Shown: piece after piece, positions 1-45,879 of the stretch | Position numbering within the stretch: the stretch's first letter is position 1 | Layout of the letters: each line of letters begins with the position of its first letter | Virus genome (UHGV): UHGV-0132371 | Strand: one strand, 5' to 3' | Source of the DNA: a virus | DNA length: 45,879 nucleotides | Notes under the pieces: generated by a model | Database searches by the model: none | Told to the model about the DNA's origin: nothing | Seen by the model: the letters and a program-made list of their open reading frames with translations, nothing else | Made by a program: the position numbers and the translations under genes

Positions 1-49
1 GCATCAGAATGAGATATAATGAGATTTTTAGTGTTCCGCTTGAGAGTCT

Positions 50-586
50 ATGATGCTTACCCTAGACGAGATAGGTCAATCTGTACGTAACAATATCCAG
101 TTGATTATTGATCATGTCGGCTTACCTCTTGCTGTTGGTCCGCTCAGTGATGATGATTACAAGATTCTGTGTGGTGGCTATGGTGAGCTTGAATGGGACT
201 ATGCGTTAAGCACCTATGGCAACTCCAGAGAAAAGTATGAGTTCTGCATAAAACTTGTTCAGCAAGGTCGGGTTCAGGGAATACCATCAGGAGCAGCAAT
301 TTGTGTTTATGGGGTTGAAGAAAACATCTTTCGTATCCATATGATCGAAAGGTTTTCTAGAGAAGATGAATCTCACCCATTGAAAGGGCGCATGGTTTTA
401 CTCACTCTTATGAGTGCTTTTATATTTTGTAAAGCTGTTGAATGTAAAGTTGTCCACATTGTAGAGCCAGTACCAGAACTGGTGCAGTATTACGAGTCTT
501 TTGGTTTCCGCATGGAACAGTGCGGTTATGTGATGTCTGCAGTCATTGATGAGCTGCAGGATATCTTTCTTAAATTTGCTCAGTAG
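50..586 (+). CDS. Hypothetical protein, possibly GNAT-like (weak); AT-rich cargo gene
   Basis: 178 aa ORF in AT-rich context; C-terminal YYESFGF resembles the GNAT acetyl-CoA fold motif only loosely. Confidence 0.45.
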   Translation: MMLTLDEIGQSVRNNIQLIIDHVGLPLAVGPLSDDDYKILCGGYGELEWDYALSTYGNSREKYEFCIKLVQQGRVQGIPSGAAICVYGVEENIFRIHMIERFSREDESHPLKGRMVLLTLMSAFIFCKAVECKVVHIVEPVPELVQYYESFGFRMEQCGYVMSAVIDELQDIFLKFAQ

Positions 587-782
587 GTATAGACGAGAAG
601 GGTCTACAAATTGTAGGATACCCGTCCAGATTACCTTAAAGGTACATCTATGGCAGTCGTTTTGTGCTTAAACTACTAAGAAACGATGTCACCAATCGAC
701 ATGATCGATTGGCATAAGTTAGCTAAACAAGCTAGCTTTAAAGAGAGGGTTAGAGACGCCTTTACTGTCTCGGGAGTTTTCT

Positions 783-956
783 ATGAAAGATCAAAAAGCA
801 ACCAAGCCACAGGTTAAGTTCGACACAATGAAAGCATTCGCAGGTATGGGTGCTGCTGTTGAAGTTCTGATGAAGGCTGCTCCTAATGCGTTCACTCACG
901 CTACTGTCTCTGGTAAAGAGCAGCAGGGTAAGCTTCGTCGTCGCAAAGCAGCATGA
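783..956 (+). CDS. Small hypothetical protein (57 aa)
   Basis: ATG preceded by GGGAG about 9 nt upstream; ORF ends just before a strong hairpin terminator. Not in the supplied ORF track (below its length cutoff). Confidence 0.4.
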   Translation: MKDQKATKPQVKFDTMKAFAGMGAAVEVLMKAAPNAFTHATVSGKEQQGKLRRRKAA

Positions 957-975
957 TCATAGCTGGTGCTTTTTG

Positions 976-1003
976 AAAACCCGCCTTTAGGCGGGTTTTT
1001 TCT
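976..1003 (+). terminator. Rho-independent terminator, probably bidirectional
   Basis: AAAACCCGCC-TTTA-GGCGGG hairpin followed by TTTTTTCTTT; lies between convergent genes. Confidence 0.6.
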
Positions 1004-1285
1004 TTAGTGATGTTCTTTGCCCTTCTGTTTGCCTGTTCTGACCTGTTCCCACTCGATACGTCCTTCTTCTCGTCTTTTGTCTATGTATTCCGCAAGATCC
1101 TGAATATTGATGCAACGTTTTGCTTTTTGTGATGTGCCGATGCGATATGTTGGAACGGGCAACTTACAAGCGTTTGCTTTTGCTTCTGCCGTGGCTGGAC
1201 TCATGCCAAAGTACTTTTGGCTAACTGCTGAGAGTTCAATGTTAGGGGTATTGAATTCAGCCATCAGTAAAAACAAGGTGTTCAT
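1004..1285 (-). CDS. Excisionase-like / PrtN-AlpA-type small DNA-binding protein
   Basis: About 93 aa, last gene of the leftward early operon; start chosen at MNTLF, which has GGAG 8 nt upstream (track ORF extends to 1312). Family assignment from memory. Confidence 0.5.
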   Translation of the reverse strand: MNTLFLLMAEFNTPNIELSAVSQKYFGMSPATAEAKANACKLPVPTYRIGTSQKAKRCINIQDLAEYIDKRREEGRIEWEQVRTGKQKGKEHH

Positions 1286-1321
1286 AATTTTCTCCATCAA
1301 AACCGGCTGCACCCGGGAAAA

Positions 1322-1894
1322 TCATAATTCTGTGCTGGTGGCAGGAATTAATTTCTGCCAGATAGCGGAAACATATTTTGCCTGATGACGAGCATCAGCC
1401 AGGGCGTTGTGCCGTTCGCCATCGAAAGGCATGTCCATTTTGGGGTCGAATCCGATGAAACGCCCAAGCGTAACGATCGTGCGTACATCGTGGTCATTCC
1501 AGTACGCCCACGGGCAGATTTGTCCTGCTCGCTCGTAAGCTCCACGTAAAATTACGTTGTCGAAGGTGGCCCCGTTACCCCAGACTTTTAAATATTTTGT
1601 ATTGTCTGCATGCTGATTAATGAAATGGCTCAGTTCAGATAGGGCAGATGATATCGGCATCGCATCATCAACACAGATTGCTGATCGTGCTTCTGAGCTT
1701 TGTCTTAACCACCACAGAATAGTGTCACCATCCGGCACCGCTCCCTGCTCCATAGCGCTTTCAAGATTAACAGCGGTGTAAAACTCCTGACCCAGTTCAC
1801 CGCTTTGCGGATCGAAGAATACGGCACCAATGGAGACAATAGGGGCATTCGGTTTTTTGCCCATGGACTCAAGGTCGATCATTAAGTTGTTCAC
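1322..1894 (-). CDS. 3'-5' exonuclease (DnaQ-like fold)
   Basis: 190 aa; N-terminal MNNLMIDLESMG...IVSIGAV and a later H-x4-D are typical of the DEDDh exonuclease fold common in enterobacterial prophages. Confidence 0.7.
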   Translation of the reverse strand: MNNLMIDLESMGKKPNAPIVSIGAVFFDPQSGELGQEFYTAVNLESAMEQGAVPDGDTILWWLRQSSEARSAICVDDAMPISSALSELSHFINQHADNTKYLKVWGNGATFDNVILRGAYERAGQICPWAYWNDHDVRTIVTLGRFIGFDPKMDMPFDGERHNALADARHQAKYVSAIWQKLIPATSTEL

Positions 1895-1915
1895 GTTAAA
1901 TATTCTCCTGTTTGG

Positions 1916-2170
1916 CTATTCAGTAATCTTGCCGCGACGCATCGCACGTAGGTTTTTCAGGTTTGTTTCCTGCTCTATTTCGGCACATATTTTGCGATAC
2001 TCATCATGCTCCACTCGTTCAAAATCTTCGTTAAAGCGTTTGATGCTAATCGTTCTCAGCTCGCCATCATTGCGTTTAATTCGGACCGAGTGATCACTAC
2101 AGCTATGGATAATTACGGGCCAGTTGCTACTGTCCGTGTAGATTTGACCGCGCCGAATCAGGCTAAACAT
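1916..2170 (-). CDS. Hypothetical phage protein
   Basis: 84 aa ORF, operon context, AGGAG upstream. Confidence 0.45.
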   Translation of the reverse strand: MFSLIRRGQIYTDSSNWPVIIHSCSDHSVRIKRNDGELRTISIKRFNEDFERVEHDEYRKICAEIEQETNLKNLRAMRRGKITE

Positions 2171-2172
2171 TC

Positions 2173-2640
2173 TTATTTTTTCTCCTGCTCTGACTGTTCT
2201 TTGATATGCAATCGAGGTTCCCCGTCTTTCGGCTCAGGCCATTGGCGAACCTTATTTATAGCCAGCTTTTTTATCATTGCCTGGGTAATCTGCTCATCAC
2301 TGATACCGGCACGACGTTGCGCATCCCATAACAGGAATTGCATGTCAGCCCATTCGCTAAGGTCGCCTGGTTCAGCAGCAGCCTCGAGCGCTTCTTTGGA
2401 AAGGTGCTTCAGCGGACCAACTGGACCGACATCGCCGAAAGTAGCCTGTGACCACGCTGCATGCTCACGGCGTACCAGCTCGCGGGCAATAGCCCCATCA
2501 ATCACCTTCAATACATCAGCGAGAATGTAGGCTCTGTTCCCGCCGTTTGAGTATTGGGTATCATGCAGCAGGTGTTCGCGTATCTGGTGCAGGCGATCGA
2601 GTGATACAGGACCGTGCGCCGGGTGGTTGTTAGTTGTCAT
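2173..2640 (-). CDS. DUF550-type putative dATP/dGTP pyrophosphohydrolase (MazG-like)
   Basis: 155 aa; strong AAGGAGG RBS; resembles the DUF550 prophage family from memory. Confidence 0.55.
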   Translation of the reverse strand: MTTNNHPAHGPVSLDRLHQIREHLLHDTQYSNGGNRAYILADVLKVIDGAIARELVRREHAAWSQATFGDVGPVGPLKHLSKEALEAAAEPGDLSEWADMQFLLWDAQRRAGISDEQITQAMIKKLAINKVRQWPEPKDGEPRLHIKEQSEQEKK

Positions 2641-2653
2641 GGGTTAGTCCTCC

Positions 2654-2962
2654 TTAATCCCATTGCAAAACTGATGCGAAATATGCACCGCGACACGGCG
2701 AATCACGAGGATGATGCCAGCCTGAATAGCCATCCTGACCACCTATTGGGCTAACTTTGTACCAGCACTGATAATAGCGGGCGCTACTTGCAAAATCAGC
2801 CGCACCATCCGAGTCGATTACATCTTGGGACACAGAAGCCTGAATTATTTCCGCTTCCGTATAATCGCCGCGCATAACGATGAATCGCGCATCTTCCGAG
2901 CAAAGATAATCACATGAACCGTCATATTTACCTTTGGCGGTAGGTTTGATTAATTTATCCAT
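2654..2962 (-). CDS. Hypothetical phage protein
   Basis: 102 aa ORF with GGGGGAG RBS; packed in operon. Confidence 0.45.
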   Translation of the reverse strand: MDKLIKPTAKGKYDGSCDYLCSEDARFIVMRGDYTEAEIIQASVSQDVIDSDGAADFASSARYYQCWYKVSPIGGQDGYSGWHHPRDSPCRGAYFASVLQWD

Positions 2963-2963
2963 C

Positions 2964-3311
2964 TCACTCCCCCTTCACGCCAATGCCAGCGGCTACAAGT
3001 TCTGCGGTGTTGGCATCCTGCTGTCGGCAGTCGCATTCAATCTCAATCGGCTCGCCCCATGGCTGCGTGCCGCCACTATCAGTCATTCCTGTGTCGTTGC
3101 ATTTCGGGCATGGTTTTTCCTCAAGCGCATTCAGCAACATACGGATCTCATGTTGTTGTGCTGCTATCGTTGAGTCTTTGGCTTCCAACTCATCCAGCAG
3201 CGCCTCCGCCTCGATGTAAATCACCTGCCGATCGTGGTCTGCCGGGTCGCTATAGTTGTCCTGCATGAACTGGAATTCTTCACGCAGCGCCTGTTTGTTG
3301 AGTGCTGTCAT
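2964..3311 (-). CDS. Ead/Ea22-like protein
   Basis: 115 aa; coiled-coil N-terminus and C-terminal CPKC...ECDC cysteine cluster typical of Ead/Ea22-like proteins. Confidence 0.5.
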   Translation of the reverse strand: MTALNKQALREEFQFMQDNYSDPADHDRQVIYIEAEALLDELEAKDSTIAAQQHEIRMLLNALEEKPCPKCNDTGMTDSGGTQPWGEPIEIECDCRQQDANTAELVAAGIGVKGE

Positions 3312-3562
3312 TGGGCTGCTCCTTGTCTGGCTCTGCTCAAGAGCTGGTTAAACATCATGGTTAGGCTGTTACTGCAACCAAACGGCATATCGTTAATGCG
3401 GTATGTTGGAATACCCTTGCGAACACCAGACTTCACGATCCGACCGGTGCCATAGAGCTGAGATAATGCTCCGGCGACCGCTGGGGTCTTTTTGTTCATA
3501 CCTTTGGCGATTTCACCGCTGGTGGTATTCGGATGAGCCTGGAGATATTCAAATACGGTCAT
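3308..3562 (-). CDS. Small winged-helix DNA-binding protein (putative)
   Basis: 84 aa; start overlaps the upstream stop (ATGA); predicted HTH-like segment. Confidence 0.45.
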   Translation of the reverse strand: MTVFEYLQAHPNTTSGEIAKGMNKKTPAVAGALSQLYGTGRIVKSGVRKGIPTYRINDMPFGCSNSLTMMFNQLLSRARQGAAQ

Positions 3563-3726
3563 GGCGTTTTATCTTTACGTTCCTGTTCCAGTTGCACCAG
3601 AGACTCTTTTAATGCTGCGAACGTAGCGTCCAGTCTGGTGGCGACTTCGCGCATAAGCGGCGCATGCTTTGGTGGCAATTCAGCAACGGAGGCAAACGCC
3701 TCCGCTACGAGTTCTTTTACCTTCAT
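3559..3726 (-). CDS. Small hypothetical protein (55 aa)
   Basis: ORF below track cutoff; ATGA overlap with stop of the upstream gene and TGA/ATG overlap with the downstream start suggest translational coupling. Confidence 0.35.
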   Translation of the reverse strand: MKVKELVAEAFASVAELPPKHAPLMREVATRLDATFAALKESLVQLEQERKDKTP

Positions 3727-4262
3727 GCGGCGCATTGGCGCTGCTCCATCAACTCGTTAAAGCGATTGATGAACATGCCGTATGACTGGCCAGGACGAAC
3801 TGGGTTGATAATGAATAAATCCGTTGGGACAACTCCCTCGAGGCATGGCCAAATGGAACCTTCGTCAATCTCAAAATCGCGGCGTTCGCTGGCGAGCATC
3901 ACCAGGTCGGCATATTTCACGGTTGGGTGTTGCTCAGTTGGTAGACCGAACTTCTGCCGAATGGCTGCGTCCACACGAGCTTCGATTGCCTGGTAATCCG
4001 GAAGCAGGCGCTTAAGTGGGGAGGGGATGTCCTGCAGGTAGGCTTCAGCAGCATCATGAAGCAGTGCTTCTAATGCAAACTCCTGCGGAACGAGGTGGCT
4101 GGTTAAAACGCTATGCTGGCCGACACTGTAAAACTCAGGAAGATGCCCTGCAAAGCGGCAGATATGAGACAACGCGGTAGCAATATCCTCGATCACGATA
4201 TCGTCCTGTTGGATATCGAGGTAATTAAAATGTTTGCCGGATAATGTCTGAATGTAGCTCAT
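3723..4262 (-). CDS. HD-domain phosphohydrolase (putative)
   Basis: LLHDAAEAY motif with upstream histidines; start chosen at MSYIQ, which has GGAG upstream (track ORF extends to 4289). Confidence 0.55.
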   Translation of the reverse strand: MSYIQTLSGKHFNYLDIQQDDIVIEDIATALSHICRFAGHLPEFYSVGQHSVLTSHLVPQEFALEALLHDAAEAYLQDIPSPLKRLLPDYQAIEARVDAAIRQKFGLPTEQHPTVKYADLVMLASERRDFEIDEGSIWPCLEGVVPTDLFIINPVRPGQSYGMFINRFNELMEQRQCAA

Positions 4263-4370
4263 GGTTTTCTCCATATTGGCGCGCTGCACCGCGCCATTAA
4301 ATTAATGAATTGCTGAATTTAGCGTGCAGCAACCCAACCCATGCTTATGGGGGTAATTGTTGCCTGGTGT

Positions 4371-5288
4371 TTATCGCTTGGCTTCGCCGCCGAGAGAGGT
4401 TGTTAATCCGTTAATGAGAGAGATAAGCTCGCCGGTCATCAGAACAAAGTCAGCGTCGAACCGCTGAGCCGCATCCTCACGGTCGATATCGTCGTTTTGT
4501 TCTGTAATCTCATTAGAGAACTTAAGGCGTTTGATGCTGCCGTCATCGCAAAGAACGAACTGAATGCGCTGTTGCCAGTCGATAGACAGCTTTGTAACTA
4601 CTTTGCCAGCTTCCAGATGCACATGAATTTCGTCACTGACCAGAGTCTGTTTTTTAAAGCGTCCAATACCGCCATCTTCAAGAATAGCTTTCAGTTCGGC
4701 TTCATCACCCAGGCCAAAGCCAGCAGGCGCACTACCGGAACGAACCCATTCGGTCATAGTTAGTTCGATCGGCGTTTCCATAGTCAGCGGTACCACCGGG
4801 AGAGAACCGAGAGTTTTACGAAGCAGGGCCAGTGAGTCTTCGGCACGTTTAGCGCTGGCTGCATCAACCATGATCAGACCGTCGGTGACGTTGATCCACA
4901 AACTAACAGTCGAGTTTTTGGAGAACGCCCGAGGAAGCAGGGAGTGCAACACTTCATCACGCAGCGAATCTTTCTCAGTTTTTTTGAGGCGACGCCCCTG
5001 ATCGGATTCCAGACGCGACACACGCTTGCGCAGTTCTTCAGCAATGACAGGAGATGGCAGTATTTTTTCTTCCCGGCGAATAACCAACAACACTTGATTA
5101 TTGACAGTGTGATGCAAGCGATCTGACAGCTGACCAAGTGGTGATACCCAACCGGTTTTTGCCATATCCTGGCTACCGCATGGAGTGAAGCGAAATAGTT
5201 CAAGCTGCTGTTCCAGCTCTTCCTGGTTGATGGTGAAATCGCGACTAATGCGATACACCAACATATTTTTGAAAAACGGATTGTTCAT
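4371..5288 (-). CDS. rdgC: Recombination-associated protein RdgC homolog
   Basis: 305 aa, alignable by eye along its whole length with E. coli RdgC ([11 protein letters not shown]..., [37 protein letters not shown]). Confidence 0.85.
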
Positions 5289-5340
5289 TCTCGGTTCCTC
5301 AACGCCTCTGCACCGGCGCTAAAAAGTTAGTTTCTCCATA

Positions 5341-5452
5341 CACAACAGAGAAGGGCACCTGCATTGGTCGGCGGCTTGCAGAGACCGCTTTCTTTTTGCC
5401 CGGGTGGATTGGGTTATGAGCCCGTCGCCCGGTGATGCCCTTTTCTGTTGTG
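5341..5452 (-). other. Long imperfect hairpin (16 of 18 bp stem, about 76 nt enclosed) in the leader between the first early-left gene and rdgC
   Basis: CACAACAGAGAAGGGCAC at 5341-5358 pairs with ATGCCCTTTTCTGTTGTG at 5435-5452; GC-rich interior with further self-complementarity. Confidence 0.4.
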
Positions 5453-5600
5453 CCCTGAAAAAGGCTGGCGGTTACCGGAAATACACGGGAAAACACCGGG
5501 CCGCCAGAACAGGGAGTTACTTGTTATTGCTTTAGCCTGCTTTTAACCACATCAGGCGCGGTGGTATCTTGGTGTTCTCACACAACCAAGAGGGATGTTT

Positions 5601-5798
5601 ATGGGCGCTTTTGATAACCAGGAAATTACGTTACCCGCATGCCCTAAGTGCGGCACTAAGACGAAGAAGAAAATCGCTTGGCTCAAGTCGAACAAAAGTT
5701 TCACTTGTCGATGTGGAGCTACTATCAATGTCAACAGCAGCCAGCTTACTTCCGAAATCAGGATGGTTGAGGACAAGCTGAAGAAGCTCTTTAAATAG
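5601..5798 (+). CDS. Small zinc-ribbon protein (CPKCG...CRCG), antisense to the early-left gene
   Basis: AGAGGGA RBS, possible TGnTATCTT promoter upstream, hairpin plus T-run downstream; but it overlaps the minus-strand ORF 5631..5996, so it may be a shadow frame. Confidence 0.35.
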   Translation: MGAFDNQEITLPACPKCGTKTKKKIAWLKSNKSFTCRCGATINVNSSQLTSEIRMVEDKLKKLFK

Positions 5799-5996
5799 TT
5801 TTTTATCGACTGATATTATTTCGTTATCAGAGGTTGGTTTTTCAGCCTCTGATTTTTTAGTCAGGATCATTTTTTCTACACATGTGACTACGCATTCCGA
5901 ACAGATGGCAGGTTCGTCCTTACCACCTTTTGCGACGATCTTTATCGCTCCCAGTTCGGTTGCTCCGCAAAATGAGCATGTGAATAAATGATTCAT
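5631..5996 (-). CDS. ClpX-type zinc-finger protein, first gene of the leftward early operon
   Basis: N-terminus LFTCSFCG...(x19)...ICSECV..C closely matches the ClpX N-terminal zinc-binding domain; GAGG RBS before the ATG at 5996. Confidence 0.5.
   Translation of the reverse strand: MNHLFTCSFCGATELGAIKIVAKGGKDEPAICSECVVTCVEKMILTKKSEAEKPTSDNEIISVDKKLFKELLQLVLNHPDFGSKLAAVDIDSSSTSTSETFVRLEPSDFLLRLSAALRACG
5826..5859 (+). terminator. Possible hairpin terminator after the plus-strand small ORF
   Basis: ATCAGAGG...CCTCTGAT inverted repeat followed by TTTTTT; large loop, so weak. Confidence 0.3.
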
Positions 5997-6014
5997 GTAA
6001 ACCTCTACCCCCAA

Positions 6015-6252
6015 CCTAAGTTTTCTGTCAGCGAATCATCCGGTTATTCATATGCCACCGGCGGCTACTTCGTGGGCGTCCTGCCTGTTCGCTGTTGATG
6101 AATACATAATTAACCAATGGCTAATATTTGTAAACAACCAATAGTTAATTTTTGAGTGTTTAGGAATTAACTCAATGATTTTTAATAAAATATATTTTGT
6201 TGTTAAGTGATGACGTGCTTAAAAAAAACACCATCTACAAAAGAGGAGTGTT
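6015..6252. promoter_or_regulatory. AT-rich intergenic region; candidate early-left promoter/operator and promoter of the plus-strand small gene
   Basis: Very AT-rich with repeated GTTAAT/ATTAAC half-site-like motifs also present in the cI-cro intergenic region. Confidence 0.3.
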
Positions 6253-6459
6253 ATGGAACGTGATGATCTGGAAGAAGACCGCGCAGCGTTCATTGCTGGC
6301 GAGATAGGCGGAGTGGTGATTCAGTTAATCATCGAAGGGATCGAAATCAACCGTGATAATATCGTTGAGTATCTGGAGGCAAAGCGTCGCGCGGTTGGTA
6401 ACGTGATCCACAAAGGCTTGCTGAGAGATGCTGCGGAATTTGTGAGGAAAGGGCAATAA
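6253..6459 (+). CDS. Small acidic hypothetical protein (68 aa), moron-like
   Basis: Strong AAGAGGAG RBS; AT-rich upstream region; opposite orientation to neighbours. Confidence 0.5.
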   Translation: MERDDLEEDRAAFIAGEIGGVVIQLIIEGIEINRDNIVEYLEAKRRAVGNVIHKGLLRDAAEFVRKGQ

Positions 6460-6481
6460 AAACCCGACGCGGTGGTCGGGT
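6456..6481 (-). terminator. Rho-independent terminator ending the cI-cargo operon
   Basis: CCCGAC-CACCGC-GTCGGG hairpin followed by a U-tract on the minus strand, immediately after the stop at 6481. Confidence 0.55.
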
Positions 6482-6672
6482 TAGAACAGGAGTTTAACTG
6501 CGGCTAGGGTCAGACCTGTGATTGTAAAGATCGCACCAACTATCGACCAAGTCTGAATCCTGAGTTCCTTTTGTAGGTCTTCTCGTGTCGCGTAATTAGA
6601 CTTGATAACAGCAACATCAGTCTTAATGGACGCGATATCTACCTCAAGCTGCCTAACTCTTGCTTCAAGCAT
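6481..6672 (-). CDS. Small coiled-coil protein with C-terminal transmembrane helix (XhlA-like architecture)
   Basis: Start chosen at MLEARV, which has GGAGGTGA 6 nt upstream (track ORF extends to 6795 and would overlap the upstream gene); hydrophobic C-terminus [22 protein letters not shown]. Confidence 0.5.
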
Positions 6673-6739
6673 ATCATCACCTCCGCCATCTCCGCCTCGT
6701 CGTGTTATTGCAGGTAGTTCACTATTAAATGGTACTACA

Positions 6740-7087
6740 TTATTTTGCGGCGTCGGCATTTTTTTCATCTTCCGTTTTTGCCGGGAATTTTTCATTTACC
6801 CAGTTAAGAACTGAAAACGCATTTATATGTGTTTCATTTCCACAATTGTTGCATATTAGTGAAAAGTAATACTGGTTAGCAGTATCGGAATAAATGCTTT
6901 TTTCAGTAAAAACATTTACATAACTACCAAGCGCCATAGTGCATGGCATTCCAACACTCGCACTGACTTGAGGCACCGTTAACCTGTCATGCCCACATAG
7001 CGTGCATTTTAGATATATATTCTTTTCTGAGAAGTAAGAGACTAACATGTCCATGTTGATCCTTTCGAACCCCTGTTCACTCGCCAT
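6740..7087 (-). CDS. Zinc-ribbon protein (CTLCG...CNNCG), gene directly downstream of cI
   Basis: 115 aa, GAGGA RBS, starts 16 nt after the cI stop, so probably co-transcribed with the repressor. Confidence 0.55.
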
Positions 7088-7103
7088 TCACATATCCTCA
7101 GAG

Positions 7104-7838
7104 TTAAAGTCGATTATATTTAATTGACTCATGAATCAATGCCTTACCCATGACATAAAGCTGATCCTGATTCGCCTCATTGATGTACCACTTTTCATAT
7201 GCAGAGTTATCAGACAGAACAGCGAGCTTGTCACCTTGCATCTGTAGGCGCTTAACATGAAACGTCTTACCGTATACGAAAGAGTAAACACCGTCGGTCT
7301 GGAAGTGACGAACTGAGATGTCGACGAATAGTCGATCACCAGAAACGAGGGTTGGTGACATACTGTCGCCGTTAACAGTCATGACCTTCACATCTTCTGG
7401 ATCGCGATTTCCAAAAAGCACTCGGGCATGTTCAGTCGTGAACTCAATGGCGTACAAGACTTCAACATAGTCAGAAAGCATGTAGGTGCCAGGTCCAGCA
7501 CTGACAGATAAATCCAGAACTTCAACGCGATAAACATCCTGCTCTGGCTTATTAACCATGCGTTTCACTTCCCCTGTATCTGTTGGCTCACCAACACCGT
7601 ATTCCAGCCATTCGGCACGTACACCAAGTACTTTACTGAGAGCCACTATTTTCTGACTGTCCGGTATGGCCTGGGCGTTGAACCACTTCCAAACTCCAGG
7701 TGTAGTGATCTCCACCCCGGCTTTATTAAGCAGGTCTGCAAGGTTTTTGTTTCGTCCCCGACCAGTTAATCCAGCAAGTTGACAAACTTGCAGCAGCCTA
7801 GTCGTGAAACCTTCTTTCGTTTCGTCTCTCTTAACCAT
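7104..7838 (-). CDS. cI: CI-like prophage repressor (N-terminal HTH, C-terminal S24 LexA-type peptidase domain)
   Basis: VNGDSMSPTL serine motif and downstream HVKRL lysine; divergent from a Cro-like gene. Confidence 0.85.
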   Translation of the reverse strand: MVKRDETKEGFTTRLLQVCQLAGLTGRGRNKNLADLLNKAGVEITTPGVWKWFNAQAIPDSQKIVALSKVLGVRAEWLEYGVGEPTDTGEVKRMVNKPEQDVYRVEVLDLSVSAGPGTYMLSDYVEVLYAIEFTTEHARVLFGNRDPEDVKVMTVNGDSMSPTLVSGDRLFVDISVRHFQTDGVYSFVYGKTFHVKRLQMQGDKLAVLSDNSAYEKWYINEANQDQLYVMGKALIHESIKYNRL

Positions 7839-7921
7839 TAGTTAAATATCCGGGAACTTGACTTTGCTGTCAGTTAATATTTATTATTAACTTGTGGTTA
7901 ATTTTGTAATCAGGAGAGTCA
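7839..7921. promoter_or_regulatory. Divergent immunity promoter/operator region (PRM/PR-like)
   Basis: 83 bp AT-rich spacer between divergent cI and cro-like genes containing GTTAATATTTATTATTAAC and TTAACTTGTGGTTAAT dyads. Confidence 0.5.
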
Positions 7922-8170
7922 ATGAACGCTGTAGAAATTGCAGTAGAAGCTGTCGGTGGACAAACAGCAGCCGCAAAAATTTGTGGTTTATCCCCGGTAG
8001 CTGTTCACCGCTGGGTTAAAAACGCCTGTCTTCCTCGTACCGAATACACAAAAAAAACGGAATACGCGGAGTTACTTGCTTCTAAATCAGCAGGTCAGTT
8101 CACTGCTGACTGGTTGCTGGAAAATGCTAATCCTGATCGTCCAGGAAAGGTTAACGATCCATCAGCTTAA
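7922..8170 (+). CDS. cro: Cro-like / YdaS-type HTH regulator
   Basis: 82 aa, AGGAGAG RBS, first gene of the rightward operon; HTH signature GQTAAAKICGLSPVAVHRW. Confidence 0.7.
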   Translation: MNAVEIAVEAVGGQTAAAKICGLSPVAVHRWVKNACLPRTEYTKKTEYAELLASKSAGQFTADWLLENANPDRPGKVNDPSA

Positions 8171-8198
8171 ACGTAACCACAGAAATTAGGGGATAACC

Positions 8199-8762
8199 GT
8201 GGATAAACAACACTGGAAAGTAGAGCGCCAACCTGCATGGCTGGTGGCTGCAATCAAAAGAACTATTGCCGAAATGCCAGGCGGTTATACAGAAGCTGCT
8301 GAATGGCTTGGCCTGTATCGCGCTGGAAAACTCTCAACGGATGCGCTCTACAACAGACTGCGTAACGAAGGAGATCAAATTTTCCCGCTTGAGTGGGCGA
8401 TGGTGCTTCAGGATGCAAGTGGTACTAAGTATGTCACCGATGCGATAGCCCGCCGTAGTGGTGGCGTCTTCGTTCCGCTGGTGGAGGTTGATGATCTTGA
8501 TAACGGCGATATCAACCAGCGCCTGATGGAGTCCATCGAATGGATTGGTAAACACTCGCAGTACCTGCGTAAGGCAACCGCTGACGGGGTTATTGATCCG
8601 GCAGAACGTGAGCAGATTGAAGAGAACAGCTATCAGGTGATGGCTAAGTGGCAGGAACATTTGACGCTGCTTTTCCGTGTGTTTTGTGCGCCGGAAAAAG
8701 GTGACGCCCGCGAGTGTGCAGCTCCGGGCGTCGTGGCAGACAAATCTTGTATGGAGAAGTAA
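8199..8762 (+). CDS. CII-like / YdaT-YmfL-like putative regulatory protein
   Basis: 187 aa directly after the cro-like gene; GTG start with AGGGGA RBS. Family from memory, uncertain. Confidence 0.45.
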   Translation: MDKQHWKVERQPAWLVAAIKRTIAEMPGGYTEAAEWLGLYRAGKLSTDALYNRLRNEGDQIFPLEWAMVLQDASGTKYVTDAIARRSGGVFVPLVEVDDLDNGDINQRLMESIEWIGKHSQYLRKATADGVIDPAEREQIEENSYQVMAKWQEHLTLLFRVFCAPEKGDARECAAPGVVADKSCMEK

Positions 8763-8934
8763 TCCGCATGACCAGTTTAACGGCTTTTAACCGTTTACCG
8801 CAACTCAGGATGATCCCGGTACCGGGCGCTCCGTTGTTTCGGTATGAACGCAGAATAGCAAACCGCTGGGTGCCATGTAACCACAGTCGGGCGGTCGCAA
8901 TTGTGGGGGTTTACTACAGGAAGGCGAAACGCTT

Positions 8935-9108
8935 ATGCGCGAAGTTAACCGAAGGTTCAAAGACCACAGAGGGATCCCCGTTCGGGTTATCCGGTGGGAG
9001 CCTGAAACGCGGCGTGTTATCTACCTGCGAGCAGGGTATGAGCACGAATGCTTCAGCCCACTTGAGCATTTCAGGCAAAAGTTCAGGGAGATAGAGGATG
9101 AGAGCTAA
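8935..9108 (+). CDS. Small hypothetical protein (57 aa)
   Basis: AGGAAGG RBS before the ATG; the alternative frame starting at 8768 is also open but ends in low-complexity sequence. Confidence 0.3.
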   Translation: MREVNRRFKDHRGIPVRVIRWEPETRRVIYLRAGYEHECFSPLEHFRQKFREIEDES

Positions 9109-9136
9109 CCCAATGAAAAAAAACTTAACTGAGAAT

Positions 9137-9538
9137 TTATCCTGCCAGGGCATTAATCCTCAATTTGATAGCCTTTTCTTCAACTTTGAACCTCTTTTTC
9201 AGGTCTTCGAGTTCTTTGGCGAGAGCAATGTATTGATCCGCAACTCCATATTGAGCAATCAGTCCGGTTGCCAGTTTAGCATCGGCGTTTTCTGGATCAT
9301 CAACATCGATGATTTTTCCATATTTTCCGGTAATAACGGCAATACGGTGCTTGCACATCGTGCCCATTTCACCAGCAATGCAAGTGCATTCTATTTCGAG
9401 GTTACCGCTCTGATCGCTGATGGTTACATCGTAAAAACCATCACCGCTGCTGCTGTTAGCCAAAAGTTGGTAGATCACGTTGTATCTCCTTATTTTTTTG
9501 TAGCGGTTAACGCTCATCCCAACCTCATTATTGATCAT
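9137..9538 (-). CDS. SWIM-type zinc-finger protein, opposite strand within the rightward early region
   Basis: C-x-C-x7-C-x-H (ECTCIAGEMGTMCKH) SWIM signature; AT-rich. The start may instead be the internal Met at 9517, which has GAGG upstream. Confidence 0.5.
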   Translation of the reverse strand: MINNEVGMSVNRYKKIRRYNVIYQLLANSSSGDGFYDVTISDQSGNLEIECTCIAGEMGTMCKHRIAVITGKYGKIIDVDDPENADAKLATGLIAQYGVADQYIALAKELEDLKKRFKVEEKAIKLRINALAG

Positions 9539-9620
9539 GCTTTATTCCAGGTATACACTGTCTCGGCAGCGGCAAAATCCGTTGCCGGGATTGGCGTCCT
9601 GGAATTGATTAAAGAGCACA

Positions 9621-9642
9621 ACCGCGCTCTGGCGGTTTTTTT
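9621..9642 (+). terminator. Possible weak intrinsic terminator (tR1-like)
   Basis: Short ACCGC...GCGGT stem followed by TTTTTTT. Confidence 0.3.
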
Positions 9643-9807
9643 GTGCGAAATGCATTGCTACACCCTGATTATGGTGGGGCGTGCAGGGGCATCGAAAGAT
9701 GCGCCGGCTTCTTTAGTCACCGGTTACGCCAACCCTGCACGTCTCACCACCAATGAGATTGGCGTCTCTTGTGGTGAGTTGTTAAAACTGACTAAAGAGG
9801 CAGCCAT

Positions 9808-10354
9808 CATGGCTACGATCCCAACCCTCGTTCAACCTGAAATTTCCGTAATTAACGGTCAGGCCGTTACCTCCTCTCTGGCTATTGCCGACTTCTTCAC
9901 TAAGCGTCACGATGACGTACTGAAAAAAATCCGCGCTCTGGAGTGTTCGCTAGAATTCACTGCCCGCAATTTTGCGGTGAGTGAATACACCGACGCTACA
10001 GGCCGCAAACTTCCCTGCTATCAAATCACCCGCGATGGCTTCGCGTTCCTCGCTATGGGCTTCACTGGTAAGCGAGCAGCACAGTTCAAAGAGGCATACA
10101 TCACAGCCTTCAACAGGATGGAAAATGCGCTTCACGGGGCAAGTGATAATTTCTGCGCAGCGCACAATGCCCACGTTGTTTACCTCTACATGTCTGAAAT
10201 TCACCGCGTCTGGTTAGAACAACTTTATCCGATGTTGGTTTCTGTTCAGTCTCCGCTAGCTTCATCACTCTACGACTACATCAACGATGGTGTATTCGTT
10301 GCTGGGTTGGTGGACTCGGAACTGAACAAAAAGCACAAGGAGGTGCGAAAGTGA
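9808..10354 (+). CDS. Rha-family phage regulatory protein
   Basis: Start at the ATG with AAAGAGG RBS (track ORF artificially extends upstream to 9098); ING..VTSSL.IADFF.KRHDDVLKKI and YQITRDGF.FLAMGFTG.RAA.FK motifs. Confidence 0.6.
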
Positions 10355-11217
10355 GCACTAAATTAACCGGCTACGTATGGGATGGTTGCGCGGCGTCGGG
10401 CATGAAGTTGTCTAGTGTCGCGATCATGGCTCGCCTCGCTGATTTCAGCAGCGATGAGGGCGTGTGCTGGCCGTCCATTGAAACTATTGCTCGCCAGCTT
10501 GGCGCAGGGCCTAGCACGATCAGAACGGCAATCGCAAAGCTTGAAAAAGATGGCTGGCTCACGCGTACACAGCGCCGTAATGGTAACCGTAATGCGTCGA
10601 ACGTGTACCGCCTGAATGTAGCGAAACTTCAGGCTGCCGCATTTTCTCAACTGTCAGATTCTGACACGTCAAAATCTGACGCATCAAAATTTGACGCCTC
10701 AAAAACTGACCCGTCGAAATCCGTCAAAAACGGCGGTTTTGACCCGTCAGAATCTGGCGGGGATCCGTCAGTAAAATCAAAACAAGATCCACAAGTAACT
10801 TCAAAACCCTCTTGTCCGGTTGCTGCGCAACCAGACCCTGAGGTTGTGATTACTGATCAGGCCAGACAGGTCTTGTCTTACCTGAACCAGACAACTGGCT
10901 CACGCTACCAGGTATGCAGTACGTCGCTGGAGAATATTCGCGCCCGTCTTCGGGAACAATTCACGGTTGATGACCTGTGCCTGGTAGTGGATTACAAAAA
11001 TGCCGATTGGCGTGATAGCGAGCAGGCGCAATACCTCCGCCCGGCAACTCTGTTCATTCCAAAAAACTTCCCTGGTTACCTGCAAAGCGCGACCAAATGG
11101 TCCAGTGCTGGCCGGCCTGAACGCGTTAACGGCAAATGGGAGACTAACTCAGCCAGCCGCGCAAACTTCCAGAGTGTTGATTACTCACTGCCAGAAAATT
11201 CGGGGTTCCGTTCATGA
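10351..11217 (+). CDS. Replication initiation protein (N-terminal wHTH, conserved phage C-terminal domain)
   Basis: GTG start with AAGGAGG RBS; O-like position in the operon; iteron array inside the gene. Confidence 0.6.
   Translation: MSTKLTGYVWDGCAASGMKLSSVAIMARLADFSSDEGVCWPSIETIARQLGAGPSTIRTAIAKLEKDGWLTRTQRRNGNRNASNVYRLNVAKLQAAAFSQLSDSDTSKSDASKFDASKTDPSKSVKNGGFDPSESGGDPSVKSKQDPQVTSKPSCPVAAQPDPEVVITDQARQVLSYLNQTTGSRYQVCSTSLENIRARLREQFTVDDLCLVVDYKNADWRDSEQAQYLRPATLFIPKNFPGYLQSATKWSSAGRPERVNGKWETNSASRANFQSVDYSLPENSGFRS
10655..10785. repeat. Iteron array (putative origin of replication) inside the replication gene
   Basis: Six or seven tandem copies of a roughly 14-15 bp unit TGAC(R)CGTCAAAA, encoding the DSDTSKSDASKFDASKTD segment. 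Confidence 0.55.
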
Positions 11218-11441
11218 TGACCAATAAATATTGCCAGGCGCTGGCGGCACTGCGTAGCAAACCAGCTCACGAATTGAAAGAAGTTGGCGATCAGTGGCGG
11301 ACACCGGATCTGCTTTTTTGGGGGATCAACGCGCTATTTGGTCCATTAGTTCTGAACTTGTTCGCAATATGCGGGGAGAGGCCGCGTGAAACTGGTCCTG
11401 CCTTTTCCTCCGAGCGTGAACACTTACTGGCGCGCCCCTAA
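11214..11441 (+). pseudogene. Possible remnant of a phage N6-adenine methyltransferase (Dam-type N-terminus only)
   Basis: 75 aa ORF whose WRTPD.LF...L...FGP segment resembles the start of phage Dam-type methyltransferases, then degenerates and overlaps the rusA start by 56 nt. Confidence 0.3.
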
Positions 11442-11772
11442 CAAGGGGCCGCTGGCCGGTCGTCACCTCATTAGCGCTGATGGTCGTAAATACCAGAGCG
11501 CTGCCTGCGTGGCGATCATTGAGCAATTACGACGTCTCCCGAAGCCATCGACTGAACTGGCAGCGGTAGAAATCACTCTGTACCCGCCGGATGCGCGCCA
11601 TCGGGATATCGATAATTACAACAAAGCCCTGTTTGACGCGCTGACGCATGCGGGTGTCTGGGAAGACGACAGCCAGATTAAGCGCATGCTGGTGGAATGG
11701 GGGCCAGTGGTGCCGAAAGGAAAGGTTGAAATAACGATCAGCATTTACGAACCGGCGGGTGCAGCCGCCTGA
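11386..11772 (+). CDS. rusA: Holliday junction resolvase RusA
   Basis: GTG start with GGGGAGAGG RBS; LPFPPSVNTYW, DIDNYNKALFDALT and EIT. motifs typical of RusA. Confidence 0.8.
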   Translation: MKLVLPFPPSVNTYWRAPNKGPLAGRHLISADGRKYQSAACVAIIEQLRRLPKPSTELAAVEITLYPPDARHRDIDNYNKALFDALTHAGVWEDDSQIKRMLVEWGPVVPKGKVEITISIYEPAGAAA

Positions 11773-11786
11773 TATGGAGAAATAGC

Positions 11787-12479
11787 ATGAATCAGTTAAC
11801 CGCAAAGGGTGTTGTGACAATGTCCAGCCGTGAAATTGCCAGGCTGGTGCAGAGCAAACATGGTGATGTGAAGCGCTCAGCTGAGCGCCTTGAATCTGCT
11901 GGTATTTTAACCGCGCCGTTGGCGCACACCCCCTACGAACACCCGCAAAATGGGCAAACATACGAGGAGTATTGGTTCAACAAACGTGATTCTCTGGTGA
12001 TCGTTGCCAGGATGTCGCCAGAATTTACCGCCGCCGTTGTCGATCGCTGGCAGGAGCTGGAGAACAGTCAGGCCGTCAGTGTGCCACAAACATTGCCGGA
12101 GGCATTACGCCTCGCGGCTGATCTGGCCGAGCAGAAAGAACAACTCAGCCAGCAGTTAGCCGCTGCTGCACCGAAAGTTGAATTTGTCGATCGGTACTGT
12201 ACTGCCAAAGGCTCAATGTCATTCCGCCAGGTAGCAAAGCTATTGCAGGCTAAAGAAACAGATTTCCGCTTGTTCCTCATTGAGAGCGACATCTTGTACC
12301 GGCTAGGCGGAGTGCTGACACCGCGGCACCAGCATATTGCGGCCGGGCGGTTTGAAGTGAAAACCGGCACTACGAGTGAAACAAACTACGCATTCAGCCA
12401 GGCGCGTTTTACGCCCAAAGGCATCGAGTGGATCGGCGGCCTGTGGACGGCACACATCGCTAAGGGGCATGCCGCGTGA
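11787..12479 (+). CDS. Phage antirepressor (Rha-like N-terminus, KilAC/Ant-type C-terminus)
   Basis: 230 aa, TGGAGAAA RBS; domain pattern from memory. Confidence 0.6.
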   Translation: MNQLTAKGVVTMSSREIARLVQSKHGDVKRSAERLESAGILTAPLAHTPYEHPQNGQTYEEYWFNKRDSLVIVARMSPEFTAAVVDRWQELENSQAVSVPQTLPEALRLAADLAEQKEQLSQQLAAAAPKVEFVDRYCTAKGSMSFRQVAKLLQAKETDFRLFLIESDILYRLGGVLTPRHQHIAAGRFEVKTGTTSETNYAFSQARFTPKGIEWIGGLWTAHIAKGHAA

Positions 12480-13537
12480 GAGGACTGTTTACAGCCGAGA
12501 CTGTTCCGCGCCTGGGGCTTGTGCTGTTAAAGCCAGGTAGCGATCTGATGTCTCTGTTCCAGCAGGGGCGTGTGCTGGTGGAGCCTCAGCCAAAAAGTAT
12601 GGCTGGGCTTCCGTCGGGGCTGGTCCCTGATGCGAGGCAGCCGCTGGCAGAAGATAAATCCCTCGAGGAATTCTTCACCGACGAGAGGGTTATCCGCGCC
12701 GCAGGCGGTTTATCCGCGTTGGACTCATGGTTAGAGCGCAACGTTAAGGAATGCCAGTACCCGCACGCTGACTACCACCATCGCGAGCTGGTAACAATGC
12801 GCCACCCCCCAGGGTCAATGCTGCTCTGCTGGCATTGCGATAACCAGCTGCGCGAGCAGACCACCGCGGCGCTGGCAGAACTGGCCCGGCGAAATCTCAT
12901 CAACTGGCTGATCAATTCGATCCTGTCTGCGCTTGGCTACAACACCGAGCGCGAACTATCCCTCGGTGAATTGTGCTGGTGGGCCGTTTATTCAGGCATT
13001 GCTGATGCAATCACGGAAAGGATGGCCCAGCATGCGCTTCGCTTACCGGATGAGCCGTTTTTATCCGTATATCGAGAAAGTGACATTGTGCCGATGCCCC
13101 CTGCAAAAAGCATTTTGCAGAAGAAGGCCACCCCTGCGGTCACGGCTGCGAAATTAAAGCATGGAGCAAATCAGGAAGTGGCCTATGACCAGCCAAAGGT
13201 TCTGGCTCTGCATGCGGATCCTGAATCCCCTGAATCATTCATGTTGCGTCCAAAACACCGCAGGTGGGTGAATGAGGACTATACCCGGTGGGTTAAAACC
13301 CAGCCCTGTGAAGGTTGCCGGCGGCCAGCGGATGATCCACACCATGTCATTGGTCACGGCATGGGCGGTACCGCCACTAAAGCCCACGATTTGTTCGTGA
13401 TCCCTCTGTGCAGAGAGTGTCACGACAAATTACATGCTGATGTTGCAGCGTTCGAGAAAAAACACGGTACCCAGCTGGAGCTGCTATTCCGGTTTATGAA
13501 TCGAGCGGTGGCGATCGGCGTAATAACAAAAGCGTAA
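12476..13537 (+). CDS. DUF968-type protein with C-terminal HNH-like zinc finger
   Basis: 353 aa; CEGC...HHVIGHG...CRECHDKLH motif. Start uncertain (GTG at 12476 or ATG at 12548). Confidence 0.55.
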   Translation: MRGLFTAETVPRLGLVLLKPGSDLMSLFQQGRVLVEPQPKSMAGLPSGLVPDARQPLAEDKSLEEFFTDERVIRAAGGLSALDSWLERNVKECQYPHADYHHRELVTMRHPPGSMLLCWHCDNQLREQTTAALAELARRNLINWLINSILSALGYNTERELSLGELCWWAVYSGIADAITERMAQHALRLPDEPFLSVYRESDIVPMPPAKSILQKKATPAVTAAKLKHGANQEVAYDQPKVLALHADPESPESFMLRPKHRRWVNEDYTRWVKTQPCEGCRRPADDPHHVIGHGMGGTATKAHDLFVIPLCRECHDKLHADVAAFEKKHGTQLELLFRFMNRAVAIGVITKA

Positions 13538-13558
13538 TTGTATGGAGCGCTGAGCATA

Positions 13559-14251
13559 ATGAATTTACAAGAACTGGAATTTACGCGGATTGAACTGCGC
13601 CGCGCGCTGGCGGATTTATCAGGCTCGACAAAAGGACAGCTGCAGGCGTTCAGTGAGCATCCACCAGCAGATAAGAACAAATACCCCCGGCACCATCCTG
13701 AAATCGTCATGGAGGGTGGGGAAGGTTGTGGATCCAAGGTTGTAAAAACGATGGCCACTCCACTTTATGTTCTTGAGACAAGGAGCCGTCGCCGACCTTT
13801 ACCGCCTATTAAGGATGCGGAGTTCGCTTGTTCAGCATGGCGTCGTTCGGTCAATGGTCTTGGGGAGCATTTGCAGGCATGGGTGCGGTACTGCTATGGG
13901 CATGACCTTGCTTTCCGGTACCAGAGGTTAATGTGCCAGCACGTATGGGAAGAGTTTCAGCGTCAGCATAGCGGCAAAAAAATCCAGGACCGTGTCACTA
14001 AAAAACTGGTAGGGCTTGTCTGGCTGGCGGCGCAAGAAGTTGCTGCCTCGCGTAATAACGATACCTATCAGGAGTATGCTGGTGCAGCTCTGGCGCGCAT
14101 GGTCAGCGTTGAGCGTTCCACCTGGCTCAGAGTGTATTCATGCCACTGGGCGGCTTTCAAAGCGTCGTTTACTGAGATGGACAGCCAGGCACTAAGCGAA
14201 ATTTTGTCACGGTACGAAGAGTACCAAGAACTGAAAGTGGCGGAAATGTGA
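13559..14251 (+). CDS. Q: Late-gene antiterminator Q-like protein
   Basis: Position before the lysis genes; the only ATG start is at 13559 (track begins at a TTG at 13538); family from memory. Confidence 0.55.
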   Translation: MNLQELEFTRIELRRALADLSGSTKGQLQAFSEHPPADKNKYPRHHPEIVMEGGEGCGSKVVKTMATPLYVLETRSRRRPLPPIKDAEFACSAWRRSVNGLGEHLQAWVRYCYGHDLAFRYQRLMCQHVWEEFQRQHSGKKIQDRVTKKLVGLVWLAAQEVAASRNNDTYQEYAGAALARMVSVERSTWLRVYSCHWAAFKASFTEMDSQALSEILSRYEEYQELKVAEM

Positions 14252-14281
14252 GGTAACTTTCACTAACTCCCTCAAATGGGC

Positions 14282-14345
14282 TTGCAAAATGCAACAAAAT
14301 AAGCGATATTTAAAGCTAATTTGATATGTTGCCATGAGTATATAA
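14282..14345 (+). promoter_or_regulatory. Candidate late promoter (PR'-like) and qut region
   Basis: TTGCAA then about 17 nt then GATATT downstream of Q, followed about 50 nt later by a terminator, as in lambda PR'/6S RNA. Confidence 0.35.
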
Positions 14346-14368
14346 ACCCGCCAGCGAGCGGGTTTTTC
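14346..14368 (+). terminator. Rho-independent terminator (tR'-like)
   Basis: ACCCGC-CAGCGA-GCGGGT hairpin followed by TTTTT. Confidence 0.55.
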
Positions 14369-14576
14369 ATTTTCACGTACTAAGTGGATGGGATTACCCG
14401 GCGACCATAACAACATAAAAAGATACTGTTTATACATTCATAGGAATTTGTTGTTAAGCTGCACTTACAACAAAAAAAGTCAAGAAATCTCCGAGAAACA
14501 CCACTAATCTGTGCAAAAAAGATTGCATATAACGTATGTTCAGACCATATTTAGCGCATAACTAAAGCAATCTTGA

Positions 14577-14597
14577 CCTCCACTTGGGAGGTTTTTT
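14577..14597 (+). terminator. Rho-independent terminator
   Basis: CCTCC-ACTTG-GGAGG hairpin followed by TTTTTT. Confidence 0.55.
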
Positions 14598-14679
14598 CGT
14601 ATCTATCCCTTAGTGAAATCTACATGTTGTGTGCCGAAGTTGTTTTTTTACTACATGTAGTTTGTTGGAGAGCGCAGCC

Positions 14680-14889
14680 ATGAACATAAACCAGCTTTAT
14701 GACGATTTTGGTATCACCCCCGCAGAATTTTTGCCAAACGAAACAGCAACTGATTTTGGTCGCAGAGTAATGAGTACCTCATCAGTTGGTTCTGGGCAAA
14801 AAGGTGTGATTTATTCGACAGGTTCTCACCTGGAAAATGTTGATTACAATCAACAAGGAAATGCATCGTACCAACTGTATTCATACTAA
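14680..14889 (+). CDS. Small hypothetical protein (69 aa), first gene of the cargo cassette
   Basis: GGAGAG RBS before the ATG (track ORF begins earlier at 14629); AT-rich. Confidence 0.4.
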   Translation: MNINQLYDDFGITPAEFLPNETATDFGRRVMSTSSVGSGQKGVIYSTGSHLENVDYNQQGNASYQLYSY

Positions 14890-14903
14890 CAATAAGATGA
14901 ACA

Positions 14904-15803
14904 ATGCCTAATTGGAATCATGTTATGGGCGAGGTTGCAGTCCTCGCCCAAAAAAGCCCCCTAGACACAGTAAGAAGCAAATATATCAAAGAGATGTCGC
15001 AGATGACCGGACGTAACGTCATTGCGTACTACTCGGGGTTCCTTCAGAATAGCTCGCATTTATGTACTATGTCTGATGATGATAAAAATGGATTCATGAC
15101 AGCGGTTCATGGGCTCGATGCCACGAAGGGGCTTGATCTCATTTTGCATACACCTGGTGGGGATATCGCCGCCTTAGAATCGATAGGTTATTACTTGAGA
15201 GCTAAGTTCGGTAACGATATCCGTGCTTTTGTCCCCATGATATCTATGTCAGCAGGGACTATGTTGGCTTGTTGTGCAAAAGAAATCATCATGGGGAAAC
15301 AATCAAATATCGGTCCTTTCGATCCCCAAATAGGTGGCGTGCCAGCACATGGCGTGATTGAAGAAGCGCAGAAGGCTATGCAAGATATTATTAAAAACCC
15401 TGCGACTGCTGCGTATTGGCAATTTACACTGTCTAAACTCAATCCGACGTTCATTGGTGAGTGTGAAAAGGCAATCCAATGGGCAACAACAATTGTCAGT
15501 GAATGGCTAATTACTGGTATGTTTGATGGGGATCCAGATGCCCAGCAAAAGGCTGAAGCTATTTGTTCAAGCCTGAATAACCACAGTTCAACTTTTGCTC
15601 ATGCACGTCATATTCACAGTGATAAAGCTAGCCAAATTGGTTTGAAAATCATACCGATGGAAGCAGATCAGGCATTACAAGATATTGTGTTAACGATACA
15701 TCATAGCTATATGCACACTTTTGGTGGCAGTACAGCAGCCAAGATTATCGAGAACCATGAGGATGGCCGAAGAGTCTGGCATGTCCCTCCTGGAAACGCG
15801 TAA
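14904..15803 (+). CDS. S49/SDH-family ClpP-fold serine peptidase (second copy besides gpC)
   Basis: 299 aa with LILHTPGGDI and MISMSAGTMLACCA motifs typical of ClpP/SppA-fold peptidases; AT-rich; bracketed by terminators. Confidence 0.6.
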   Translation: MPNWNHVMGEVAVLAQKSPLDTVRSKYIKEMSQMTGRNVIAYYSGFLQNSSHLCTMSDDDKNGFMTAVHGLDATKGLDLILHTPGGDIAALESIGYYLRAKFGNDIRAFVPMISMSAGTMLACCAKEIIMGKQSNIGPFDPQIGGVPAHGVIEEAQKAMQDIIKNPATAAYWQFTLSKLNPTFIGECEKAIQWATTIVSEWLITGMFDGDPDAQQKAEAICSSLNNHSSTFAHARHIHSDKASQIGLKIIPMEADQALQDIVLTIHHSYMHTFGGSTAAKIIENHEDGRRVWHVPPGNA

Positions 15804-15824
15804 ATTTCAGATTTTATTAAAAAT

Positions 15825-15852
15825 GCCCTGACCTGAAAATCAGGGCTTTTTT
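15825..15852 (+). terminator. Rho-independent terminator
   Basis: GCCCTGA...TCAGGGC hairpin followed by TTTTTT. Confidence 0.6.
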
Positions 15853-16021
15853 ACGCCTTCGTTCCTTCAATATGGAGGAGTTTTGCTGTGGAATGGGCGG
15901 CTGGTGGGTGTTGTAGCACCCGACCAACCATCAGCTCATGCTTACAGGTCACAAGCTAACCAAGGCCCATTGCTTTAGCGCAAAAGCAAAGAGAGCCTAT
16001 CAGAGTTACGCTTATTGATCT

Positions 16022-17074
16022 ATGAAAAATACTGTAAATATAAACAGTGTTGAGTTAGTCAACGCTGATAGCCTGCAATACATCGCCACTCTCCCTGATA
16101 ACTCCATTGACCTGATAGTCACGGATCCGCCGTACTTCAAAGTGAAACCAAACGGCTGGGACAACCAATGGAAAGGGGATGATGATTATCTTCGATGGCT
16201 TGATATGTACCTCGCACAATTCTGGCGAGTGCTTAAACCTGCCGGCAGTCTTTATCTTTTCTCCGGTCACCGCCTGTCGGCAGACATTGAGATCATGATG
16301 CGTGAGCGGTTCAACGTCCTGAACCACATCATCTGGGCTAAACCGTCTGGCCGCTGGAATGGCTGTAATAAAGAGAGCCTTCGCTCTTACTTCCCTGCAA
16401 CAGAGCGCATCCTGTTCGCTGAGCATTACCAGGGGCCGTATAAACCAAAGAGCGACGGGTACGCTGAGAAGGGAAGCGAGCTGAAGCAGCATGTAATGAC
16501 TCCCCTAATTTCTTATTTCCGGGATGCACGTGAAGCGCTTGGCATATCCTCAAAACAAATAGCCGATGCGACTGGAAAGAAGAACATGGTGTCTCACTGG
16601 TTCAGCGGTAGCCAGTGGCAATTACCGAATGAATCCGACTACCGGAAACTTCAATCCCTTTTCACGCAGGTAGCCATCGAAAAGCACCAGAACGGCGAAC
16701 TGGCAACACCACACCACCAGCTGGTGGCCCTGTGGCATTCGTTAAATCGCAAGTATTCAGAGCTGCTCGAAGAGTACAAATCGCTTCGGCGGCATTTCTC
16801 TGTTTCCGTATCCGTTCCTTATACCGACGTCTGGACACATAAACCCGTTCAGTTTTACCCAGGTAAACACCCATGCGAAAAACCCGCTGACATGTTGCGG
16901 CAGATCATCAACGCCAGCAGTAAGCCTGGTGATGTGGTGGCTGATTTCTTTATGGGGTCCGGTTCGACCGTGAAAATCGCGCTGGAACTTGGCCGCCAGG
17001 CTATCGGCGTTGAACTCGAGGAAGACAGGTTTAGCCAGACGGTGGAGGAAATAAGGGCGTTAACAGGGGAGTAA
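16022..17074 (+). CDS. Orphan DNA methyltransferase (beta-class N6-adenine/N4-cytosine; DPPY before FxGxG)
   Basis: 350 aa with TDPPY near the N-terminus and DFFMGSGST near the C-terminus; no adjacent restriction endonuclease. Confidence 0.8.
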   Translation: MKNTVNINSVELVNADSLQYIATLPDNSIDLIVTDPPYFKVKPNGWDNQWKGDDDYLRWLDMYLAQFWRVLKPAGSLYLFSGHRLSADIEIMMRERFNVLNHIIWAKPSGRWNGCNKESLRSYFPATERILFAEHYQGPYKPKSDGYAEKGSELKQHVMTPLISYFRDAREALGISSKQIADATGKKNMVSHWFSGSQWQLPNESDYRKLQSLFTQVAIEKHQNGELATPHHQLVALWHSLNRKYSELLEEYKSLRRHFSVSVSVPYTDVWTHKPVQFYPGKHPCEKPADMLRQIINASSKPGDVVADFFMGSGSTVKIALELGRQAIGVELEEDRFSQTVEEIRALTGE

Positions 17075-17142
17075 ACGTGAGGTCGCTCAAGCGGCCTTTT
17101 TTATTACCTCAATAACACCCGCACACAGCGAGGTGAGAGACC

Positions 17143-17445
17143 ATGAAAATGAATGATTCAGGGAACATTTTCACGCAGTTCTTCGCGTGGGTAGCAGCTC
17201 TGGCGTCAGCCATTGGTTTTACCACTCAGGATATGGTGTTCATGTTCTTTGGCGCCGCTGGTCTGCTTATCTCGTTTGCCTCCTATGTCAATGGTCGCGT
17301 GGATGCCCACCGCAGGCGTAGAGAGGACGAAAAGCGAACAAAAATGGTTAATGACTACCTGAAAGGCGTTGGTGATAAACCCCTTCACGAACGTCCTGCG
17401 GCTGCAAGCGTGGTCGTTGAGGCATTACAAAAGGAAGGTGAGTGA
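17143..17445 (+). CDS. Holin (two-TMD, pinholin-like)
   Basis: 100 aa, two hydrophobic helices and a charged C-terminus; immediately upstream of a SAR endolysin; GAGGTGAGAG RBS. Confidence 0.6.
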   Translation: MKMNDSGNIFTQFFAWVAALASAIGFTTQDMVFMFFGAAGLLISFASYVNGRVDAHRRRREDEKRTKMVNDYLKGVGDKPLHERPAAASVVVEALQKEGE

Positions 17446-17981
17446 TGGGATCCAGAGCAAAATTAAGCGCTGCTGTTCTGGGGCTGGTACTTGCTGGTGC
17501 GCCAGCATCCGTCATTCTCGATCAGTTTCTGAATGAGAAAGAGGGAAACAGCCTTACAGCGTACAAAGATGGCAGCGGCATCTGGACGATTTGCCGGGGA
17601 GCTACCACGGTTGACGGCAAGCCTGTTAACCCAGGTATGAGGCTATCGCCAGAGAAATGTAATCAGGTGAACGCCAGCGAGCTGAACAAGGCGCTGGCTT
17701 GGGTCGACCGCAATATCCAGGTACCACTGACCGAACCTCAGAAAGCGGGGATTGCCTCATTCTGCCCGTACAACATTGGTCCTGGTAAATGCTTTCCTTC
17801 GACCTTTTATAAACGCATCAACGCCGGTGATCGTAAAGGGGCGTGTGAAGCAATCCGCTGGTGGATCAAAGATGGTGGCCGTGATTGTCGATTAACCAAA
17901 GGCCAGAAGAACGGCTGCTATGGTCAGGTCGAGCGACGGGACCAGGAAAGCGCGCTGGTGTGCTGGGGGATAGAACAGTGA
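17445..17981 (+). CDS. SAR endolysin (T4-lysozyme-like muramidase with N-terminal signal-anchor-release domain)
   Basis: N-terminal hydrophobic LSAAVLGLVLAGAPASVIL followed by the E-x8-D-x5-T catalytic triad. Confidence 0.8.
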   Translation: MGSRAKLSAAVLGLVLAGAPASVILDQFLNEKEGNSLTAYKDGSGIWTICRGATTVDGKPVNPGMRLSPEKCNQVNASELNKALAWVDRNIQVPLTEPQKAGIASFCPYNIGPGKCFPSTFYKRINAGDRKGACEAIRWWIKDGGRDCRLTKGQKNGCYGQVERRDQESALVCWGIEQ

Positions 17982-18493
17982 AATTTAATCTCTTCGCGGT
18001 CCTGGTTGTAGTCATTGCAGGTCTGTCAGTCGCCCTCGTCAAAAGTTGCTCAAACGCCAGTAGCCTACAGAGCGATAACGACGTTCTGCGAAGTGACAAC
18101 TCTATGCAGGGGCAGGTGATCGCCACCCAGGCATTCAACTTCAATCGATTCAATCAGGTTGCAGAACATGCCAACAGGCTTAACTCCCTGATCGACACCA
18201 GCACCGAAGAAACCGTAATCGAATACCGGGAGATTCTCCGCCGTGAAAAAACCTGTGATCTGCCTGTTCCTGCTGACATTGCTGGTGGGCTGCTCGAATA
18301 CGCGTACCGTTTACGTTCCAGCGCAATGCACGCCGATACCGACGGAATTAACGCAGCCGATGATAGTACCGCTGCCGCCGGCTCAATAACGTACTGCCAG
18401 GCTGTGCTCTGGATTAAGCCGCTGCTGGCCGTGATTGAAAAGGGCAATAACAATTTCGCTGGAATTCGTCAAATAGAGAGCGAGCGTCAATAG
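17978..18493 (+). CDS. Rz-like inner-membrane spanin
   Basis: GTG start overlapping the endolysin stop; N-terminal TMD then coiled coil; contains an embedded lipoprotein ORF. Confidence 0.6.
   Translation: MKFNLFAVLVVVIAGLSVALVKSCSNASSLQSDNDVLRSDNSMQGQVIATQAFNFNRFNQVAEHANRLNSLIDTSTEETVIEYREILRREKTCDLPVPADIAGGLLEYAYRLRSSAMHADTDGINAADDSTAAAGSITYCQAVLWIKPLLAVIEKGNNNFAGIRQIESERQ
18243..18389 (+). CDS. Rz1-like outer-membrane spanin lipoprotein, embedded in Rz in the +1 frame
   Basis: 48 aa with lipobox LLVGC and proline-rich C-terminus PLPPAQ; GTG start; not in the ORF track. Confidence 0.55.
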   Translation: MKKPVICLFLLTLLVGCSNTRTVYVPAQCTPIPTELTQPMIVPLPPAQ

Positions 18494-18494
18494 T

Positions 18495-18545
18495 CTTTAT
18501 CCCTAGCAAGGGATAAAGCAACCATTATCCCCGCTAAGGGATAGG
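18495..18545. repeat. Two tandem palindromes (TATCCC...GGGATA class)
   Basis: CTTTATCCCT-AGCA-AGGGATAAAG (perfect 10 bp arms) then TTATCCCCGCTAAGGGATA, right after the Rz stop. Confidence 0.5.
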
Positions 18546-18600
18546 CGTTACAGCAGACACTCACCTAATGCCTGTTGCCATTCAGCCAAGGAGCCAGCCT

Positions 18601-18846
18601 ATGAAAAAAGTTAAAGTTACAATTGCTCACCTTGAAGAGCACTACGAGGGTATTGTTCGAGCCGCAAACGTCACATTCCAGGTTATTCAGAATGAAAGTG
18701 TGATAGTGAAGGATTCTTTATCCGGTAAAGCTTCCCATCCCTTCACTAAAATTTACGCTGTCGATGTTGATGAATCAGCTGTACATGTGATGCATGATCG
18801 GCCTGATTTGAGCTGGTTAACAATTACAGCAGAGCTTGTTGAATAG
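18601..18846 (+). CDS. Hypothetical protein (81 aa)
   Basis: AAGGAG RBS before the ATG (track ORF starts at 18568). Confidence 0.45.
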   Translation: MKKVKVTIAHLEEHYEGIVRAANVTFQVIQNESVIVKDSLSGKASHPFTKIYAVDVDESAVHVMHDRPDLSWLTITAELVE

Positions 18847-18905
18847 TATTTATTTTGCAGCTTCAATTGCTTAGCATTATCTCCGGGTACCCAAAGGAGA
18901 TAAAT

Positions 18906-19127
18906 ATGTTTGTTGCAGAAGGCTTGAAGCCTGACCTTGATAATATAGGTTGGGTTATGGGGTGGGGGGTTGTAAGGAATGCCCCGTGGCATTTAGTCGG
19001 TGTTTACGCCACCAAAGATGTGGCCGAAACTAAGGCAGCCTCACTAGGTGAGGGCTATGAAGCCCATTATGGCTCACATCGGTTAGGCTCTGACGACTTC
19101 ATCCACCACAACTTCACGCGCAGTTAA
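18906..19127 (+). CDS. Hypothetical protein (73 aa)
   Basis: AAAGGAGA RBS before the ATG (track ORF starts at 18855). Confidence 0.45.
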   Translation: MFVAEGLKPDLDNIGWVMGWGVVRNAPWHLVGVYATKDVAETKAASLGEGYEAHYGSHRLGSDDFIHHNFTRS

Positions 19128-19150
19128 CAAAAGAAGTTGTTCGATATTTA

Positions 19151-19174
19151 GCCTCGCTTATGCGGGGCTTTTTT
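19151..19174 (+). terminator. Rho-independent terminator
   Basis: GCCTCGC-TTAT-GCGGGGC hairpin followed by TTTTTT. Confidence 0.5.
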
Positions 19175-19287
19175 ATGCGCATCGCACGCGCACACCGTAG
19201 AAAGTCTTTCAGTTGTGAGCCTGGGCAAACCGTTAACTTTCGGCGGCTTTGCCGTGCGACAGGCTCACGCCTAAAAGGAAATAAATC

Positions 19288-19755
19288 ATGGGTCATAAAA
19301 TTATCACGTTGTCCGGCGCGGCGACGGATGTTCTGTATGCGCTGTTTTTCCGTGGCGCGCTTCAGTCTGGTGATCTGCCAGCCAAATCTGGTGCTGCTGA
19401 GCTTCTAGAGCTGGGATTCGCTGAAACACGCCATACCGCGACGGAGTATCAAAAGGAAAATTATTACACCTTCCTGACCGCTGAAGGGCAGGAGTTCGCC
19501 ATTAAGCACCTGGTGAATACGCGCTTTGGTGTTCCTGCTGGTGGTTATATTGGTGGCTCTGTAAATATTCAGTTTGGCCGGATAGAGAACGACCCACGAA
19601 AAGGCTATGCCATCAATGTTGGCATCTGTCCCGAAATTAAGACCGGCGTGAAGCTATCCCCTGAAATGGTAAAAGCGATCTCAGATGTTGTGTCCGAGGA
19701 ACTGAAGAAGAGTCTTCGGCCAGGTGGCACGATATGGTCAGCGCTGTCGCGATGA
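19288..19755 (+). CDS. Hypothetical protein (155 aa) immediately upstream of cos
   Basis: AAAAGGAAAT RBS; function unknown. Confidence 0.5.
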   Translation: MGHKIITLSGAATDVLYALFFRGALQSGDLPAKSGAAELLELGFAETRHTATEYQKENYYTFLTAEGQEFAIKHLVNTRFGVPAGGYIGGSVNIQFGRIENDPRKGYAINVGICPEIKTGVKLSPEMVKAISDVVSEELKKSLRPGGTIWSALSR

Positions 19756-19839
19756 ATGGACGTTTAGACGTCCAAATGGGTGCGAATCAAGTCGCATTCC
19801 CGCAAATGATAATCATTATCATTTGCGGGTCCTTTCCGG

Positions 19840-20040
19840 CGATCCGCCTTGTTACGGGGCGGCGTCCGCGCAGATTCTCGCTATTTATGAAAATTTTCAG
19901 GCATTTGCCGTTTCCGTTCTTCTTCTCGCTAATTCATTGTTTTAACTGTAAACACCCCTGAAAAGAAAGGAAATGATAAGCCTTAAAAACGGCTAAATAG
20001 CCAGAGGGCGTTTCCTTTCTCTGTTTTTGTGTATGGAGTG
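19840..20040. other. cos region (cosQ-cosN-cosB) of a lambda-type packaging system
   Basis: TTACGGGGCGGCGTCCGCG...CTATTTATGAAAATTTTC closely parallels the lambda cos junction (lambda cosN is GGGCGGCGACCT) and lies just upstream of Nu1. Confidence 0.65.
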
Positions 20041-20044
20041 AGCT

Positions 20045-20590
20045 ATGGAGGTCAACAAAAAGCGTCTTTCTGAAATATTTGGGGTCAGCGTGCGAACCAT
20101 TCAGAACTGGCAGGATCAGGGAATGCCTGTAGCACGTGGCGGTGGAAAAGGTAATGAGGTCCTCTATGAATCTTCCGCGGCTATCGAATGGTATTCCGCA
20201 CGCGACGCGGCGATTGAGAATGAGAAATTACGGAAGGAGGTGGAAGACCTTCGTCTTGCATCGGAATCCGACCTTCAGCCTGGTACGATTGACTATGAGC
20301 GTCACCGCCTCACCCGAGCGCAGGCAGATGCCCAGGAACTAAAAAATGCAAAAGATTCCGCTGAGGTGGTGGAAACCGCATTCTGCACGTTCGTGCTGTC
20401 GCGGATGGCCGGAGAAGTAGCCAGCATTCTTGATGGAGTTCCTCTGTCGGTTCAGCGGCGCTTCCCGGAGCTGGAAAACCGACATATTGATTTCCTCAAG
20501 AAGGACATCATTAAAGCCATGAACAAAGCAGCTGCGCTGGATGAAATAATACCGGGGTTGCTGAGTGAATATATCGAACAGTCAGGTTAA
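20045..20590 (+). CDS. nu1: Terminase small subunit Nu1
   Basis: Near-identical to lambda Nu1 over its whole length (MEVNKK...IQNWQ.QGMPV.RGGGKGNEVLY...LSEYIEQSG). Confidence 0.9.
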   Translation: MEVNKKRLSEIFGVSVRTIQNWQDQGMPVARGGGKGNEVLYESSAAIEWYSARDAAIENEKLRKEVEDLRLASESDLQPGTIDYERHRLTRAQADAQELKNAKDSAEVVETAFCTFVLSRMAGEVASILDGVPLSVQRRFPELENRHIDFLKKDIIKAMNKAAALDEIIPGLLSEYIEQSG

Positions 20591-22487
20591 GGGGCTGCAG
20601 CACTCTGCGCGCGCGGGTCTACTTTCGCTGTACCGACCTGAGCCGCAAACGGCGGTTGAATGGGCAGACGATAATTACTATCTCCCCAAAGAGTCGGCCT
20701 ACCAGGAAGGGCGCTGGGAAACGTTGCCGTTTCAACGCGCGATCATGAATGCGATGGGTAACGATTACATACGTGAGGTCAACGTTGTTAAGTCTGCCCG
20801 TGTTGGCTATTCAAAAATGTTGCTGGGTGTTTATGCGTATTTTATTCAGCACAAGCAGCGAAATTCCCTTATCTGGCTGCCTACTGATGGTGACGCCGAA
20901 AACTTTATGAAGTCGCATGTTGAGCCGACGATTCGCGATATTCCGTCACTTCTGGCGCTGGCCCCCTGGTATGGAAAAAAGCACCGGGACAATACGCTCA
21001 GTATGAAACGCTTCTCCAACGGTCGCGGGTTCTGGTGTCTGGGTGGTAAAGCGGCGAAAAACTATCGTGAGAAATCGGTCGATGTCGCCGGTTACGATGA
21101 ACTGGCGGCATTCGATGAAGATATTGAGAAAGAGGGATCCCCGACGTTCCTGGGTGATAAACGTATTGAGGGGTCTGTCTGGCCCAAATCTATTCGCGGC
21201 TCAACGCCAAAAACAAAGGGGACCTGCCAGATTGAGCGTGCTGCCAGCGAGTCCGGGCATTTCATGCGTTTTCATGTTGCCTGTCCGCACTGTGGTGAAG
21301 AGCAGTACCTTAAATTCGGCGACAAAGAGACCCCGTTCGGGCTGAAATGGACACCGGGCGAACCCTCCAGCGTCTTTTACCTGTGTGAACATAATGCCTG
21401 CGTCATTAAGCAGCAGGAGCTGGATTTCACTGAAGCTCGTTACATCTGCGACACCACCGGGATCTGGACACGCGACGGTTTATCCTGGTTTTCATCAACA
21501 GGCACCGAAATCGACCCGCCAGACAGCGTGACGTTTCACATCTGGACGGCATACAGCCCGTTTACCACCTGGGTTCAGATCGTTAAAGACTGGCTAAAAA
21601 CGAAAGGGGATACAGGAAAGCGTAAAACCTTCGTGAACACCACTCTGGGCGAAACATGGGAGCCTAAAATTGGTGAACGGCCTGACGCGGAGCTCATGGC
21701 CGAACGCAAAGAGTTCTTCGGGGCATCCGTACCGGAGCGTGTTGCTTATCTGACAGCCGGGATCGACTCCCAACTGGATCGATATGAAATGCGCGTCTGG
21801 GGATGGGGGCCCGGTGAGGAAAGCTGGCTGATTGACCGGCAGATCATTATGGGCCGTCATGATGATGAAGCGACCCTCGTCAGGGTGGACGAGGCGATTA
21901 ACAAAACCTATCTCCGAAAGAATGGCGTGGAAATGTCGGTATCCCGTATCTGCTGGGATATCGGCGGTATTGACCCCACCATTGTCTACAATCGCTCAAA
22001 AAAGCATGGTTTGTTTCGCGTGATCCCGATTAAAGGGGCTTCCGTTTACGGTAAGCCTGTCGCGAATATGCCGCGTAAACGCAACAAGAACGGCGTTTAT
22101 CTGACGGAAGTGGGGACTGATACCGCAAAGGAGCAGATTTATAACCGCTTCACACTTCAGCCGGAAGGGAGTGAACCTCTTGCCGGTGCCGTGCATTTTC
22201 CCAATAACCCCGAAATTTATGATCTGGCTGAGGCGCAGCAGCTTACTGCTGAGGAGCAGGTTGAAAAATGGGTGGACGGGCGTAAGAAAATCGTCTGGGA
22301 CAGCAAAAAGCGACGAAATGAGGCGCTGGACTGCTTCGTGTACGCGCTGGCTGCCCTGCGGATCAGTATTTCGCGATGGCAACTGAATCTTGATTCACTG
22401 CTCGCGAGCCTACTGGAGGAAGAGGGGAACCGGACCAATAACAAAACCCTGGCTGATTATGCCAGGGCATTATCTGGAGATGAATAA
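20565..22487 (+). CDS. A: Terminase large subunit gpA
   Basis: 640 aa, high similarity to lambda A throughout. Confidence 0.9.
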
Positions 22488-22693
22488 TGGCGACACAGAC
22501 TGATCTGGATGCCGCCCGCGCTGCGTTGCACGATCTCATGATGGGAAAGCGGGTGGCAACGGTGCAAAAAGACGGCCGGCGGGTTGAGTTTACCGCGACC
22601 TCCGTCAGTGACCTGAAAAAATACATTGCCGAACTTGAGTCACAGGTTGGCACCACTCCACGACGCCGGGGACCGGCAGGATTTTACGCATGA
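22487..22693 (+). CDS. W: Head-tail joining protein gpW
   Basis: 68 aa, close to lambda W ([42 protein letters not shown]). Confidence 0.85.
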
Positions 22694-24282
22694 AAACACC
22701 TGCTTTGTTAGGACCGGACGGTAAAACCGCTCTGCGGGATTATGCCGGATACCATGGCGGTGCTGGTGGCTTTGGCGGTCAGCTCCGCGCCTGGAATCCA
22801 CCGAGTGAAAGCGCAGATGCTGCGTTATTGCCTAATTTTTCCCGTGGTAACGCGCGCGCTGACGATCTGGTCCGCAATAACGGCTATGCGGCAAACGCGG
22901 TACAGCTCCATCAGGACCACATTGTAGGGTCGTTTTTCCGGCTCAGTTATCGGCCCAGCTGGCGTTTTCTTGGCATTGGAGAGGAAGAGGCCCGGGCGTT
23001 CTCCCGTGAAGTTGAGGCGGCCTGGAAAGAATTTGCGGAGGATGATTGCTGCTGCATTGATGCGGAACGTAAGCGTACATTCACCATGATGATCCGTGAA
23101 GGTGTATCCATGCATGCGTTTAACGGTGAGTTATGTGCACAGGCCACCTGGGACAGTGATTCCACGCGTCTTTTCCGCACACAGTTCAAAATGGTGAGCC
23201 CGAAACGCATCAGCAACCCCAATAACGCCGGAGACACGCGAAACTGTCGGGCGGGGGTCAGAACAAATGACAGTGGCGCCGCGCTGGGATATTACGTCAG
23301 CGAAGATGGCTATCCGGGGTGGATGGCGCAGAAGTGGACCTACATCCCGCGTGAGCTGCCAGGCGGGCGGCCTTCCTTTATCCACGTATTTGAACCCCTG
23401 GAAGATGGGCAGACACGCGGTGCTAACGTGTTTTACAGCGTCATGGAGCAAATGAAAATGCTCGATACACTGCAGAATACGCAGCTCCAGAGCGCGATTG
23501 TCAAGGCGATGTATGCCGCCACGATTGAAAGTGAGCTGGATACGCAAACCGCGATGGACTTTATTCTCGGCTCAGACAGTAAAGAGCAGCAAAGCAAGAT
23601 GACCGGCTGGCTGGGGGAGATGGCCTCGTACTATACCGCTGCGCCGGTTCGTCTCGGCGGCGCGAAGGTGCCGCATCTGATGCCGGGCGACTCCCTGAAT
23701 CTTCAGTCAGCGCAGGATACTGATAACGGCTATTCGACGTTTGAACAATCTCTGCTGCGCTACATTGCCGCAGGGCTGGGTGTGTCGTATGAGCAACTCT
23801 CTCGCAACTATTCGCAGATGAGTTATTCCACCGCCCGCGCCAGTGCTAACGAGTCCTGGGCGTACTTTATGGGGCGCCGCAAATTTGTTGCCTCCCGCCA
23901 GGCCTGTCAGATGTTTTTATGCTGGCTGGAAGAGGCCATTGTTCGCCGGGTGGTGACACTACCGTCTAAAGCCCGATTCAGTTTTCAGGAGGCGAGAAGC
24001 GCCTGGGGAAATGCAGACTGGATCGGCTCCGGGAGAATGGCCATTGACGGTCTGAAGGAGGTGCAGGAGGCTGTCATGCTCATTGAGGCTGGGCTGAGCA
24101 CCTATGAGAAGGAATGCGCCAAACGGGGGGAAGATTATCAGGAAATCTTTGCCCAGCAGGTTCGCGAAACGATGGAGCGTCGCGCAGCGGGACTTAAACC
24201 GCCAGCGTGGGCGGCTTCGGCCTTTGAGTCTGGAGTGAAAAAATCGAATGAGGAGGGGACCGATGACGCCAGAGCTGCGTAA
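22690..24282 (+). CDS. B: Portal protein gpB
   Basis: 530 aa, high similarity to lambda B. Confidence 0.9.
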
Positions 24283-25600
24283 TCTCCCGCACATTGCCAG
24301 TATGGCCTTCAATGAGCCGCTTTTACTTGAACCCGCCTATGCGCGGGTTTTCTTTTGTGCTCTCGCTGGTCAGTTAGGTATCACCCGTCTGACCGACACC
24401 GTGTCGGGCGTGACGCTAGGTGCAGAGCAGATGGCTGAACCGCTGGCTCTCTTTGGTGATGATGAGGACATGGGCCCAAAACCAGCGCGAAGCTACCAGG
24501 TTACTGATGGTATCGCGGTGCTGCCTGTTTCCGGGACGCTGGTCAGTAAAACCCGCTCACTCCAGCCGTATTCGGGGATGACGGGGTACAACGGCATCAT
24601 CGCCCGCCTCCAGCAGGCAATCAGCGATCCGGGTGTAGACGGCATTCTTCTGGATATGGATACGCCAGGTGGAATGGTGGCGGGTGCCTTTGACTGTGCG
24701 GACATCATCGCCCGCATGCGGGATATCAAACCCATCTGGGCGTTAGCCAACGATATGAACTGCAGCGCTGGCCAGCTGATTGCCAGTGCGGCATCACGTC
24801 GGCTTGTGACCCAGACGGCCAGAACGGGATCCATCGGGGTCATGATGGCCCACAGCAATTACGGCGCCGCCCTTAAAACCAGCGGCGTTGAGGTCACGCT
24901 GATTTACAGCGGCGATCACAAGGTGGACGGGAACCCCTACGAGAAATTACCCAAAGAGGTACGCGCAGATTTTCAGGCGCGTATCGACGCTACCCGGCAG
25001 ATGTTCGCTGAAAAGGTGGCGGGTTATACCGGCATGTCGGTTCAGGCCGTTCTTGATACTGAAGCAGCTGTGTTTTCAGGCCAGGAATCAGTTGACAACG
25101 GCCTGGCGGAGCAGCTGGTCAACAACATGGATGCGCTGAACGTTATGCGCGATGCAATTAACAAACGAACGATGATTTCCCGAGGAGGAAGCATGAAAGG
25201 TACTACTGCATCCGCAGATACCACTCAACCAGCAGCATCTGCTGACCAGACCGTGACCACCGTTGACGTGCCTGTTGCGGTCGTTACTGACCCTGCAGCG
25301 GGCGCAACTGTTGATATCAGCAGCCAGGTGGCAGCGGCGGTCGCAGCCGAAAACGGTCGCATTATGGGGATCCTGAACTGTGAAGAGGCGAAAGGGCGTG
25401 AATCACAGGCGCGCGCGCTGGCGGAAACGCCCGGGATGACGGTGGAAAGTGCCCAGCGCATCCTTGCCGCGGCTCCTCTGAGTGCTCAGGCGCGTACGGA
25501 TACCGCGCTGGATCGTCTGATGGAAACCGCACCCGGCACCATAACGGCAGGTAGCGCTTCTGCCGAAGCGGGTGACGATTTGTTAAATACGCCTGTTTAA
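24263..25600 (+). CDS. C: Prohead protease/scaffold gpC (S49 family); a Nu3-like scaffold is probably encoded in-frame in its 3' part
   Basis: Close to lambda C; start at the ATG with GAGGAGGGG RBS. Confidence 0.85.
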   Translation: MTPELRNLPHIASMAFNEPLLLEPAYARVFFCALAGQLGITRLTDTVSGVTLGAEQMAEPLALFGDDEDMGPKPARSYQVTDGIAVLPVSGTLVSKTRSLQPYSGMTGYNGIIARLQQAISDPGVDGILLDMDTPGGMVAGAFDCADIIARMRDIKPIWALANDMNCSAGQLIASAASRRLVTQTARTGSIGVMMAHSNYGAALKTSGVEVTLIYSGDHKVDGNPYEKLPKEVRADFQARIDATRQMFAEKVAGYTGMSVQAVLDTEAAVFSGQESVDNGLAEQLVNNMDALNVMRDAINKRTMISRGGSMKGTTASADTTQPAASADQTVTTVDVPVAVVTDPAAGATVDISSQVAAAVAAENGRIMGILNCEEAKGRESQARALAETPGMTVESAQRILAAAPLSAQARTDTALDRLMETAPGTITAGSASAEAGDDLLNTPV

Positions 25601-25609
25601 GAGGTCAAC

Positions 25610-25942
25610 ATGTCTAACACTGAACAATTTACGCACAATCAGCCCCTCGGGAACAGTGATCCGGCGCATACCGGTTTTGCACCTGGTGAACTGACGAAAG
25701 CAGTACCGGCGATGACGCCCCTGATGCTGGATGCCACTTCCGGCAAGCTGACCGTCTGGGATGGTGCTCATGCTGGCGCGGCAATGGGCATCCTGGCTGT
25801 AACCGCAGACCAGAACAGCGCGGAACTGGCATATTACAAATCTGGCTCTTTCCGTATTGAAGATGTCCTCTGGCCATCTGCCGTCACCGACGACAACATT
25901 AAACGTAACGCGTTCGCCGGTACTGCAATCAGCATCGTTTAA
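25610..25942 (+). CDS. D: Head decoration protein gpD
   Basis: 110 aa, similar to lambda D (GNSDPAHT...AMTPLMLD...[10 protein letters not shown]). Confidence 0.85.
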
Positions 25943-26009
25943 TCCGCATTTCTACAACCATCATCATTCATAAAAGCCGCTTGCGCGGCTTTTTTTACGG
26001 GAAAAATCT

Positions 26010-27035
26010 ATGTCCGTTTACACCACTGCCCAACTGCTGGCGGTCAATGAGAAGAAATTCAAATTCGATCCGCTTTTCCTGCGTATCTTTTTCCGCGAAA
26101 CCTATCCCTTCAGTACAGAGAAGGTTTACCTGTCGCAAATTCCTGGCCTGGTCAATATGGCGCTTTACGTCTCGCCGATTGTCTCCGGCAAAGTGATCCG
26201 CTCCCGTGGCGGCAGCACGTCTGAATTCACGCCGGGTTATGTGAAGCCGAAACACGAAGTTAACCCACTGATGACTCTCCGCCGCCTGCCGGATGAGGAT
26301 CCGCAGAATCTCGCTGACCCGGTCTATCGCCGTCGCCGCATTATCCTTCAGAACATGAAGGATGAAGAGCTGGCGATTGCTCAGGTCGAAGAGAAACAGG
26401 CTGTTTCGGCGGTGCTCAGCGGTAAATACACCATGACCGGGGAAGCGTTCGAGCCTGTTGAAGTCGATATGGGCCGCAGCGCTGGTAACAACATTGTCCA
26501 GGCCGGTGCGGCTGCATGGTCAACCCGCGACAAAGAAACGTATGACCCGACCGATGACATTGAAGCCTACGCGCTCAACGCCAGCGGTGTGGTCAACATC
26601 ATTGTGTTCGATCCGAAAGGCTGGGCGCTGTTCCGTTCCTTCAAGGCTGTTGAGAAGAAGCTGGATACGCGTCGTGGTTCTAACTCTGAGCTGGAAACTG
26701 CCGTGAAAGACCTGGGTATGGCTGTTTCATACAAGGGGATGTTTGGCGATGTGGCCATCGTGGTGTACTCCGGCCAGTACGTCGAAAACGACGTCAAAAA
26801 GAATTATCTGCCGGACCTGACAATGGTGCTGGGGAATACCCAGGCTCGTGGCCTGCGTACCTATGGCTGCATTCTTGATGCTGATGCCCAGCGCGAAGGT
26901 ATCAATGCCTCGACACGCTACCCGAAAAACTGGGTGCAGTCGGGGGATCCGGCGCGCGAATTCACCATGATTCAGTCAGCTCCGCTGATGCTGCTGCCAG
27001 ACCCTGACGCATTCGTCTCCGTCAAACTGGCATAA
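26010..27035 (+). CDS. E: Major capsid protein gpE
   Basis: 341 aa, near-identical to lambda E. Confidence 0.9.
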   Translation: MSVYTTAQLLAVNEKKFKFDPLFLRIFFRETYPFSTEKVYLSQIPGLVNMALYVSPIVSGKVIRSRGGSTSEFTPGYVKPKHEVNPLMTLRRLPDEDPQNLADPVYRRRRIILQNMKDEELAIAQVEEKQAVSAVLSGKYTMTGEAFEPVEVDMGRSAGNNIVQAGAAAWSTRDKETYDPTDDIEAYALNASGVVNIIVFDPKGWALFRSFKAVEKKLDTRRGSNSELETAVKDLGMAVSYKGMFGDVAIVVYSGQYVENDVKKNYLPDLTMVLGNTQARGLRTYGCILDADAQREGINASTRYPKNWVQSGDPAREFTMIQSAPLMLLPDPDAFVSVKLA

Positions 27036-27080
27036 CTTCCCCCAGTGGCCCTGTCGGGCCACCTTTCTGGAGTATTTCCC

Positions 27081-27524
27081 ATGACAGAAAAAGAAAAGCT
27101 GGTCGCCCGCCTGAATGAACTTGGGACCCAGCTTAACCGCGAGGTCAGTACCAGCGGCACCATTCAGGAACTGACGATGCGTATTGCTGAGCTTGAAGAG
27201 GAACTGGATGGCAATGCCGGGTCAGTTGACGGTGAAAACGGCGTGCAGAATGCTTCCGACAGCACCGACAGCACCGACAGCACCGACAGCACCGACAGCA
27301 CCGACAGCACCGACAACAATGTTGCTAACGTGGCAAAAGTAAAAACGGAATCGGCCACAACGGGTGACCTGGTATCAGTAGAAACGCTGGCCACCCTGCA
27401 TATTGACGCTCTGCATGCCACGCGTAACGAGCCGGTATCTATCGTAGAGCCTGGTGTGATTATCCGCGTATCTGAACAGGATGCCGACGACTTGATCGCA
27501 AAGGGGCTGGCTTTCGAAGTCTGA
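27081..27524 (+). CDS. FI: DNA-packaging protein FI-like, carrying an internal (DST)n repeat
   Basis: Resembles lambda FI (ARL.ELG.QLNR...LHIDALHATR.EPV); start at the ATG with GGAG upstream. Confidence 0.7.
   Translation: MTEKEKLVARLNELGTQLNREVSTSGTIQELTMRIAELEEELDGNAGSVDGENGVQNASDSTDSTDSTDSTDSTDSTDNNVANVAKVKTESATTGDLVSVETLATLHIDALHATRNEPVSIVEPGVIIRVSEQDADDLIAKGLAFEV
27258..27311. repeat. Six perfect tandem copies of the 9-bp unit GACAGCACC inside FI
   Basis: Read directly from the sequence; encodes (DST)6. Confidence 0.9.
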
Positions 27525-27534
27525 AGGGGGCCAC

Positions 27535-27888
27535 ATGGCTGATTTCGATAATCTCTTTGACGAGGCCATGTCGCGAGCTGATAGCGCTATCCGTGGTGTG
27601 ATGGGCACAGAGGCAAAGGTGATGTCAGGCGCTTTGTCAGGTGCCACCCTGGTCGGTGTATTCGATGATCCAGAAAATATCGGATATGCCGGTGCCGGGA
27701 TTCGTGTTGAAGGAACCAGCCCGACCCTGTTTGTGGAAACCGCCACTGTCAGGCAGCTGCAGCGTATGGACACGCTGACGATTAACGGTCGGCAATTCTG
27801 GGTTGAACGTATTGGTCCGGATGACTGTGGCTCCTGTCATATCTGTCTGGGTAACGGCTCTCCACCTGCATCTTCGCGTCGCCGTTAA
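27535..27888 (+). CDS. FII: Head completion protein FII
   Basis: 117 aa, close to lambda FII. Confidence 0.85.
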   Translation: MADFDNLFDEAMSRADSAIRGVMGTEAKVMSGALSGATLVGVFDDPENIGYAGAGIRVEGTSPTLFVETATVRQLQRMDTLTINGRQFWVERIGPDDCGSCHICLGNGSPPASSRRR

Positions 27889-27897
27889 GGAGCGCAT

Positions 27898-28452
27898 ATG
27901 TCCATAAAAGGCCTTGAACAGGCCATAGAAAACCTTAACAGCATCAGCAAAACGGCTGTTCCGCGGGCATCGGCGCAGGCCGTTAACCGCGTGGCAAACC
28001 GGGCCGTCAGCCGCAGCGTGGCAGTCGTATCAAAAGATACGCGCGTACCGCGAAAACTGGTAAAGCAACGCGCCAGGGTGAAGCGTGCGACGGTCAATAG
28101 ACCTCGTGCACTTATCCGGGTAAACCGGGGAAATTTACCGGCCATTAAACTCGGTACCGCAAGCGTGCGACTTTCCCGCAGAAAACGGGACAAGAAAGGG
28201 GCCAACAGCGTTCTGCGCATAGGGCCATTTCGTTTTCCGGGCGGCTTTATCCAGCAACTTAAAAATGGTCGCTGGCATGTCATGAGGCGGACTTCAAAAC
28301 CTCGTTACCCCATTGAAGTGGTCAGCATCCCGCTGGCAGCTCCATTAACTACGGCATTTAAAGAAGAACTGCCGAAGCTCATGGAGTCAGATATGCCCAA
28401 AGAGCTCCGGGCATCCCTTACCAACCAACTCAGGTTAATTCTGACACGATGA
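27898..28452 (+). CDS. Z: Tail completion protein gpZ
   Basis: Close to lambda Z. Confidence 0.8.
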   Translation: MSIKGLEQAIENLNSISKTAVPRASAQAVNRVANRAVSRSVAVVSKDTRVPRKLVKQRARVKRATVNRPRALIRVNRGNLPAIKLGTASVRLSRRKRDKKGANSVLRIGPFRFPGGFIQQLKNGRWHVMRRTSKPRYPIEVVSIPLAAPLTTAFKEELPKLMESDMPKELRASLTNQLRLILTR

Positions 28453-28847
28453 AACACAGCGATATTCGCAAGGTGATTATTGACGCGCTGGAAAGCGCGA
28501 TTGGTACTGATGTCATTTATTTTGACGGCAGACCTGCAGTGCTCGAAGAGGGTGATTTTCCCGCTGTTGCCGTCTACCTGACAGATGCGGAATACACAGG
28601 GGAAGAACTGGACGCCGATAGCTGGCAGGCCATTCTGCATATCGAAGTCTTTCTTGAGGCTCAGGTACCTGATTCTGATCTGGATGACTGGATGGAGACG
28701 AGAGTGTATCCGGTTCTCGCAGAGGTTCCGGGTCTTGAATCCCTTATCACCACAATGGTTCAGCAGGGTTATGACTACCAGCGCGATGACGATATGGCGC
28801 TGTGGAGTTCTGCCGACCTGAAATATTCCATTACTTACGACATGTGA
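28449..28847 (+). CDS. U: Tail terminator gpU
   Basis: Close to lambda U. Confidence 0.85.
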
Positions 28848-28854
28848 GGACCCT

Positions 28855-29592
28855 ATGGCCACACCAAACCCGCTGGCACCAACAAAAGGTGCTGGTACCA
28901 CCCTATGGGTTTACACCGGAACCGGTGACCCCTATGCCAACCCGCTTTCAGACGTTGACTGGCTGCGCCTGGCAAAGATTAAAGACCTGCAGCCCGGTGA
29001 ACTGACGGCTGAATCTGAAGATGACACCTACATCGATGATGAAAATGCTGACTGGACATCAACGATGCAGGGGCAGAAATCAGCCGGTGAAACCAATCTG
29101 ACGCTCGCGTGGATGCCGGGAGATTCCGGTCAGCAGGACCTGGTGAACTGGTTCGATGAGGGCACCGTGAGGGGATATAAAATCAAATACCCAAATGGTG
29201 TTGTCGATGTGTTTAATGGCTGGGTGAGCAGCCTCGGTAAAACCATTACTTCCAAAGAGGTCATGACCCGCACGGCCAAAATCACAAACAACGGCAAACC
29301 GTCGCTGGCAGAGGACGGCGGTACCGCGCCGATTGCTGTCACGGGGATCAGTCTGGATAAATCTACTGCAGCTGTCGCGGTCGCAGCCACAACGCAACTG
29401 GTGGTTTATGTCCTGCCGGCCAGTGCGTCAGATAAATCCTTCCGCGTAGCCAGCTCTGATCCTTCAAAAGCAACGGTCACCGTTAACGGCAATACCCTGA
29501 CTGTCACCGGTGTGGCGGCGGGCACCGTCGAAATCATCGTCATGAGCAATGACGGTAACTTTGTGGCGATCTGCAAAGTCACTGTTTCCTGA
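28855..29592 (+). CDS. V: Major tail protein gpV
   Basis: Close to lambda V, including the C-terminal Ig-like region. Confidence 0.85.
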
Positions 29593-29628
29593 TAACCGGG
29601 GCGAAAGCCCCGTTCCCCCGGAGTAATT

Positions 29629-30051
29629 ATGTTTCTAAAGAGCGAGCTGCTTGAAAGTAACGGCAGCAGCGTCACATTGTTCCAGCTGTCGGCGCTGCAG
29701 CGTATTGAATACCTCGAATACCTGAAACAACTTGAGGCGGTTGAAGCTGGTGATTTTCAGGCTGCCATTACCCTTACCGTGAAGAGTGGAGCATATCTGG
29801 TGGCAATGTCACTCTGGCATGGCCACGCGCTTAAAGGATCGCAGGGAGAAAACGCGGCGGCGGAAGTGGAGCAGATTCAGGATGAGGTCATGCAGACATG
29901 GCCGACCGAACTTGTTGCCGAAGCCGAATATAAGGTGAAACTCCTGTCCGGGATGATTGCGCCGGTCACTGATGACCAGGCTGAGCCCGGTGAAGAACGT
30001 AATGAACCCGCTGAACCTGTTACTGCGGAAAAGCCCTCGCCAGTGAGCTGA
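29629..30051 (+). CDS. G: Tail assembly chaperone gpG
   Basis: Close to lambda G; ends just after a candidate -1 slippery site. Confidence 0.8.
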   Translation: MFLKSELLESNGSSVTLFQLSALQRIEYLEYLKQLEAVEAGDFQAAITLTVKSGAYLVAMSLWHGHALKGSQGENAAAEVEQIQDEVMQTWPTELVAEAEYKVKLLSGMIAPVTDDQAEPGEERNEPAEPVTAEKPSPVS

Positions 30052-30059
30052 AGTTTGCC

Positions 30060-30380
30060 ATGAAACTGGCGCGTGAGTTCGGTCGCCCGGACTGGCGTGC
30101 CATGCTTGCTGGCATGTCCTCAACGGAATACGGCGACTGGAAAATCTTCTACCAGGACAATTACTTTCATGATGCGCAGCTGGACGCACATTTCTCCGGC
30201 TTGCTCTACACCATCTCAACCCTGTTTTTTGCCGATCCGGAGTTAACCCCGGACAGTTTCAGCATTCTTTCCTCTGCACCGGAAGACATCGACATCGATG
30301 ATCCGGATGACGATACGCTGATGGCGAAGGCTGCAGGTATTTCAGGAGGCGTGCGCTATGGCCCAGACGGCAGTCGGTGA
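30060..30380 (+). CDS. T: Tail assembly protein gpT, probably made as a G-T fusion by -1 frameshift
   Basis: Resembles lambda T; its frame is open upstream from about 30015 and is the -1 frame relative to G. Confidence 0.7.
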   Translation: MKLAREFGRPDWRAMLAGMSSTEYGDWKIFYQDNYFHDAQLDAHFSGLLYTISTLFFADPELTPDSFSILSSAPEDIDIDDPDDDTLMAKAAGISGGVRYGPDGSR

Positions 30381-32874
30381 TCTGGTCGTTAACCTTGACG
30401 TTAACTCGACAAAATTCAACGAGCAGCTCAGCTACGTCAAAAAAGAATTAAAACAGACCGGCAATACGGCAAACGATGAAGCGTTACGTATCCAGCAGTC
30501 CTTCAGCCGCCAGGAGAACGCCGCGCGTAAGGCCGGTATTTCAGTGGGTCAGTATAACGCAGCGATGCGTATGCTCCCGGCGCAGTTTACTGACGTGGCC
30601 ACGCAGCTGGCGGGTGGGCAGAACCCCTGGCTGATTCTGCTTCAGCAGGGCGGTCAGGTTAAGGACTCCTTTGGCGGGATCATTCCGACATTCCGGGCGT
30701 TACTGGGGACGATTTCCCCGTTGATGGTCGGCATTGGTGCATTGTCCGTTGCAACGGGCGCGTTGTTCTATGCCTGGTACCATGGCTCTTCCACTCTGTC
30801 TGATTTCAACAAAACGCTGGTACTGTCGGGGAACACAGCCGGACTGACAGCTGACCGCATGCTGGCACTGGCGCGGAACGGACAGGCAGCGGGGCTAACG
30901 TTCAACCAGACCAGTGAAGCCCTGACCGAGCTTATCAATGCAGGTGTGCGTACTGGCTCGCGCTTTGATGAAATGAGCCAGGCGGTGGCGCGGTTTACTG
31001 ATGCCTCCGGCGTGCCGGTGGAGAAAGTCGCTGCAGCCTACGGCAAGCTCGCAACTGACCCGACATCGGGCCTGATCGCGATGGCCCAGCAGTTCCATAA
31101 CGTTACCGCAGAACAGATTGCCCATGTGGCGCAGCTGCAGCGTGCCGGTGATGAGGCTGGCGCACTGCAGGCGGCTAACGAGGCGGCTACAGCCGGATTC
31201 AACGATCAGACCAAAGCCATCCGCGACAATATGGGGACGATAGAGTCTTCAGCGGACTCCCTGAAGCGCGCCTTCAAGTCGATGTGGGATGCAGCCCTCG
31301 ATATTGGCCGACCTGACACCGCGCAGGAGATGGTGGCAAAAGCCGAAGCCGCGTTCAAAAAAGCTGATGAAATCTGGAACCTGCGTAAAGGTGACCGATA
31401 TGTCAATGATGAGGCTCGCGCCCGATTCTGGAATGACCGCGAAACGGCCAGGCTTGCGCTGGATATGGCGCAGCAGCAGGCGGGAATTGCCAGGGCGAAC
31501 GAAGAGAATGTATCGCGCGAAGCGGCTGCGGAATCGGATCGCCAGAAGTATGCTGCGCAGGCACAGGCAAACTATGCCAAAACGCAGACGGCACTGGAGA
31601 AATACACGGCCAGGCAGAGCGAGCTCAACAAGGCGCTGAAAGAGGGGCGGATCCTCCAGGCTGACTACAACATCAACCTGGCTGCCGCGAAAAAAGAGTA
31701 CGAAGACACCCTTAAAAAGCCGAAGAAGACCCCGGCAATCAGAACCCCCGCAGGTGCCCGTGCCACCGATACGGCCAGTGCCCAGACGCTGGAGCTACAG
31801 ACACAGCTGCGCACCCTGCAGGAGCATAAGAGCATCAATGACACCATCAGCCAGCAGCGTCAGGAGCTGTGGCGTCAGCAGTCCCGCTTTACGGTTCTGG
31901 AAGAGGCCGCGAAGACCCGAACGCTTTCTGCTGAGGAAAAATCCCTGCTGGCCAGTAAAAGTGAGGTGCTTTCCCGTGCGGAGCTGAATGCGAAGCTCGG
32001 CGATCAGATAGTGGCGCAGGAGCGGCTTAATCGCCTGCAGGATACGTCCCAAAAATACGTCACGCAGATCGGCGAGAAAACCCGAGCCCTTGCGGAAAGT
32101 GCTGGTATGAGCAGTCGTGCAGCACAACGTCGCAATGAAGAGGCCCAGCTTCTTCAGGGCTGGAAAAATGGTGGTGGTTCGAAGAACGATGCTGGTTATC
32201 AGAATGAGCTGCAGGCGCTGCAGGCGTATTACGCCGAGCAGAATAAGCTGCGGGACGACTGGCAGTCCGGAGCCAAATCCGCATGGGCAGATTATGTTGA
32301 TTCTGCTTCAGATGCTTTTGGCCAGATGAAGTCGGCTGCCACCAGTGCGTTTGATGGCATCGGGCAAAATATGGCTGACATGCTGACGCGCGGAAAGGCT
32401 GACTGGGCTGACTTCACCCGCTCCACGCTCTCCATGCTGACACAGATCCTGCTGAAACAGGCGATGGTAGGCCTGGTGGATTCAGCGACAACCGCGCTGG
32501 GATTTGCAGGTGGCGGTTATACCGGTTCAGGCGGGAAATATGAACCTGCAGGTGTCGTTCACCGTGGTGAATTTGTTTTCACCAAAGAGGCTACCAGCCG
32601 GATCGGCGTCGGCAATCTTTACCGGATGATGAAAGGGTATGCCACGGGTGGGTATGTCGGGGGCGGTGGTACAGGCCCGGCTGCAGCACCTTTCGGTGTC
32701 AGTGTATATGCCCCGGTGACGGTCGAGAATGCTTCCGGTAACGCACAGCAGCAAAACGACGGAGACAGGCTGGGTAAGGCGTATCAGCAGGTGATTAACA
32801 AATCTGTCAACGATGGTATCGCCAGGGCAATCCAGCCCGGTGGGCTTATCTGGAATGCGACCAATCGCAGGTAA
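30358..32874 (+). CDS. H: Tail tape measure protein gpH
   Basis: 838 aa, similar to lambda H across its length. Confidence 0.9.
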   Translation: MAQTAVGDLVVNLDVNSTKFNEQLSYVKKELKQTGNTANDEALRIQQSFSRQENAARKAGISVGQYNAAMRMLPAQFTDVATQLAGGQNPWLILLQQGGQVKDSFGGIIPTFRALLGTISPLMVGIGALSVATGALFYAWYHGSSTLSDFNKTLVLSGNTAGLTADRMLALARNGQAAGLTFNQTSEALTELINAGVRTGSRFDEMSQAVARFTDASGVPVEKVAAAYGKLATDPTSGLIAMAQQFHNVTAEQIAHVAQLQRAGDEAGALQAANEAATAGFNDQTKAIRDNMGTIESSADSLKRAFKSMWDAALDIGRPDTAQEMVAKAEAAFKKADEIWNLRKGDRYVNDEARARFWNDRETARLALDMAQQQAGIARANEENVSREAAAESDRQKYAAQAQANYAKTQTALEKYTARQSELNKALKEGRILQADYNINLAAAKKEYEDTLKKPKKTPAIRTPAGARATDTASAQTLELQTQLRTLQEHKSINDTISQQRQELWRQQSRFTVLEEAAKTRTLSAEEKSLLASKSEVLSRAELNAKLGDQIVAQERLNRLQDTSQKYVTQIGEKTRALAESAGMSSRAAQRRNEEAQLLQGWKNGGGSKNDAGYQNELQALQAYYAEQNKLRDDWQSGAKSAWADYVDSASDAFGQMKSAATSAFDGIGQNMADMLTRGKADWADFTRSTLSMLTQILLKQAMVGLVDSATTALGFAGGGYTGSGGKYEPAGVVHRGEFVFTKEATSRIGVGNLYRMMKGYATGGYVGGGGTGPAAAPFGVSVYAPVTVENASGNAQQQNDGDRLGKAYQQVINKSVNDGIARAIQPGGLIWNATNRR

Positions 32875-32879
32875 CAGTT

Positions 32880-33227
32880 ATGACGATAGAAACATTCCCC
32901 TGGGGCATTAAGGTTTCCAGCCAGCCCACCGAGGGAAGCAAAGACACAGTCAGGAAGGTCCAGTTCGGCGACGGGTACGCACAGGTGAGCGGCTCCGGCC
33001 TGAATGATGAGATTCGTACCTATGAATATTCCTTTTCAGGGGATCCGACTACAGCGAATGAAATTCACGCTTTCCTTCGGCGGCATAAAGTGAAGTCGTT
33101 TATTTTCACACCGCCTTTCGGCGATACCGCGCTGTGGCGTGTCGAGGCTGACACGCTCAAAAAGGTGGTTAAAAACGTAAAAGTGATAACCGTAACCGCA
33201 ACGTTTGAACAGGCATTTGCACCATGA
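32880..33227 (+). CDS. M: Minor tail protein gpM
   Basis: Lambda M-like in size, position and motifs. Confidence 0.8.
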   Translation: MTIETFPWGIKVSSQPTEGSKDTVRKVQFGDGYAQVSGSGLNDEIRTYEYSFSGDPTTANEIHAFLRRHKVKSFIFTPPFGDTALWRVEADTLKKVVKNVKVITVTATFEQAFAP

Positions 33228-33979
33228 GTCTTAATGCTGATTATCAAAAACTCGAGCCGGGCAATGAAGTCCGGCTTTTTTCTGTCGATGGCACAGCGTT
33301 CGGTATGTCAGATGTACTCCGCTTCCACGCACATAACATCGCGCATACCCCGGAAGAGATTGAGGCTGCTGGCGGTGATGAAAATAAACTGCCAGCAAAA
33401 TCTATCTGGTGGCAGGGTGAGGAGTATAAAGCGTGGCCATGCCAGATTGATGGGATCGAAGCTTCAACCTCGGGAAGTAGTGCCCAGCCAAAACTTTCGG
33501 TTGCTAACCTCGACAGTTCGATCACCGCGCTTTGCCTGGCTTACGACGATATGCTGCAGGCGAAGGTGACGATACATGACACCCTTGGTAAGTATCTTGA
33601 TGCGAGAAACTTCACCGGAGGCAATCCGACAGCCGATCCGACCCAGGAGAAGCTGAAGGTTTTCTACATCGATGCAAAGAGCAGTGAAACCAATGAAGTT
33701 GTTGAGTTCACACTATCCAGCCCGATGGACCTGCAGGGGCAAATGATCCCGACGCGACAGCTTCATTCCCTGTGTACCTGGTGCATCCGGAATAAATATC
33801 GTACCGGCGACGGCTGCGACTATGCCGGCACCCGCTATTTCGATAAAAACAACAACCCGGTAAGCGATCCGTCGCTGGATGAATGCAACGGAACGCTGAC
33901 GGCCTGCAAACTTCGGTTCGGTGAAAACAACGAACTCTCGTTTGGTGGGTTCCCGGGTACGTCGCTGATCAGGAGTTGA
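33224..33979 (+). CDS. L: Minor tail protein gpL
   Basis: Lambda L-like, including the C-terminal cysteine cluster. Confidence 0.8.
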   Translation: MSLNADYQKLEPGNEVRLFSVDGTAFGMSDVLRFHAHNIAHTPEEIEAAGGDENKLPAKSIWWQGEEYKAWPCQIDGIEASTSGSSAQPKLSVANLDSSITALCLAYDDMLQAKVTIHDTLGKYLDARNFTGGNPTADPTQEKLKVFYIDAKSSETNEVVEFTLSSPMDLQGQMIPTRQLHSLCTWCIRNKYRTGDGCDYAGTRYFDKNNNPVSDPSLDECNGTLTACKLRFGENNELSFGGFPGTSLIRS

Positions 33980-33980
33980 T

Positions 33981-34691
33981 ATGCGTCAGAAAACCATCGA
34001 TGCGATTATGGCGCATGCTGCAGCTGAATATCCTCGTGAGTGTTGCGGCGTGGTGGCGCAAAAGAGCCGGGTAGAGAAATATTTTCCATGTAGTAACCTC
34101 GCTACCGAGCCGACAGAACATTTTCACCTGTCGCCAGAAGACTATGCAGCTGCTGAGGACTGGGGTACGGTGATCGCCATCGTTCACAGTCACCCTGACG
34201 CCACTACGCAGCCGAGCGAACTGGATAAAGCGCAATGCGACGCAATGCTTTTACCCTGGCATATTGTGAGCTGGCCGGAGGGGGATTTACGCACCATCCA
34301 GCCGCGCGGGGAACTGCCGCTGCTGGAGCGCCCGTTCGTGCTTGGCCACTTCGATTGCTGGGGGCTGGTAATGAGCTATTTCCGGCAGACCCACGGCATC
34401 GAACTCCATGATTACCGCGTCGATTATCCCTGGTGGGAGAACAGCTATCCGGACAACTTCTATCAGGACTGCTGGTACGAGTGCGGATTCAGGGAGTTTG
34501 ACGGCCCGCCTCAGGAAGGTGATCTGGTCATCATGCAGGTGCAGGCCGATAAGTGGAATCATGCCGGGATATTGCTGGAGGGTAACATGCTGCTGCACCA
34601 TCTTTACGGGCATCTGAGTCAGCGTGTGCCCTATGGCGGATACTGGCAGGAAAGAACTATGAAGGTTCTTCGCCATAAATCTCTGTGCTAA
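33981..34691 (+). CDS. K: Tail assembly protein gpK (JAB/MPN plus NlpC/P60-like)
   Basis: Lambda K-like N-terminus (MRQ.TID.I.AHA..E.P.ECCG...HSHP). Confidence 0.8.
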   Translation: MRQKTIDAIMAHAAAEYPRECCGVVAQKSRVEKYFPCSNLATEPTEHFHLSPEDYAAAEDWGTVIAIVHSHPDATTQPSELDKAQCDAMLLPWHIVSWPEGDLRTIQPRGELPLLERPFVLGHFDCWGLVMSYFRQTHGIELHDYRVDYPWWENSYPDNFYQDCWYECGFREFDGPPQEGDLVIMQVQADKWNHAGILLEGNMLLHHLYGHLSQRVPYGGYWQERTMKVLRHKSLC

Positions 34692-34723
34692 TCTCTCATA
34701 AACATGAATGAGAGGATAAAGCA

Positions 34724-35239
34724 ATGAAATATTTAATTTTAATACTTGGTGTTTTATTTTTGAATGGTTGTATTCCAAGGGGGATGGTTGACGGTGAAAA
34801 ATACACAACTGAATACCGAGCAAGAGAAAAGTGTGCATTAGATTTTGAGGTGAGAAATAAATTTCATCAATTTGCTTCTGCCTCTAATTTTAAAGTGGTT
34901 AGGGTTGAGGGTGGTAATTATAAATGTATACAGGTTTTCGGCGATGAGTTAAAAAGGCAACAGATGGACTCAAATGATGAATATGAGGCCGACAGAAGTG
35001 GATTAACACTTAGCCAATATAGAGATAAAAAAGAAAGTGATTATGAATCATTGAAGAAAGCATACATCAACTACTATCAGGATAAAGAAAGAGTTTACGA
35101 AGAATATCGTAAAGACGGGAAACTACACACTGATATTTCTTCAGGTCCAGATGGTGTCATTAGAGCAACGTCAATACAGGGGAATGCTCGTTGCGATACT
35201 GTTATAGGGAATACTGGAGGAACATCATCATGTGAATAA
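34724..35239 (+). CDS. Lipoprotein cargo gene (moron) inserted between tail genes K and I
   Basis: Signal peptide with lipobox LNGC; highly charged mature domain; markedly AT-rich; no lambda counterpart at this position. Confidence 0.6.
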   Translation: MKYLILILGVLFLNGCIPRGMVDGEKYTTEYRAREKCALDFEVRNKFHQFASASNFKVVRVEGGNYKCIQVFGDELKRQQMDSNDEYEADRSGLTLSQYRDKKESDYESLKKAYINYYQDKERVYEEYRKDGKLHTDISSGPDGVIRATSIQGNARCDTVIGNTGGTSSCE

Positions 35240-35268
35240 TTGATTAATTCTATGAGAGTGATAAGAGT

Positions 35269-35859
35269 ATGGCCGAAAGAATGACCCGTATTGAGCTTGG
35301 TGGCGTGCTTGGGAAAACATTCGGTAAAGTTCACCACCGCCTGATTTCCCGTGTGAACGAGGCGAGTGTTGCGCTGGCAAAGACGGTTCCGGGATTTGAG
35401 CAGTTTATGATCTCCAGCCAGCGCCGTGGGCTCACTTATTCCGTATTCAAAGGGAAAAAGAATATTGGTGTTGATGACCTTGGCTTCCCGGTCACCGGCG
35501 ATGTTATCCGCATTGTCCCGGTCATTATCGGGAGTAAAAAAGCGGGTGTACTACAGACTATTTTAGGTGCGGTTCTGGTTGCTGTCGGTGTGGTTCTTAA
35601 TTTCACGCCCTGGGCTGCGGCTTCACCATTCTTCTACAAACTTGGTGCCGCAGTCATGCTGGGCGGCGTTGTCCAGATGCTTTCCCCTCAACCAGCAGGT
35701 CTGGCCAGCAAACAAAGCTCTGATAACCGCGCCTCCTACGCGTTTGGCGGGGTCACAAACACCGCTGCGCAGGGCTACCCGGTACCACTTCTTTATGGTC
35801 GCCGGCGAATCGGCGGTGCGATTATTTCTGCCGGGATATATGTCGAAGATCAGCAGTAA
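35269..35859 (+). CDS. I: Tail assembly protein gpI
   Basis: Lambda I-like. Confidence 0.8.
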   Translation: MAERMTRIELGGVLGKTFGKVHHRLISRVNEASVALAKTVPGFEQFMISSQRRGLTYSVFKGKKNIGVDDLGFPVTGDVIRIVPVIIGSKKAGVLQTILGAVLVAVGVVLNFTPWAAASPFFYKLGAAVMLGGVVQMLSPQPAGLASKQSSDNRASYAFGGVTNTAAQGYPVPLLYGRRRIGGAIISAGIYVEDQQ

Positions 35860-35879
35860 GCTAAGTTAAGGAGATGTGT

Positions 35880-36029
35880 ATGTCTTTTGAGTCACGAGTA
35901 GAAAAAACTGAAAATGAAACATCTGAAGTTAATGAAACGGTCCCGCATGAGACCGTAGAGTACGATGCTTCAATGACATTAGGCGTCAATAAGCTTCATA
36001 TTTTTGACGATGTCTTGAATTTGTGGTGA
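35880..36029 (+). CDS. Small acidic hypothetical protein (49 aa)
   Basis: Strong AAGGAGA RBS; AT-rich; 3' end overlaps the convergent minus-strand ORF by 51 nt. Not in the ORF track. Confidence 0.3.
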   Translation: MSFESRVEKTENETSEVNETVPHETVEYDASMTLGVNKLHIFDDVLNLW

Positions 36030-36194
36030 GTTTGTCTTTGATAGGATTTCAATAACTTGTTGCCTTGTATCTACTGGCAATGCTGCTGTTAATACCATTG
36101 TAACTTGTCTTAGAGCCACAATTTCTAAAGCGATTTCTCTAGGAATATTTTCGTCAAGAGTAAATCTAAAATCCACGAACTTTTCTTCGATCAT
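35979..36194 (-). CDS. Small hypothetical protein (71 aa), opposite strand inside the tail gene cluster
   Basis: AT-rich ORF with GGAG RBS; convergent with the 49 aa ORF. Confidence 0.4.
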   Translation of the reverse strand: MIEEKFVDFRFTLDENIPREIALEIVALRQVTMVLTAALPVDTRQQVIEILSKTNSPQIQDIVKNMKLIDA

Positions 36195-36325
36195 CTTATT
36201 ACTCCATTTTAACCGGGTACTTCAGCCATCCCTCGGTCAGTTAACGCCAGAGGCCTACCACTGGCGGGCTGAGCTTACACATTAACCAGGGATTCCTGTT
36301 ACCAACAGCCTGATATTTAAACAGT

Positions 36326-36349
36326 AGCCGCCTTCGGGTGGCTTTTTTT
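36326..36349 (+). terminator. Strong rho-independent terminator immediately upstream of J
   Basis: AGCCGCC-TTCG-GGTGGCT hairpin (TTCG tetraloop) followed by TTTTTTT, 12 nt before the J start. Confidence 0.55.
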
Positions 36350-36360
36350 ATGGACGCGAT

Positions 36361-39300
36361 ATGGCTACAGAGAAAGTATTAAAGGGGCGCAAAGGCGGCA
36401 AATCCAGTTCACGAACTCCTACCGAACAGCCTGATGATCTGCAATCTGTAGCGAAGGCAAAAATCCTCGTTGCGCTTGGCGAAGGGGAGTTCGCAGGGCA
36501 GCTAACCGGCAAAGATATCTACCTGGACGGAACGGCGCTGGAGAATGCCGACGGTTCCCAAAACTTCAGCGGCGTGACGTGGGAGTTTCGCGCGGGGACG
36601 CAGGCTCAAAAATATATTCAGGGTATTCCCGGTACCGAAAACGAAATCAGCGTGGGAACTGAGGTATCAAGCGCTACAGCCTGGACGCGCACGTTTACCA
36701 ATACGCAGCTTTCAGCAGTTCGTCTGCGTCTGAAATGGCCCTCGCTTTTCAAACAGGAAGACGACGGAGATCTGGTGGGTTACTCGGTCAATTATGCGAT
36801 TGACCTGCAGACGGACGGCGGCACATGGCAGACGGTACTCAATACCAGCGTGACCGGCAAAACGACGTCTGGTTATGAGCGCAGCCACCGTATCGATTTA
36901 CCGCAAGCTGGCAGCACCTGGACAATACGTCTGCGTAAGATTACCTCTGATGCCAACAGCGCGAAGATCGGCGACACGATGACGCTGCAGAGCTTCACCG
37001 AGGTGATTGACGCCAAGTTACGATATCCAAACACAGCGCTACTCTACATCGAATTCGATTCAAGTCAGTTTAACGGCTCTATCCCGCAGATCTCCTGCGA
37101 GCCCCGCGGCCGTGTTATCCGCGTTCCAGATACCTACGACCCTGAAACCCGCACTTATAGCGGTACATGGACCGGTGCGTTTAAGTGGGCATGGACGGAT
37201 AACCCTGCGTGGATTTTTTACGATCTGGTTGTTTCTGACCGGTTCGGCCTCGGGCACCGTTTGACCGCTGCGAATATTGATAAATGGACGCTTTATCAGG
37301 TTGCCCAGTATTGTGATCAGATGGTACCAGACGGCAAAGGGGGCAACGGTACCGAACCACGTTATACCTGCAACGTGTACATCCAGGACCGAAACGACGC
37401 TTATACAGTCCTGCGTGATTTTGCGGCCATATTCCGTGGCATGACGTACTGGGGAGGCGATCAGATCGTTGCTCTGGCCGATATGCCCCGAGATGTTGAT
37501 TACAGCTACACGCGCGCCAACGTTGTTGGCGGTCGCTTCACCTATTCAAGCAGCACCACGAAAACCCGCTACACCACAGCGCTGGTTTCATGGTCAGACC
37601 CGGGTAACGCTTATGCCGACGCGATGGAGCCGGTATTTGAGCAGGCGCTGGTAGCGCGATACGGCTTCAATCAGCTGGAAATGACAGCCATCGGCTGCAC
37701 CAGGCAGTCAGAAGCGAACCGAAAGGGGCGCTGGGGCATTCTCACCAACAACAAGGATCGCGTTGTTTCGTTTGATGTCGGGCTGGACGGAAACATTCCG
37801 CAGCCGGGCTACATCATCGCCGTGGCAGACGAGCTGCTTTCCGGAAAGGTTATGGGCGGCCGCATCAGCGCCGTTAACGGTCGCGTTATCAAACTTGACC
37901 GCGTAGCTGATGCAGCACCAGGTGATCGCCTTATTCTCAACCTGCCTTCCGGAGCGTCGCAGAGCAGGACCATTCAGGCCGTGAACGGGGAATCAGTCAC
38001 AGTCACCACGGCATACAGTGAGACGCCACAGGCCGAAGCTGTTTGGGTGGTTGAATCTGACGAGCTTTACGCGCAGCAGTATCGTGTTGTCAGCGTCTCC
38101 GACAACGGTGATGGCACTTTCTCAATCACCGGCGCATGGCACGACCCGGATAAATATGCCCGCATCGATACCGGAGCCATCATTGACCAGCGGCCGGTGA
38201 GCGTGATCCCGCCTGGTAACCAGTCGCCGCCTGCGAACATCGTGATCAGCTCGTTTTCCGTGGTGCAGCAAAATATCAGCGTCGAAACGATGCGCGTGAG
38301 CTGGGACCAGGCGCAGAACGCTATCGCCTATGAAGCGCAATGGCGCCGCAACGACGGGAACTGGGTTAACGTGCCGCGCAGCTCCACAACGTCATTCGAC
38401 GTACCGGGAATATATGCCGGGCGCTACCTGGTGCGCGTGCGCGCAATCAATGCCGCAGAAATCTCGTCCGGATGGGGCTATTCAGAAGAGAAAACGCTGA
38501 CGGGTAAAGTGGGCAATCTACCGAAGCCGGCTGGCTTCATCGCTTCTGAAAATGTGGTTTTCGGCATCGAGCTGAACTGGGGATTCCCGGCGAATACCGA
38601 CGACACGCTGAAGACGGAAATTCAGTACAGCCTGACCGGTACTGATGGTGATGCGATATTGCTGGCCGATGTGCCATACCCACAGCGTAAATATCAGCAG
38701 ATGGGATTAAAGGCGGGGCAGATATTCTGGTACCGCGCGCAGCTGGTTGACCGAACCGGTAACGAGTCCGGTTATACCGGCTGGGTTCGTGGTCAGGCCA
38801 GTATCGATGTTTCTGATATCACCGATGTGATCCTGGAGGACATCAAAGGGTCTGAGACGTTCAAGGACCTGATCGAGAATGCCGTTGATGCCAACGAAAA
38901 AATTGCTGGCATGGCTGACGACATCAAACAGGCCAACGATGAACTTGAGCTCCAGGCGCAGGAAATCGCAAAAAACGCGCAGGACATTGGGCAGGTTCAG
39001 ACCAGTGTTAATGAGCTTTCGAGCACTGTCGGTGATGTGTCGTCTTCTCTCTCAGAGCTTGAGCAGACCGTCGCAACGGCTGATACCGCGCTGGGCCAGC
39101 GAATCGACAGCATCAGCGTGTCTATGGACGGCATGACGGGCGGGGTTAAGAACTCAGCCATTGCCATTATCCAGAACGGGCTGGCGCAGGTGGCCGCGCG
39201 TAAAACGTTGTCTGCATCGGTCGCCGGCAACAGCGCGAATCTGGACCGTATTGATGAGGTGATTGTCAACGACAGGGAGGCAACGGCGCGCTCGCTGCTG

Positions 39301-39912
39301 AGCCTGCAGACGGACGTCAACGGCAACAAGGCATCCATCAACAGCCTGAATCAGACGTTCTCCGACTATCAGCAGGCCACCGCCACGCAGATAGACAGCA
39401 TCACGGCGACCGTGAACGGGCATACCTCCGCCATCACCACTAACGCTCAGGCTATAGCCAACGTTAATGGCGAACTCAGCGCGATGTACAACATCAAGGT
39501 TGGTGTCTCCAGCAACGGGCAGTATTACGCCGCGGGGATGGGTATCGGCGTGGAGAATACGCCATCCGGCATGCAGTCGCAGGTTATCTTCCTGGCTGAC
39601 CGCTTCGCCGTCACCACGGCAGCCGGAAATAGCGTAGCTTTGCCGTTCGTGATCCAGAACGGGCAGACATTCATCCGGGCCAGCTTCATCCAGGACGGCA
39701 CCATTGAGAACGCCAAAATCGGCAACTATATCCAGTCCAACAACTATGCAGCTGGTTCTGCTGGCTGGAAGCTTGATAAAGGGGGGACGTTTGAGAACTA
39801 CGGTTCGACTGCTGGTGAGGGAGCCATGAAACTGACAAATCAGACGATCAGCGTCAAAGATGGCAGTAATGTTCTTAGGGTGCAGGTTGGCCGATTAACG
39901 GGAGTATTCTGA
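36361..39912 (+). CDS. J: Tail tip / host-specificity protein gpJ
   Basis: 1183 aa, lambda J-like across the N-terminal two thirds; C-terminal receptor-binding part diverged. Confidence 0.9.
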   Translation: MATEKVLKGRKGGKSSSRTPTEQPDDLQSVAKAKILVALGEGEFAGQLTGKDIYLDGTALENADGSQNFSGVTWEFRAGTQAQKYIQGIPGTENEISVGTEVSSATAWTRTFTNTQLSAVRLRLKWPSLFKQEDDGDLVGYSVNYAIDLQTDGGTWQTVLNTSVTGKTTSGYERSHRIDLPQAGSTWTIRLRKITSDANSAKIGDTMTLQSFTEVIDAKLRYPNTALLYIEFDSSQFNGSIPQISCEPRGRVIRVPDTYDPETRTYSGTWTGAFKWAWTDNPAWIFYDLVVSDRFGLGHRLTAANIDKWTLYQVAQYCDQMVPDGKGGNGTEPRYTCNVYIQDRNDAYTVLRDFAAIFRGMTYWGGDQIVALADMPRDVDYSYTRANVVGGRFTYSSSTTKTRYTTALVSWSDPGNAYADAMEPVFEQALVARYGFNQLEMTAIGCTRQSEANRKGRWGILTNNKDRVVSFDVGLDGNIPQPGYIIAVADELLSGKVMGGRISAVNGRVIKLDRVADAAPGDRLILNLPSGASQSRTIQAVNGESVTVTTAYSETPQAEAVWVVESDELYAQQYRVVSVSDNGDGTFSITGAWHDPDKYARIDTGAIIDQRPVSVIPPGNQSPPANIVISSFSVVQQNISVETMRVSWDQAQNAIAYEAQWRRNDGNWVNVPRSSTTSFDVPGIYAGRYLVRVRAINAAEISSGWGYSEEKTLTGKVGNLPKPAGFIASENVVFGIELNWGFPANTDDTLKTEIQYSLTGTDGDAILLADVPYPQRKYQQMGLKAGQIFWYRAQLVDRTGNESGYTGWVRGQASIDVSDITDVILEDIKGSETFKDLIENAVDANEKIAGMADDIKQANDELELQAQEIAKNAQDIGQVQTSVNELSSTVGDVSSSLSELEQTVATADTALGQRIDSISVSMDGMTGGVKNSAIAIIQNGLAQVAARKTLSASVAGNSANLDRIDEVIVNDREATARSLLSLQTDVNGNKASINSLNQTFSDYQQATATQIDSITATVNGHTSAITTNAQAIANVNGELSAMYNIKVGVSSNGQYYAAGMGIGVENTPSGMQSQVIFLADRFAVTTAAGNSVALPFVIQNGQTFIRASFIQDGTIENAKIGNYIQSNNYAAGSAGWKLDKGGTFENYGSTAGEGAMKLTNQTISVKDGSNVLRVQVGRLTGVF

Positions 39913-39913
39913 A

Positions 39914-40216
39914 ATGGCTTATGGAATACAGACCTGGGATGCTTCAGGAAAACCCAACAACTATGGCATCAAACCCGTTTCCGTCGTTGGGCGAATACAG
40001 CTGGCTGCCGGGCAAACCTCCGGCAGCTGGTCTTTTACGGTGCCCTCAGGAATGAAAGTTGGTTTTGTTCTTTCACTTGATGAAGGAGGTAACAGCGTAG
40101 GGCGGCGCATTGTCGCGTCAGGGAGCACAATAACCGTAAGCGCTGCATCTTCTGTAGGTCTGGGTAATTATCCGGCCTCAAAGTGTGAAGTGGTCGTTTT
40201 CATGGAGAAAGCATAA
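39914..40216 (+). CDS. Hypothetical protein downstream of J
   Basis: 100 aa ORF, GGGAG RBS, tightly coupled to the next gene. Confidence 0.5.
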   Translation: MAYGIQTWDASGKPNNYGIKPVSVVGRIQLAAGQTSGSWSFTVPSGMKVGFVLSLDEGGNSVGRRIVASGSTITVSAASSVGLGNYPASKCEVVVFMEKA

Positions 40217-40890
40217 TGGCCGAATTTGGCGCGATGATATTAATGGACAACGGGAACCCATTTGTAACGCCCCAGTCAACGCCTTTTTGTCTTTACGGCA
40301 AGTACACTTTCAACTCCTCTGCTAATGGCAGTTCGCAGCAGGTTGCTCAGAATATTGCATTAAATGCTGACTACCCTGTGATGGTATTTATCAGGACCAC
40401 AAATACCGCCCAGCCCACGCCAGTAATATCTTACCGGAACGGAGGAAATGTATATGTCGCGGGGGTTAATCCCTATAACAAGAGCTTCACGTTAACCGCA
40501 TATATATTTGCCATATTTCCCCAGACGTTACCGAAATGGGGGATGGCCATCTGGGATGCGGCAGGAAAGCTGGTGCTCACTAATGAGTCCCGGGTGTTGT
40601 CCGACCTACAGACAATTGGAACGCCTGGCGCAAACGGAGGGATAAATATCGATCAGACACTTAGCGGGCCATGGGCTGTTGCACCTGCACAGCTTGGCCA
40701 AAGCATCGTTGTGAATAACTCAACCCAGCCTCCGACAATCTACACCATTAATGCTTATTCGGCGTGCAGGTTTGACGGGGCCAATACGAGGATAAACGCA
40801 GGGGGGACCTCCACTGGCACAGGCTCTCCGGTAGGGGTAACGAATACTGGAATTTCCTTAACCGCGATAAATACAGCGGCCTATGACTGA
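40216..40890 (+). CDS. Hypothetical protein downstream of J
   Basis: 224 aa ORF, GGAGAAAG RBS. Confidence 0.5.
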   Translation: MAEFGAMILMDNGNPFVTPQSTPFCLYGKYTFNSSANGSSQQVAQNIALNADYPVMVFIRTTNTAQPTPVISYRNGGNVYVAGVNPYNKSFTLTAYIFAIFPQTLPKWGMAIWDAAGKLVLTNESRVLSDLQTIGTPGANGGINIDQTLSGPWAVAPAQLGQSIVVNNSTQPPTIYTINAYSACRFDGANTRINAGGTSTGTGSPVGVTNTGISLTAINTAAYD

Positions 40891-41001
40891 TTGATCGTTT
40901 TGGGCGATCAATAACTGATAATTGATCTATCAAATCAATTATACCCACCTCTTTCATGTTGGTATTGTCTAAGTTCATGAATACCTCTGGATATCATCAA
41001 A

Positions 41002-41235
41002 ATGATTAAGCTTCTTATCGGTATGGCTTGCGCTGCCATGCTTTCAGGTTGCGCTGGTGTACTTGAGAAACAGGAACCGATTTGCAGCGGCACGGCATAT
41101 ATGGGTGGCCATGAGAATACCGTTATGATTTACGCCGTTCGAAAGCAAAACAACCAGACGCAATACCGGGCCGGATATCCCTTTAACTGGCGCTGGGTAA
41201 GTGCGAACACATTCACAAGCACGACATGTAAATAA
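41002..41235 (+). CDS. Cor-like outer-membrane lipoprotein (putative superinfection exclusion)
   Basis: 77 aa, signal peptide with lipobox LSGC; position downstream of J as for cor in phi80/N15-type phages. Family from memory. Confidence 0.5.
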   Translation: MIKLLIGMACAAMLSGCAGVLEKQEPICSGTAYMGGHENTVMIYAVRKQNNQTQYRAGYPFNWRWVSANTFTSTTCK

Positions 41236-41255
41236 CTCATGACTTTCAATGCAAA

Positions 41256-41277
41256 CCTCGCCTCGGCGGGGTTTTTT
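41256..41277 (+). terminator. Rho-independent terminator
   Basis: CCTCGCC-TC-GGCGGGG hairpin followed by TTTTTTATT. Confidence 0.55.
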
Positions 41278-41293
41278 ATTGCCTGGAGAAAAT

Positions 41294-42301
41294 ATGCTTT
41301 ATAACACAGGAACTATCTCTATTAACGGAAATACCGCAACCGGATCCGGTACAAACTGGACTGCACCGGCCAGCCAGGTTCGCGCTGGCCAGACGATTAT
41401 TGTCATGTCTAACCCGGTTCAGATGTTCCAGATTTCATCCGTGAATAGCGCCACGTCAATGACGGTAACGCCTGCTGCATCACCGGCGCTGAGCGGCCAG
41501 AAGTACGGCATTCTGGTATCAGACAATATCTCGGTTGATGGGCTGGCGCAGGCCATGTCGCAGCTTATCAAGGAGTATGACGAGAATATTGGCGCGTGGG
41601 AGACGTTCGCCACCACCTCAGCAAACCAAAGCATCACAGTTACCATCAACGGCACCGCCGTAACCATCCCAGGCATCGGTAAACTTGCGCAGAAAGGGAG
41701 CAATGGTGCGCTTGCAATCGCTGACGGCGGGACCGGGGCAACGAAGGCAGAAGACGCTCGCAAAAACCTTGGTTTGGGAGAAGGTGCTCCAGCTATTGGC
41801 GTTCCGTTCTTCTGGCCGTCCGCCGCAATGCCAAATACTGTAATCGACAGTTGGTCCAGTATGGTGTTTTTGAAGTTCAACGGCGCGAAATTCTCTGCCA
41901 CTGATTACCCTGTGCTGGCGAAAGTGTTTCCGGCGCTAGCATTACCTGACGCACGGGGTGATTTCATTCGTATCTGGGATGATGGGCGCGGGATTGATGT
42001 CGGACGTACCCTACTTTCAGGGCAATCACACACAATTATGGATCATGCACACAATATGGAATTGTGGACGGGGGACGGGCTTGCCGCAGGAAGTGCACGG
42101 GAAGGAGTAAACCCAGGAATACTGGCTACATACGGTGACGGGGGAATAGTTAAAACGGACGAACCCGGTCTTAAGGTGCCTTCCTCACTACGAGCTCTTA
42201 GCTCTCGTAGTGTTAAACGTTATGGTGAAATTAGTGGAAATGTAGATACAGAAACCCGTCCACGAAATATTGCATTTAACTTTCTGGTGAGGGCTAAATA
42301 A
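41294..42301 (+). CDS. Side tail fibre protein (constant N-terminus plus currently expressed variable C-terminus)
   Basis: Start at the ATG with GGAGAA RBS; glycine-rich fibre-like sequence; the recombination site lies inside the gene. Confidence 0.7.
   Translation: MLYNTGTISINGNTATGSGTNWTAPASQVRAGQTIIVMSNPVQMFQISSVNSATSMTVTPAASPALSGQKYGILVSDNISVDGLAQAMSQLIKEYDENIGAWETFATTSANQSITVTINGTAVTIPGIGKLAQKGSNGALAIADGGTGATKAEDARKNLGLGEGAPAIGVPFFWPSAAMPNTVIDSWSSMVFLKFNGAKFSATDYPVLAKVFPALALPDARGDFIRIWDDGRGIDVGRTLLSGQSHTIMDHAHNMELWTGDGLAAGSAREGVNPGILATYGDGGIVKTDEPGLKVPSSLRALSSRSVKRYGEISGNVDTETRPRNIAFNFLVRAK
41757..41784. other. Left crossover site of the invertible tail-fibre segment (Hin/Gin/Pin-type)
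   Basis: CTCGCAAAAACCTTGGTTTGGGAGAAGG; its TTGGTTTGGGAGAAG core is an inverted copy of 43629..43643. Confidence 0.55.
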
Positions 42302-42894
42302 TGATACCTGTTTTTGATGAAAATGGGCTGGCTACAGTGCCGGGCGATATGCGTTGTTTTTATTATAATGCAGTAACGTATGAATATACCGGCTGGTCTG
42401 ATGAATATATTAATACTGGCGTAAGTATACCCGCCTGTTCCACTGGTATTGACCCGGGCGAAAACATCCCGGGAAAAGTGGCAGTATTTACGGGTAAGGG
42501 ATGGAGCCATGAAGAAGACCATCGCAATGAGACCGTTTACTCAACTGAAAATGGCGCAGCTGTTACAGTGGATTATATCGGTGCCATCAAAGACGGTTAT
42601 GTCACGCTTTCACCGTTAACGCCATACGATAAATGGGATGGTGAGAAATGGGTGACGGATACCGAGGCACAGCATAGCGCCGCAGTAGAAGCGGCAGAAG
42701 CACAGCGCCAGTCGCTGATTGATGCTGCAATGGCTTCCATCAGTCTGATTCAACTGAAATTACAGGCTGGGCGGAAGCTGACGCAGCCAGAAAACACCCG
42801 ACTTAACGCTGTGCTGGATTACATTGACGCGGTGACGGCAACAGATACCAGCACAGCGCCGGACGTCATCTGGCCTGAACTGCCGGAGGCGTAG
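42301..42894 (+). CDS. Tail fibre assembly protein (Tfa)
   Basis: C-terminal LNAVLDYIDAV...DTSTAPDVIWPELP motif typical of Tfa chaperones. Confidence 0.7.
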   Translation: MIPVFDENGLATVPGDMRCFYYNAVTYEYTGWSDEYINTGVSIPACSTGIDPGENIPGKVAVFTGKGWSHEEDHRNETVYSTENGAAVTVDYIGAIKDGYVTLSPLTPYDKWDGEKWVTDTEAQHSAAVEAAEAQRQSLIDAAMASISLIQLKLQAGRKLTQPENTRLNAVLDYIDAVTATDTSTAPDVIWPELPEA

Positions 42895-43309
42895 ACCATT
42901 CAATATCTGGCGCACCGGAAGTATCGACCAGTTCCAGTGCGTCCAGATAATCCAGCCACAAATTATATTGCGCCAGTTCCTCACCTTTCAGACGACCAAT
43001 TGATGCTTTACCTGGCCATTGTTTACTGTTTATGTATTCGTTGGCCTGGTTAATCAATTGCTGCTTTTTAGTTTCGGCTGATGCAATTTGTTCTTCACGT
43101 GTTGGTGGAGGAATATCTGCCCATGCAGGCAGTCCATCCTCTCCGACACATCTGTATTTTCCTTCTGGTGGTGTATCATAGAAATATTCCCTGAAAATTA
43201 CTTCGTCTATATCAACACCTTTTTCTTCAGGCCATTCACCTTTTTCAACATAAAGAGACTGAAGTTCGTAAGGATATGCCAGGTTGTTTACGTACAGATA
43301 TTTCATCAT
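42866..43309 (-). CDS. Alternative tail fibre assembly protein (Tfa')
   Basis: C-terminal NLWLDYLDALELVDTSGAPDIEW motif; opposite orientation inside the invertible segment. Confidence 0.65.
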   Translation of the reverse strand: MMKYLYVNNLAYPYELQSLYVEKGEWPEEKGVDIDEVIFREYFYDTPPEGKYRCVGEDGLPAWADIPPPTREEQIASAETKKQQLINQANEYINSKQWPGKASIGRLKGEELAQYNLWLDYLDALELVDTSGAPDIEWSTPPAVQAR

Positions 43310-43662
43310 TACCAGCCCTTAGCGAAAAACGCACCACCTTCAAGACCATAATTGCAGTGAGCTATGAAGCCGGTAGTGCTCCAGTTGGTCGCCCCCCACA
43401 TATTCCCGCCCCCGAAACCACCATCGCACACAATTACAATGCCCGGTGTCTGTGTAAATGGAATCGGGAATGAAACATTGGCGGATACAGGCCCGTGTTC
43501 ACCAGGAAAACTAATTCGTCCCCACTGTTCAATTGAACCATCTGGCATTTTTCGCCAGCCTGAACCTGATGCATATGATGACATATCAGGTATCTGATTT
43601 TCCCCTGTTCCCACATTCCGTTTTGCCGCTTCTCCCAAACCAACCTTTTTTATAACCATCAA
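43309..43662 (-). CDS. Alternative tail fibre C-terminal segment (promoterless; expressed after inversion)
   Basis: The frame stays open through the right crossover site and encodes KKVGLGE, matching KNLGLGE at the left site in the expressed gene. Confidence 0.55.
43629..43655. other. Right crossover site of the invertible tail-fibre segment
   Basis: CTTCTCCCAAACCAACCTTTTTTATAA; inverted copy of the left-site core. Confidence 0.55.
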
Positions 43663-43714
43663 AAATCTGGTGATGCTTCGCCGTTTCTCCTGTTTTCATA
43701 ACAGGAGAAATCCC

Positions 43715-44278
43715 ATGATTTACGGTTATGCCCGAGTATCAACAAACCACCAGGACACTGAATTGCAACTAACGGCGCTCAAGTCAGCGGGTTGTGAGAA
43801 AATTTTTGAAGAGCATGCCAGCGGGAGGAAATCGAATCGGCCGGTTCTAAAACGGCTCATCGCCACTATGCAGCCGGGGGATGAACTGGTGGTCTGGAAG
43901 CTGGACAGGATAGGCCGCAACGTTCTGCATGCGCTGTTGATGTTCCAGCAGTTACAGGAAAAGGGTATCAACTTCCGCAGTATTACCGATGGCGTGGATC
44001 TCAAAACAGCCAGCGGCCGCTATAACTTTCGTAACATCCTTTCCGCAGCACAATATGAATCTGATCTTAATAGCGAACGTACCTTAGCAGGGCTGGCCGT
44101 AGCCAGGGCAAAAGGGCGAGTTGGTGGGCGTAGACCGAAGTTTAGCGACGAGCAGTGGCAACAGATGGGAGCGCTCATAGCGGCAGGGAAATCACGGCGT
44201 TATGTTGCACGTATCTATAACGTTGGGCTATCAACCCTATATAAACGATTTCCTGTTACTGGCATTCAAACGAAATAA
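43715..44278 (+). CDS. Serine recombinase, DNA invertase of the Hin/Gin/Pin/Cin family
   Basis: MIYGYARVSTNHQ catalytic N-terminus; C-terminal HTH; AGGAGAAA RBS (track ORF starts upstream at 43670). Confidence 0.85.
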   Translation: MIYGYARVSTNHQDTELQLTALKSAGCEKIFEEHASGRKSNRPVLKRLIATMQPGDELVVWKLDRIGRNVLHALLMFQQLQEKGINFRSITDGVDLKTASGRYNFRNILSAAQYESDLNSERTLAGLAVARAKGRVGGRRPKFSDEQWQQMGALIAAGKSRRYVARIYNVGLSTLYKRFPVTGIQTK

Positions 44279-44421
44279 TTTAAAAGCAATTTAAAGAGTT
44301 ATTTGTCTAATGTTGGAAGCCGCAGCCACGTCGTATGCAAGAACGTGCTGCGGCTGGCTGGCGAACTTTCGATAGTGCGAGTATTGAATGATTTCCAGCC
44401 GTTACCGATTTTACGTGTTAA

Positions 44422-44670
44422 TTAGTGAACAAACCACTCGTCAGCAGATTCCCAGGTATCTTTCAGAGTCTCCTGAACAAAAGTTTTTGCAGAATCCTTA
44501 TCTGCGGTGCGTGTAACAGAAAGGCCATCGTTGCTGGTGGCTTTTACGATCACCTCTACATCGTCATAACGTTTACTGATGCGTCGGGTTAATTCTTCCT
44601 TTAACGCATCCACAGCACCGGTTGGCATTTTAGTCATTTTTTCTTTGGCTATGCAGATTTCAATACGCAT
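44422..44670 (-). CDS. dinI: DinI-like DNA-damage-inducible protein
   Basis: 82 aa resembling E. coli DinI (MRIE..IAK...GA.DAL..EL.RRI...[11 protein letters not shown]). Confidence 0.75.
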
Positions 44671-44683
44671 AAAAGTCCCTCTA

Positions 44684-44731
44684 TACTGTGTTTGTATACA
44701 GTATTGTTTTTAACTGTATTGATAAACAGTG
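44684..44731. promoter_or_regulatory. Two tandem LexA boxes (SOS operators) upstream of dinI
   Basis: TACTGTGTTTGTATACAGTA (44684..44703) and AACTGTATTGATAAACAGTG (44712..44731), both CTGT-N8-ACAG. Confidence 0.65.
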
Positions 44732-45829
44732 TCAAGAGATCTTATTTCTGCTCCTTTGGAGCTCTTCAAAACGATTATGTAAAGATTTTGGATACAGTTC
44801 GGTATATACCTGCCATAGCACGTTTAATGAACGATGCCCTGTAACCTGGGCTACTTCCTCAATACTAAAACCAGCCTCAAATAAGCGACTTGCCCCTTCT
44901 CTACGCAAATCATGGTATCGCAGATCCTTAATACCTAATTTGCTTCTTACCCTCTGAAATCCCGCAGTAACAGAAGTGCTGTTATATGGAAAAATGAATT
45001 CCGATTTTTGGGGCTGTCGTTGGACGATATCCCAGGCTTCCCCAAGCAAGGCTACTTTCATGTGGTTGCCTTCCTTTTTGCGTGGATCTTTCCTGTCTCT
45101 TACGAGTATAGATTTTTGTTCCTGGTCGAGATCTTCCCATCGTAACCGGCATACTTCTCCGATTCGCATACAGGACCACACAGAAAATTTGAGGATATCA
45201 ACGAACGGAATTTTTGAGCATTTATGAGTAGATCGTTGTTGAAGGCCTTCAATGAGCATGTCCAGTTCATCAGATGCTGGTCTACGATTACGACGGTTTG
45301 ATTTACCAATTAAACCAAGTTTAAGTAGATATGGACGAGCGGCTTTTGCTGGGTTTGATGTGTAATTAATTCCATATACAGGTTTGGCAGCATCCAGAAC
45401 ACTGCCAAGATAACTAACATCGTGGCTAACTGTAGCTGGACCTGCACCAGCGTTGTTTCTTAGCCTGCAATGTTCAATTACGTCATTTTCTGTCAGTTCA
45501 GATAGTTTGATCGCGGAGATGTCACTATCCATAAGCAGTTCCAGCACATATCTTTTAGTACGGCCTGCTTTACCTCCGGCATTTGGGTCATTTAAATATT
45601 TGTGTAGTAAGTCACGGACTGTAAGTCCGTCAACTGCATTTGATGATGGAATGCCATATAGATCTAATTCCATCACTTTCTGTGTGCCCCATGTTTTGGC
45701 ATGAGCATGTTTAGGGAATGTTTTGCTTTCCCTGTAAGTGATAACACCTTTTTCTTTGATAATCACATTACAGCGATAGCGTGGTGTGCCATCGGATTTT
45801 AGTCGTTTCTCTATGTTATAGTACGCCAT
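44732..45829 (-). CDS. int: Tyrosine site-specific integrase
   Basis: 365 aa; C-terminal catalytic motifs (HDLRREGASRL, VTGHRSL, YTELY); GAGG RBS. Confidence 0.85.
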   Translation of the reverse strand: MAYYNIEKRLKSDGTPRYRCNVIIKEKGVITYRESKTFPKHAHAKTWGTQKVMELDLYGIPSSNAVDGLTVRDLLHKYLNDPNAGGKAGRTKRYVLELLMDSDISAIKLSELTENDVIEHCRLRNNAGAGPATVSHDVSYLGSVLDAAKPVYGINYTSNPAKAARPYLLKLGLIGKSNRRNRRPASDELDMLIEGLQQRSTHKCSKIPFVDILKFSVWSCMRIGEVCRLRWEDLDQEQKSILVRDRKDPRKKEGNHMKVALLGEAWDIVQRQPQKSEFIFPYNSTSVTAGFQRVRSKLGIKDLRYHDLRREGASRLFEAGFSIEEVAQVTGHRSLNVLWQVYTELYPKSLHNRFEELQRSRNKIS

Positions 45830-45879
45830 TACACGACCTCGTTATTTCGGGTTCCCATAAAACGTGGGAACCTGTGCGG

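Follow-up and report, generated by a model that had tools for sequence, protein, structure and literature searches.

The window analyzed here is a 45,879-nt stretch of a viral genome (UHGV-0132371), an E. coli prophage. It contains a variable cargo insert of ~1.5 kb (~14376-15872, plus strand) in the slot flanked by the Q antiterminator/tR' terminator on one side and the methyltransferase gene on the other. The insert carries two ORFs on the plus strand. The upstream ORF (14680..14889) starts with an ATG, has GGAG 9 nt upstream, and encodes a small protein of 69 aa. The downstream ORF (14904..15803) encodes a 299-aa protein identified as an SDH-type ClpP-fold serine protease from its matches to PF01972 and PHROG 11747 and from its AF2 fold. 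Both ORFs had been pointed out in a first-pass annotation of the window and are present as described.

Boundaries and composition of the cargo insert

The region was compared with the sister prophage ECONIH5. Homology broke at ~14375 and resumed at ~15873, and at the same slot ECONIH5 carried ~0.7 kb of unrelated DNA with a reverse-strand ORF of 159 aa. The slot downstream of Q/tR' is therefore polymorphic between the sister prophages, ECONIH5 having an unrelated gene there. The exact insert was found in just 3 of 5426 complete E. coli genomes. Since sister phages are without it, the cassette is dispensable. The G+C content was 0.37-0.46 over positions 14150-16100, compared with 0.50-0.59 in the flanks.

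The left edge of the slot is the tR'-like intrinsic terminator (14344..14373, plus strand), in which the hairpin AAACCCGC/GCGGGTTT (14344-14365) is followed by a T-run and which ends the short late-promoter transcript. The sequence up to ~14375 is common with ECONIH5, which has no cassette. A further terminator (stem 14575-14593) lies ahead of both genes, and the cassette is closed by a bidirectional intrinsic terminator (15825..15852) with the hairpin GCCCTGA...TCAGGGC (15825-15846) and T-runs on both strands. A terminator ~20 nt after the protease stop codon, with differing sequences, was present in 39 of 42 unique downstream regions when the protease was at least ~60% identical to that of the window, and in 41 of 69 regions when all identities were taken together. 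A scan of positions 14100-16200 gave 10 terminator-like sites, compared with 1.6 ± 1.2 in shuffled sequences. The first-pass annotation had described an AT-rich, terminator-bracketed unit between the tR'-like terminator and the methyltransferase gene, and all of these elements were found. The unit itself stands, but not the extent of 14577-15852 assigned to it; by comparison with the sister prophage it spans ~14376-15872 and starts further upstream.

The insert is present in some and absent from other phages that are otherwise homologous, and its composition deviates from that of its surroundings. Its own terminator is clear and family-wide, and its own promoter is predicted from conservation and from alignment to strong promoters elsewhere, the copy in the window being weak. 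The insert is best explained as a moron that the prophage has acquired as a self-contained piece of cargo. It resembles the morons of lambdoid phages (bor, lom, rexAB/sieB, and stx downstream of Q) as an optional unit with a predicted promoter, a terminator, and deviating composition, placed between conserved phage genes in the same slots. It differs from them in encoding what appears to be a cytoplasmic protease pair and in the unusual promoter-leader-terminator element ahead of the genes.

The protease and its small partner protein

The 299-aa protein matched the PF01972 profile (SDH_protease) with 66.6 bits (E 2.4e-18), above the gathering threshold of 31.3, and the alignment covered residues 56-164 alone, at profile positions 73-180 of 286. 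It also matched PHROG 11747 (E 1e-106), which PHROGs labels as unknown function, and its RefSeq label is 'SDH family Clp fold serine proteinase'. The score against the NCBIfam equivalog model NF047768 (Clp_like_SDH) was 85.7 bits, below the cut-off of 250. These profile matches indicate that the protease is a divergent PF01972 member and is related to the NF047768 family without being an equivalog. Against the SppA model TIGR00706, the score was 11.9 bits (E 0.13; cut-off 155.45), and no relative was found in the PDB by sequence. The AF2 model (pLDDT 89) had a ClpP/crotonase fold, for which ClpP, SppA, and NfeD were the best matches, with SppA ranking below ClpP; giant-virus 'serine dehydrogenase proteinases' were also matched by fold. 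The earlier label of an S49/ClpP-fold peptidase is thus correct for a ClpP-fold serine peptidase, whereas S49 is imprecise for an SDH-type PF01972 protein that fails the SppA model.

The oxyanion-loop motif LHTPGG (residues 81-86) aligned with INSPGG of ClpP and MDTPGG of the S49 protease encoded elsewhere in the window, and MSAGTM aligned with CSAGQL of the latter. H82, T83, P84, G85, G86, S116, and G118 were invariant in 36 of 36 protease homologues, and Ser116 (MSAGT) is the putative nucleophile. The first-pass annotation had expected profile and structure comparison to reveal a Ser/Lys or Ser/His/Asp set and had named a lack of catalytic residues in an alignment as evidence against its reading. 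The comparison yielded PF01972 and a serine present in every homologue; in the same alignment, no conserved His or Lys was found at the general-base positions expected from ClpP, SppA, or NfeD. Candidates for the general base are D140, K132 (which one sequence replaces with Arg), and five invariant histidines (H233, H236, H266, H267, and H271). ClpP (S14), SppA/lambda gpC (S49), and NfeD 1510-N were 12-17% identical to the cassette protease. Compared with these proteins, the cassette protease has an extra helical C-terminal domain of ~120 residues containing the five invariant histidines, and has neither a His at the position of ClpP His122 nor the conserved Lys of the SppA/NfeD base. Because these two residues are missing, its catalytic partner residues may differ from those of ClpP, SppA, and NfeD. 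In addition, no partner ATPase is encoded. The N-terminal sequence MPNW was invariant in the 36 homologues, which supports a start of the protease at 14904 rather than at the 14925 given by PGAP.

The 69-aa protein matched PHROG 25714 (E 3e-13; also labeled unknown function by PHROGs) and gave no match in Pfam. AF2 placed helices at residues 3-9 and 23-33 and modeled residues 34-69 with low confidence, so the C-terminal half is predicted to be disordered. Invariant residues were Y45-S46 and the C-terminal L66-Y67-x-Y69. The tail motif h-x-h-Y-S-[ST], a strand, was universally conserved among the small-protein homologues, its Y-S-[ST] part from Gordonia to E. coli, and the C terminus read QLY[ST]Y in enterobacteria. 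In nearly all loci, the small gene was located directly upstream of the protease gene and co-oriented with it, with a gap of 3-55 nt. The dN/dS ratios were 0.15-0.19 for the small gene and 0.03-0.04 for the protease gene, indicating purifying selection on both. The dN of the small protein was 2-3 times that of the protease, a contrast typical of a conserved effector whose partner is a variable sensor or inhibitor. Inspection by eye revealed no obvious signal peptide or membrane segment in either protein, and both look cytoplasmic.

Distribution of the gene pair and its upstream region

The order of the two genes was constant across the cargo slots of many temperate phages, with hosts in Proteobacteria, Bacteroidota, and Actinobacteria. 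Enterobacter and E. coli prophages carried the pair in the Q-to-holin slot in three different replication/antiterminator backgrounds, and E. coli Nissle 1917 carried it in the Q-to-methyltransferase slot. The pair was also located in the lysis-to-terminase slot next to bor and in the Mor- or C-to-lysis slot of Mu-like phages. In Shewanella, it lay directly after a cI-like repressor gene, the position of rexAB in lambda. On the opposite strand, the pair adjoined the integrase gene in Pseudomonas and lay behind the tail fibre genes in Proteus prophages, where the chromosomal flanks were of four kinds. In Gordonia phage BeeGee it occupied the central region, and in Porphyromonas phages it followed HicAB; further hosts were Methylomonas and soil Pseudomonas, as well as clinical and probiotic E. 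coli. Known defence genes lay beside the pair in two cases, AriA/AriB (PARIS) in an integrase island of P. fluorescens and a TIR-TM gene in an Aeromonas Mu-like phage. In one related prophage, an Acb2/Tad1-type anti-defence gene was present in the same general region.

The family is large, with at least 7,997 of the 8,000 scored candidates at E ≤ 1e-5. Its members occurred in ~1.5% of complete E. coli genomes, that of the probiotic Nissle 1917 among them, and in phages from three or more phyla. Copies borne by phage-inducible chromosomal islands (PICIs) were sought in short viral contigs and E. coli genomes, and every context examined was a prophage or an integrase island. These results indicate that the two genes travel together from one cargo hotspot to another, in temperate phages that are unrelated and span several phyla. 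The proposal that the location is a cargo hotspot agrees with both the slot polymorphism between the sister prophages and the cargo slots held by the homologues.

The upstream order of promoter, ~40-nt leader, terminator, inverted-repeat boxes, and ribosome-binding site was conserved, and the same layout was present in cassettes outside late operons. The candidate promoter (14512..14551, plus strand) is a prediction with -35 TTGCAT (14523-28), a 17-nt spacer, and -10 CATATT (14546-51), and a small inverted repeat, TGCAA-N6-TTGCA (14512-27), overlaps the -35 element. It matched the consensus weakly (7/12) and did not appear in the output of a generic promoter scan. Its position aligned with the strong TTGTCA-18-TATAGT promoter of related cassettes and was conserved among type-A cassettes, and the assignment was made because of this conserved position and not because of the consensus match. 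The promoter-like region proposed in the first-pass annotation thus has a conserved candidate at 14523-14551, though its place is ahead of the 14575-14593 terminator.

The promoter would be followed by a short leader of ~40 nt ending in an intrinsic terminator (14552..14599, plus strand), which was identified in the terminator scan by a stem at 14575-14593 and a T-run to 14599. The leader hairpin was kept in other cassettes with different stem sequences. The block ATATTTAGC.CATAACTAAAGCAATCTTGACCTCC...GGAGGTTTTTTCGTATCT was nearly invariant in type-A cassettes, although dS in the protease gene was saturated. The leader matched no Rfam family, giving sub-threshold terminator-like hits alone, and the leader RNA did no better than shuffled controls when the cassette and the lysis region were searched for its trans targets.

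A repeat search detected two quasi-palindromic boxes that form an inverted repeat (14620..14663, plus strand): CTACATGTTGTGTG (14620-33) and CTACATGTAGTTTG (14651-64). They lie 19 nt ahead of the ATG of the 69-aa ORF, with the leader terminator on one side and the ribosome-binding site on the other. The exact arms are CTACATGT (14620-14627) and ACATGTAG (14653-14660), and the second box contains CTACATGTAG, by itself a perfect palindrome. In many lineages, exact arms of 8-14 bp were found at a fixed 19-24 nt from the ATG. Across 20 homologous cassettes, 83% of cells were paired, compared with 15-54% in slid controls. The central pair showed compensatory changes (AU 7, CG 4, and GC 3), and the covariation score was reached by 0 of 500 shuffles. 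The boxes formed a hairpin in both the MFE and the centroid fold. Because the folding energy from the leader to the start codon was unexceptional (z -0.10), the structural claims for this region are drawn from comparison. The inverted repeat may act as a DNA operator or as an RNA hairpin. An inverted repeat at 14614..14658 had been reported earlier as flanking the promoter; the repeat is real and conserved in the 20 cassettes, its coordinates were slightly off, and it does not flank the best promoter candidate, which lies upstream. A second promoter inside the repeat was considered and rejected, as there was no conserved hexamer pair with workable spacing.

Possible functions of the cassette

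The first-pass annotation had argued that a second peptidase is not needed for capsid maturation and had named homologues in head modules as the observation that would overturn this view. The phage has its own S49 peptidase between the portal and decoration/capsid genes (24374-25240 in the window, 30075-30941 in L001). A duplicated prohead or scaffold protease would be consistent with the weak similarity of the cassette protease to head-maturation proteases (NF045542, 22.5 bits; PHROG 53, E 1.4e-5) and with the SPGG and SAG motifs that it has in common with the phage's own S49 peptidase. However, the NF045542 score is far under the cut-off of 120, the gene is located between Q and the lysis genes, and by structure the protein came closest to cellular ClpP and giant-virus SDH proteinases rather than to prohead proteases. 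Furthermore, the cassette is absent from sister phages, and the neighborhood survey detected no homologue in a head module in more than 25 distinct contexts, with cargo slots throughout. Neither of the two refuting observations named in the first-pass annotation therefore applies, and its core reading of a cargo unit with a peptidase other than the capsid protease is supported. A role as a second capsid protease is effectively refuted, and the label 'S49 family peptidase' on some such prophage genes should not be taken to mean a capsid protease.

We consider it most likely, with a probability of roughly 0.6, that the two proteins of the moron form a cytoplasmic module by which the lysogen is protected from other phages, through superinfection exclusion or abortive infection. 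The cassette would be transcribed in the lysogen from its own weak promoter (14523-14551), and most transcripts would end at the leader terminator (14575-14599), leaving a trickle of bicistronic mRNA. The small protein would bind the protease via its disordered tail (h-x-h-Y-S-[ST], with QLY[ST]Y in enterobacteria), acting as a pseudo-substrate or antitoxin-like inhibitor, or else as an adaptor or sensor. On infection by another phage, the protease would be released or redirected, and the degradation of phage or host proteins would stop the infection. During the prophage's own lytic growth, Q-modified polymerase would have to read through the cassette as well, given its place in the late operon here. 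The role given to the small protein and the targets of the protease are ones that we purely infer.

The defence reading draws indirectly on the cargo-slot locations and on the PARIS and TIR-TM genes found beside the pair, as well as on likeness to a known system. SDH_sah is the former name of PF01972, the defining domain of the DefenseFinder system FS_HP_SDH_sah, for which we know of no published mechanism. This system is reportedly a validated two-gene anti-phage system of PICIs, said to come from work by Fillol-Salom et al. in Cell in 2022. The window encodes a PF01972-domain protein with a small co-oriented gene adjacent to it, and as in FS_HP_SDH_sah, a hypothetical protein and a PF01972 protein form a two-gene unit in a cargo hotspot of an enterobacterial phage-related element. 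By this analogy, the cassette probably belongs to the FS_HP_SDH_sah system, although it sits in a prophage late-operon slot and not in a PICI. Against the defence reading, PADLOC-DB v2 gave no hit for the small protein or the protease, and PHROGs assigns no function to either family. Full-text literature searches found no link of PF01972/SDH-type ClpP-like proteases or of the Nissle locus to anti-phage activity, and the name FS_HP_SDH_sah was absent from the searchable literature text. Another PICI system that was considered, Tai (tail assembly inhibition), is unrelated; no protease is mentioned in the paper on it.

Protease-based defences are known in other forms. Lit of the e14 prophage cleaves EF-Tu on sensing the T4 Gol peptide, and CHAT/caspase-like effectors are other examples. 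The cassette may share with them the idea of a prophage-borne protease that is inactive until a phage cue, but those enzymes are metallo- or cysteine proteases and that of the cassette is a ClpP-fold serine protease. If the cassette is a defence system, it would be among the few built on such a protease. Experimental handles are the start codon of the protease, Ser116, the partner motif Y-S-[ST], and the conserved promoter-leader-terminator-hairpin region.

A more specific form of the defence reading, which we regard as rather doubtful, is a three-part switch, in place of a plain two-gene operon, in which the leader RNA/terminator and the covarying hairpin or operator would gate expression while the small protein would plug an ATP-independent ClpP-fold protease as a pseudo-substrate. 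The pair would be made in quantity only if transcription became terminator-resistant or was otherwise disturbed by an incoming phage, an N- or Q-type antiterminator being one example, and the Y-S-[ST] strand would occupy the active-site groove until a phage cue removed it. If true, phage defence would gain both a new sensing logic, the sensing of antitermination, and a new effector class.

Among the alternatives to defence, an accessory function in the lytic cycle seems unlikely but is the most probable. The protease would be made late under Q antitermination and would degrade host proteins, such as those of defence, regulators, or envelope/lysis-timing factors, with the small protein as an adaptor. 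Eight lambdoid or Mu-like contexts have the cassette within the late operon, in the same orientation and right beside the lysis genes, and here Q-modified polymerase can get to the lysis and head genes only by passing through it; the Acb2/Tad1-type gene in the region of one related prophage points in the same direction. However, cassettes of this kind, their upstream layout unchanged, are also found outside late operons and on the opposite strand, by int, after cI, or behind tail fibre genes. In addition, terminators on both sides and a predicted promoter of its own are needless for a simple late gene, and the sister phages do without it. The co-orientation of the lambdoid and Mu-like cassettes with the late operon leads one to expect high expression in the lytic cycle, which counts against defence and fits a lytic function too. 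The weak consensus match of the promoter in this copy is a further point against defence.

It is less likely still that the pair is a TA-like addiction module that stabilizes the prophage and has no dedicated anti-phage role, in which the protease would be the toxin and a labile small antitoxin would repress the operon via the boxes. As in type II TA and TA-like abortive-infection modules, the small gene comes first with a short gap (3-55 nt), its product evolves faster than the partner and is predicted to combine a structured N terminus with a disordered C-terminal tail, and the operon is preceded by quasi-palindromic boxes. In Porphyromonas phages, HicAB is a neighbor of the cassette. On the other hand, neither protein matches known toxin or antitoxin families, the effector being a ClpP-fold protease, the boxes do not overlap the predicted promoter, and no DNA-binding fold is recognizable in the small protein. 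This explanation overlaps that of defence of the lysogen, since many modules of the TA-like kind are defence systems in their own right. We consider somewhat less likely again a lysogenic-conversion factor that alters host physiology or virulence, for example by degrading a host regulator, with no role in phage competition. The slots of the cassette are those that hold bor, stx, and other conversion genes, and E. coli of clinical and probiotic origin, Nissle 1917 among them, carry it. Nevertheless, both proteins look cytoplasmic by eye, and the hosts differ greatly in lifestyle (Methylomonas, Shewanella, Gordonia, Porphyromonas, and soil Pseudomonas). Such a host spread argues for a target that phage infections share, not one tied to a single host niche.

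A polymorphic slot between Q and the methyltransferase

The window is an E. coli prophage of the lambdoid/myovirus type; three complete genomes carry yejO-adjacent prophages that match it at 99.6% identity across the region. The window's genes run from DUF968 and the Q antiterminator (ending at 14251) through a tR'-like terminator (14344-14365) to the cassette, followed by a DNA methyltransferase (16022-17074), the holin, lysozyme and Rz-like genes, and the terminase, portal, S49 head protease (24374-25240), decoration and capsid genes. ORF calling placed a 69-aa small ORF at 14680-14889 and a 299-aa protease ORF at 14904-15803. Terminator-like hairpins were located at 14575-14593 and 15825-15846, with 10 terminator-like sites in 2.1 kb versus 1.6 expected, and G+C in the cassette region was 0.37-0.46 versus 0.50-0.59 outside. 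The AT-rich, two-ORF, hairpin-bearing unit described in the first-pass annotation was thus recovered as such.

Its extent had been put at 14577-15852. Alignment with the sister prophage of E. coli ECONIH5, which lacks the cassette, was near-identical up to ~14375 and again from ~15873, indicating that the insert is real but that the unit is wider, ~14376-15872. Between these points the DNA of ECONIH5 is unrelated and includes, in the same slot, a 159-aa ORF on the reverse strand (6074-6553 of the ECONIH5 locus); this ORF had no PADLOC match and is a candidate for another cargo gene. Most related prophages possess the methyltransferase and lack the cassette. The exact unit was found in only 3 of 5426 complete E. 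coli genomes, and some homologue of it in 80. This polymorphism between sister prophages and the rare carriage of the unit indicate that the slot is a true cargo hotspot, as had been proposed.

The phage's late-promoter region, with a short transcript to the tR'-like terminator (14252-14375), is conserved with ECONIH5, and the cassette repeats this layout of promoter, short RNA and terminator ~200 nt further on. The prophage also encodes three DNA methyltransferases, probably anti-restriction cargo: an N6-adenine enzyme (8508-9842), a cytosine-5 enzyme (9835-11772) and the type-II-like orphan at 16022-17074 (485 bits on PADLOC MTase_II).

The protease and its small partner

The protease passed the PF01972 model of SDH-type ClpP-like proteinases (66.6 bits, cut-off 31.3). 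Scores fell below the cut-offs of the NCBIfam SDH equivalog (85.7 versus 250), SppA (11.9 versus 155) and head-maturation protease (22.5 versus 120) models. Of the earlier S49/ClpP-SppA label, the ClpP-like part therefore stands, as an SDH-type family, and the SppA part does not. The protein belongs to PHROG 11747 (E 1e-106), to which PHROG assigns no function. In profile alignments, its LHTPGG motif lay on ClpP INSPGG and on MDTPGG of the phage's own S49 protease, and MSAGTM lay on S49 CSAGQL, so that Ser116, invariant among the homologues, is likely the nucleophile. The catalytic residues sought were thereby found in part, the general base being represented by candidates (D140, K132 and five invariant histidines in the C-terminal domain). 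This helical C-terminal domain of ~120 residues is absent from ClpP. RefSeq (PGAP) starts the protease of an identical prophage at Met8 (14925); however, the N-terminal MPNW is kept in more than 30 homologues, indicating that the true start is 14904.

Nearly all loci examined had a small ORF, homologous or analogous, directly ahead of the protease gene, at a gap of 3-55 nt. Pfam gave no match for the small protein, which belongs to PHROG 25714, also without assigned function. AF2 predicted two N-terminal helices and a disordered tail (residues 34-69). Y45-S46 and a C-terminal L-Y-x-Y are invariant in the enterobacterial proteins, and the strand-like h-x-h-Y-S-[ST] motif recurs in the partners of a Gordonia phage (VRYSTSAT) and of Porphyromonas phages (LYDYSGYETHTT). 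Both genes are under purifying selection (protease dN/dS 0.03-0.04, small-ORF dN/dS 0.15-0.19), and replacements were 2-3 times more frequent in the small protein. An exact 9-nt direct repeat, GATTTTGGT, at 14704-14712 and 14752-14760 encodes its two D-F-G motifs and may be an internal duplication.

Genomic contexts and probable function

Enterobacter and E. coli prophages whose replication and antiterminator modules are of three different kinds carry homologous cassettes between antiterminator and holin, and E. coli Nissle 1917 has one in the Q-to-methyltransferase slot (locus L020, 7605-8723; protease ~63% and small protein ~35% identical). Others lie between lysis genes and terminase, once beside bor, and, in Shewanella, directly after a cI-like repressor; Mu-like phages of Aeromonas and Shewanella have theirs between Mor or C and the lysis genes. 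On the opposite strand, they adjoin the integrase in Pseudomonas prophages and islands, and in Proteus prophages, whose chromosomal flanks are of four different kinds, they stand behind the tail fibres. Further copies occur at the end of a Methylomonas integrative element, centrally in Gordonia phage BeeGee and after HicAB in Porphyromonas phages. The common denominator of these sites is that they are classical moron slots, several of them expressed in lysogens. The pair was never in a head module among the contexts examined. Together with the phage's own head protease and the failed head-maturation model, this excludes a capsid protease, in agreement with the first-pass annotation, whose reading as a cargo protease was essentially borne out after correction of extent, promoter and S49 label.

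Defence genes accompany some copies: AriA/AriB (PARIS) share a small integrase island with the cassette in P. fluorescens (L110, 9684-11874), and in a Mu-like prophage of Aeromonas the cassette has a TIR-TM gene at a distance of 1 kb (L018, 3784-4578). Both cassette proteins look cytoplasmic by eye. These features, with the cross-phylum spread, the moron slots and a fast-evolving partner beside a conserved enzyme, suggest that the pair, expressed from the prophage, has a phage-versus-phage function. Chief among the rival readings is a lytic-cycle accessory, consistent with the fact that in this phage Q-modified polymerase must transcribe the cassette en route to the lysis genes. Toxin-antitoxin modules are resembled in architecture only. 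The pair is widespread and already catalogued, and is most likely a phage-borne defence module of a known, experimentally validated kind. A lead is DefenseFinder FS_HP_SDH_sah, a two-gene system of phage-inducible chromosomal islands, comprising a hypothetical protein and an SDH_sah domain, the same domain composition as here; it was reportedly validated by Fillol-Salom et al. in 2022. In such a module, the small protein would act as a pseudo-substrate inhibitor or adaptor, infection would release the protease, and the released protease would degrade phage or host targets.

A related prophage carrying the cassette has an Acb2/Tad1-hairpin domain gene right behind its lysis genes (L008, 9573-9917); Acb2/Tad1 is an anti-CBASS/Thoeris sponge family.

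The control region

Gammaproteobacterial cassettes share one upstream architecture whichever slot they occupy: a predicted sigma-70-type promoter (TTGTCA-18-TATAGT in many copies, the weaker TTGCAT-17-CATATT in the window), a leader of ~40-50 nt, an intrinsic-terminator hairpin whose stem varies by lineage, two quasi-palindromic boxes that make up an inverted repeat 19-24 nt ahead of the start codon, and a ribosome-binding site. A terminator follows ~20 nt past the protease stop in nearly all cassettes with a protease at least ~60% identical, and in 41 of 69 unique downstream regions overall. These results support the proposed autonomy of the unit. The inverted repeat said to flank the promoter is real, with arms at 14620-27 and 14653-60, but the predicted promoter lies upstream of its earlier placement.

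In 20 cassettes, the boxes were paired in 83% of cells versus 15-54% in slid controls, and the central pair varied among A-U, C-G and G-C; thermodynamic support for the hairpin in the window alone was weak. The boxes are putatively an operator or a hairpin. The block from -10 through the ~40-nt leader to the terminator (14546-14605), the most conserved DNA in the cassette, was nearly invariant in window-type cassettes even though protease synonymous sites are saturated. No Rfam family matched the control region, and no trans target was found for this block in the cassette and lysis region. A sensing role for leader, terminator and hairpin, or a plugging of the protease by the Y-S-[ST] tail, would make the system more interesting.

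Perfect DnaA-box-like nonamers (TGTGGATAA / TTATCCACA) occur in or near the promoter of several related cassettes (L011, L027, L036, L037, L074 and L075). In the window, 14510-14528 holds a DnaA-box-like TGTGCAAAA (8/9 match), and a small inverted repeat, TGCAA-N6-TTGCA, overlaps the -35.

Follow-up and report, generated by a model that had tools for sequence, protein, structure and literature searches.

A predicted M.EcoGII-type adenine methyltransferase and its conserved structured 5' leader in the late region of a lambdoid prophage

The window, i.e. the whole 45,879-nt stretch of DNA that was analysed (UHGV virus genome UHGV-0132371), is a lambdoid prophage with a complete-looking gene set as judged from Pfam and PHROGs. 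It encodes a CI-like S24 repressor, Cro-like and CII-like proteins, a replication protein, RusA, Ant, a DUF968 protein and Q, while terminase, portal, head and tail genes follow the lysis genes and an integrase is located at the far right of the window. The gene studied here, predicted to encode a beta-class N6-adenine methyltransferase of the M.EcoGII family, runs from ATG to TAA at 16022-17074 (350 aa) and lies on the plus strand, as do all features described below unless stated otherwise. No further methyltransferase was found among the ORFs tested in this prophage, whereas E. coli ECONIH4 has two more.

The upstream part of the locus starts with the Q-type late-gene antiterminator at 13538-14251 (Phage_antiter_Q, E=1.8e-39; PHROG 304, anti-termination protein Q-like, E=2e-71). 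It is followed by a non-coding, Q-linked block (14254-14373), a candidate late promoter/tR' unit which is 94% identical to the stretch right after Q in E. coli ECONIH4 and which, according to the terminator scan, is closed by a terminator-like hairpin and T-run at 14344-14365. The block also contains a weak promoter-like element, TTGCAA-17-GATATT (14282-14310), that agrees with 8 of 12 consensus positions and falls under the threshold of the promoter scan; from these letters we infer that it could serve as the late promoter. A second terminator-like hairpin was located at 14575-14593, ahead of an inserted accessory gene pair, or moron (14680-15803), which is not part of the methyltransferase module. 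The first gene of the pair is a 69-aa ORF (14680-14889), and the second encodes an SDH-type ClpP-like serine protease of 299 aa (14904-15803; Pfam SDH_protease, E=2.4e-18); they were assigned to PHROGs 25714 and 11747 (unknown function) and gave no match in PADLOC. In relatives this position is occupied by other genes or by none, and ECONIH4 carries two different hypothetical genes here. A bidirectional terminator-like hairpin, scored on both strands, closes the moron pair at 15825-15846, and yet another (CCTTCAATATGGAGG followed by a T-run; 15861-15885) travels with the methyltransferase module, as an equivalent hairpin and T-run is found directly 5' of the leader described below in nearly all aligned loci. 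In total, four terminator-like hairpins from the terminator scan separate Q from the methyltransferase, and the promoter scan found no sigma-70-like promoter on the plus strand directly upstream of the latter.

On the 3' side, a terminator-like hairpin with T-run (17079-17098, terminator scan) fills the gap between methyltransferase and holin. The lysis cassette (17143-18493) comprises the holin (17143-17445; PHROG 1350), the endolysin (17442-17981; Pfam Phage_lysozyme, PHROG 7) and an Rz-like spanin (within 17885-18493; PHROG 214), so that the placement of the gene upstream of the lysis genes, proposed in a preliminary description of this DNA, is borne out. The neighbours of the methyltransferase identified by Pfam and PHROGs are thus Q, the ClpP-like protease, holin, endolysin and spanin. 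A restriction partner was found neither with Pfam among 20 neighbouring ORFs nor with PADLOC among 7, in agreement with the orphan status previously suggested; as these profiles identified no endonuclease gene next to the methyltransferase, it would not be part of a Type II restriction-modification system.

The 350-aa protein matches Pfam N6_N4_Mtase (PF01555) over aa 29-340 with 146.8 bits (E=1.2e-42; cutoff 26.7), far above chance, and PHROG 67 together with two half-length PHROGs match with E<1e-90. Motif IV, the DPPY of the catalytic loop (aa 35-38; 16124-16135), is invariant in 51 homologs, and in motif I, the FMGSG of the S-adenosylmethionine binding loop (aa 310-314; 16949-16963), residues F310, G312, S313 and G314 are likewise invariant. 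With motif IV ahead of motif I the protein follows the beta-class order, and the earlier assignment to the beta-class amino-methyltransferases is thereby confirmed in combination with the PF01555 match; the protein furthermore has the Rossmann-type methyltransferase fold in common with solved beta-class enzymes. The two motifs are separated by 271 residues and not by the approximately 200 first estimated, a spacing about 90 residues longer than the 221-position Pfam model accounts for. Assignment to more narrowly defined families was tried and rejected: the YhdJ equivalog (NCBIfam NF008572) scored 109.1 bits against a cutoff of 292 and matched in two separate stretches only, the CcrM equivalog (NCBIfam NF050803) reached 70.5 bits against a cutoff of 830, and the score of the PRK13699 equivalog was far under its cutoff.

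The region between the motif blocks (aa 135-259; 16424-16798) consists of a charged helical linker and a four-helix target-recognition domain (TRD; about aa 160-237), within which a helix-turn-helix (HTH) is located at about aa 167-197 (16520-16612). The HTH is weak by sequence, with an HTH_3 profile match at aa 167-197 of E=9.8e-4, below the Pfam cutoff. Solved methyltransferases align with aa 9-113 and aa 281-348 only, leaving aa 114-280 without a solved sequence relative. An AlphaFold model built on a shallow alignment of 51 homologs (77-97% identity) was of moderate quality overall, with a mean pLDDT of 71, a pTM of 0.54 and values <50 at aa 106-144 and 256-286; the block aa 151-250 gave 10-residue means of pLDDT 79-93. 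Helices were modelled at residues 147-173, 177-184, 189-193, 204-223 and 238-255. The catalytic core is of the Rossmann type and is interrupted by the helical linker and the recognition domain with its four helices and HTH. This combination of TRD and long charged linker is that of the M.EcoGII/M.EcoGI family, and the M.EcoGII recognition domain was previously described as a four-helix bundle with an HTH. The HTH-like segment noted earlier is consequently a real feature, while its description as an insertion does not hold: the TRD sits where all beta-class enzymes have one, i.e. between the two motif blocks, and a large middle segment is therefore to be expected. Residues 97-110 and 116-140, which would form the dimer interface, are mostly invariant among the 51 homologs, and M.EcoGII itself elutes as a dimer in size-exclusion chromatography (PMC11551740).

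Comparison with M.EcoGII (EGT69837.1), which like M.EcoGI is a prophage-borne orphan enzyme of E. coli O104:H4 C227-11, revealed 272 identical residues out of 348 (78%) over the full length, with just two one-residue gaps and lengths of 349 aa for M.EcoGII and 350 aa here. The reference sequence was taken from a machine-read table (Suppl. Table S1 of PMC11551740) that holds a few reading errors, e.g. NHHIWA for NHIIWA and GRRRAIG, and the true identity is therefore probably slightly higher than 78%. M.EcoGII has the same beta-class motif order, four-helix HTH TRD and charged linker. Of the 348 aligned positions 76 differ, 16 of them in the TRD. Broken down by region, identity reaches 84% for the N-terminal core, 79% for the TRD (aa 160-237), 68-72% for the linkers and 71% for the C-terminal core. 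The reconstructed ancestors Anc289 (84.5%) and Anc291 (83.3%) on the M.EcoGII lineage are closest to the protein, above M.EcoGII itself and the deeper Anc284/SUPREM (73.6%). The DNA methylation activity of Anc291 and Anc289, measured as bulk methyl transfer, is somewhat above that of M.EcoGII (PMC11551740).

A protein search of 5.8 billion sequences returned 3209 matches; the best 120 of these are 72-98% identical, mostly 348-358 aa in length, and come from Escherichia, Enterobacter, Citrobacter, Salmonella, Klebsiella, Cronobacter and other genera. At the DNA level, a relative is present in 2731 of 5426 complete E. coli genomes, in up to eight places per genome, while relatives 95-99% identical were limited to just 17 records; the genome record of E. 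coli phage Flotzy, deposited as complete, holds a gene with 96% identity. In 71 of 73 genome loci an intact, full-length ORF was present. Comparison with six homologs gave dN/dS values of 0.04-0.12, synonymous sites being saturated for the more distant among them (dS >1.8 against most). The gene is under strong purifying selection. It is an ordinary member of a very large and already characterised family, to which it adds one more representative, and there is little new in the gene itself; roughly half of all complete E. coli genomes carry a member of the family.

The relationship to M.EcoGII also bears on the target, which the preliminary description had left as unknown. M.EcoGII is a non-specific enzyme that methylates adenine in any context (PMC5778455), the modified share of adenines being about 90% in vitro as compared to about 85% in vivo (PMC11551740), and from the 78% overall and 79% TRD identity any adenine would be expected as the target here as well. 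Still, 78% identity is no proof of the same (non-)specificity, as 16 of the 78 TRD residues differ. YhdJ and M.BceJIV (NF008572; PDB 8URK) are chromosomal, site-specific enzymes that match aa 9-113 and 281-348 only, and their middle 170 residues (linker and TRD) are unrelated to those of this protein. M.PflMI (a Type II methyltransferase, CCANNNNNTGG), named for the PflMI restriction-modification specificity, is also of the beta class and belongs to a restriction-modification system, unlike this gene, beside which neither Pfam nor PADLOC identified a partner nuclease. Among enzymes whose site specificity is confirmed it is the nearest relative, though with just 27% identity to M.EcoGII, and its overall predicted structure is alike, recognition domain included (PMC11551740).

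It follows from the M.PflMI case that a similar predicted TRD fold can go with site specificity, and an HTH domain that has diverged to read a short motif, giving a site-specific or relaxed-specificity adenine methyltransferase, has to be weighed as the strongest alternative. The database label 'site-specific DNA-methyltransferase' and the 21% of TRD residues that differ from M.EcoGII agree with this alternative, and adenine methyltransferases of relaxed specificity exist in M.HaeV (BA) and M.CsaII (AB) (PMC5778455). However, the label is an automatic family name, and M.PflMI, at its 27% identity, lacks the charged interdomain linker which in this protein is present without gaps relative to M.EcoGII. 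The greatest similarity is moreover to Anc291/Anc289 on the M.EcoGII lineage, and M.EcoGII, Anc291 and SUPREM were non-site-specific where tested, no sequence motif being observed on RNA, the substrate in the test of the ancestors (PMC11551740). A specific or relaxed-specificity enzyme is thus considered unlikely, and the correct annotation is probably that of a blanket adenine methyltransferase rather than a 'site-specific' one. This changes how a methylome would be read: diffuse m6A is to be expected, and the proper read-out is the fraction of adenines modified. Since a non-specific enzyme modifies most adenines and leaves no discrete motif behind, failure to gain a methylation motif on expression, earlier regarded as counter-evidence, would not refute a methyltransferase of this type.

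The position of the gene was compared across 71 loci on one-genome-per-species contigs, ranging from Enterobacter to Yersinia, Providencia, Xenorhabdus and Photorhabdus. Among the ORFs 5' of the gene, the two closest to it yielded 53 matches to Q-type antiterminator families or DUF1133 (PF06530, 22; DUF1133, 15; PF06323, 10; PF03589, 6), and the closest two on the 3' side yielded 47 holin-family and 35 lysozyme-type matches. The order Q, methyltransferase, holin/endolysin/spanin is thus family-wide across Enterobacterales, in dozens of species, and the methyltransferase is the first conserved gene after Q and the terminator(s), ahead of the lysis genes. Annotated E. coli loci run from Q or a DUF1133 protein via a small ORF to the methyltransferase, tRNAs and morons, holin and lysozyme; E. 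coli O157:H7 and a stx2b phage share this gene order, and strain 2012EL-2448 has the stx2b genes between the tRNAs and the holin. In phage Flotzy the sequence is Q, a hypothetical gene, methyltransferase, holin, endolysin and spanin. In E. coli prophages, Stx phages included, M.EcoGII homologs occupy the late region between Q and the lysis genes. The present copy differs in being located behind the inserted protease gene pair and in that the holin follows directly rather than tRNA or stx genes; tRNA genes beside the methyltransferase, as in Stx phages, were not found in the window. Between methyltransferase and holin, anti-defence genes were observed in several loci (Tad2-like in 6, Acb2/Tad1 in 1) and toxin-antitoxin genes in some. 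A PstI-type restriction-modification pair lies upstream in only 1 of the 71 related loci.

The homology with distant relatives does not end at the start codon but runs on for about 135 nt 5' of it, revealing a conserved structured leader that occupies 15889-16021 and adjoins the ATG directly, as determined from alignments, covariation and a covariance model. Aligned over 48 loci of many genera, it retains 80-83% mean column identity while the synonymous sites of the gene are saturated, with invariant blocks AATGGGCG, TCAC, GAG..TA and ATC.ATG. RNAalifold combined with inspection suggested four paired elements, namely P1 (a hairpin of 12 bp), P2 (a stem of 4 bp), the hairpin P3 and a closing stem formed by UGGGC and GCCUA, the last approximately 25 nt and the ATG being unpaired. 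The RNAalifold versions of P3 and the inner part of P1 were replaced by a hand-drawn register before the covariation test. In the drawn structure 93.7% of cells pair, as compared to ≤47.5% with the partners slid, and 13 pairs had changed on both sides against 5.2 in shuffles, none of 500 shuffles reaching 13. In P1, 9 of 12 pairs covary, and the outer P2 pair occurs as CG (24), AU (9), UA (8) and UG (4). In the closing stem and in P3 too little varies for proof by covariation, and the 5' UGGGC may have an alternative partner, namely GCCCA in columns 102-106 of the leader alignment (A5). When the leader of the window was folded as a single sequence (z=-2.6), P1 and P3 formed again but the closing stem of the consensus did not.

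The covariance model of the leader (R1) gave one match in the window, at 15889-16024 with 155 bits, and located the leader directly 5' of the methyltransferase in 12 further loci with 67-165 bits. Five Photorhabdus loci gave weak matches of 19-25 bits, and no match was obtained in the Xenorhabdus loci. Likewise, a 21-nt string from the leader, searched in viral contigs, was followed by a methyltransferase start 129-132 nt downstream at 110 of 114 testable sites; the other 4 retain P1 alone and diverge thereafter. The leader is thus conserved in structure, covarying and tightly linked to the gene. A mini-ORF within P1 (ATG GGC GGC TGG TGG GTG TTG TAG, MGGWWVL) was considered as a coding explanation and discarded, as neither frame nor stop is conserved and changes in one arm of P1 are compensated in the other. 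A hairpin with T-run directly precedes the leader in typical relatives. Given the PR'-tR' distance of 258 nt reported for Stx phages (PMC7547250), we infer that in E. coli relatives of this typical kind the hairpin would sit about at the expected tR', in which case the small 'hypothetical protein' upstream would overlap the PR'-tR' (StxS-type) region.

In combination, these observations are best explained by an orphan phage enzyme of the M.EcoGII type that places m6A in any sequence context on the phage DNA during lytic growth, as an anti-restriction measure, a reading that we regard as likely. By analogy to M.EcoGII, the enzyme, probably a homodimer, would transfer the methyl group of S-adenosylmethionine to adenines in essentially any context, and RNA may be methylated too. 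In the lysogen, transcription from the late promoter would halt at the terminator-like hairpins at 14344-65, 14575-93, 15825-46 and 15861-85 and the gene would be off, which fits the toxicity reported for M.EcoGII, an enzyme that is silent in the lysogen and harmful once expressed (PMC5778455, PMC12707154). It should be noted that the inserted protease pair could bring its own promoter, and allow some read-through, which would count against this reading. Upon induction, Q-modified RNA polymerase would pass the terminators and the enzyme would be made alongside the late proteins. The replicating and packaged phage DNA would thereby become heavily m6A-modified, and the progeny would resist many restriction enzymes that are blocked by adenine methylation, whatever their recognition site. 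The structured leader, together with the apparent absence of a Shine-Dalgarno sequence before the ATG, would probably provide a second, post-transcriptional layer of control via translation or mRNA stability, although this is a guess. Throughout the family the gene opens the late operon, in Stx phages just ahead of stx, and in combination with the fused leader this placement suggests tight control of a dangerous enzyme at multiple layers.

This self-protection logic, with an enzyme that serves lytic growth, is shared with Mu Mom, the multispecific methyltransferases of Bacillus temperate phages, and T4 and P1 Dam, although their proteins or chemistry are unrelated or only distantly related to the one described here. 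Mom makes acetamido-adenine, those of the Bacillus phages methylate cytosine at C5 and carry several recognition domains, and Dam, of the alpha class, is specific for GATC. Mom is silent in lysogens and toxic, as is M.EcoGII (PMC12707154). The anti-restriction role put forward in the preliminary description coincides with the function proposed for the family (PMC5778455, PMC12707154), would by analogy extend to this member, and belongs to the 'acquire protective modification' phage strategy reviewed in PMC12707154; the protection of phage DNA by M.EcoGII-type enzymes in real infection is a proposal. Heavy m6A also exposes DNA to methyl-adenine-dependent (Type IV) nucleases (PMC11037411), and the net benefit of the modification would therefore depend on the host. 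Induced phage DNA of such lysogens may thus cross many restriction barriers, yet become a target of m6A-dependent nucleases.

The relevant substrate could instead be RNA or host DNA, the enzyme then serving host takeover or control of lytic expression rather than anti-restriction. M.EcoGII acts also on RNA and DNA:RNA hybrids (PMC5778455), relatives can be strong RNA methyltransferases (PMC11551740), the enzyme is toxic to cells (PMC5778455, PMC12707154), and the structured leader of the gene itself could be a substrate or sensor. However, M.EcoGII is approximately 90-fold faster on DNA, with V0 of 11.12 as compared to 0.12 on RNA (PMC11551740, Suppl. Table S3), the known anti-defence genes adjoin the gene in several loci, and late timing suits the marking of DNA shortly before packaging. 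As a replacement for the anti-restriction role this substrate choice seems improbable, somewhat more so than site specificity, and it is in any case compatible with that role rather than exclusive of it. A silent passenger or decaying remnant without function in this prophage, as could be suspected from the cryptic state of many lambdoid prophages and from M.EcoGI and M.EcoGII being unexpressed in their native, normally growing strain (PMC5778455), is most improbable in view of the intact ORF with all catalytic motifs invariant, the dN/dS of 0.04-0.12, the complete-looking lambdoid set (repressor, replication, Q, lysis, terminase, portal, tail, integrase) and the 96%-identical gene in the complete genome record of phage Flotzy.

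The leader may be the sole new part of the locus. No Rfam family matched it in the region 13400-18600 of the window at E≤1, and strings of its sequence had no match in the literature searched, a description outside that literature being possible. We tentatively propose, with a little less than even confidence, that it belongs to a class of structured, cis-acting RNAs not described before and gates the output of a toxic non-specific methyltransferase. It might act via translation initiation without a Shine-Dalgarno sequence, or via mRNA stability or processing just past tR', and conceivably it might sense a ligand (SAM, SAH) or the enzyme itself. If the leader is a regulatory RNA, it would constitute a widespread new element of Enterobacterales prophages, and a possible handle on the M.EcoGII-type enzymes that are widely used for chromatin footprinting. 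Two minor observations may be added: a sub-threshold Thr_leader match from Rfam at 15804-15855 lies on the terminator, and a GATC is located just 5' of the ATG in nearly all loci.

The methyltransferase gene is preceded by a non-coding leader of ~135 nt (15889-16021, + strand), which is joined directly to the start codon, and a separate hairpin (15861-15885, +) is located immediately 5' of this structured element. Comparison across many Enterobacterales genera revealed that conservation of the leader greatly exceeds that of synonymous sites, and compensatory base-pair changes were found at 13 pairs, a number reached in none of 500 shuffles. No match was obtained when the leader was compared with the Rfam families. 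In viral contigs, the methyltransferase was found directly downstream of the leader at 110 of the 114 sites tested. The GATC (Dam site) abutting the start codon on its 5' side (TGATCTATG, 16015-16024, +) is kept in nearly all aligned loci, and no Shine-Dalgarno sequence was observed before the ATG in this region.

Hairpin P1 of the leader encloses a mini-ORF (15894-15917, +; ATG GGC GGC TGG TGG GTG TTG TAG, encoding MGGWWVL), the two neighbouring Trp codons of which give it the look of an attenuator leader peptide. This reading was rejected, as neither the frame nor the stop codon is conserved in loci where compensating substitutions altered P1. In four viral contigs (L102, L140, L166 and L185) the leader is cut to its first ~50 nt, i.e. 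hairpin P1; the sequence beyond is AT-rich and unrelated, and the methyltransferase is absent. These P1-only forms suggest a recombination breakpoint within the leader itself.

Between the late-gene antiterminator Q and the methyltransferase module, the window carries a gene pair that ends at a bidirectional terminator (14680-15846 including the terminator, +): a 69-aa ORF and a ClpP-like serine protease of the SDH type, 299 aa in length. A PADLOC search with this pair gave no match, and the PHROGs that the two genes matched are families of unknown function. The same position in the E. coli relative ECONIH4 is occupied by two hypothetical genes unrelated to the pair in the window; thus, accessory genes appear to be exchanged at this site. 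In the E. coli relatives L002-L005 (~4647-4860), a 'hypothetical protein' of ~65 aa is annotated between Q and the methyltransferase, and this ORF terminates at a hairpin with a T-run. The distance between the late promoter PR' and its terminator tR' is 258 nt in Stx phages (PMC7547250), and by this spacing the hairpin would be located about where tR' is expected. Thus the ~65-aa ORF may not be a gene but a region encoding a short late RNA of the StxS type. The ORF is absent from the window, yet the hairpin is retained.

The head of the late operon looks like a hotspot for anti-defence genes and morons. A terminator-like hairpin with a T-run (17079-17098, +) separates the methyltransferase stop codon from the holin, and consequently the lysis genes would also depend on antiterminated polymerase. 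In some of the related loci L006-L085, the methyltransferase-holin interval contains known anti-defence genes (Tad2-like in six loci, Acb2/Tad1 in one) or toxin-antitoxin genes (ParE-like, HicA/HicB). In E. coli relatives the interval holds tRNA-Ile/Arg genes, with stx2b additionally in L005.

The record titles of four loci (L006, L018, L031 and L055) name a Geobacteraceae MAG, Vagococcus, Chryseobacterium and Collinsella. Their genes share 78-94% identity with the enterobacterial prophage gene of the window, and these records probably reflect contamination or mis-binning of contigs, not true host range. Elsewhere in the window, the early-left region includes a gene for an RdgC-family protein (4371-5288, -), and the tyrosine integrase (44732-45829, -) does not adjoin the early region, being located at the right end, past the tail genes.

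What the first reader, a model, noticed from the sequence alone, without database searches (positions are those of the whole stretch)
18494..19290. Tandem TATCCC...GGGATA palindromes and a second long hairpin framing two small genes between lysis and cos
Right after Rz there are two adjacent palindromes (one with perfect 10 bp arms), then two small ORFs with strong RBSs, a terminator, and a 54 bp hairpin (GTGAGCCTG...CAGGCTCAC with an inner GGCAAA/TTTGCC pair at 19215..19268) before a 155 aa ORF. Lambda carries bor here; these look like a regulated cargo unit with its own operators.
Basis: seen in the sequence. Interest (0 to 1): 0.4.

Follow-up and report, generated by a model that had tools for sequence, protein, structure and literature searches.

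The report
Orphan HipB operators in a phage
Just after its lysis genes, this lambda-like phage carries two copies of the DNA site bound by the host's HipB antitoxin, spaced as in the host's own hipBA promoter. The long hairpin further on is a separate, widely shared RNA leader that partly hides the next gene's ribosome-binding site. I found neither described for phages.

Summary
The window is phage mEp237 (99.6%). Two TATCCC-N6-GGGATA palindromes (18498-18515, 18526-18543) follow Rz, and a long hairpin (19215-19268) precedes the 155-aa gene.

They are two unrelated modules and do not frame a cargo unit.

1. The palindromes match the HipB operator consensus TATCC-N8-GGATA. Their 18+10+18 layout is that of hipBA O1-O2. 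At least 25 bacterial loci with the same pattern have hipB-hipA directly adjacent. At least 171 viral contigs carry such pairs (123 distinct sequences) and only one has a hipA-like match. The window has no hipA or hipB. Where neighbouring genes were recognised, the order lysis genes, pair, cargo or packaging genes held in 71 of 73 loci. Arms are conserved while centres and spacers drift. Close relatives often lack the pair.

2. The hairpin belongs to a roughly 110-nt leader (19176-19287) seen at 284 sites in the fetched loci, most from capped viral-contig scans (84 core variants). It has a covarying inner stem and a CUUUC stretch pairing with the Shine-Dalgarno. It precedes 15 unrelated clusters of downstream proteins.

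Best reading: an orphan pair of operators for host HipB or HipA-HipB (role inferred, possibly a sink), plus a portable leader that damps translation. HipB binding is untested. I found no prior report.

The parts
17978..18493 (+). Rz-like i-spanin, the last gene of the lysis cassette (context). An embedded Rz1-like lipoprotein ORF lies at 18243-18389.
   Evidence: PHROG 214 'Rz-like spanin', E = 2e-57. mEp237 gp59. ORF list.
18498..18515 (.). HipB-type operator site 1, TATCCCTAGCAAGGGATA. The extended perfect palindrome spans 18495-18518.
   Evidence: It matches the HipB consensus TATCC-N8-GGATA (PMC3376134).
18516..18525 (.). 10-nt spacer AAGCAACCAT between the two sites.
   Evidence: Same length as the O4-O3 and O2-O1 spacers of E. 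coli K-12 hipBA. Operator arrays next to hipB-hipA have spacers of 10 nt in 45 cases and 9 nt in 11. Phage pairs have 10 nt in 96 cases and 9 nt in 26.
18526..18543 (.). HipB-type operator site 2, TATCCCCGCTAAGGGATA.
18544..18585 (+). gp60's own leader: a degenerate copy of GGCATTACAGCAGGCATTCACTGAGTGCCTGTGATAATG (hairpin 18551-18559 / 18569-18577).
   Evidence: This hairpin, not the HipB pair, is retained upstream of gp60 homologues at 60-67% identity.
18601..18846 (+). gp60, 81 aa, a small all-beta protein of unknown function.
18877..18903 (+). Short hairpin TTATCTCC/GGAGATAA whose 3' arm contains the gp61 Shine-Dalgarno.
   Evidence: Inverted repeat I9; sequence.
18906..19127 (+). gp61, 73 aa, unknown function.
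19150..19176 (+). Intrinsic terminator: stem AGCCTCGC/GCGGGGCT followed by TTTTTT.
19176..19287 (+). Conserved structured 5' leader of gp62. Helix 1 is 19176-19180 / 19188-19192. The anti-SD UCUUU is 19205-19209. The outer stem is 19215-19223 / 19260-19268. The covarying inner stem is 19224-19232 / 19244-19253. The SD AAAGG is 19274-19278.
   Evidence: 92-98% identical in many unrelated phages. 284 sites and 84 core variants in the fetched loci. Consensus fold and covariation. Single-sequence fold. No Rfam family.
19288..19755 (+). gp62, 155 aa. It shares an N-terminal domain of about 80 aa with N15 gp59 / phi80 ORF x171.28-type proteins.
   Evidence: PHROGs 16910, 17079 and 4365. Annotations.

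Best explanation
The stretch between Rz and cos is a string of independent mosaic modules, not one regulated unit.

(1) The tandem palindromes are an orphan pair of HipB-type operators. They are a copy of the O1-O2 / O3-O4 unit of the host hipBA toxin-antitoxin promoter, without hipBA genes and without a detectable promoter.

- Shown: the sequence and geometry match, the wide distribution in phages at the lysis/packaging junction, and the selective conservation of the arms.
- Inferred: in an E. coli host the site is occupied by HipB dimers, probably as HipA-HipB complexes.
- Proposed role, speculative: phage DNA acts as a sink or scaffold for HipB/HipA. Operator DNA and HipA each slow Lon degradation of HipB in vitro (PMC3376134). 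From my memory of Schumacher et al. 2015, not read here, adjacent operators promote the HipA-HipA contacts that keep the kinase inactive. Replicating phage genomes would then hold HipA in check. Alternatively the sites let the phage read the HipB level.

(2) The long hairpin is the core of a portable 5' leader RNA of about 110 nt, placed just after a terminator in the late transcript. A conserved CUUUC pairs with the Shine-Dalgarno of the next gene at the base of a stable, covarying hairpin. This partly occludes ribosome binding and damps or gates translation of whatever cargo gene follows. How it is opened, if it is, is unknown; candidates are RNase III cleavage, a factor, or nothing.
For: Pair, match to HipB operators:
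- The consensus TATCC-N8-GGATA, the crystallised operator ACTATCCCCTTAAGGGGATAG, and the O1O2 oligo with an 18+10+18 layout bound at Kd 0.6 nM are given in PMC3376134.
- The K-12 promoter reads O4-10nt-O3 ... TTGACT-O2-10nt-O1.
- The window pair has the same 18+10+18 layout.
- In the genome scan, 25 loci with the same pattern have hipB-hipA directly adjacent, with arrays of 2-5 sites and spacers of 10 nt (45 cases) or 9 nt (11 cases).

Pair, distribution in phages:
- The strict pattern hit 94 viral contigs in 65 variants.
- These give 123 distinct pairs, with spacers of 10 nt (96), 9 nt (26) or 12 nt (1) although 8-12 was allowed. Only 1 locus has a hipA-like match.
- Neither the window nor the 94 strict loci encode HipA.
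- Of the 94 strict loci, 73 had a recognisable lysis and/or cargo or packaging gene nearby. In 71 of these the order is lysis, pair, cargo or packaging.

Pair, selection on the arms:
- In a sample anchored on Rz protein homology, arm entropy is 0.11 bit. Centres are 0.74, spacers 1.31 and flanks 0.97.

Leader:
- It is conserved in HK639, mEp390, phi80, AsXd-1, FSL SP-016 and others, and in divergent Klebsiella and Enterobacter phages.
- On 40 sequences, 97.7% of cells are paired. Inner-stem pair 79/118 reads GC13 CG12 UG6 AU3 UA3. There are 41 double-change cells against 12 +/- 3 in shuffles, and slid controls pair at 58% or less.
- The anti-SD/SD helix is 95.5% paired.
- Predicted SD accessibility at 37 C is 0.32, rising to 0.58 when CUUUC is mutated in silico.
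- 15 unrelated clusters of downstream proteins follow it.
Against: Against the pair as a working HipB site:
- No experiment here shows that HipB binds the phage site.
- No promoter overlaps it, unlike O1/O2, so classical repression is not explained.
- The pair is dispensable. Only 11 of the 80 closest homologues of this Rz carry it, as do 28 of 56 loci from a second Rz family. Decayed or half copies exist.
- Only 7 of 5426 complete E. coli genomes carry this particular copy.
- In one Rz family, site 1 overlaps the last Rz codons. Part of its conservation could therefore come from coding.
- Orphan pairs also occur in bacterial chromosomes beside unrelated genes. Such pairs are therefore not confined to phages.
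- I found no evidence that K-12 hipBA restricts phages. The decoy role is conjecture.

Against the leader reading:
- The outer stem and CTTTCAG were fixed by my search patterns, so their invariance carries no information.
- The anti-SD helix has almost no covariation.
- Predicted SD occlusion is only partial and barely depends on temperature.
Confidence: 0.6

Rival explanations
1. The palindromes act as RNA. They would form two small hairpins in the late transcript or the 3' end of the lysis mRNA, serving as a stability element or processing site. The resemblance to HipB operators would be coincidental.
For: The region is transcribed with the lysis genes. The 126-nt stretch folds better than shuffles, z = -2.7. 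In many phage copies an intrinsic terminator follows within about 10 nt. That gives a REP/BIME-like look of two inverted hairpins. One relative carries a symmetric arm change, TATTCC..GGAATA, that keeps the palindrome.
Against: A purely structural hairpin should tolerate compensatory arm changes. Instead the arm sequence is nearly fixed (0.11 bit) over 123 distinct pairs while loops and spacers drift. Arm sequence, 8-nt centre and 9/10-nt spacer all coincide with the operator arrays next to hipB-hipA. The predicted MFE pairs site 1 with site 2 rather than forming two hairpins, and its frequency in the ensemble is below 1%. The pair has no T-run, so it is not a terminator.
Confidence: 0.12
2. 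The sites are operators for a phage-encoded Xre/Cro-type protein with HipB-like specificity. This would be a phage regulator controlling downstream cargo or acting as a roadblock.
For: Lambdoid phages encode several HTH proteins. Eight viral loci have a weak HipB-like HTH (35% identity over 59 aa) a few kb away. Twelve of the 94 strict loci have a gp60-like gene immediately downstream.
Against: tblastn finds no HipB homologue in the window at E <= 1e-3. The pair occurs in phages with unrelated neighbours and different lysis and packaging modules, so no common phage gene travels with it within the flanks examined. gp60 homologues lack it. gp60, gp61 and gp62 show no HTH family hit. The gp60 model is all-beta. 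No promoter is found.
Confidence: 0.1
3. The pair is a neutral relic. It would be a fragment of a hipBA promoter picked up by illegitimate recombination, or left after loss of a phage-borne hipBA moron, then spread by mosaic exchange without function.
For: Distribution among close relatives is patchy. Decayed copies exist: single sites, 1-2 arm mismatches, a half-site junction 'tctttatccctgcttatagg'. One viral contig, L291, has four sites next to a hipA-like match. The post-Rz position is a known dumping ground for mosaic inserts.
Against: There are 123 distinct pairs with diverged centres, spacers and flanks but intact arms and exact 9/10-nt spacing. That is hard to get without selection. Always two sites are kept, never the promoter-proximal -35/-10 context. 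Only 1 of 171 loci has hipA.
Confidence: 0.13
4. The long hairpin is a DNA-level element, either a binding site for a dimeric protein on the GTGAGCCTG/CAGGCTCAC arms or a cruciform, rather than an RNA leader.
For: The 9-nt arms are perfectly complementary in the window-type copies. The element lies in a regulatory-looking intergenic gap.
Against: Arm-to-arm distance varies from 36 to about 50 nt between variants. The sequence between the arms keeps pairing through compensatory changes. The element always has the same orientation and distance (17-21 nt) to a start codon. The arm invariance across the scanned sets was imposed by my search patterns. The CobraSix type has an uncompensated T-to-C change in the 5' arm.
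Confidence: 0.07

Closest known systems
hipBA promoter operators O1-O4 of E. coli K-12 and relatives (HipB / HipA2HipB2 binding sites)
   Same: The half-sites are identical (TATCC ... GGATA, usually TATCCC ... GGGATA). The centre is 8 nt and variable. The sites come in tandem with a 10-nt (sometimes 9-nt) spacer, as in O4-O3 and O2-O1.
   Different: No hipB or hipA gene is next to it. There are only two sites, not 3-5. No -35/-10 overlaps them. The location is on a phage, after the lysis cassette. Binding by HipB is untested.
Phage counter-measures against toxin-antitoxin systems that copy the antitoxin: pseudo-ToxI RNA, T4 Dmd, and orphan DarG-like antitoxins (PMC11825919, abstract seen; the others are from my own knowledge)
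   Same: A phage would carry an orphan piece of a host TA module that could keep the toxin neutralised.
   Different: Those are RNAs or proteins that replace the antitoxin. Here the borrowed piece would be the operator DNA, and the proposed action (sequestering and stabilising HipB-HipA) is only inferred.
REP/BIME elements of enterobacterial chromosomes
   Same: Short intergenic palindromes occur in pairs, often in inverted orientation, just after a stop codon and near terminators.
   Different: The sequence is unrelated. There are one or two copies per genome rather than hundreds. The spacing is fixed and equals that of a known operator array.
Shine-Dalgarno-occluding 5' leaders, such as fourU/ROSE RNA thermometers and the lambda cIII leader (own knowledge)
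   Same: A U-rich stretch (CUUUC) pairs with AAAGG of the SD at the base of a hairpin directly upstream of the start codon.
   Different: Predicted SD opening changes only from 0.27 to 0.34 between 20 and 42 C. The upper hairpin is long and GC-rich. The element is a portable cassette in front of 15 unrelated gene clusters. No Rfam family matches.
Morons of lambdoid phages, such as bor and lom in lambda (own knowledge)
   Same: Accessory genes are inserted between conserved modules, here between lysis and cos, and vary among close relatives.
   Different: The classical moron has its own promoter upstream and a terminator downstream. Here no promoter is detected, and the terminator precedes the gp62 leader.

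Membership tests
HipB operator (hipBA-type) | Inverted repeat TATCC-N8-GGATA | tested here: met
   Both sites match with 0 mismatches, and they are the only matches in the window. The consensus comes from PMC3376134.
HipB operator (hipBA-type) | Tandem arrangement with a 9-10-nt spacer (28-nt period), as in O1-O2 and O3-O4 | tested here: met
   The window spacer is 10 nt. K-12 has 10 nt. Twenty-five hipBA promoters give 10 nt in 45 cases and 9 nt in 11.
HipB operator (hipBA-type) | Lies in the promoter of a hipB-hipA operon and overlaps its -35/-10 | tested here: not met
   No hipB or hipA in the window or in the 94 strict viral loci. No promoter-like site in 17000-20600. Hence 'orphan'.
HipB operator (hipBA-type) | Bound by HipB dimers or HipA-HipB complexes | not testable with these tools
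   Needs EMSA, fluorescence polarisation or ChIP.
Intrinsic (Rho-independent) terminator | GC-rich hairpin followed by a T-run | tested here: not met
   The palindromes are not reported by the terminator scan and are followed by AAGCAA and GGCGTT. The true terminator is at 19150-19176.
Described RNA family (Rfam 15) | Covariance-model match at the gathering score, for either the palindromes or the leader | tested here: not met
   Only C4 and isrK elsewhere in the window reach gathering. In 18400-20100 the best score is 19 bits, below every threshold.
Structured cis-regulatory 5' leader RNA | Conserved secondary structure supported by compensatory changes, with fixed position and orientation before a start codon | tested here: met
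   Helix 4 has 4 of 7 pairs with double changes. There are 41 double-change cells against 12 in shuffles (0 of 500 shuffles reach it). Slid controls pair at 58% or less, against 97.7%. The start codon lies 17-21 nt after the stem. Caveat: helix 3 was fixed by the search patterns.
RNA thermometer | SD pairing that melts over the physiological temperature range | tested here: inconclusive
   SD pairing is predicted, but the unpaired probability rises only from 0.27 (20 C) to 0.34 (42 C) in the thermodynamic model. This needs experiment.
Moron (promoter-gene-terminator cassette) | Own promoter upstream of the cargo gene | tested here: not met
   Zero promoter-like sites in 17000-20600, against 3.6 expected in shuffles. 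The consensus scan covers sigma-70 only.

The most novel reading that the evidence does not exclude
Temperate phages of enterobacteria carry the operator DNA of a host toxin-antitoxin system as a decoy or scaffold. As the phage genome replicates, the O1-O2-like pairs would capture HipA-HipB complexes, slow HipB degradation by Lon, and hold the HipA kinase inactive. That would prevent HipA-driven translation arrest from aborting the infection. Conversely, the sites could let the phage sense HipB loss. This would be a counter-defence made of DNA sites rather than a protein or RNA.
Probability: 0.2. Interest if true: 0.85.

Novelty: new variant of a known kind. Interest (0 to 1): 0.62.

Why it matters
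HipBA is the founding persistence module, and the biological role of chromosomal hipBA is still debated.

Exact copies of its operator pair, without the genes, sit at a fixed place in more than 170 viral contigs. These contigs resemble named E. coli and Klebsiella phages, and some match prophage regions in Enterobacter, Klebsiella and Halomonas genomes. This is a direct, testable hint that hipBA and temperate phages interact.

If HipB binds, three things follow:
- HipBA gains a phage-related context.
- The repertoire of anti-TA strategies may extend to cis-acting DNA.
- The 46-bp pair becomes a simple titration tool for HipB.

The second element is a common, undescribed leader RNA in front of many different accessory genes, including Rha-like regulators, N15 gp59-like proteins and glycosyltransferases. 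It could explain how such cargo is kept at low translation within the highly expressed late transcript. It also gives a sequence tag for finding cargo genes.

If HipB does not bind, the finding reduces to a conserved but ordinary intergenic punctuation element.

Tried and rejected
- Lambda O-type origin iterons (ATCCC-N9-GGGAT, from memory): the spacing differs and the window has no other copies.
- N15 partition or telomere sites: N15 has neither the palindromes nor the leader. Upstream of N15 gp59 lies a different palindrome, GCGACCACGGTCGC.
- Link between the pair and gp60: rejected. The link holds only in near-identical copies, and 60-67% homologues lack it.
- Link between the pair and the gp59-like gene or the leader: only 17 and 15 of 94 loci respectively.
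- Promoter within or next to the pair: none found by scan or by eye. The TTGACT-operator-TATAAA layout of real hipBA promoters is absent from phage copies.
- Leader as promoter or sigma-54 site: no match by eye or by scan.
- Leader as a known RNA: no Rfam hit.
- Leader as thermometer: not supported by the model.
- Functions of the small proteins:
  - Pfam, NCBIfam and PADLOC gave nothing.
  - PDB sequence search gave nothing significant.
  - gp61 has no fold match.
- Literature: no report of HipB sites in phages or of the leader sequence. The library lacks many subscription papers, for example Black 1994, Lin 2013 and Schumacher 2015, so prior mention cannot be excluded.
- Genome-scan hits in sphingomonads and other distant taxa: these have C/G-rich centres and spacers of 5-6 or 24 nt, with no hipA match in the locus. 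I treated them as possibly unrelated and did not use them.
Full report
**What the window is.** Region 18300-19900 is 99.6% identical to Enterobacteria phage mEp237, a lambda-like temperate coliphage. The local gene order is as follows:
- DNA methylase, holin, lysozyme, then Rz at 17978-18493 with an embedded Rz1-like ORF
- the two palindromes
- gp60 (18601-18846) and gp61 (18906-19127)
- a terminator (19150-19176)
- the long hairpin
- gp62 (19288-19755)
- a lambda-type cos region, then Nu1 at 20045

**Checking the observation.** All elements are present as described.
- Palindrome 1 has perfect 10-nt arms (18495-18504 / 18509-18518).
- Palindrome 2 (18526-18543) has 6-nt arms.
- The two are 28 nt apart start to start.
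- TATCCC-N6-GGGATA with up to 1 mismatch occurs nowhere else in the window, against 0.06 expected.
- The hairpin GTGAGCCTG...CAGGCTCAC (19215-19268) is unique in the window. It folds well beyond shuffled controls, z = -3.15.

**The palindromes are a widespread phage element.** BLAST finds this particular copy only in mEp237, phage Phi06_2987 and 7 of 5426 complete E. coli genomes, always nearly identical.

A pattern scan tells a different story. It fixed only the arms and allowed 4-24 nt between two sites.
- It returned 94 viral contigs with 65 different sequences.
- Every one has a 9- or 10-nt spacer, although centres, spacers and flanks differ freely.
Together the two scans gave 171 viral loci and 123 distinct pairs (spacer 10 nt in 96, 9 nt in 26, 12 nt in 1).
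- By my arithmetic, a pattern with 20-24 fixed bases is expected less than once by chance in collections of this size.

Representative variants match unannotated intergenic DNA of temperate Klebsiella phages.

**Where it sits.** I clustered the neighbouring ORFs of the 94 strict loci and named the clusters with PHROGs: Rz-like spanin, HNH endonuclease, terminase small subunit. Seventy-three loci had a recognisable lysis and/or cargo or packaging gene within 1.5 kb. In 71 of those the order is lysis cassette, pair, cargo or packaging genes, all transcribed the same way.

The neighbours themselves differ:
- at least two unrelated Rz families upstream
- gp60-like, N15-gp59-like, a 102-aa protein, HNH or TerS downstream
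- in two contigs the pair abuts cos directly

**What it matches.** The same pattern in one genome per bacterial species gave 58 loci. In 25 of them a hipB-hipA operon starts right next to the palindromes (tblastn; ORFs). There they form arrays of 2-5 sites with 10-nt (45 cases) or 9-nt (11 cases) spacers. In several enterobacterial loci one site lies between TTGAC(A/T) and TATAAA.

This is the published hipBA operator:
- The consensus is TATCC-N8-GGATA.
- The crystallised site is ACTATCCCCTTAAGGGGATAG.
- The O1O2 oligo TTATCCGCTTAAGGGGATA-TTATAAGTTT-TATCCTTTAGTGAGGATAA is bound by HipB at 0.6 nM (PMC3376134).
- The K-12 promoter reads O4-10nt-O3 ... TTGACT-O2-10nt-O1.

The window pair has the same half-sites, the same 8-nt unconstrained centre and the same 10-nt spacer. 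The phage copies are orphans:
- No hipA in the window or in the 94 strict loci.
- One hipA-like match among the 171 viral loci.
- Only weak generic Xre matches several kb away in 8 loci.

**Is it under selection, and to what is it linked?** I drew two samples by Rz protein homology, without reference to the palindromes.
- Among the 80 closest relatives of this Rz, 10 have a pair and 1 a single site. The rest carry other inserts. Five of these share the first 12 nt of the post-Rz sequence (TCTTTATCCCTG, which includes the left arm of site 1) and then diverge.
- In a second Rz family, 28 of 56 loci have a recognisable pair. Others show single or degenerate sites.
- In that family the Rz stop codon is the TAA of GGGATAA of site 1.

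Across the 21 distinct pairs of the second sample, arm positions have 0.11 bit of entropy. Centres have 0.74, spacers 1.31 and flanks 0.97. The filter of at most 4 arm mismatches biases this somewhat, but far less than the observed contrast.

The element is therefore accessory and often lost. While present, its arms and spacing are held.

It is not tied to the two small genes. gp60 homologues at 60-67% identity, found by protein search, lack it. They keep a different hairpin leader (GGCATTACAGCAGGCATTCACTGAGTGCCTGTGATAATG), of which window 18544-18585 is a degenerate copy. A gp62-like N-terminal domain is adjacent in 17 of 94 loci and the hairpin leader in 15 of 94.

**How it most likely works.**
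- Shown: an exact match in sequence and geometry to a well-characterised operator pair, wide distribution, a fixed genomic position, and arm conservation.
- Inferred: host HipB, probably with HipA, binds it.

No promoter is detectable, and the -35/-10 context of real hipBA promoters is missing. Classical repression of the cargo genes is therefore unsupported.

The mechanism I consider most likely is sequestration.
- HipB degradation by Lon is slowed by operator DNA and, separately, by HipA (PMC3376134).
- From my memory of Schumacher et al. 2015, which I did not read here, HipA molecules on adjacent operators contact each other in a way that blocks their active sites.
- A replicating phage genome would thus offer many O1-O2-like scaffolds that keep HipA neutralised when host gene expression falters. 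Alternatively they report HipB loss to the phage.
- Gerdes and colleagues have suggested abortive infection as a possible role for some newly described HipA-homologous kinase families (HipF/HipG, HipL/HipI), not for K-12 hipBA (PMC8262856). I found no demonstration for K-12 hipBA.

This functional step is conjecture (about 0.2). Alternatives are RNA hairpins, a phage HipB-like regulator, or a neutral relic. I weigh them under the rival explanations.

**The long hairpin is a different thing.** Positions 19172-19287 are 92-98% identical in phages that share little else:
- HK639, where it lies between the major tail gene and a moron
- mEp390, phi80, SaltyDalty, Aeromonas phage AsXd-1 and Salmonella FSL SP-016

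They are 69-79% identical in Klebsiella, Enterobacter and 'Elizabethkingia' phages.

Conservation runs from just after a terminator T-run to the Shine-Dalgarno. Then the downstream ORFs diverge. 

On 40 diverse copies, RNAalifold predicts four helices:
- a small 5' hairpin (GCGC/GCGC)
- a basal helix in which UCUUU pairs with AAAGG of the SD
- the GAGCCUG/CAGGCUC stem
- an inner stem

Support for the fold:
- The inner stem covaries. Pair 79/118 reads GC13, CG12, UG6, AU3, UA3; pair 77/120 reads GC28, AU8, GU4.
- Overall 97.7% of cells pair.
- There are 41 double-change cells against 12 +/- 3 in shuffles (0 of 500 shuffles reach this).
- Slid controls pair at 58% or less.

Caveats: the outer stem and CTTTCAG were fixed by my patterns, and the anti-SD helix is nearly invariant, so it is supported by conservation and not by covariation.

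Arm distance varies from 36 to about 50 nt, which argues against a duplex-DNA protein site.

A partition-function calculation gives the SD as 32% unpaired at 37 C, and 58% if CUUUC is changed to CAAAC. Temperature dependence is small. I therefore prefer constitutive damping or factor- or RNase-gated translation over a thermometer.

The leader precedes 15 unrelated clusters of downstream proteins: Rha-like in 114, gp59-like in 109, glycosyltransferase in 16, then HNH and small or membrane proteins. No Rfam family matches, and I found no paper containing the sequence.

**How the two elements relate.** In 7 viral loci the HipB pair lies 70-74 nt upstream of this leader, with only a terminator between. 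In the window the gp60-gp61 block (about 600 nt) separates them. This is consistent with insertion of that block between two pre-existing modules. Otherwise they occur independently.

**The cargo proteins.** gp60, gp61 and gp62 have no Pfam, NCBIfam or PADLOC match.
- gp62 shares its N-terminal 80 residues with N15 gp59 / phi80 x171.28-type proteins.

Their functions remain unknown and do not bear on the identity of the non-coding elements.

**Verdict.**
- The palindromes are best filed as working like hipBA operators. They meet the sequence and spacing criteria and fail the 'in a hipBA promoter' criterion, so they are an orphan, phage-borne variant.
- The hairpin is an undescribed, common cis-regulatory leader.
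- I found neither reported for phages in the searchable literature, with the caveat that several key hipBA papers are not in the library.

Noticed in passing
window 19799-19829: A 31-nt near-perfect palindrome CCCGCAAATGATAATCATTATCATTTGCGGG lies in the cosQ region. It contains a 17/19 match to the Fur box GATAATGATAATCATTATC, with 0 matches in 100 shuffles. This probably explains the 'Fur-regulated protein' names given to neighbouring ORFs in phi80 and in RefSeq prophages.
   Followed up: partly
window 9566-9754: An isrK Hfq-binding RNA (74.6 bits) and a C4 antisense RNA (81.2 bits) lie side by side, as in P1/P7-type and Gifsy-type antirepressor control modules.
   Followed up: no
window 18877-18903: An 8-bp hairpin TTATCTCC/GGAGATAA has a 3' arm that includes the gp61 Shine-Dalgarno. 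This is a second possible SD-occluding structure in the same region.
   Followed up: no
window 18544-18585; L570, L573-L577, L114: A conserved hairpin leader GGCATTACAGCAGGCATTCACTGAGTGCCTG(T/C)GATAATG travels with gp60 homologues. Similar 'GCCATTACA-hairpin-TGATAATGG' units flank HipB pairs in other phage contigs such as L011, L036 and L068.
   Followed up: partly
L578-L592 and relatives (viral contigs): In one Rz family the last six codons and the stop codon of Rz are encoded by HipB-type site 1 (...TCT ATC CCC AGT AAG GGA TAA). Homologues without the pair end differently.
   Followed up: partly
L621, L628 (viral contigs): The HipB-type pair lies about 10 nt upstream of a lambda-like cosQ/cosN sequence with its own GATAATCATTAT motif.
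   Followed up: no
L123 (Lelliottia), L133 (Vibrio), L122, L149-L151, L176 (bacterial genomes): Orphan HipB-type pairs also occur in chromosomes with no hipA in the 8-kb locus. One sits beside a large ORF that looks by eye like a BLUF-EAL protein and one beside an ORF that looks like a class A beta-lactamase (neither was checked against a family library). HipB-type control of other genes may be common.
   Followed up: partly
L121, L146, L154, L159, L161, L164, L167, L173 (sphingomonads): TATCCCCCC(N)GGGGGGATA palindromes occur in pairs with 5-6-nt spacers shortly upstream of a conserved ORF-like sequence. This is probably the operator of a different, unidentified regulator.
   Followed up: no
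L183-L260 subset (Rz-anchored viral loci): Five relatives share only the first 12 nt of the post-Rz sequence (TCTTTATCCCTG, including the left arm of site 1) and then diverge. Others carry a single palindrome with a symmetric arm change, TATTCC-CGCTAA-GGAATA. These look like recombination junctions or altered-specificity sites.
   Followed up: no
L338-L453 (viral contigs): The CobraSix-type version of the leader is 78 nt between CTTTCAG and CAGGCTCAC. It is identical in 85 contigs and usually precedes a Rha-like gene, which is unusually strong conservation for intergenic DNA.
   Followed up: partly
window 18601-18846: The gp60 model is a small beta-sandwich whose best structural neighbours are domains of tail tip proteins (lambda J, T1 tail fiber). 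Some gp62 relatives are annotated as tail tip fiber proteins. The post-lysis cargo may derive from, or interact with, tail tip or receptor-binding modules.
   Followed up: partly

Follow-up and report, generated by a model that had tools for sequence, protein, structure and literature searches.

A 171-aa open reading frame (ORF) at positions 34724..35239 (+ strand) lies between the tail genes K and I of a lambdoid prophage contained in the window, a term that here denotes the whole 45,879-nt stretch of DNA under analysis. The gene is accessory and not an integral tail component, since it is absent from 41 of the 42 E. coli genomes that carry the K type of the window and from 50,697 phage records (DNA search with the insert and tblastn with the window protein), and since its position within the tail module varies among relatives. 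By analogy with characterized prophage genes, its product is read as an accessory envelope moron that would act as a phage-exclusion factor, a reading to which a probability of roughly 0.4 is assigned. An earlier note, made from the DNA alone, had called the gene a lipoprotein moron, had pointed to lysogenic conversion or superinfection exclusion as the typical roles of such genes and had allowed for homologues that are integral parts of the tail in related phages, which turned out not to be the case. Prophage morons that alter the envelope decide which phages infect a strain and sometimes affect its virulence, and only few of the proteins involved have been characterized.

The tail-tip module of the window follows the order H-M-L-K-I-J on the + strand, with H at 30358..32874 and J at 36361..39912. 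The left flank of the lipoprotein gene is the tail assembly gene K (33981..34691, +; Pfam Prok-JAB and NlpC/P60, phrog_30), its right flank is the tail assembly gene I (35269..35859, +; phrog_32, E = 6e-73), and the interval from the stop of K to the start of I is exactly 34692-35268. In N15, HK225 and Phi06_2987 this interval does not exist, as the stop of K overlaps the start of I. The last 300 nt of K and nt 13-312 of I were used as an empty-site query against 5426 complete E. coli genomes, and both flanks were detected in 27 of them. Twenty-six of the 27 sites are empty and span 631 nt, with flanks up to 96.2% identical, while the single filled site, in E. coli MB06022, spans 1200 nt; this is also the only one of the 5426 genomes that carries the lipoprotein gene. 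Near-identical empty sites lack roughly 600 bp that are present here, which identifies the gene as an insertion. The premise of the earlier note that lambda K and I are normally adjacent and its claim that a moron had been inserted between them are both borne out by the overlapping genes of the three phages and the 26 E. coli genomes and by the two span lengths.

The DNA that differs from the empty junctions covers approximately 34650..35280 (+), as judged from the alignment with N15, HK225 and Phi06_2987 and from the empty site of E. coli W619, where about 31 nt stand in place of this interval. Empty sites have a 16-nt overlap of K and I. The filled site changes the ends of both neighbors: the last ~10 codons of K are divergent and end in ...KSLC before the stop codon, and the first four codons of I encode MAER, not MQEV. 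The resulting K end, AAATCTCTGTGCTAA, is common to the window and to locus L024, whose cargo differs. A search for terminal repeats, a sign of mobile elements, returned only short repeats at chance level at the insert. By eye, a 7-8-nt AUGAGAG motif is visible at both insert ends, inverted on the left and direct on the right, and it is too short for interpretation.

The prophage of the window is not that of MB06022 itself, as their morphogenesis genes are 83-97% identical, whereas every queried K, insert and I segment is 100% identical. When the window is compared with NZ_CM129892.1 (E. coli MB06022, Galapagos seawater), 33981-35859 is shared and the early and right-end regions are without alignment. 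Because identity is complete over K, the insert and I, lies at 83-97% over the remaining morphogenesis region and is lacking elsewhere, the two prophages are, as far as these alignments indicate, mosaics with a recently exchanged K-insert-I segment.

Sister E. coli prophages with the same K type carry other genes at the same junction. These encode a 113-aa lipoprotein in CUPF12 (phrog_914), a 110-aa lipoprotein in UMNK88 and ETEC1749 (phrog_914), a 131-aa lipoprotein in EC23HZZ201 (phrog_16082) and a 74-aa membrane protein of the YebO family in VREC0761 and YZ_2_2 (PF13974, phrog_5031), and the corresponding loci are L024:3241-3582, L028:2112-2444(-), L030:727-1059, L027:838-1233, L025:3259-3483 and L029:2197-2421(-). 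All of these cargo genes are AT-richer than their flanks, and lipoproteins account for four of the five cargo types seen between K and I. One locus, L013:8001-10048, combines three envelope morons: a 172-aa member of the family described here between L and K and, at the K-I junction, a 110-aa lipoprotein together with a YebO-like protein. Since the cargo of the sister prophages consists of lipoproteins or YebO-family proteins, and since exclusion is proven for the YebO-family protein HK97 gp15, the K-I slot is a hot spot for envelope-targeted cargo in which one cargo class has a proven exclusion function. At the K-I junction of L008, a gene for a PDZ-domain protein is found.

Between I and J, at 35860-36360 of the window, GC drops again to ~0.36-0.40 and forms a second AT-rich island. 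It holds a minus-strand ORF of 71 aa (35979..36194; RefSeq WP_053263845.1, with a weak match to phrog_6806), and a terminator-like hairpin is located at 36326-36343, just ahead of J. An identical 71-aa protein is encoded between I and J of E. coli EC23HZZ201 and YZ_2_2; because the K-I cargo of these prophages differs, the two slots vary independently. An 88-aa ORF on the + strand takes this place in L002, L004 and HK225.

The base composition of the lipoprotein gene sets it apart from its surroundings. Its GC content is 0.355, compared with 0.551 for K, 0.535 for I and 0.508 for the whole window, and its GC3 is 0.26 compared with 0.63 for K; among all 516-nt windows of the 45.9-kb stretch, it falls within the lowest 0.2% (z = -3.0). 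Relatives of the gene show the same tendency, with GC values of 0.38-0.45 against 0.47-0.56 upstream, the exception being L020 (0.39 against 0.42). The coding sequence, assigned from the ORF list, the family alignment, the AF2 model and dN/dS, is under purifying selection, with a dN/dS of 0.17 against the 79% identical copy of Citrobacter farmeri and 55 of 95 nucleotide differences at third codon positions. The protein identity of 79% lies inside the range of the neighboring proteins (74-92%), and the dS of the gene against the Citrobacter copy is 0.72, with higher values for K, L and M (1.5-2.4).

The N-terminus of the protein, MKYLILILGVLFLNGC, consists of a basic n-region, a hydrophobic core and the lipobox-like sequence LNGC, from which a signal peptide of aa 1-15 and a lipid-modified Cys16 (codon 34769-34771, +) are predicted. 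Asn at lipobox position -2 is atypical, as 11 of the 14 full-length members have T, S, V or G there. The pattern L/I-[TSVGN]-G-C is present in 12 of 13 full-length relatives, with LSSC in P0012 as the exception, and the lipobox cysteine itself is kept in all 14 full-length sequences of family alignment A2, being missing only from the N-terminally truncated P0014. The mature part (156 aa, 17 kDa) is 33% charged, with 25 K+R and 27 D+E residues and a pI of 5.8, and contains four cysteines in addition to Cys16. Together with the base composition, these features agree with the earlier description of a clear signal peptide and lipobox, a strikingly charged mature domain and a distinctly lower GC content, and the cysteine of the lipoprotein-type precursor is in addition conserved across a small family. 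According to the Lol avoidance rule, a residue other than Asp at position +2 predicts sorting to the outer membrane. Sorting to the outer membrane by Lol is predicted here because position +2 is Ile in the window protein and never Asp in the family, where the members have I, I, V, I, T, A, V, V, A, A, Q, K and Q; an outer-membrane location of the 171-aa lipoprotein would follow from this signal.

The family to which the protein belongs is very rare. A word-indexed search of 5.8 billion proteins returned two clusters, at 99% and 79% identity, a full HMMER scan of 1.84 billion representatives returned seven clusters, and a profile search raised the number to 14 clusters in all, with two additional loci from a metagenome scan of 241 million records. 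Named hosts among the NCBI assemblies are E. coli, Citrobacter farmeri and Erwinia persicina. A scan of GTDB genomes by peptide pattern yielded no confirmed locus, and the gene is absent from 72,556 plasmids. The only library family that matches is the unannotated phrog_18989 (PHROGs v4), detected in 11 of 15 members with a best E-value of 2.2e-12 over the full length (2-163 of 167); the matches are full length in members with the type-B N-domain described below and restricted to the C-terminal half in those with type A. The window protein alone has no PHROG match at E <= 1, but P0002, which is 79% identical to it, matches over residues 2-170 (E = 0.0025), and on this transitive sequence argument the window protein is a putative member of phrog_18989.

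The window protein has no significant match in Pfam, NCBIfam, PHROG or PADLOC. None of the 15 members has a match above noise in Pfam, NCBIfam or PADLOC, and the Bor/Iss, YebO/gp15 and PADLOC defense profiles are all unmatched. Weak Pfam matches to DUF6985 and Fib-H_N were discarded, as they are below the cut-off and inconsistent across members. Four members have PHROG matches to Cor (E 0.004-0.02), which cover residues 1-38 only and reflect similarity of the signal peptide; consistently, hhalign of alignment A2 against the Cor of the window aligned only the signal peptide (28 columns). Neither by homology nor by fold was a match obtained to any characterized exclusion or conversion lipoprotein, and the identities Cor, Bor, Rz1 and YebO were each rejected for reasons of homology, location or composition.

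Two types of N-domain can be distinguished in the family alignment. Type A, to which the window protein belongs, has the pattern TEYxAR..C...FKV..GDWxC.VFG, while type B has VDYKYENHAY... in its place. Both types share a helical stretch and the C-terminal motif AKERLYESYRKDGKLHTDxYxxPDGxIRxTTIxGxxRC......C, and the residues invariant in alignment A2 are C68, D131, G132, K133, H135, D143, G144, G153, R156, C157 and C170. With the family alignment as input, the AF2 model reaches a pLDDT of 89.1 and a pTM of 0.65 and comprises a helix (30-44), a beta-hairpin (56-70), two further helices (73-91 and 96-131) and four strands (134-170). In this model, the mature part is laid out as an N-domain of helix and beta-hairpin, a helical hairpin and a C-terminal four-stranded beta domain. 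No structural relatives of the model were found, so that homology search and structure prediction, both of which had been suggested for this protein, leave phrog_18989, a family with no assigned function, as the only match. The non-lipidated cysteines are distributed as two pairs, C37 and C68 in the N-domain and C157 and C170 in the C-domain. In the model, these four could form two disulfides, which would fit an exported protein.

The genes H, M, L, K, I and J were mapped by tblastn in 18 loci, with Pfam labels for many of them, giving 19 loci when the window is included. In all 19 (about 10 distinct lineages), the lipoprotein gene is located inside the H..J tail-tip module and on the strand of the tail genes. 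It is found between H and M in four lineages, between L and K in one and between K and I in five, with other genes inserted between in two of the latter. The position in the tail operon is the only feature that would suit a structural or assembly component of the tail or an outer-membrane spanin, and such roles have next to no probability: nearly all related tail modules lack the gene and have K overlapping I, and the conserved export and lipidation signals are incompatible with assembly of the tail in the cytoplasm, so that a role in the virion or in cytoplasmic assembly is ruled out. A spanin role is ruled out as well, because the lysis cassette of the prophage already contains Rz and, embedded in it, an Rz1-type lipoprotein, from which the 171-aa protein also differs in location and composition. 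This Rz1-type ORF is proline-rich (MKKPVICLFLLTLLVGCSNTRTVYVPAQCTPIPTELTQPMIVPLPPAQ) and lies at 18243..18389, out of frame within an Rz-like ORF that ends at 18493. No embedded gene of this kind is annotated in the lysis cassette of MB06022, where the two prophages did not align.

In about half of the lineages, namely those with the gene between L and K or between K and I, the lipoprotein gene adjoins K, whose product has an NlpC/P60 domain. This proximity raises the idea of a periplasmic inhibitor, comparable to Spackle or an immunity protein, of K-type NlpC/P60 peptidases, either the prophage's own or those of superinfecting relatives, and the long helix of the model could place the C-domain near the peptidoglycan layer. 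The idea is nevertheless very improbable, as two genes separate the lipoprotein gene from K in the four lineages with the H-M position, known hydrolase inhibitors show no similarity to the protein and K is not known to be a virion component that reaches the periplasm.

Several further genes accompany the family at these loci. A conserved ORF of 68-74 aa that ends in ...AKAK..LK... directly follows the tape-measure gene at L015:6714-6938, L017:6735-6959 and L013:6522-6728, with the lipoprotein gene or M downstream of it; its product lacks a signal peptide, and the window does not contain it. The 74-aa form that stands ahead of the gene in H-M loci was considered as an obligate partner and rejected on account of this absence. 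In two E. coli assemblies (L015/L016:7694-9897), the lipoprotein gene between H and M is followed by an Arc(-)/Arc/Bro-N+P22_AR_C/ORF6N cassette, that is, an immI-like antirepressor region inside the tail operon, between H and M.

Whether the lipoprotein follows the receptor specificity of its phage was assessed by comparison with the receptor-binding end of J, and no co-variation was found: pairs of loci have lipoprotein and J C-terminal identities of 79% and 30%, 100% and 73%, and 31% and 68%, respectively. A matched blocker of the phage's own receptor was rejected on the basis of this uncoupling. The window carries cor at 41002..41235, and the C-terminus of its J protein is 95-97% identical to that of HK022-type phages, which presumably use FhuA. 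A protein of ~95 aa with a TonB_C domain is encoded downstream of J, where the window has cor, at L012:13444-13731 and L020:12437-12727, and the copy in L012 has the lipoprotein signal MKHLIVVVLTFLLVGC. These TonB_C proteins may be another envelope exclusion device, directed against TonB-dependent receptors.

Lysogenic conversion unrelated to phages offers a different account, in which the lipoprotein contributes to host fitness, for example through serum or complement resistance like Bor/Iss, adhesion or tolerance of envelope stress. An AT-rich envelope moron in a prophage belongs to the class of Bor, and the functions of morons are diverse (PMC3594210). The retention of the C-domain across E. 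coli, Citrobacter and Erwinia hosts could likewise point to a conserved target in the host envelope. Such a role is nonetheless unlikely: no member matches Lambda_Bor or any other Pfam or NCBIfam family, a gene that broadly improves fitness would not be expected to be so rare (14 clusters; 1 of 5426 E. coli genomes), and confinement to the tail tip has no obvious rationale for a factor directed at the host.

The spacers on both sides of the gene indicate how it may be expressed. RNA folds of the 32-nt spacer between K and the lipoprotein gene (34692..34723, +) predict a hairpin that starts 1 nt past the stop codon of K (34689-34691) and consists of a 5' arm at 34692-34699 (UCUCUCAU), a loop at 34700-34707 and a 3' arm at 34708-34715 (AUGAGAGG). 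The Shine-Dalgarno sequence GAGAGGA (34710-34716) lies in the 3' arm, 7 nt ahead of the ATG. The fold has a predicted energy of -14 kcal/mol, with z = -3.7 for the window and -3.55 for L002, and a hairpin of other stem sequence (z = -2.3) occupies the same place ahead of the different cargo gene of L024. The 29-nt spacer between the lipoprotein gene and I (35240..35268, +) provides a new ribosome-binding region for I (GATAAGAG), which partially repeats the upstream AUGAGAG-GAUAA motif. A + strand scan upstream of the gene in the window did not find a sigma-70-like promoter, and a weak extended -10-like sequence, TGCTAATCT, at 34686-34694 was seen by eye only; the terminator scan from the lipoprotein stop to I was likewise negative. 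Among relatives, a sequence that matches the sigma-70 consensus at 9 of 12 positions lies 30-60 nt upstream in L013, L015, L017 and L020, which is not proof of a promoter, and a terminator (GC-rich hairpin with T-run) directly 3' of the gene was detected by scan in L012, L013, L014, L015 and L017 and by eye in L009, L011 and L020.

Most relatives resemble classical, autonomously transcribed morons in having a promoter-like site and a terminator, while the lineage of the window (window, L002-L004 and L022) is a stripped form with spacers of 32 and 29 nt. The moron label, for which the earlier note had suggested a promoter search, is in this respect supported by the relatives, and not by the window copy, for which the scans found neither a promoter-like site nor a terminator. 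The sequences point to an apparent loss of the lineage's own transcription signals in favor of a hairpin-gated ribosome-binding site, with translation of the lipoprotein that would be gated by ribosomes terminating on K. Expression of the window copy would thus probably proceed by read-through of the late operon, with hairpin-gated translation coupled to K.

This arrangement is what a late-phase helper would require, that is, a lipoprotein transcribed only with the late tail operon and translated in coupling to K, which modifies the envelope of the dying cell, by inactivation of receptors or by coating of debris and vesicles, and spares progeny from adsorbing to lysed fragments. Protection of progeny has been proposed as a second role of T5 Llp, and exclusion lipoproteins have been rationalized by the loss of phages that adsorb non-productively to debris (PMC9586334). 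The short spacers of the window copy, in which neither promoter nor terminator was detected, the Shine-Dalgarno-occluding hairpin directly behind K and its counterpart in L024, and the invariable location on the tail-gene strand agree with this account. It is still unlikely, as most relatives look autonomous, the lipoprotein varies independently of the receptor-binding end of J and Cor already serves the presumed FhuA receptor.

For the preferred reading, an exclusion factor, the following sequence of steps is proposed. The gene would be cargo of a variable insertion slot between K and I of a lambda/N15-type tail-tip module, and its product would leave the cytoplasm through Sec, receive its lipid at Cys16 and reach the outer membrane through the Lol system. 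There it would present a disulfide-stabilized, two-part ectodomain, whose N-domain, close to the membrane, is variable and whose C-terminal beta domain, carried on a helix of ~36 residues, is conserved. Binding of the lipoprotein to an outer-membrane or periplasmic component, or to the incoming tail tip, would cause adsorption or DNA delivery of other phages to fail. The exclusion function and its target are deduced from these features, and a simple blocker of the phage's own receptor is disfavored because the protein is larger than and unrelated to known blockers, shows no co-variation with J and belongs to a prophage that already has Cor. The more likely target is a different receptor, in defense against other phages, or a step after adsorption.

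A bolder and quite doubtful variant holds that the family represents a previously unrecognized type of outer-membrane lipoprotein that has two domains and is specific to lambda-type tail tips, with a C-domain that blocks DNA delivery, as a Gram-negative counterpart of the streptococcal phage lipoprotein Ltp. The C-domain would then recognize a conserved part of the incoming tail tip or of the tape measure, or else a required and conserved host factor in the periplasm, and specificity or anchoring would be adjusted by exchange of the N-domain between types A and B. Confinement to H-J would amount to genetic linkage of the exclusion factor with the type of tail tip that it targets, and the K-I, L-K and H-M junctions would together act as a diversity slot that houses genes for exclusion at the envelope.

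Envelope morons that are AT-rich and lie in lambdoid tail operons are a known kind of gene, while this very rare and uncharacterized family is new, in particular its confidently predicted fold with no relative, its two-domain design with a swappable N-domain and its strict residence in the tail tip. If the protein is an exclusion factor, a structurally new and larger type would be added to the set of Cor, Llp and Rtp45, and the K-I junction would be worth mining for genes that act against phages at the envelope. Otherwise, the gene is simply one more rare hypothetical cargo gene.

Among known systems, HK97 gp15, the first moron described, is a YebO-family protein encoded in the tail operon that blocks DNA entry of superinfecting phages (PMC3594210). 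As in HK97, compositionally deviant extra DNA between lambdoid tail genes of the window encodes a small envelope protein, and YebO-family genes related to gp15 fill the same K-I slot in VREC0761, YZ_2_2 and L013. In contrast to the window lipoprotein, gp15 is an inner-membrane protein with a transmembrane helix, its gene lies between the tail chaperone and tape-measure genes and not between K and I, and there is no sequence relationship, as PF13974 is matched by no family member.

Cor, T5 Llp and Rtp45, small outer-membrane lipoproteins by which a phage inactivates its own receptor (FhuA or LptD), resemble the window protein in being phage lipoproteins encoded in the tail or receptor-binding gene region of siphophages, and Llp and Rtp45 act from the periplasmic face of the outer membrane, where they jam FhuA and LptD, respectively (PMC9586334, PMC12685063). 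These proteins have only ~6-7 kDa and are encoded next to the receptor-binding gene, whereas the window protein, 2.5 times larger and unrelated to them, has two domains, is encoded upstream of J and does not vary with the J end. In the mEpimmI phages, lipoproteins of the structural cluster have been shown experimentally to exclude OmpA- or LamB-dependent phages (PMC11893012). Here, the similarity to Lpp021 and Lpp010 lies in the presence of lipoprotein genes of several sequence types in the structural cluster of temperate coliphages, while the phage group and tail module differ and no homology is detectable by tblastn against the 50,697 phage records, which may or may not include the mEp genomes. 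Finally, Streptococcus phage TP-J34 encodes the multi-domain lipoprotein Ltp, which prevents the injection of DNA and not adsorption (PMC3952083), and Ltp would be a possible functional analogue if the C-domain of the window protein targets the incoming tail tip or tape measure.

Follow-up and report, generated by a model that had tools for sequence, protein, structure and literature searches.

Location and gene content of the locus

The DNA analysed here (45,879 nt, referred to as the window) is a lambdoid prophage with the tail genes K (33981–34691), I (35269–35859), and J. The interval between I and J is 501 nt long and holds two convergent ORFs and a terminator with a UUCG loop. The genes and terminators considered below are as follows:

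7104–7838, minus strand: CI-like S24 repressor
13538–14251: Q antiterminator gene (PF06323, E 1.8e-39)
35880–36029, plus strand: acidic small ORF of 49 aa, with SD AAGGAG at 35868–35873
35929–35956, minus strand: intrinsic-terminator-like hairpin of the reverse gene, lying within the plus-strand ORF, 22 nt beyond the stop codon of the reverse gene
35979–36194, minus strand: reverse-moron gene of 71 aa, family of HK022 gp23 and SPN3UB_0033 (PHROG 6806), with SD GGAG at 36205–36202
36326–36349, plus strand: intrinsic terminator with a 7-bp stem, UUCG loop, and seven T's, including the stem-closing T
36361–39912, plus strand: tail tip gene J (Pfam Phage_Tail_Tip and related families in an orthologue)

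The small ORFs of the initial annotation were confirmed in the sequence. The plus-strand ORF starts from an ATG behind its SD and encodes 49 aa, of which 11 are acidic and 3 basic; an upstream ATG at 35874 would extend it to 51 aa. The minus-strand ORF encodes 71 aa (36194–35979), and the two overlap tail to tail by 51 nt (35979–36029).

Several other features of the window were recorded. A terminator-like hairpin (GTCGCCGGCGAATCGGCGGT followed by GCGATTATTT) lies at 35798–35817 on the plus strand, inside the 3' end of gene I, and is probably a chance match in the coding sequence of that gene. A second AT-rich insert (34724–35239, plus strand, GC content 0.31–0.39) is located between K and I. 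It encodes a protein of 171 aa with a lipoprotein-type N-terminus (MKYLILILGVLFLNGC) and has no terminator of its own before I. Neither Pfam, PHROG, and PADLOC profiles nor tblastn of 50,697 phage records gave a match to this protein. The K–I site carries other cargo elsewhere: a YebO-like protein of 74 aa in HK022 and HK75, a lipoprotein-like protein of 148 aa in mEp390, and a protein of 131 aa in E. coli EC23HZZ201. Between Q and the lysozyme gene, which is also present in the window, the plus strand encodes a ClpP-like SDH-type serine protease (14904–15803; PF01972, 2.4e-18) and a DNA methylase (16022–17074; PF01555, 1.2e-42, with a sub-threshold helix-turn-helix match). The genes at 14904–17074 are probably accessory; their position downstream of Q is a classical site of morons.

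The insert between I and J as a moron cassette

As a moron cassette of two genes, the insert belongs to the type represented by genes 22 and 23 of HK97 and HK022. Over its entire length, mEp506 is 98.8% identical to it, and four E. coli prophages are 99–100% identical. HK97 and HK022 have the same layout at the same place; their records name gene 22 "moron product" and gene 23 "reverse moron product", and also annotate a putative terminator before J. These genes 22 and 23 are reportedly described in Juhala et al. 2000.

Four phages (HK75, mEp235, mEp390, and HK633) have an empty site with 52 nt between I and J, holding only the terminator (GGCCACCUUCGGGUGGCUUUUUU) and the ribosome-binding region of J. 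In about 40 HK97-like phages, identity to the window starts exactly at the terminator stem (36326/7). Since the empty-site phages keep only the terminator and identity resumes at 36326/7, the insert was delimited to 35860–36325.

Morons have been defined as extra DNA between genes that are adjacent in related phages, further characterized by deviant base composition, their own promoter and terminator, and expression from the repressed prophage (PMC3594210, citing Juhala et al. 2000). The insert is extra DNA between neighbouring genes, as is evident from the empty site in four phages. Its GC content over 35850–36225 was 0.35–0.39 vs. 0.50–0.59 in the flanks, which together with the empty site bears out the earlier description of an AT-rich insert wedged between I and J. 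It has a terminator of its own in the minus-strand hairpin at 35929–35956, and the plus-strand terminator lies at 36326–36349. Judged by comparison with other phages, the homologues of the minus-strand ORF, the base exchange in the terminator stem, and the recurrence of the layout in HK97, HK022, and mEp506 are features beyond chance.

The 71-aa reverse gene

On comparative evidence, the 71-aa ORF is a real gene. Its orthologues in Kosakonia and other bacteria are 63–65% identical. A search with the family profile, which recovered the window protein at 5.5e-20, gave 61 matches; all were from Enterobacterales, labelled "hypothetical", and without a Pfam domain. The protein matched phrog_6806 (E 1.6e-6) and HK022 gp23 (3.9e-8) and falls into the same BLAST cluster as the latter, with full-length significant similarity placing it with HK022 gp23 in PHROG 6806. 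SPN3UB_0033 is 29% identical to the window protein. The family has 17 distinct members among the loci listed. In the identical E. coli prophage, PGAP calls the gene as WP_053263845.1.

The AlphaFold (AF2) model had a pLDDT of 84.7 and helices at residues 18–37, 41–52, and 57–66; the product is predicted to be a soluble three-helix protein. Fold searches with this model gave nothing informative. The mEp506 record labels the same protein DUF2594 (YecF-like), and we rejected this label after no DUF2594 match was obtained even at E <= 1. The PDB profile match to 3jqh (DC-SIGNR neck, E 5.5e-15) was also set aside, consisting of six weak matches of ~9 bits to a coiled-coil repeat of 23 residues and not reflecting homology.

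The hairpin downstream of the gene (ACGGUCUC-AUGC-GGGACCGU, then UUCAUUAA, with UUCAUU after the stem) had a folding energy of −23.8 kcal/mol (z = −3.5), and none of 200 shuffles folded as well. Its stem is kept with changed bases in Kosakonia. Terminator-like hairpins were present in 30 of the 64 distinct regions downstream of cargo genes, compared with 2 of 64 shuffles.

The late-strand small ORF and its relation to the reverse gene

Among the 133 related loci listed, 46 have a late-strand ORF before the reverse gene that starts with MTLEQRVEALEK or a conservative variant and has a conserved ribosome-binding site. Codon-position entropy in this family was 0.92/0.72/1.29, and because the third codon positions vary most, the N-terminus is considered coding. 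The window sequence MSFESRVEKTEN is a diverged and probably weakly constrained and decaying member of the MTLEQRVEALEK family. In the DNA alignment with the Kosakonia locus, the ribosome-binding site and first codons of the plus-strand ORF were homologous; the window ORF has a 66-nt in-frame deletion relative to Kosakonia and a different stop. BLASTP found no similarity between the plus-strand ORF and its positional counterpart at the orthologous locus of Kosakonia.

The left end of the cassette is itself conserved, with the ribosome-binding site CCGAAAGGCGGGAGAnnGTT followed by ATG ACT TTA GAA CAA CG (MTLEQRVEALEK). It was seen in loci L007, L012, L021, L054, and others, and in HK97 (L002, 1930–1960). 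The C-terminal sequences joined to it differ widely, and a domain like that of HK97 gp22 is among them. Because the left end joins differing C-termini, an exchange of cargo by recombination between conserved ends is suggested.

Both small ORFs could be read as chance ORFs in a non-coding AT-rich spacer. They are short, the DNA is AT-rich, and PGAP does not call the plus-strand ORF in the identical E. coli prophage. Against this reading, which we consider extremely improbable, stand the orthologues and 61 profile matches of the 71-aa ORF, along with its good SD, confident fold, and PGAP annotation. It is refuted for the minus-strand ORF and possible for the plus-strand ORF of the window alone.

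The initial annotation had likened the pair to a toxin–antitoxin or a dedicated sense/antisense module. The 51-nt overlap is real and the layout recurs in HK97, HK022, and SPN3UB; moreover, because the ORFs overlap and the reverse terminator lies inside the plus-strand ORF, the two mRNAs would be partly complementary. However, members of the 71-aa family adjoin ORFs of the MTLEQRVE type, of the FYAP type (HK022), or of other types on the plus strand, or only the upstream backbone gene, that is, at least three unrelated plus-strand ORF families or none. The geometry ranges from an overlap of 81 nt to a gap of more than 100 nt, and not even the orthologous locus of Kosakonia preserves the plus-strand ORF. 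As for the proteins, neither resembles the small hydrophobic peptides of type I systems, and Pfam, PHROG, and PADLOC profiles gave no toxin, antitoxin, or defence match for either ORF. Since the two ORF families are not co-inherited, the toxin–antitoxin reading is unsupported and we regard it as very improbable. The most plausible reading of the tail-to-tail overlap is the close packing of two units that each have their own termination.

A conserved block upstream of unrelated reverse genes

The ~115 nt upstream of the minus-strand ORF (36195–36312) form a block that recurs well outside this prophage. The ~150 nt preceding J were found at 76–95% identity in HK97, HK022, ES18, Oslo, SPN3UB, HK633, mEp043/213, and CharmingMan, and the neighbouring ORFs differ among these phages. 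A pattern scan detected the block in more than 120 IMG/VR contigs and in 10 species-representative genomes, nine of them Enterobacteriaceae; among complete E. coli genomes, it was present in 13 of 5,426. A covariance model built from the family recognised the window copy with 77 bits (E 4.5e-18) and the diverged Kosakonia copy with 23.7 bits (E 3.6e-4).

The tenth species-representative genome (L139) is a 2.5-kb contig of a MAG labelled Mangrovimonas and the only non-enterobacterial match among those listed. Its covariance model score was low (25.9 bits) and its neighbouring ORF is 148 aa long; this copy may be a chance or partial match, contamination, or mis-binning.

In all 133 listed copies with enough flanking sequence, the start of a minus-strand ORF (40 aa or longer) lies no more than 70 nt from the block. 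The cargo among the listed copies comprises 67 distinct proteins in 17 BLAST clusters, mostly 65–97 aa long and mostly helical as judged from the sequence. We tried to join the cargo into a single superfamily and rejected this, as hhalign merged few clusters and none with that of the window. Profile searches with ten representatives (Pfam, PHROGs, PADLOC) gave PHROGs of unknown function, one DUF1883, and one aspartyl-protease-like match. The block sites also vary: they lie before J, before L, between Rz and terminase, and elsewhere, with at least 13 different downstream genes.

Two copies of the block were seen within 2–4 kb of each other in L016 (2245–2347 and 4297–4399) and L050 (289–393 and 4413–4518), and in SPN3UB and three E. 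coli genomes, BLAST placed the block at two positions. No second copy was found within the window.

In Rfam 15, the sole match in the window region was that of the terminator hairpin to isrD, below threshold (18 bits vs. a gathering threshold of 37), and five related loci gave nothing at E <= 1. A literature search that included sequence strings of the element found no paper on the block, and an earlier notice of the HK97/HK022 similarity is possible (Juhala 2000, Casjens 2005, Cumby 2012). As far as we searched, the shared leader does not seem to have been described as an RNA element.

Structure and working strand of the leader

The block contains the following features:

36195–36276, minus strand: structured 5' leader of the reverse gene with hairpins H1 and H0, ending at the SD
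36212–36237, minus strand: hairpin H0, loop GGGAUGGCUGA...
36245–36266, minus strand: hairpin H1, consensus loop GUGGGA, GUAGGC in the sublineage of the window
36279–36305, minus strand: candidate promoter of the reverse gene, −10 TAATGT at 36284–36279, −35 TTGGTA at 36305–36300, 15-nt spacer
36287–36315, no strand assigned: inverted repeat CAGG(G)...CCTG (CAGGG-N16-CCCTG), flanked by the invariant TTAACCAGGG

To assign the structure to a strand, 73 distinct block copies were aligned, five helices were defined, and the cells pairing on each strand were counted. Four helices gave the following values:

H1: paired in 98.3% of cells on the minus strand and 87.8% on the plus strand; 61 cells on the minus strand only, 0 on the plus strand only
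H0: 85.8% on the minus and 77.2% on the plus strand; 44 cells on the minus strand only, 6 on the plus strand only
H2 (inverted repeat): 93.2% on the minus and 96.6% on the plus strand; 3 cells on the minus strand only, 18 on the plus strand only; these percentages reflect conservation only, and the 18 G.T cells are probably one event
Terminator: 79.7% on the minus and 82.6% on the plus strand; 5 cells on the minus strand only, 18 on the plus strand only, the wobbles in the latter being valid on the plus strand

The 61 cells of H1 are spread over five different pairs; in one of these, U.G is the majority state. Double changes from U-A to C-G also occur in H1, and four pairs of H0 are changed on both sides. 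Overall, 94.8% of cells were paired in the minus-strand alignment, compared with at most 48% in slid controls. Covariation was 0.122 vs. 0.087 in shuffles (0 of 500 reached 0.122), a comparison in which sequence relatedness can inflate the shuffle control. The loops are nearly invariant, with GUGGGA in H1 of 59 of 69 copies and GGGAUGGCUGAUUA in H0. The window variant has one A.C mismatch in H0 on the minus strand, and the folding of its own leader was no better than that of shuffles (z = −0.40). A pairing of 6 bp, UCAGCC/GGCUGA (36272–36267 with 36227–36222), would enclose H1 and possibly form a pseudoknot with the H0 loop; it never varies and so gives no covariation signal.

The leader appears to be a conserved structure on the mRNA strand between promoter and SD, backed by covariation as expected for a cis-regulatory leader. 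Since the strands pair oppositely, the block combines a plus-strand terminator with a minus-strand structured leader that ends at the SD of the cargo gene. A five-codon uORF (MADYL) in the leader was also considered and rejected, because no spacing separates its SD from the ATG and at least four lineages have lost this ATG.

The block might instead encode a plus-strand sRNA ending at the UUCG terminator, for instance one of the Hfq type or one derived from the 3' end of a late or moron transcript. The terminator is strong, has a long U tail, and is preceded by H2 and an A/U-rich stretch; the plus-strand fold of 36195–36352 had z = −2.17, and the wobbles of H2 and H3 are valid on that strand. 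However, the plus-strand versions of H1 and H0 contain conserved C.A/A.C mismatches, and in one H1 pair the mismatch is the majority state. No conserved plus-strand promoter was seen, the left side being variable coding sequence. In addition, eight variants without the terminator keep the rest of the block, and Rfam gives no match. We consider such an sRNA quite unlikely.

A role of the block purely as DNA, be it a promoter that carries operator or IHF sites or a conserved linker through which homologous recombination exchanges cargo, would account for the invariant TTAACCAGGG, TCAGCC, and GGCTGA, which do not covary. It would also account for the inverted repeat, whose centre varies, and for the IHF-like match, whose position is fixed. 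The conserved ends and variable middle of the cassette would also fit recombination at the ends. The double compensatory changes in H1 and H0 speak against this reading, as do the one-sided transitions that keep minus-strand RNA pairs (61 vs. 0 in H1 and 44 vs. 6 in H0). It is weakened because a duplex DNA site does not predict strand-biased pairing transitions, and we judge it unlikely compared with the structured leader on the mRNA strand.

Leaders of mRNAs repressed by CsrA, such as that of glgC, carry GGA in hairpin loops and GGA in the SD. The family consensus of the minus-strand leader is alike, with GGA in the H1 loop, AGGGAUG at the H0 loop, and the SD AAGGA, 24–28 nt apart, whereas the H1 loop of the window (GUAGGC) is without GGA; the likeness is one of motif resemblance only. 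By this analogy, a CsrA-type RNA-binding protein might act on the leader, which we regard as rather doubtful.

Candidate promoter and inverted repeat

The candidate −10 element has the form TAANGT in 76 of 76 distinct copies, with a TTG-type −35 element at a distance of 15–16 nt. It is the sole candidate that is conserved, and a weak consensus match, below the standard scan threshold. Because the DNA beyond the block differs between sites, the leader is expected to be transcribed from within the block, and this weak candidate promoter would start the RNA right at UCAGCC. On visual inspection, no motif for sigma-54, sigma-32, sigma-E, or sigma-28 was recognised in the block.

An IHF-consensus-like sequence, TATCAGGCTGTTG (TATCAGGNTGTTG), lies at 36315–36303 on the minus strand over the −35 region and overlaps the inverted repeat. 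The motif WATCARNNNNTTR was matched at a fixed position in 62 of 78 copies, which reflects conservation only. The inverted repeat and the IHF-like site may represent an operator, part of the promoter architecture, or a plus-strand hairpin. The invariant TTAACCAGGG also holds a Dcm site, CCAGG, within the spacer of the candidate promoter (36286–36290) in every copy.

Terminator before J and its expected read-through by Q-modified polymerase

The TTCG terminator that the initial annotation had placed 12 nt before J is present and conserved, with 11 nt between its T-run and J. The stem-loop AGCCGCC-TTCG-GGTGGCT occupies 36326–36343 and is followed by six more T's and, after the 11 nt, by the J start codon at 36361. 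The stem pair 158/167 is G-C in 50 sequences and A-T in 20, a compensatory exchange across phages. With its G+C-rich hairpin, U-run, and compensatory stem, the element has the features by which Rho-independent terminators are recognised.

Since the same terminator precedes J in phages without the insert, it belongs to the tail operon rather than to the insert. In HK75 (L140), a near-copy of the terminator before J precedes gene I (the pair lies at 837–872 and 1500–1533; the window sequence compared is 36326–36363). In HK97-like phages, the terminators preceding these two genes share CCACCT(A/T)CGGGTGG, a T-run, and ATGGG(G/C)GCA..ATG, and lead into the ribosome-binding region of the next gene. 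Strong terminators punctuate the HK97-like tail operon even without a moron, which bears on the dependence of tail genes on Q.

Read-through of terminators by Q-modified polymerase is established lambdoid biology. J must be transcribed through its terminator because empty-site phages are viable, and because the Q gene is present in the window, Q-modified polymerase is the expected route of read-through to J.

Proposed model and its significance

We consider it likely that the locus consists of a moron cassette with an autonomous reverse unit, which carries a portable promoter–leader block and is placed before the tail operon's own terminator. The first unit would be a small late-strand ORF read from the late transcript, represented here by a decayed member of the MTLEQRVEALEK family. 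The second would comprise a weak sigma-70-like promoter, a leader of ~85 nt with two hairpins and a possible pseudoknot, an SD, the 71-aa gene, and its own terminator. The ~115-nt promoter-plus-leader block would serve as a portable expression platform placed before unrelated small cargo at many genome positions. According to this model, the reverse unit would be expressed in the prophage state, with the late operon shut off, and the leader would control the translation or stability of the reverse mRNA. During lytic growth, convergent Q-antiterminated late transcription would silence the reverse unit. The terminator would stop unmodified plus-strand transcription before J, and Q-modified polymerase would read through it.

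The locus itself is ordinary, being another moron/reverse-moron pair at a position already familiar from the genomes of HK97 and HK022. A broader reading concerns the block, which may represent an undescribed class of portable promoter and structured mRNA leader with two hairpins and a pseudoknot. It would put many unrelated small prophage genes in the late operons of enterobacterial lambdoid phages under common post-transcriptional control and, with the conserved left end (the ribosome-binding site and MTLEQRVEALE codons), define a cassette whose cargo is swapped by recombination. We offer this reading tentatively and judge it to fall just short of an even chance. If it is true, prophage accessory genes that share the promoter and leader would be a co-regulated set, and a single regulator or signal would decide when lysogens express the cargo. 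One reporter or one leader would then give an experimental handle on when and why morons are expressed, and the leader sequence would serve as a tag with which phage genomes could be searched for cargo genes of this kind.

Comparison with known systems

The closest counterparts are genes 22 and 23 of HK97 and HK022 (GenBank AF069529, AF069308), which are alike in position, convergent layout, and the ~150 nt upstream of J with the terminator. The HK97 products gp22 and gp23 are unrelated in sequence to the ORFs of the window. HK022 gp23 is a homologue of the window 71-aa protein (23% identity, PHROG 6806 being common to both). The plus-strand ORF of the window belongs to another family. The same block with a reverse small ORF is also found in ES18 (24/25), Oslo, and SPN3UB (0032/0033) between M and L and in HK633_067, mEp043, and mEp213 between Rz and terminase, at other insertion sites and mostly with other cargo.

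Type I and type II toxin–antitoxin modules resemble the locus in having two small adjacent genes with overlapping, partly complementary transcripts; the locus of the window differs from them in the lack of co-inheritance, of a toxin-like protein, and of profile matches. Convergent sRNA pairs of EHEC prophages (Tree et al., 2014, PMC4104026) likewise consist of convergent units at a moron site in a Q-dependent late operon. Those pairs are Hfq-bound sRNAs of 51–60 nt next to stx-type cargo at the PR' moron site, whereas in the window each of the two units has an ORF and is located at I|J, and neither sequence nor Rfam comparison shows a relation to those pairs. The classical lambdoid morons (lambda lom and bor, HK97 gene 15) are likewise extra DNA with deviant GC content and their own terminator, but they are single same-strand units without a common regulatory block. 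The cassette of the window is unlike them in having one leader for many cargos, on the strand opposite to late transcription.

Follow-up and report, generated by a model that had tools for sequence, protein, structure and literature searches.

The question raised by this locus is whether a side tail-fibre gene that carries a short inverted repeat, and that is followed by a gene for a DNA invertase, forms a working switch between two fibre tips. The stretch of DNA analysed (hereafter the window; 45,879 nucleotides of the virus genome UHGV-0132371) is a prophage, in which a tyrosine integrase gene (44732-45829) adjoins a Dus-family gene. The prophage looks complete, with terminase, portal, tail, J, cor, lysis and early regions and integrase. 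Analysis of the fibre gene, the repeats and the invertase, coupled with comparison of related loci in public genomes, indicates that this phi80/HK97-like lambdoid prophage very probably carries a working site-specific inversion switch that sets its side tail fibre in one of two states.

Organization of the Fibre Cassette

The features of the locus are collected in Table 1. The constant part Sc shows 82-99% nucleotide identity to the stf N-termini of related prophages and matches the stf genes of HK97, phi80 and mEp237. The two candidate tips are unrelated folds, gp37-tip-like versus gp53/pyocin-knob-like: Sv matches the T4 gp37 tip (PDB 2xgf, E = 7e-5) and, weakly, the Pfam Collar family, and Sv' is a gp53-like, R-pyocin-knob-like domain with matches to PDB 9zd7 and 6ct8. 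The initial annotation had placed the expressed C-terminus with its Tfa on one strand and an alternative C-terminus with Tfa' on the other, with the reading frame conserved across the site, and both points were borne out. The genes are arranged as Sv-tfa / tfa'-Sv', both chaperones belong to the Caudo_TAP family, and Sv', which has no start codon of its own, comes into frame with Sc once inverted, so that in-silico inversion yields an uninterrupted Stf of 269 aa. The silent Sv' and tfa' reading frames are intact, and the 3' ends of tfa' and tfa overlap by 29 bp. The constant N-terminus lies outside the segment, the two opposed C-termini with their own chaperones lie inside it, and both fusions are in frame, which is the organization of an invertible fibre cassette.

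Table 1. Features of the fibre-switch locus (positions are those of the window)
Feature	Position	Strand	Evidence and remarks
cor, phage exclusion lipoprotein	41002-41235	+	NCBIfam lamb_exclu_cor, E = 6e-40; upstream of stf, context only
Terminator-like hairpin after cor	41253-41274		same feature annotated in phi80
stf, side tail fibre (ORF)	41294-42301	+	ORF list
Sc, constant N-terminal part of stf, ~158 aa	41294-41768	+	fused to the variable part that faces it at the time
Left 26-bp crossover site, pix-type	41757-41782		CTCGCAAAAACC-TT-GGTTTGGGAGAA; central TT 41769-41770; codes for ...KNLGLGE
Sv, variable fibre C-terminus now in fused state, 172 aa	41783-42301	+	collar / T4 gp37-tip-like domain, HxH motifs
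tfa, chaperone for Sv, 197 aa	42301-42894	+	Pfam Caudo_TAP, E = 1e-27
tfa', chaperone for alternative tip, 147 aa	42866-43309	-	Pfam Caudo_TAP, E = 6e-32
Sv', silent alternative C-terminus, 106 aa + stop	43309-43629	-	Pfam Gp53-like_C, E = 1e-7
Right 26-bp crossover site	43630-43655		minus-strand reading TTATAAAAAAGG-TT-GGTTTGGGAGAA; central AA (+ strand) 43642-43643
Invertase leader	43669-43711	+	5-bp hairpin 43669-43682; 12-bp anti-SD hairpin 43683-43711
Serine DNA invertase, PinL clade, 187 aa	43715 (ATG)-44278	+	Pfam Resolvase, E = 4e-39; HTH_7, E = 7e-12

Crossover Sites

The 15-mer TTGGTTTGGGAGAAG is present at 41769-41783 (+) and 43629-43643 (-), and these are its only two matches in the whole 45.9 kb when up to two mismatches are allowed; none of 100 shuffles gave two matches. 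The inverted repeat around this core extends over 22 nt at 91% identity (41762-41783 / 43629-43650). An inverted copy of a core inside the fibre gene had been proposed about 1.87 kb downstream, and the exact distance between the site centres is 1,873 bp. Both 26-bp sites are imperfect palindromes that lie in inverted orientation and share the same asymmetric central TT, as is typical of Din-type sites. They resemble hix/gix sites, and the A/T-rich half-sites of the initial annotation correspond to A-rich outer half-sites in both. In the left site, the strands should be exchanged at the central TT. No third crossover site was found in the window with up to three mismatches allowed, ruling out multi-inversion of the Min or shufflon kind. 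A pix-like stretch in dinI (44469-44490), which shows 82% complementarity with the left arm, was rejected as a site: its central CC-TT-GG is gone, it is not recovered at up to three mismatches, and joining at this point would break the reading frame.

The TTGGTTTGGGAGAAG core is identical to the crossover repeat published for the P segment of E. coli e14, and inversion at the P-segment repeats, TTGGTTTGGGAGAAGG and CCTTCTCCCAAACCAA, by PinE, PinQ and PinR has been demonstrated experimentally (PMC12529663). Comparison with the K-12 sites revealed that the window shares with e14 an identical core, TTGGTTTGGGAGAAG(G), and the inner half-site TTCTCCCAAACC; the outer half-sites of e14 P are unlike those of the window.

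Inversion in Related Genomes

In the 9 kb compared, the only difference between the chromosomes of E. coli CX15 and CX07 is a 1,845-bp block that one carries as the exact reverse complement of the other. This block is bounded by the core found in the window, with the breakpoints exactly within the core, and its cassette is 99.9% identical to that of the window; the invertase there is PinE-type, not PinL-type. Beside invertases of the window's own lineage, 14 complete E. coli genomes contained the in-silico inverted pin-proximal junction at 80% coverage or more, and nine contained the native junction. The exact reading frames predicted for the silent fragment in both states also occur in public genomes, ten residues plus Sv' (116 aa) in 30 contigs and ten residues plus Sv (182 aa) in 18. 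Both orientations were thus found on related loci (CX15/CX07 and the PinL-type flank junctions), not on the window prophage itself. Most of the roughly 90 related loci share the layout stfN, site, cassette, site, 72 nt and pin, with the right site at a constant distance from the invertase ATG and a mosaic cassette of roughly 1.2-3.2 kb (mostly ~1.9 kb).

Both fibre frames read the core as the conserved ...GLGE... motif, and the repeat could accordingly be read as a by-product of convergent homologous fibre genes with a common LGLGE motif rather than as a recombination site. Such a reading is scarcely credible. Nucleotide identity is 15/15 and ends at the motif, the neighbouring codons differing immediately, and a serine invertase lies at a fixed 72 nt in most of the ~90 loci. 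The CX15/CX07 breakpoints, together with the identity of the core to the experimentally defined e14 repeat, effectively refute it.

A more serious doubt is that the repeats and genes have simply been inherited and that no inversion takes place now, the invertase being inactive or unexpressed or its need for a co-factor unmet, which would leave the locus fixed in the Sv state. The exact Stf is present in four public contigs, in each case as the 335-aa protein of the Sv state, and the protein collection has no entry for the exact inverted Stf of 269 aa. The close relatives phi80 and mEp237 have clearly decayed: the left site and the cassette are lost, only the right site is left, dinI separates stf from pin, and PinL of phi80 is cut short at its C-terminus, to 172 aa, which implies that the module is often lost. 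The burial of the invertase Shine-Dalgarno (SD) sequence in a hairpin of -15 kcal/mol and the degradation of the canonical Fis sites, both described below, would also suit a relic. Against this stand two perfect site cores, a full-length invertase with catalytic residues and helix-turn-helix (HTH), intact silent reading frames, the occurrence of both junction states beside the same PinL-type flank in nature, and the conservation of the PinL clade across genera. A frozen locus is therefore unlikely, and a functional switch is the preferred reading. The gene order of phi80 and mEp237 was also considered as a product of Pin inversion, which was ruled out, as dinL has the orientation seen in the window and, of the two sites, just the right one is present.

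The Invertase and Its Control

The product of the last gene of the locus had been assigned to the Hin/Gin family. This holds insofar as the protein is a Gin-like serine invertase encoded outside the segment; it is not a typical member, and falls in a divergent clade lacking the hallmarks of Fis/enhancer control. Din-type recombinases are small serine enzymes of about 180-195 aa with a nucleophilic Ser9/10 in the N-terminal catalytic domain; as in these, R7 and S9 and a C-terminal HTH are present in a full-length protein, which matches the Gin structure (PDB 3uj3, E = 3e-58) gaplessly over residues 1-181. Identity in a multiple alignment is 92% to phi80 PinL, 57% to e14 PinE and ~51% to Gin. 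The gene begins 72 nt beyond the right site and outside the invertible segment, and is therefore present in both states. The PinL clade is widespread, with members from E. coli, Kluyvera, Citrobacter, Morganella and Erwinia prophages, and forms a divergent, little-studied branch, unlike typical Hin, Gin, Cin and Pin. Identity of 64-100% across genera, with invariant catalytic and helix-E residues, indicates that the clade is evolving under purifying selection.

Concerning expression, a sigma-70 promoter scan for the invertase gave five sites versus 5.9 expected, none of them convincing, and TATAAC in the outer half-site was rejected as its promoter, having no -35 element and not being kept in type-B leaders. 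A hairpin occluding the ribosome-binding site had been suggested as a regulator, and the occlusion proved well founded. The arms TCTCCTGTT (43686-43694) and AACAGGAGA (43700-43708) belong to a full stem of 12 bp (43683-43694 / 43700-43711) with the loop UUCAU (dG -15.4 kcal/mol, z = -6.3), and the AGGAGA SD (43703-43708) lies within the 3' arm. The stem is invariant in 20 distinct leaders with variable flanks; covariation amounts to one compensatory pair (U-A to C-G) among mostly invariant stems, a weak statistic, so that the argument for the hairpin rests on invariance amid variable flanks. PinE-type leaders form weaker anti-SD hairpins that include U.G pairs. In phi80 (JX871397) the hairpin before pinL bears the annotation "IR3", and no family matching it was found in Rfam. 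The conserved hairpin probably keeps translation of the invertase low by sequestering the SD.

The canonical enhancer of DNA invertases consists of a pair of Fis sites, spaced by about 48 bp, in the 5' part of the gene. The Fis consensus KNNYRNNWNNYRNNM occurs without mismatch at nt 23-37 and 71-85 (centred at +30 and +78) of the Gin and PinE genes, and likewise in 91/91 and 90/91 relatives, respectively, of the comparison set of 91 distinct Gin/PinE-type genes. In the window, by contrast, the invertase gene carries one mismatch at each site; in the PinL clade there is at least one at site I and mostly one to four at site II. The canonical two-site enhancer is thus missing from the invertase gene of the window, the degeneracy of the consensus leaving room for a non-canonical one; 5.8% of all 15-mers lie within one mismatch of the consensus, which is too degenerate for a search elsewhere to find or exclude such an enhancer. 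Synonymous variation shows a mild dip, being slightly lower in nt 1-108 of the invertase gene.

The protein deviates as well. The helix-B basic triad (K47, R48 and K51 of Hin) and Q151, R154 and L155 of DBD helix 1 are reported to be uniquely conserved in Fis/enhancer-dependent invertases (PMC3798978). The window enzyme has K46, R47 and A50 and Q150, A153 and L154 at these positions (Gin numbering); both triads vary within the PinL clade, and all 91 canonical genes encode the basic and QRL residues. The helix-E regulatory motif of Hin (F104-L112) is F-F-F-H-x-M-x-x-L (PMC4513852). It is replaced by Y-N-F-R-x-I-x-x-A in the window enzyme and the entire PinL clade, FFFH-M-L being kept in 91/91 canonical genes. 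The PinL clade thereby has an invariant Asn where Hin has Phe105, a single substitution that is sufficient for Fis-independent Hin. Given the missing canonical Fis sites and contact residues, activity might be regulated differently or be weak. A tentative and rather doubtful proposal is that the PinL clade has dispensed with canonical Fis/enhancer activation, the closer members (at least ~82% identity to the window enzyme) being kept safe by very low translation through the SD-sequestering hairpin. If this were true, PinL enzymes would be natural enhancer-independent invertases working on pix sites.

Proposed Switch

By homology to Gin and Hin, the 187-aa invertase would bind as dimers at the two inverted pix-type sites and cut at the central TT/AA, after which the subunits would rotate by 180 degrees and the ends would be religated. 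Recombination of this kind would flip the 1,873-bp stretch from one site centre to the other. In the present orientation, Sc (aa 1-158) is joined to the collar domain Sv, followed by Tfa; in the flipped orientation, Sc is in frame with the knob Sv', followed by Tfa'. A lysogen population could thus release virions with either receptor-binding tip, a form of bet-hedging on host range. Catalysis, inversion by this enzyme and the receptors of both tips are inferred, and the swap of fibre tips probably changes the host range of the phage.

A fibre switch might instead be selected mainly for host defence, the inversion-made chimera stopping other phages from adsorbing. In the e14 P segment, the StfE2 fibre chimera is reported to block T2 (PMC12529663); that segment has the same crossover core, and the window cassette is 99.9% identical to one in e14-like prophages. 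On the other side, the present prophage seems complete, and each tip has its own chaperone, as expected of virion fibres. Host defence as the main selected role is accordingly very unlikely, and a host-range switch is preferred. The two roles can coexist.

Comparison with Known Inversion Systems

Shufflons (R64 Rci / sfx) depend on a tyrosine recombinase and on at least three repeats, from which many arrangements of the pilus tip PilV arise. The locus had been called shufflon-like, a description that is apt only in that alternative adhesin C-termini arise from DNA inversion; in the window the recombinase is a serine resolvase/invertase acting on exactly two sites, instead of Rci on many repeats. 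The tyrosine integrase of the window is that of the prophage, beside the Dus-family gene. With its two sites and its serine recombinase, the switch belongs with Mu G, P1 C and e14 P and not among the shufflons.

A close counterpart is e14 P, with the same order Sc / Sv-tfa / tfa'-Sv' / invertase, and the near-identical cassette of e14-like prophages is found in both orientations. The e14 P system differs in that it resides in a cryptic baseplate-type element, unlike the complete siphovirus prophage of the window, and PinE belongs to a different clade. Mu G/Gin and P1 C/Cin show the same two-state swap of fibre C-termini with their chaperones (S/U versus S'/U'), an invertase just outside the segment and, in the Mu annotation, 26-bp sites within the fibre gene; their segments are larger (3 kb in Mu and 4.2 kb in P1 versus ~1.9 kb in the window). 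The pinL region of phi80, together with mEp237 and mEpX1, shares with the window the invertase lineage, the leader hairpin, the right site and the cor-stf neighbourhood. Relative to the decayed loci of phi80 and mEp237, the switch of the window is intact and looks ancestral.

Significance

As a tail-fibre switch the present locus is ordinary: it has precedents in Mu G, P1 C and e14 P that go back 40 years, and its core is literally that of e14. It does show in intact form, and within a complete phi80-like lambdoid prophage, a module of which phi80 itself keeps only a relic. The 1.9-kb cassette is exchanged among phages of unrelated type, namely between the side fibre of a siphovirus and baseplate-type e14-like elements. 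This transfer uses the conserved crossover and the GLGE junction, and bears on the engineering of chimeric fibres. The anti-SD hairpin is an unstudied candidate translational control element, and the PinL clade is a natural setting in which to ask to what extent DNA invertases need Fis/enhancer control.

Gene arrangement and crossover sites

The locus is an invertible tail-fibre cassette with a divergent invertase of the PinL clade (phi80 PinL-like invertases), and it resembles the Mu G, P1 C and e14 P tail-fibre switches in working and organization, sharing its crossover site with e14. The initial annotation had recognized an invertible tail-fibre segment, a reading supported by the sites, the fusions and the occurrence of the cassette in both orientations in nature; its term "shufflon-like" is not, as the switch differs from a shufflon and is of the Mu G/P1 C/e14 P type. 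The gene anatomy was derived from an ORF listing and Pfam (see table). The tfa and tfa' genes converge, and their 3' ends overlap by 29 bp, an overlap also found in the copies of Escherichia coli CX15, CX07 and EC09.

Coordinates of the features of the locus and its surroundings
Feature	Position	Strand	Remarks
J-type tip protein	36361-39912		
cor exclusion lipoprotein gene	41002-41235		E = 6e-40
cor plus the terminator-like hairpin that follows it	41002-41274		
stf	41294-42301	+	335 aa
Left site	41757-41782		CTCGCAAAAACC-TT-GGTTTGGGAGAA
tfa	42301-42894	+	Caudo_TAP
tfa'	42866-43309	-	Caudo_TAP
tfa/tfa' overlap	42866-42894		29 bp
Promoterless fibre C-terminus (Sv')	43309-43629	-	Gp53-like_C
Right site	43655-43630	-	TTATAAAAAAGG-TT-GGTTTGGGAGAA
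Leader hairpin stem	43683-43694/43700-43711		12 bp, loop UUCAU
Invertase	43715 (ATG)-44278	+	187 aa, Resolvase and HTH_7
Tyrosine integrase	44732-45829		Preceded by dinI homologue

A scan of the 45.9-kb window located the 15-mer TTGGTTTGGGAGAAG at 41769-41783 (+) and 43629-43643 (-), with no third copy at up to two mismatches; two matches were reached in 0 of 100 shuffles, and a repeat finder gave longer arms, of 22 nt at 91%. Written with the TT dinucleotide as centre, both 26-bp sites are hix/gix-type imperfect palindromes whose outer half-sites are A-rich, in line with the initial annotation's description of the inverted repeat, and additional searches of the window found no further site copies. 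The right site is centred 72 nt before the invertase ATG. The core is the pix crossover sequence, because it is the same as the published e14 P-segment repeats, 5'-TTGGTTTGGGAGAAGG-3' and 5'-CCTTCTCCCAAACCAA-3' (2025 NAR paper, PMC12529663), which a sequence check located in MG1655. The 1,797-bp e14 segment between these repeats has been inverted experimentally by PinE, PinQ and PinR (PMC12529663), and both e14 orientations coexist at read level (PMC4272514). Inside dinI, 22 nt (44469-44490, -) complement the left site arm (GCAAAAACTTTTGTTCAGGAGA) at 82%; as a site this stretch was rejected, since the central CC..GG is absent and fusion at this point would not keep the frame, and the resemblance is probably due to chance.

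Inverting in silico the segment bounded by the two central dinucleotides keeps the frame, as had been proposed: the inverted Stf comprises 269 aa, in which the unchanged 158-aa N-terminus runs on through KNLGLGE into the alternative tip, with tfa' next. The expressed and silent tips, which the initial annotation had suggested comparing with known receptor-binding domains, are unrelated to each other: the expressed tip, with its HxH motifs, is similar to the needle tip of T4 gp37 (2xgf, E = 7e-5) and the silent tip to gp53-like and R2-pyocin knob domains. Judged from sequence and comparison, the locus thus has two sites, two in-frame fusions, one chaperone per tip, an invertase outside the segment and both cassette orientations in nature. 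By the Gin/Hin paradigm, invertase dimers would bind the sites and cleave at the central TT to leave 2-nt overhangs, and the subunits would rotate by 180 degrees before religation; the outcome would be limited to inversion, since ligation in the wrong alignment is blocked by the asymmetric core dinucleotide. The resulting exchange of tips would bring about a putative change of host range.

Occurrence of both orientations

Many E. coli genomes carry a cassette that matches 41761-43643 at 99.7-99.9% identity, and three lines of evidence show this cassette in both orientations. First, the CX15 and CX07 chromosomes (4,949,018 bp each) are identical over the 9 kb compared, save for a 1,845-bp block of CX15 that is the exact reverse complement of that of CX07, with 15-bp identity, corresponding to the core, into both flanks; in these strains the cassette forms part of an e14-like element (baseplate J, YmfQ) whose invertase is PinE-type. 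Second, complete E. coli genomes were searched for the native and in-silico inverted pin-proximal junctions of the window's invertase lineage (pin, invertase gene): at coverage of at least 80%, the native junction occurs in 9 genomes (EC09 at 100% identity) and the inverted one in 14 (top identity 93%). Third, the silent-end ORF, as a gene caller would see it, begins in the invertase-proximal flank and runs into the facing tip, and exact look-up in public E. coli genomes returned it with the silent tip Sv' (116 aa) in 30 contigs and with the expressed tip Sv (182 aa) in 18. Exact protein look-up in public genomes gave no match to the full-length inverted Stf of this prophage, so that inversion of this very element is inferred.

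Leader hairpin of the invertase gene

The initial annotation correctly placed hairpin arms over the invertase RBS: the full 12-bp stem holds the AGGAGA Shine-Dalgarno (SD) sequence in its 3' arm, 6 nt upstream of the ATG, and folds with a dG of -15.4 kcal/mol, whereas shuffled sequences average -3.1 (z = -6.3). The 75-nt leaders of 90 loci fall into 20 distinct sequences, in which the site-to-hairpin spacer is freely variable and 9 of the 12 stem pairs are invariant; one pair is compensatory (U-A to C-G in "type B" leaders), and each of two others is unpaired in one or two leaders. With so little variation in the stem, the covariation statistics are weak. The same repeat is labelled IR3 in the phi80 annotation, the hairpin is absent in more distant clade members (at most 75% identity), and no Rfam family matches it. 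PinE-type leaders, including those of e14 pinE (L101), L122/L139 and others, carry weaker, shorter anti-SD hairpins with U.G pairs, such as UUCCUG...CAGGGA. These hairpins and the invariant non-coding 5' arm favour a functional element, probably one acting at the RNA level, and SD sequestration may be a general trait of Pin-type invertase genes. The chances that the hairpin occludes invertase translation appear evenly balanced. A promoter scan found no convincing invertase promoter.

Prophage context and spread of the architecture

Essentially the whole window is a single lambdoid prophage, with a phi80-like late region (89% identical to phi80 from terminase to portal, the match beginning at about 19857). 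The cor gene is linked to FhuA-using phages. A strong terminator-like hairpin, also present in the phi80 annotation, lies between cor and stf; on this arrangement, stf transcription must cross the hairpin or begin downstream of it. In the 111-kb source metagenome contig (ENA ERZ27234326 k141_3061; region L102 9439-13008), the integrase adjoins a Dus-family (dusA-like) gene. The integrase end is the prophage boundary, because the contig runs on through this gene into pspG and a zinc alcohol-dehydrogenase-family gene. This position fits dusA-targeting integrases, and dusA seems to be the integration site of the prophage, whose int gene lies beside the tail-fibre end, not the early-gene end.

Loci encoding invertase relatives (80 from IMG/VR and 14 species-representative) mostly have the right site at a constant distance from the invertase ATG and the left site inside a tail-fibre gene, in most cases some 1.9 kb further upstream (overall between roughly 1.2 and 3.2 kb). 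What lies between the sites is highly mosaic; the cassette of L065 is 100% identical to the window's, and in L013 Sv/tfa is flipped and adjoins the invertase. In phi80 (JX871397 21.5-24.5 kb) and mEp237, only the right, invertase-proximal site of the two remains with the invertase, dinI and pseudogene fragments separate stf from pin, the IR3 hairpin is kept, and phi80 PinL is truncated to 172 aa. These losses imply that the phi80 module is a decayed relic of the switch intact in the window. Several draft contigs from Kluyvera, Trabulsiella and Shimwellia (L084, L085, L088, L093, L096) break off within about 90-860 nt on the upstream side of the invertase-proximal site; a contig of 426 bp, from Kluyvera sichuanensis, encodes invertase residues 1-89 100% identical to the window's. 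These ends are an ambiguous sign, but fit assemblies that broke where the cassette is of mixed orientation or present in multiple copies.

Divergence of the PinL clade

The invertase shares 57% identity with PinE, 51% with Gin and 92% with phi80 PinL and is an atypical Din enzyme. The locus has the structure that defines a Din-type system and lacks the features tied specifically to Fis/enhancer dependence. According to work from Johnson's laboratory, Hin K47/R48/K51 (helix B) and Q151/R154/L155 (DBD helix 1), uniquely conserved in Fis/enhancer-dependent invertases, are dispensable except for Fis activation (PMC3798978), the helix-E residues F104-F105-F106, M109 and L112 act as a gate to tetramer formation, and F105 changed to L/I/M/V/W/N gives Fis-independent inversion (PMC4513852). 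The window's gene and its clade (loci L004-L095) were compared with 91 distinct canonical Gin/PinE-type genes (IMG/VR). Helix E reads FFFH-M-L in 91/91 canonical genes, whereas the window and clade have Y-N-F-R-x-I-x-x-A, invariant down to 64% identity and across genera, with Asn at the Hin F105 position. The helix-B triad, basic in 91/91, is K46, R47, A50 in the window, the third position being A/T/S/G/D/E (one K) in the clade; DBD helix 1, Q-R-L in 91/91, is Q-A-L in the window and variable in the clade. Scored against the very degenerate consensus KNNYRNNWNNYRNNM, Fis sites I (nt 23-37) and II (nt 71-85), centred 48 bp apart, have no mismatches in 91/91 and 90/91 canonical genes, in contrast to at least one and, with one exception, 1-4 mismatches in the window and clade. 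Since the canonical genes are rather close relatives of one another, the Fis consensus is degenerate and synonymous-site conservation is only mildly higher in the first 108 nt of the gene, departure from Fis/enhancer activation is a sequence-based lead, short of demonstration, and the PinL clade may differ in its regulation from the classical Din invertases.

The cassette 41761-43643 is common, at 99.7-99.9% identity, to this lambdoid siphovirus-type prophage and to the e14-like baseplate-type prophages of CX15 and CX07, which carry a different invertase, PinE, implying that whole receptor-binding cassettes cross unrelated tail types via the conserved GLGE/pix junction.
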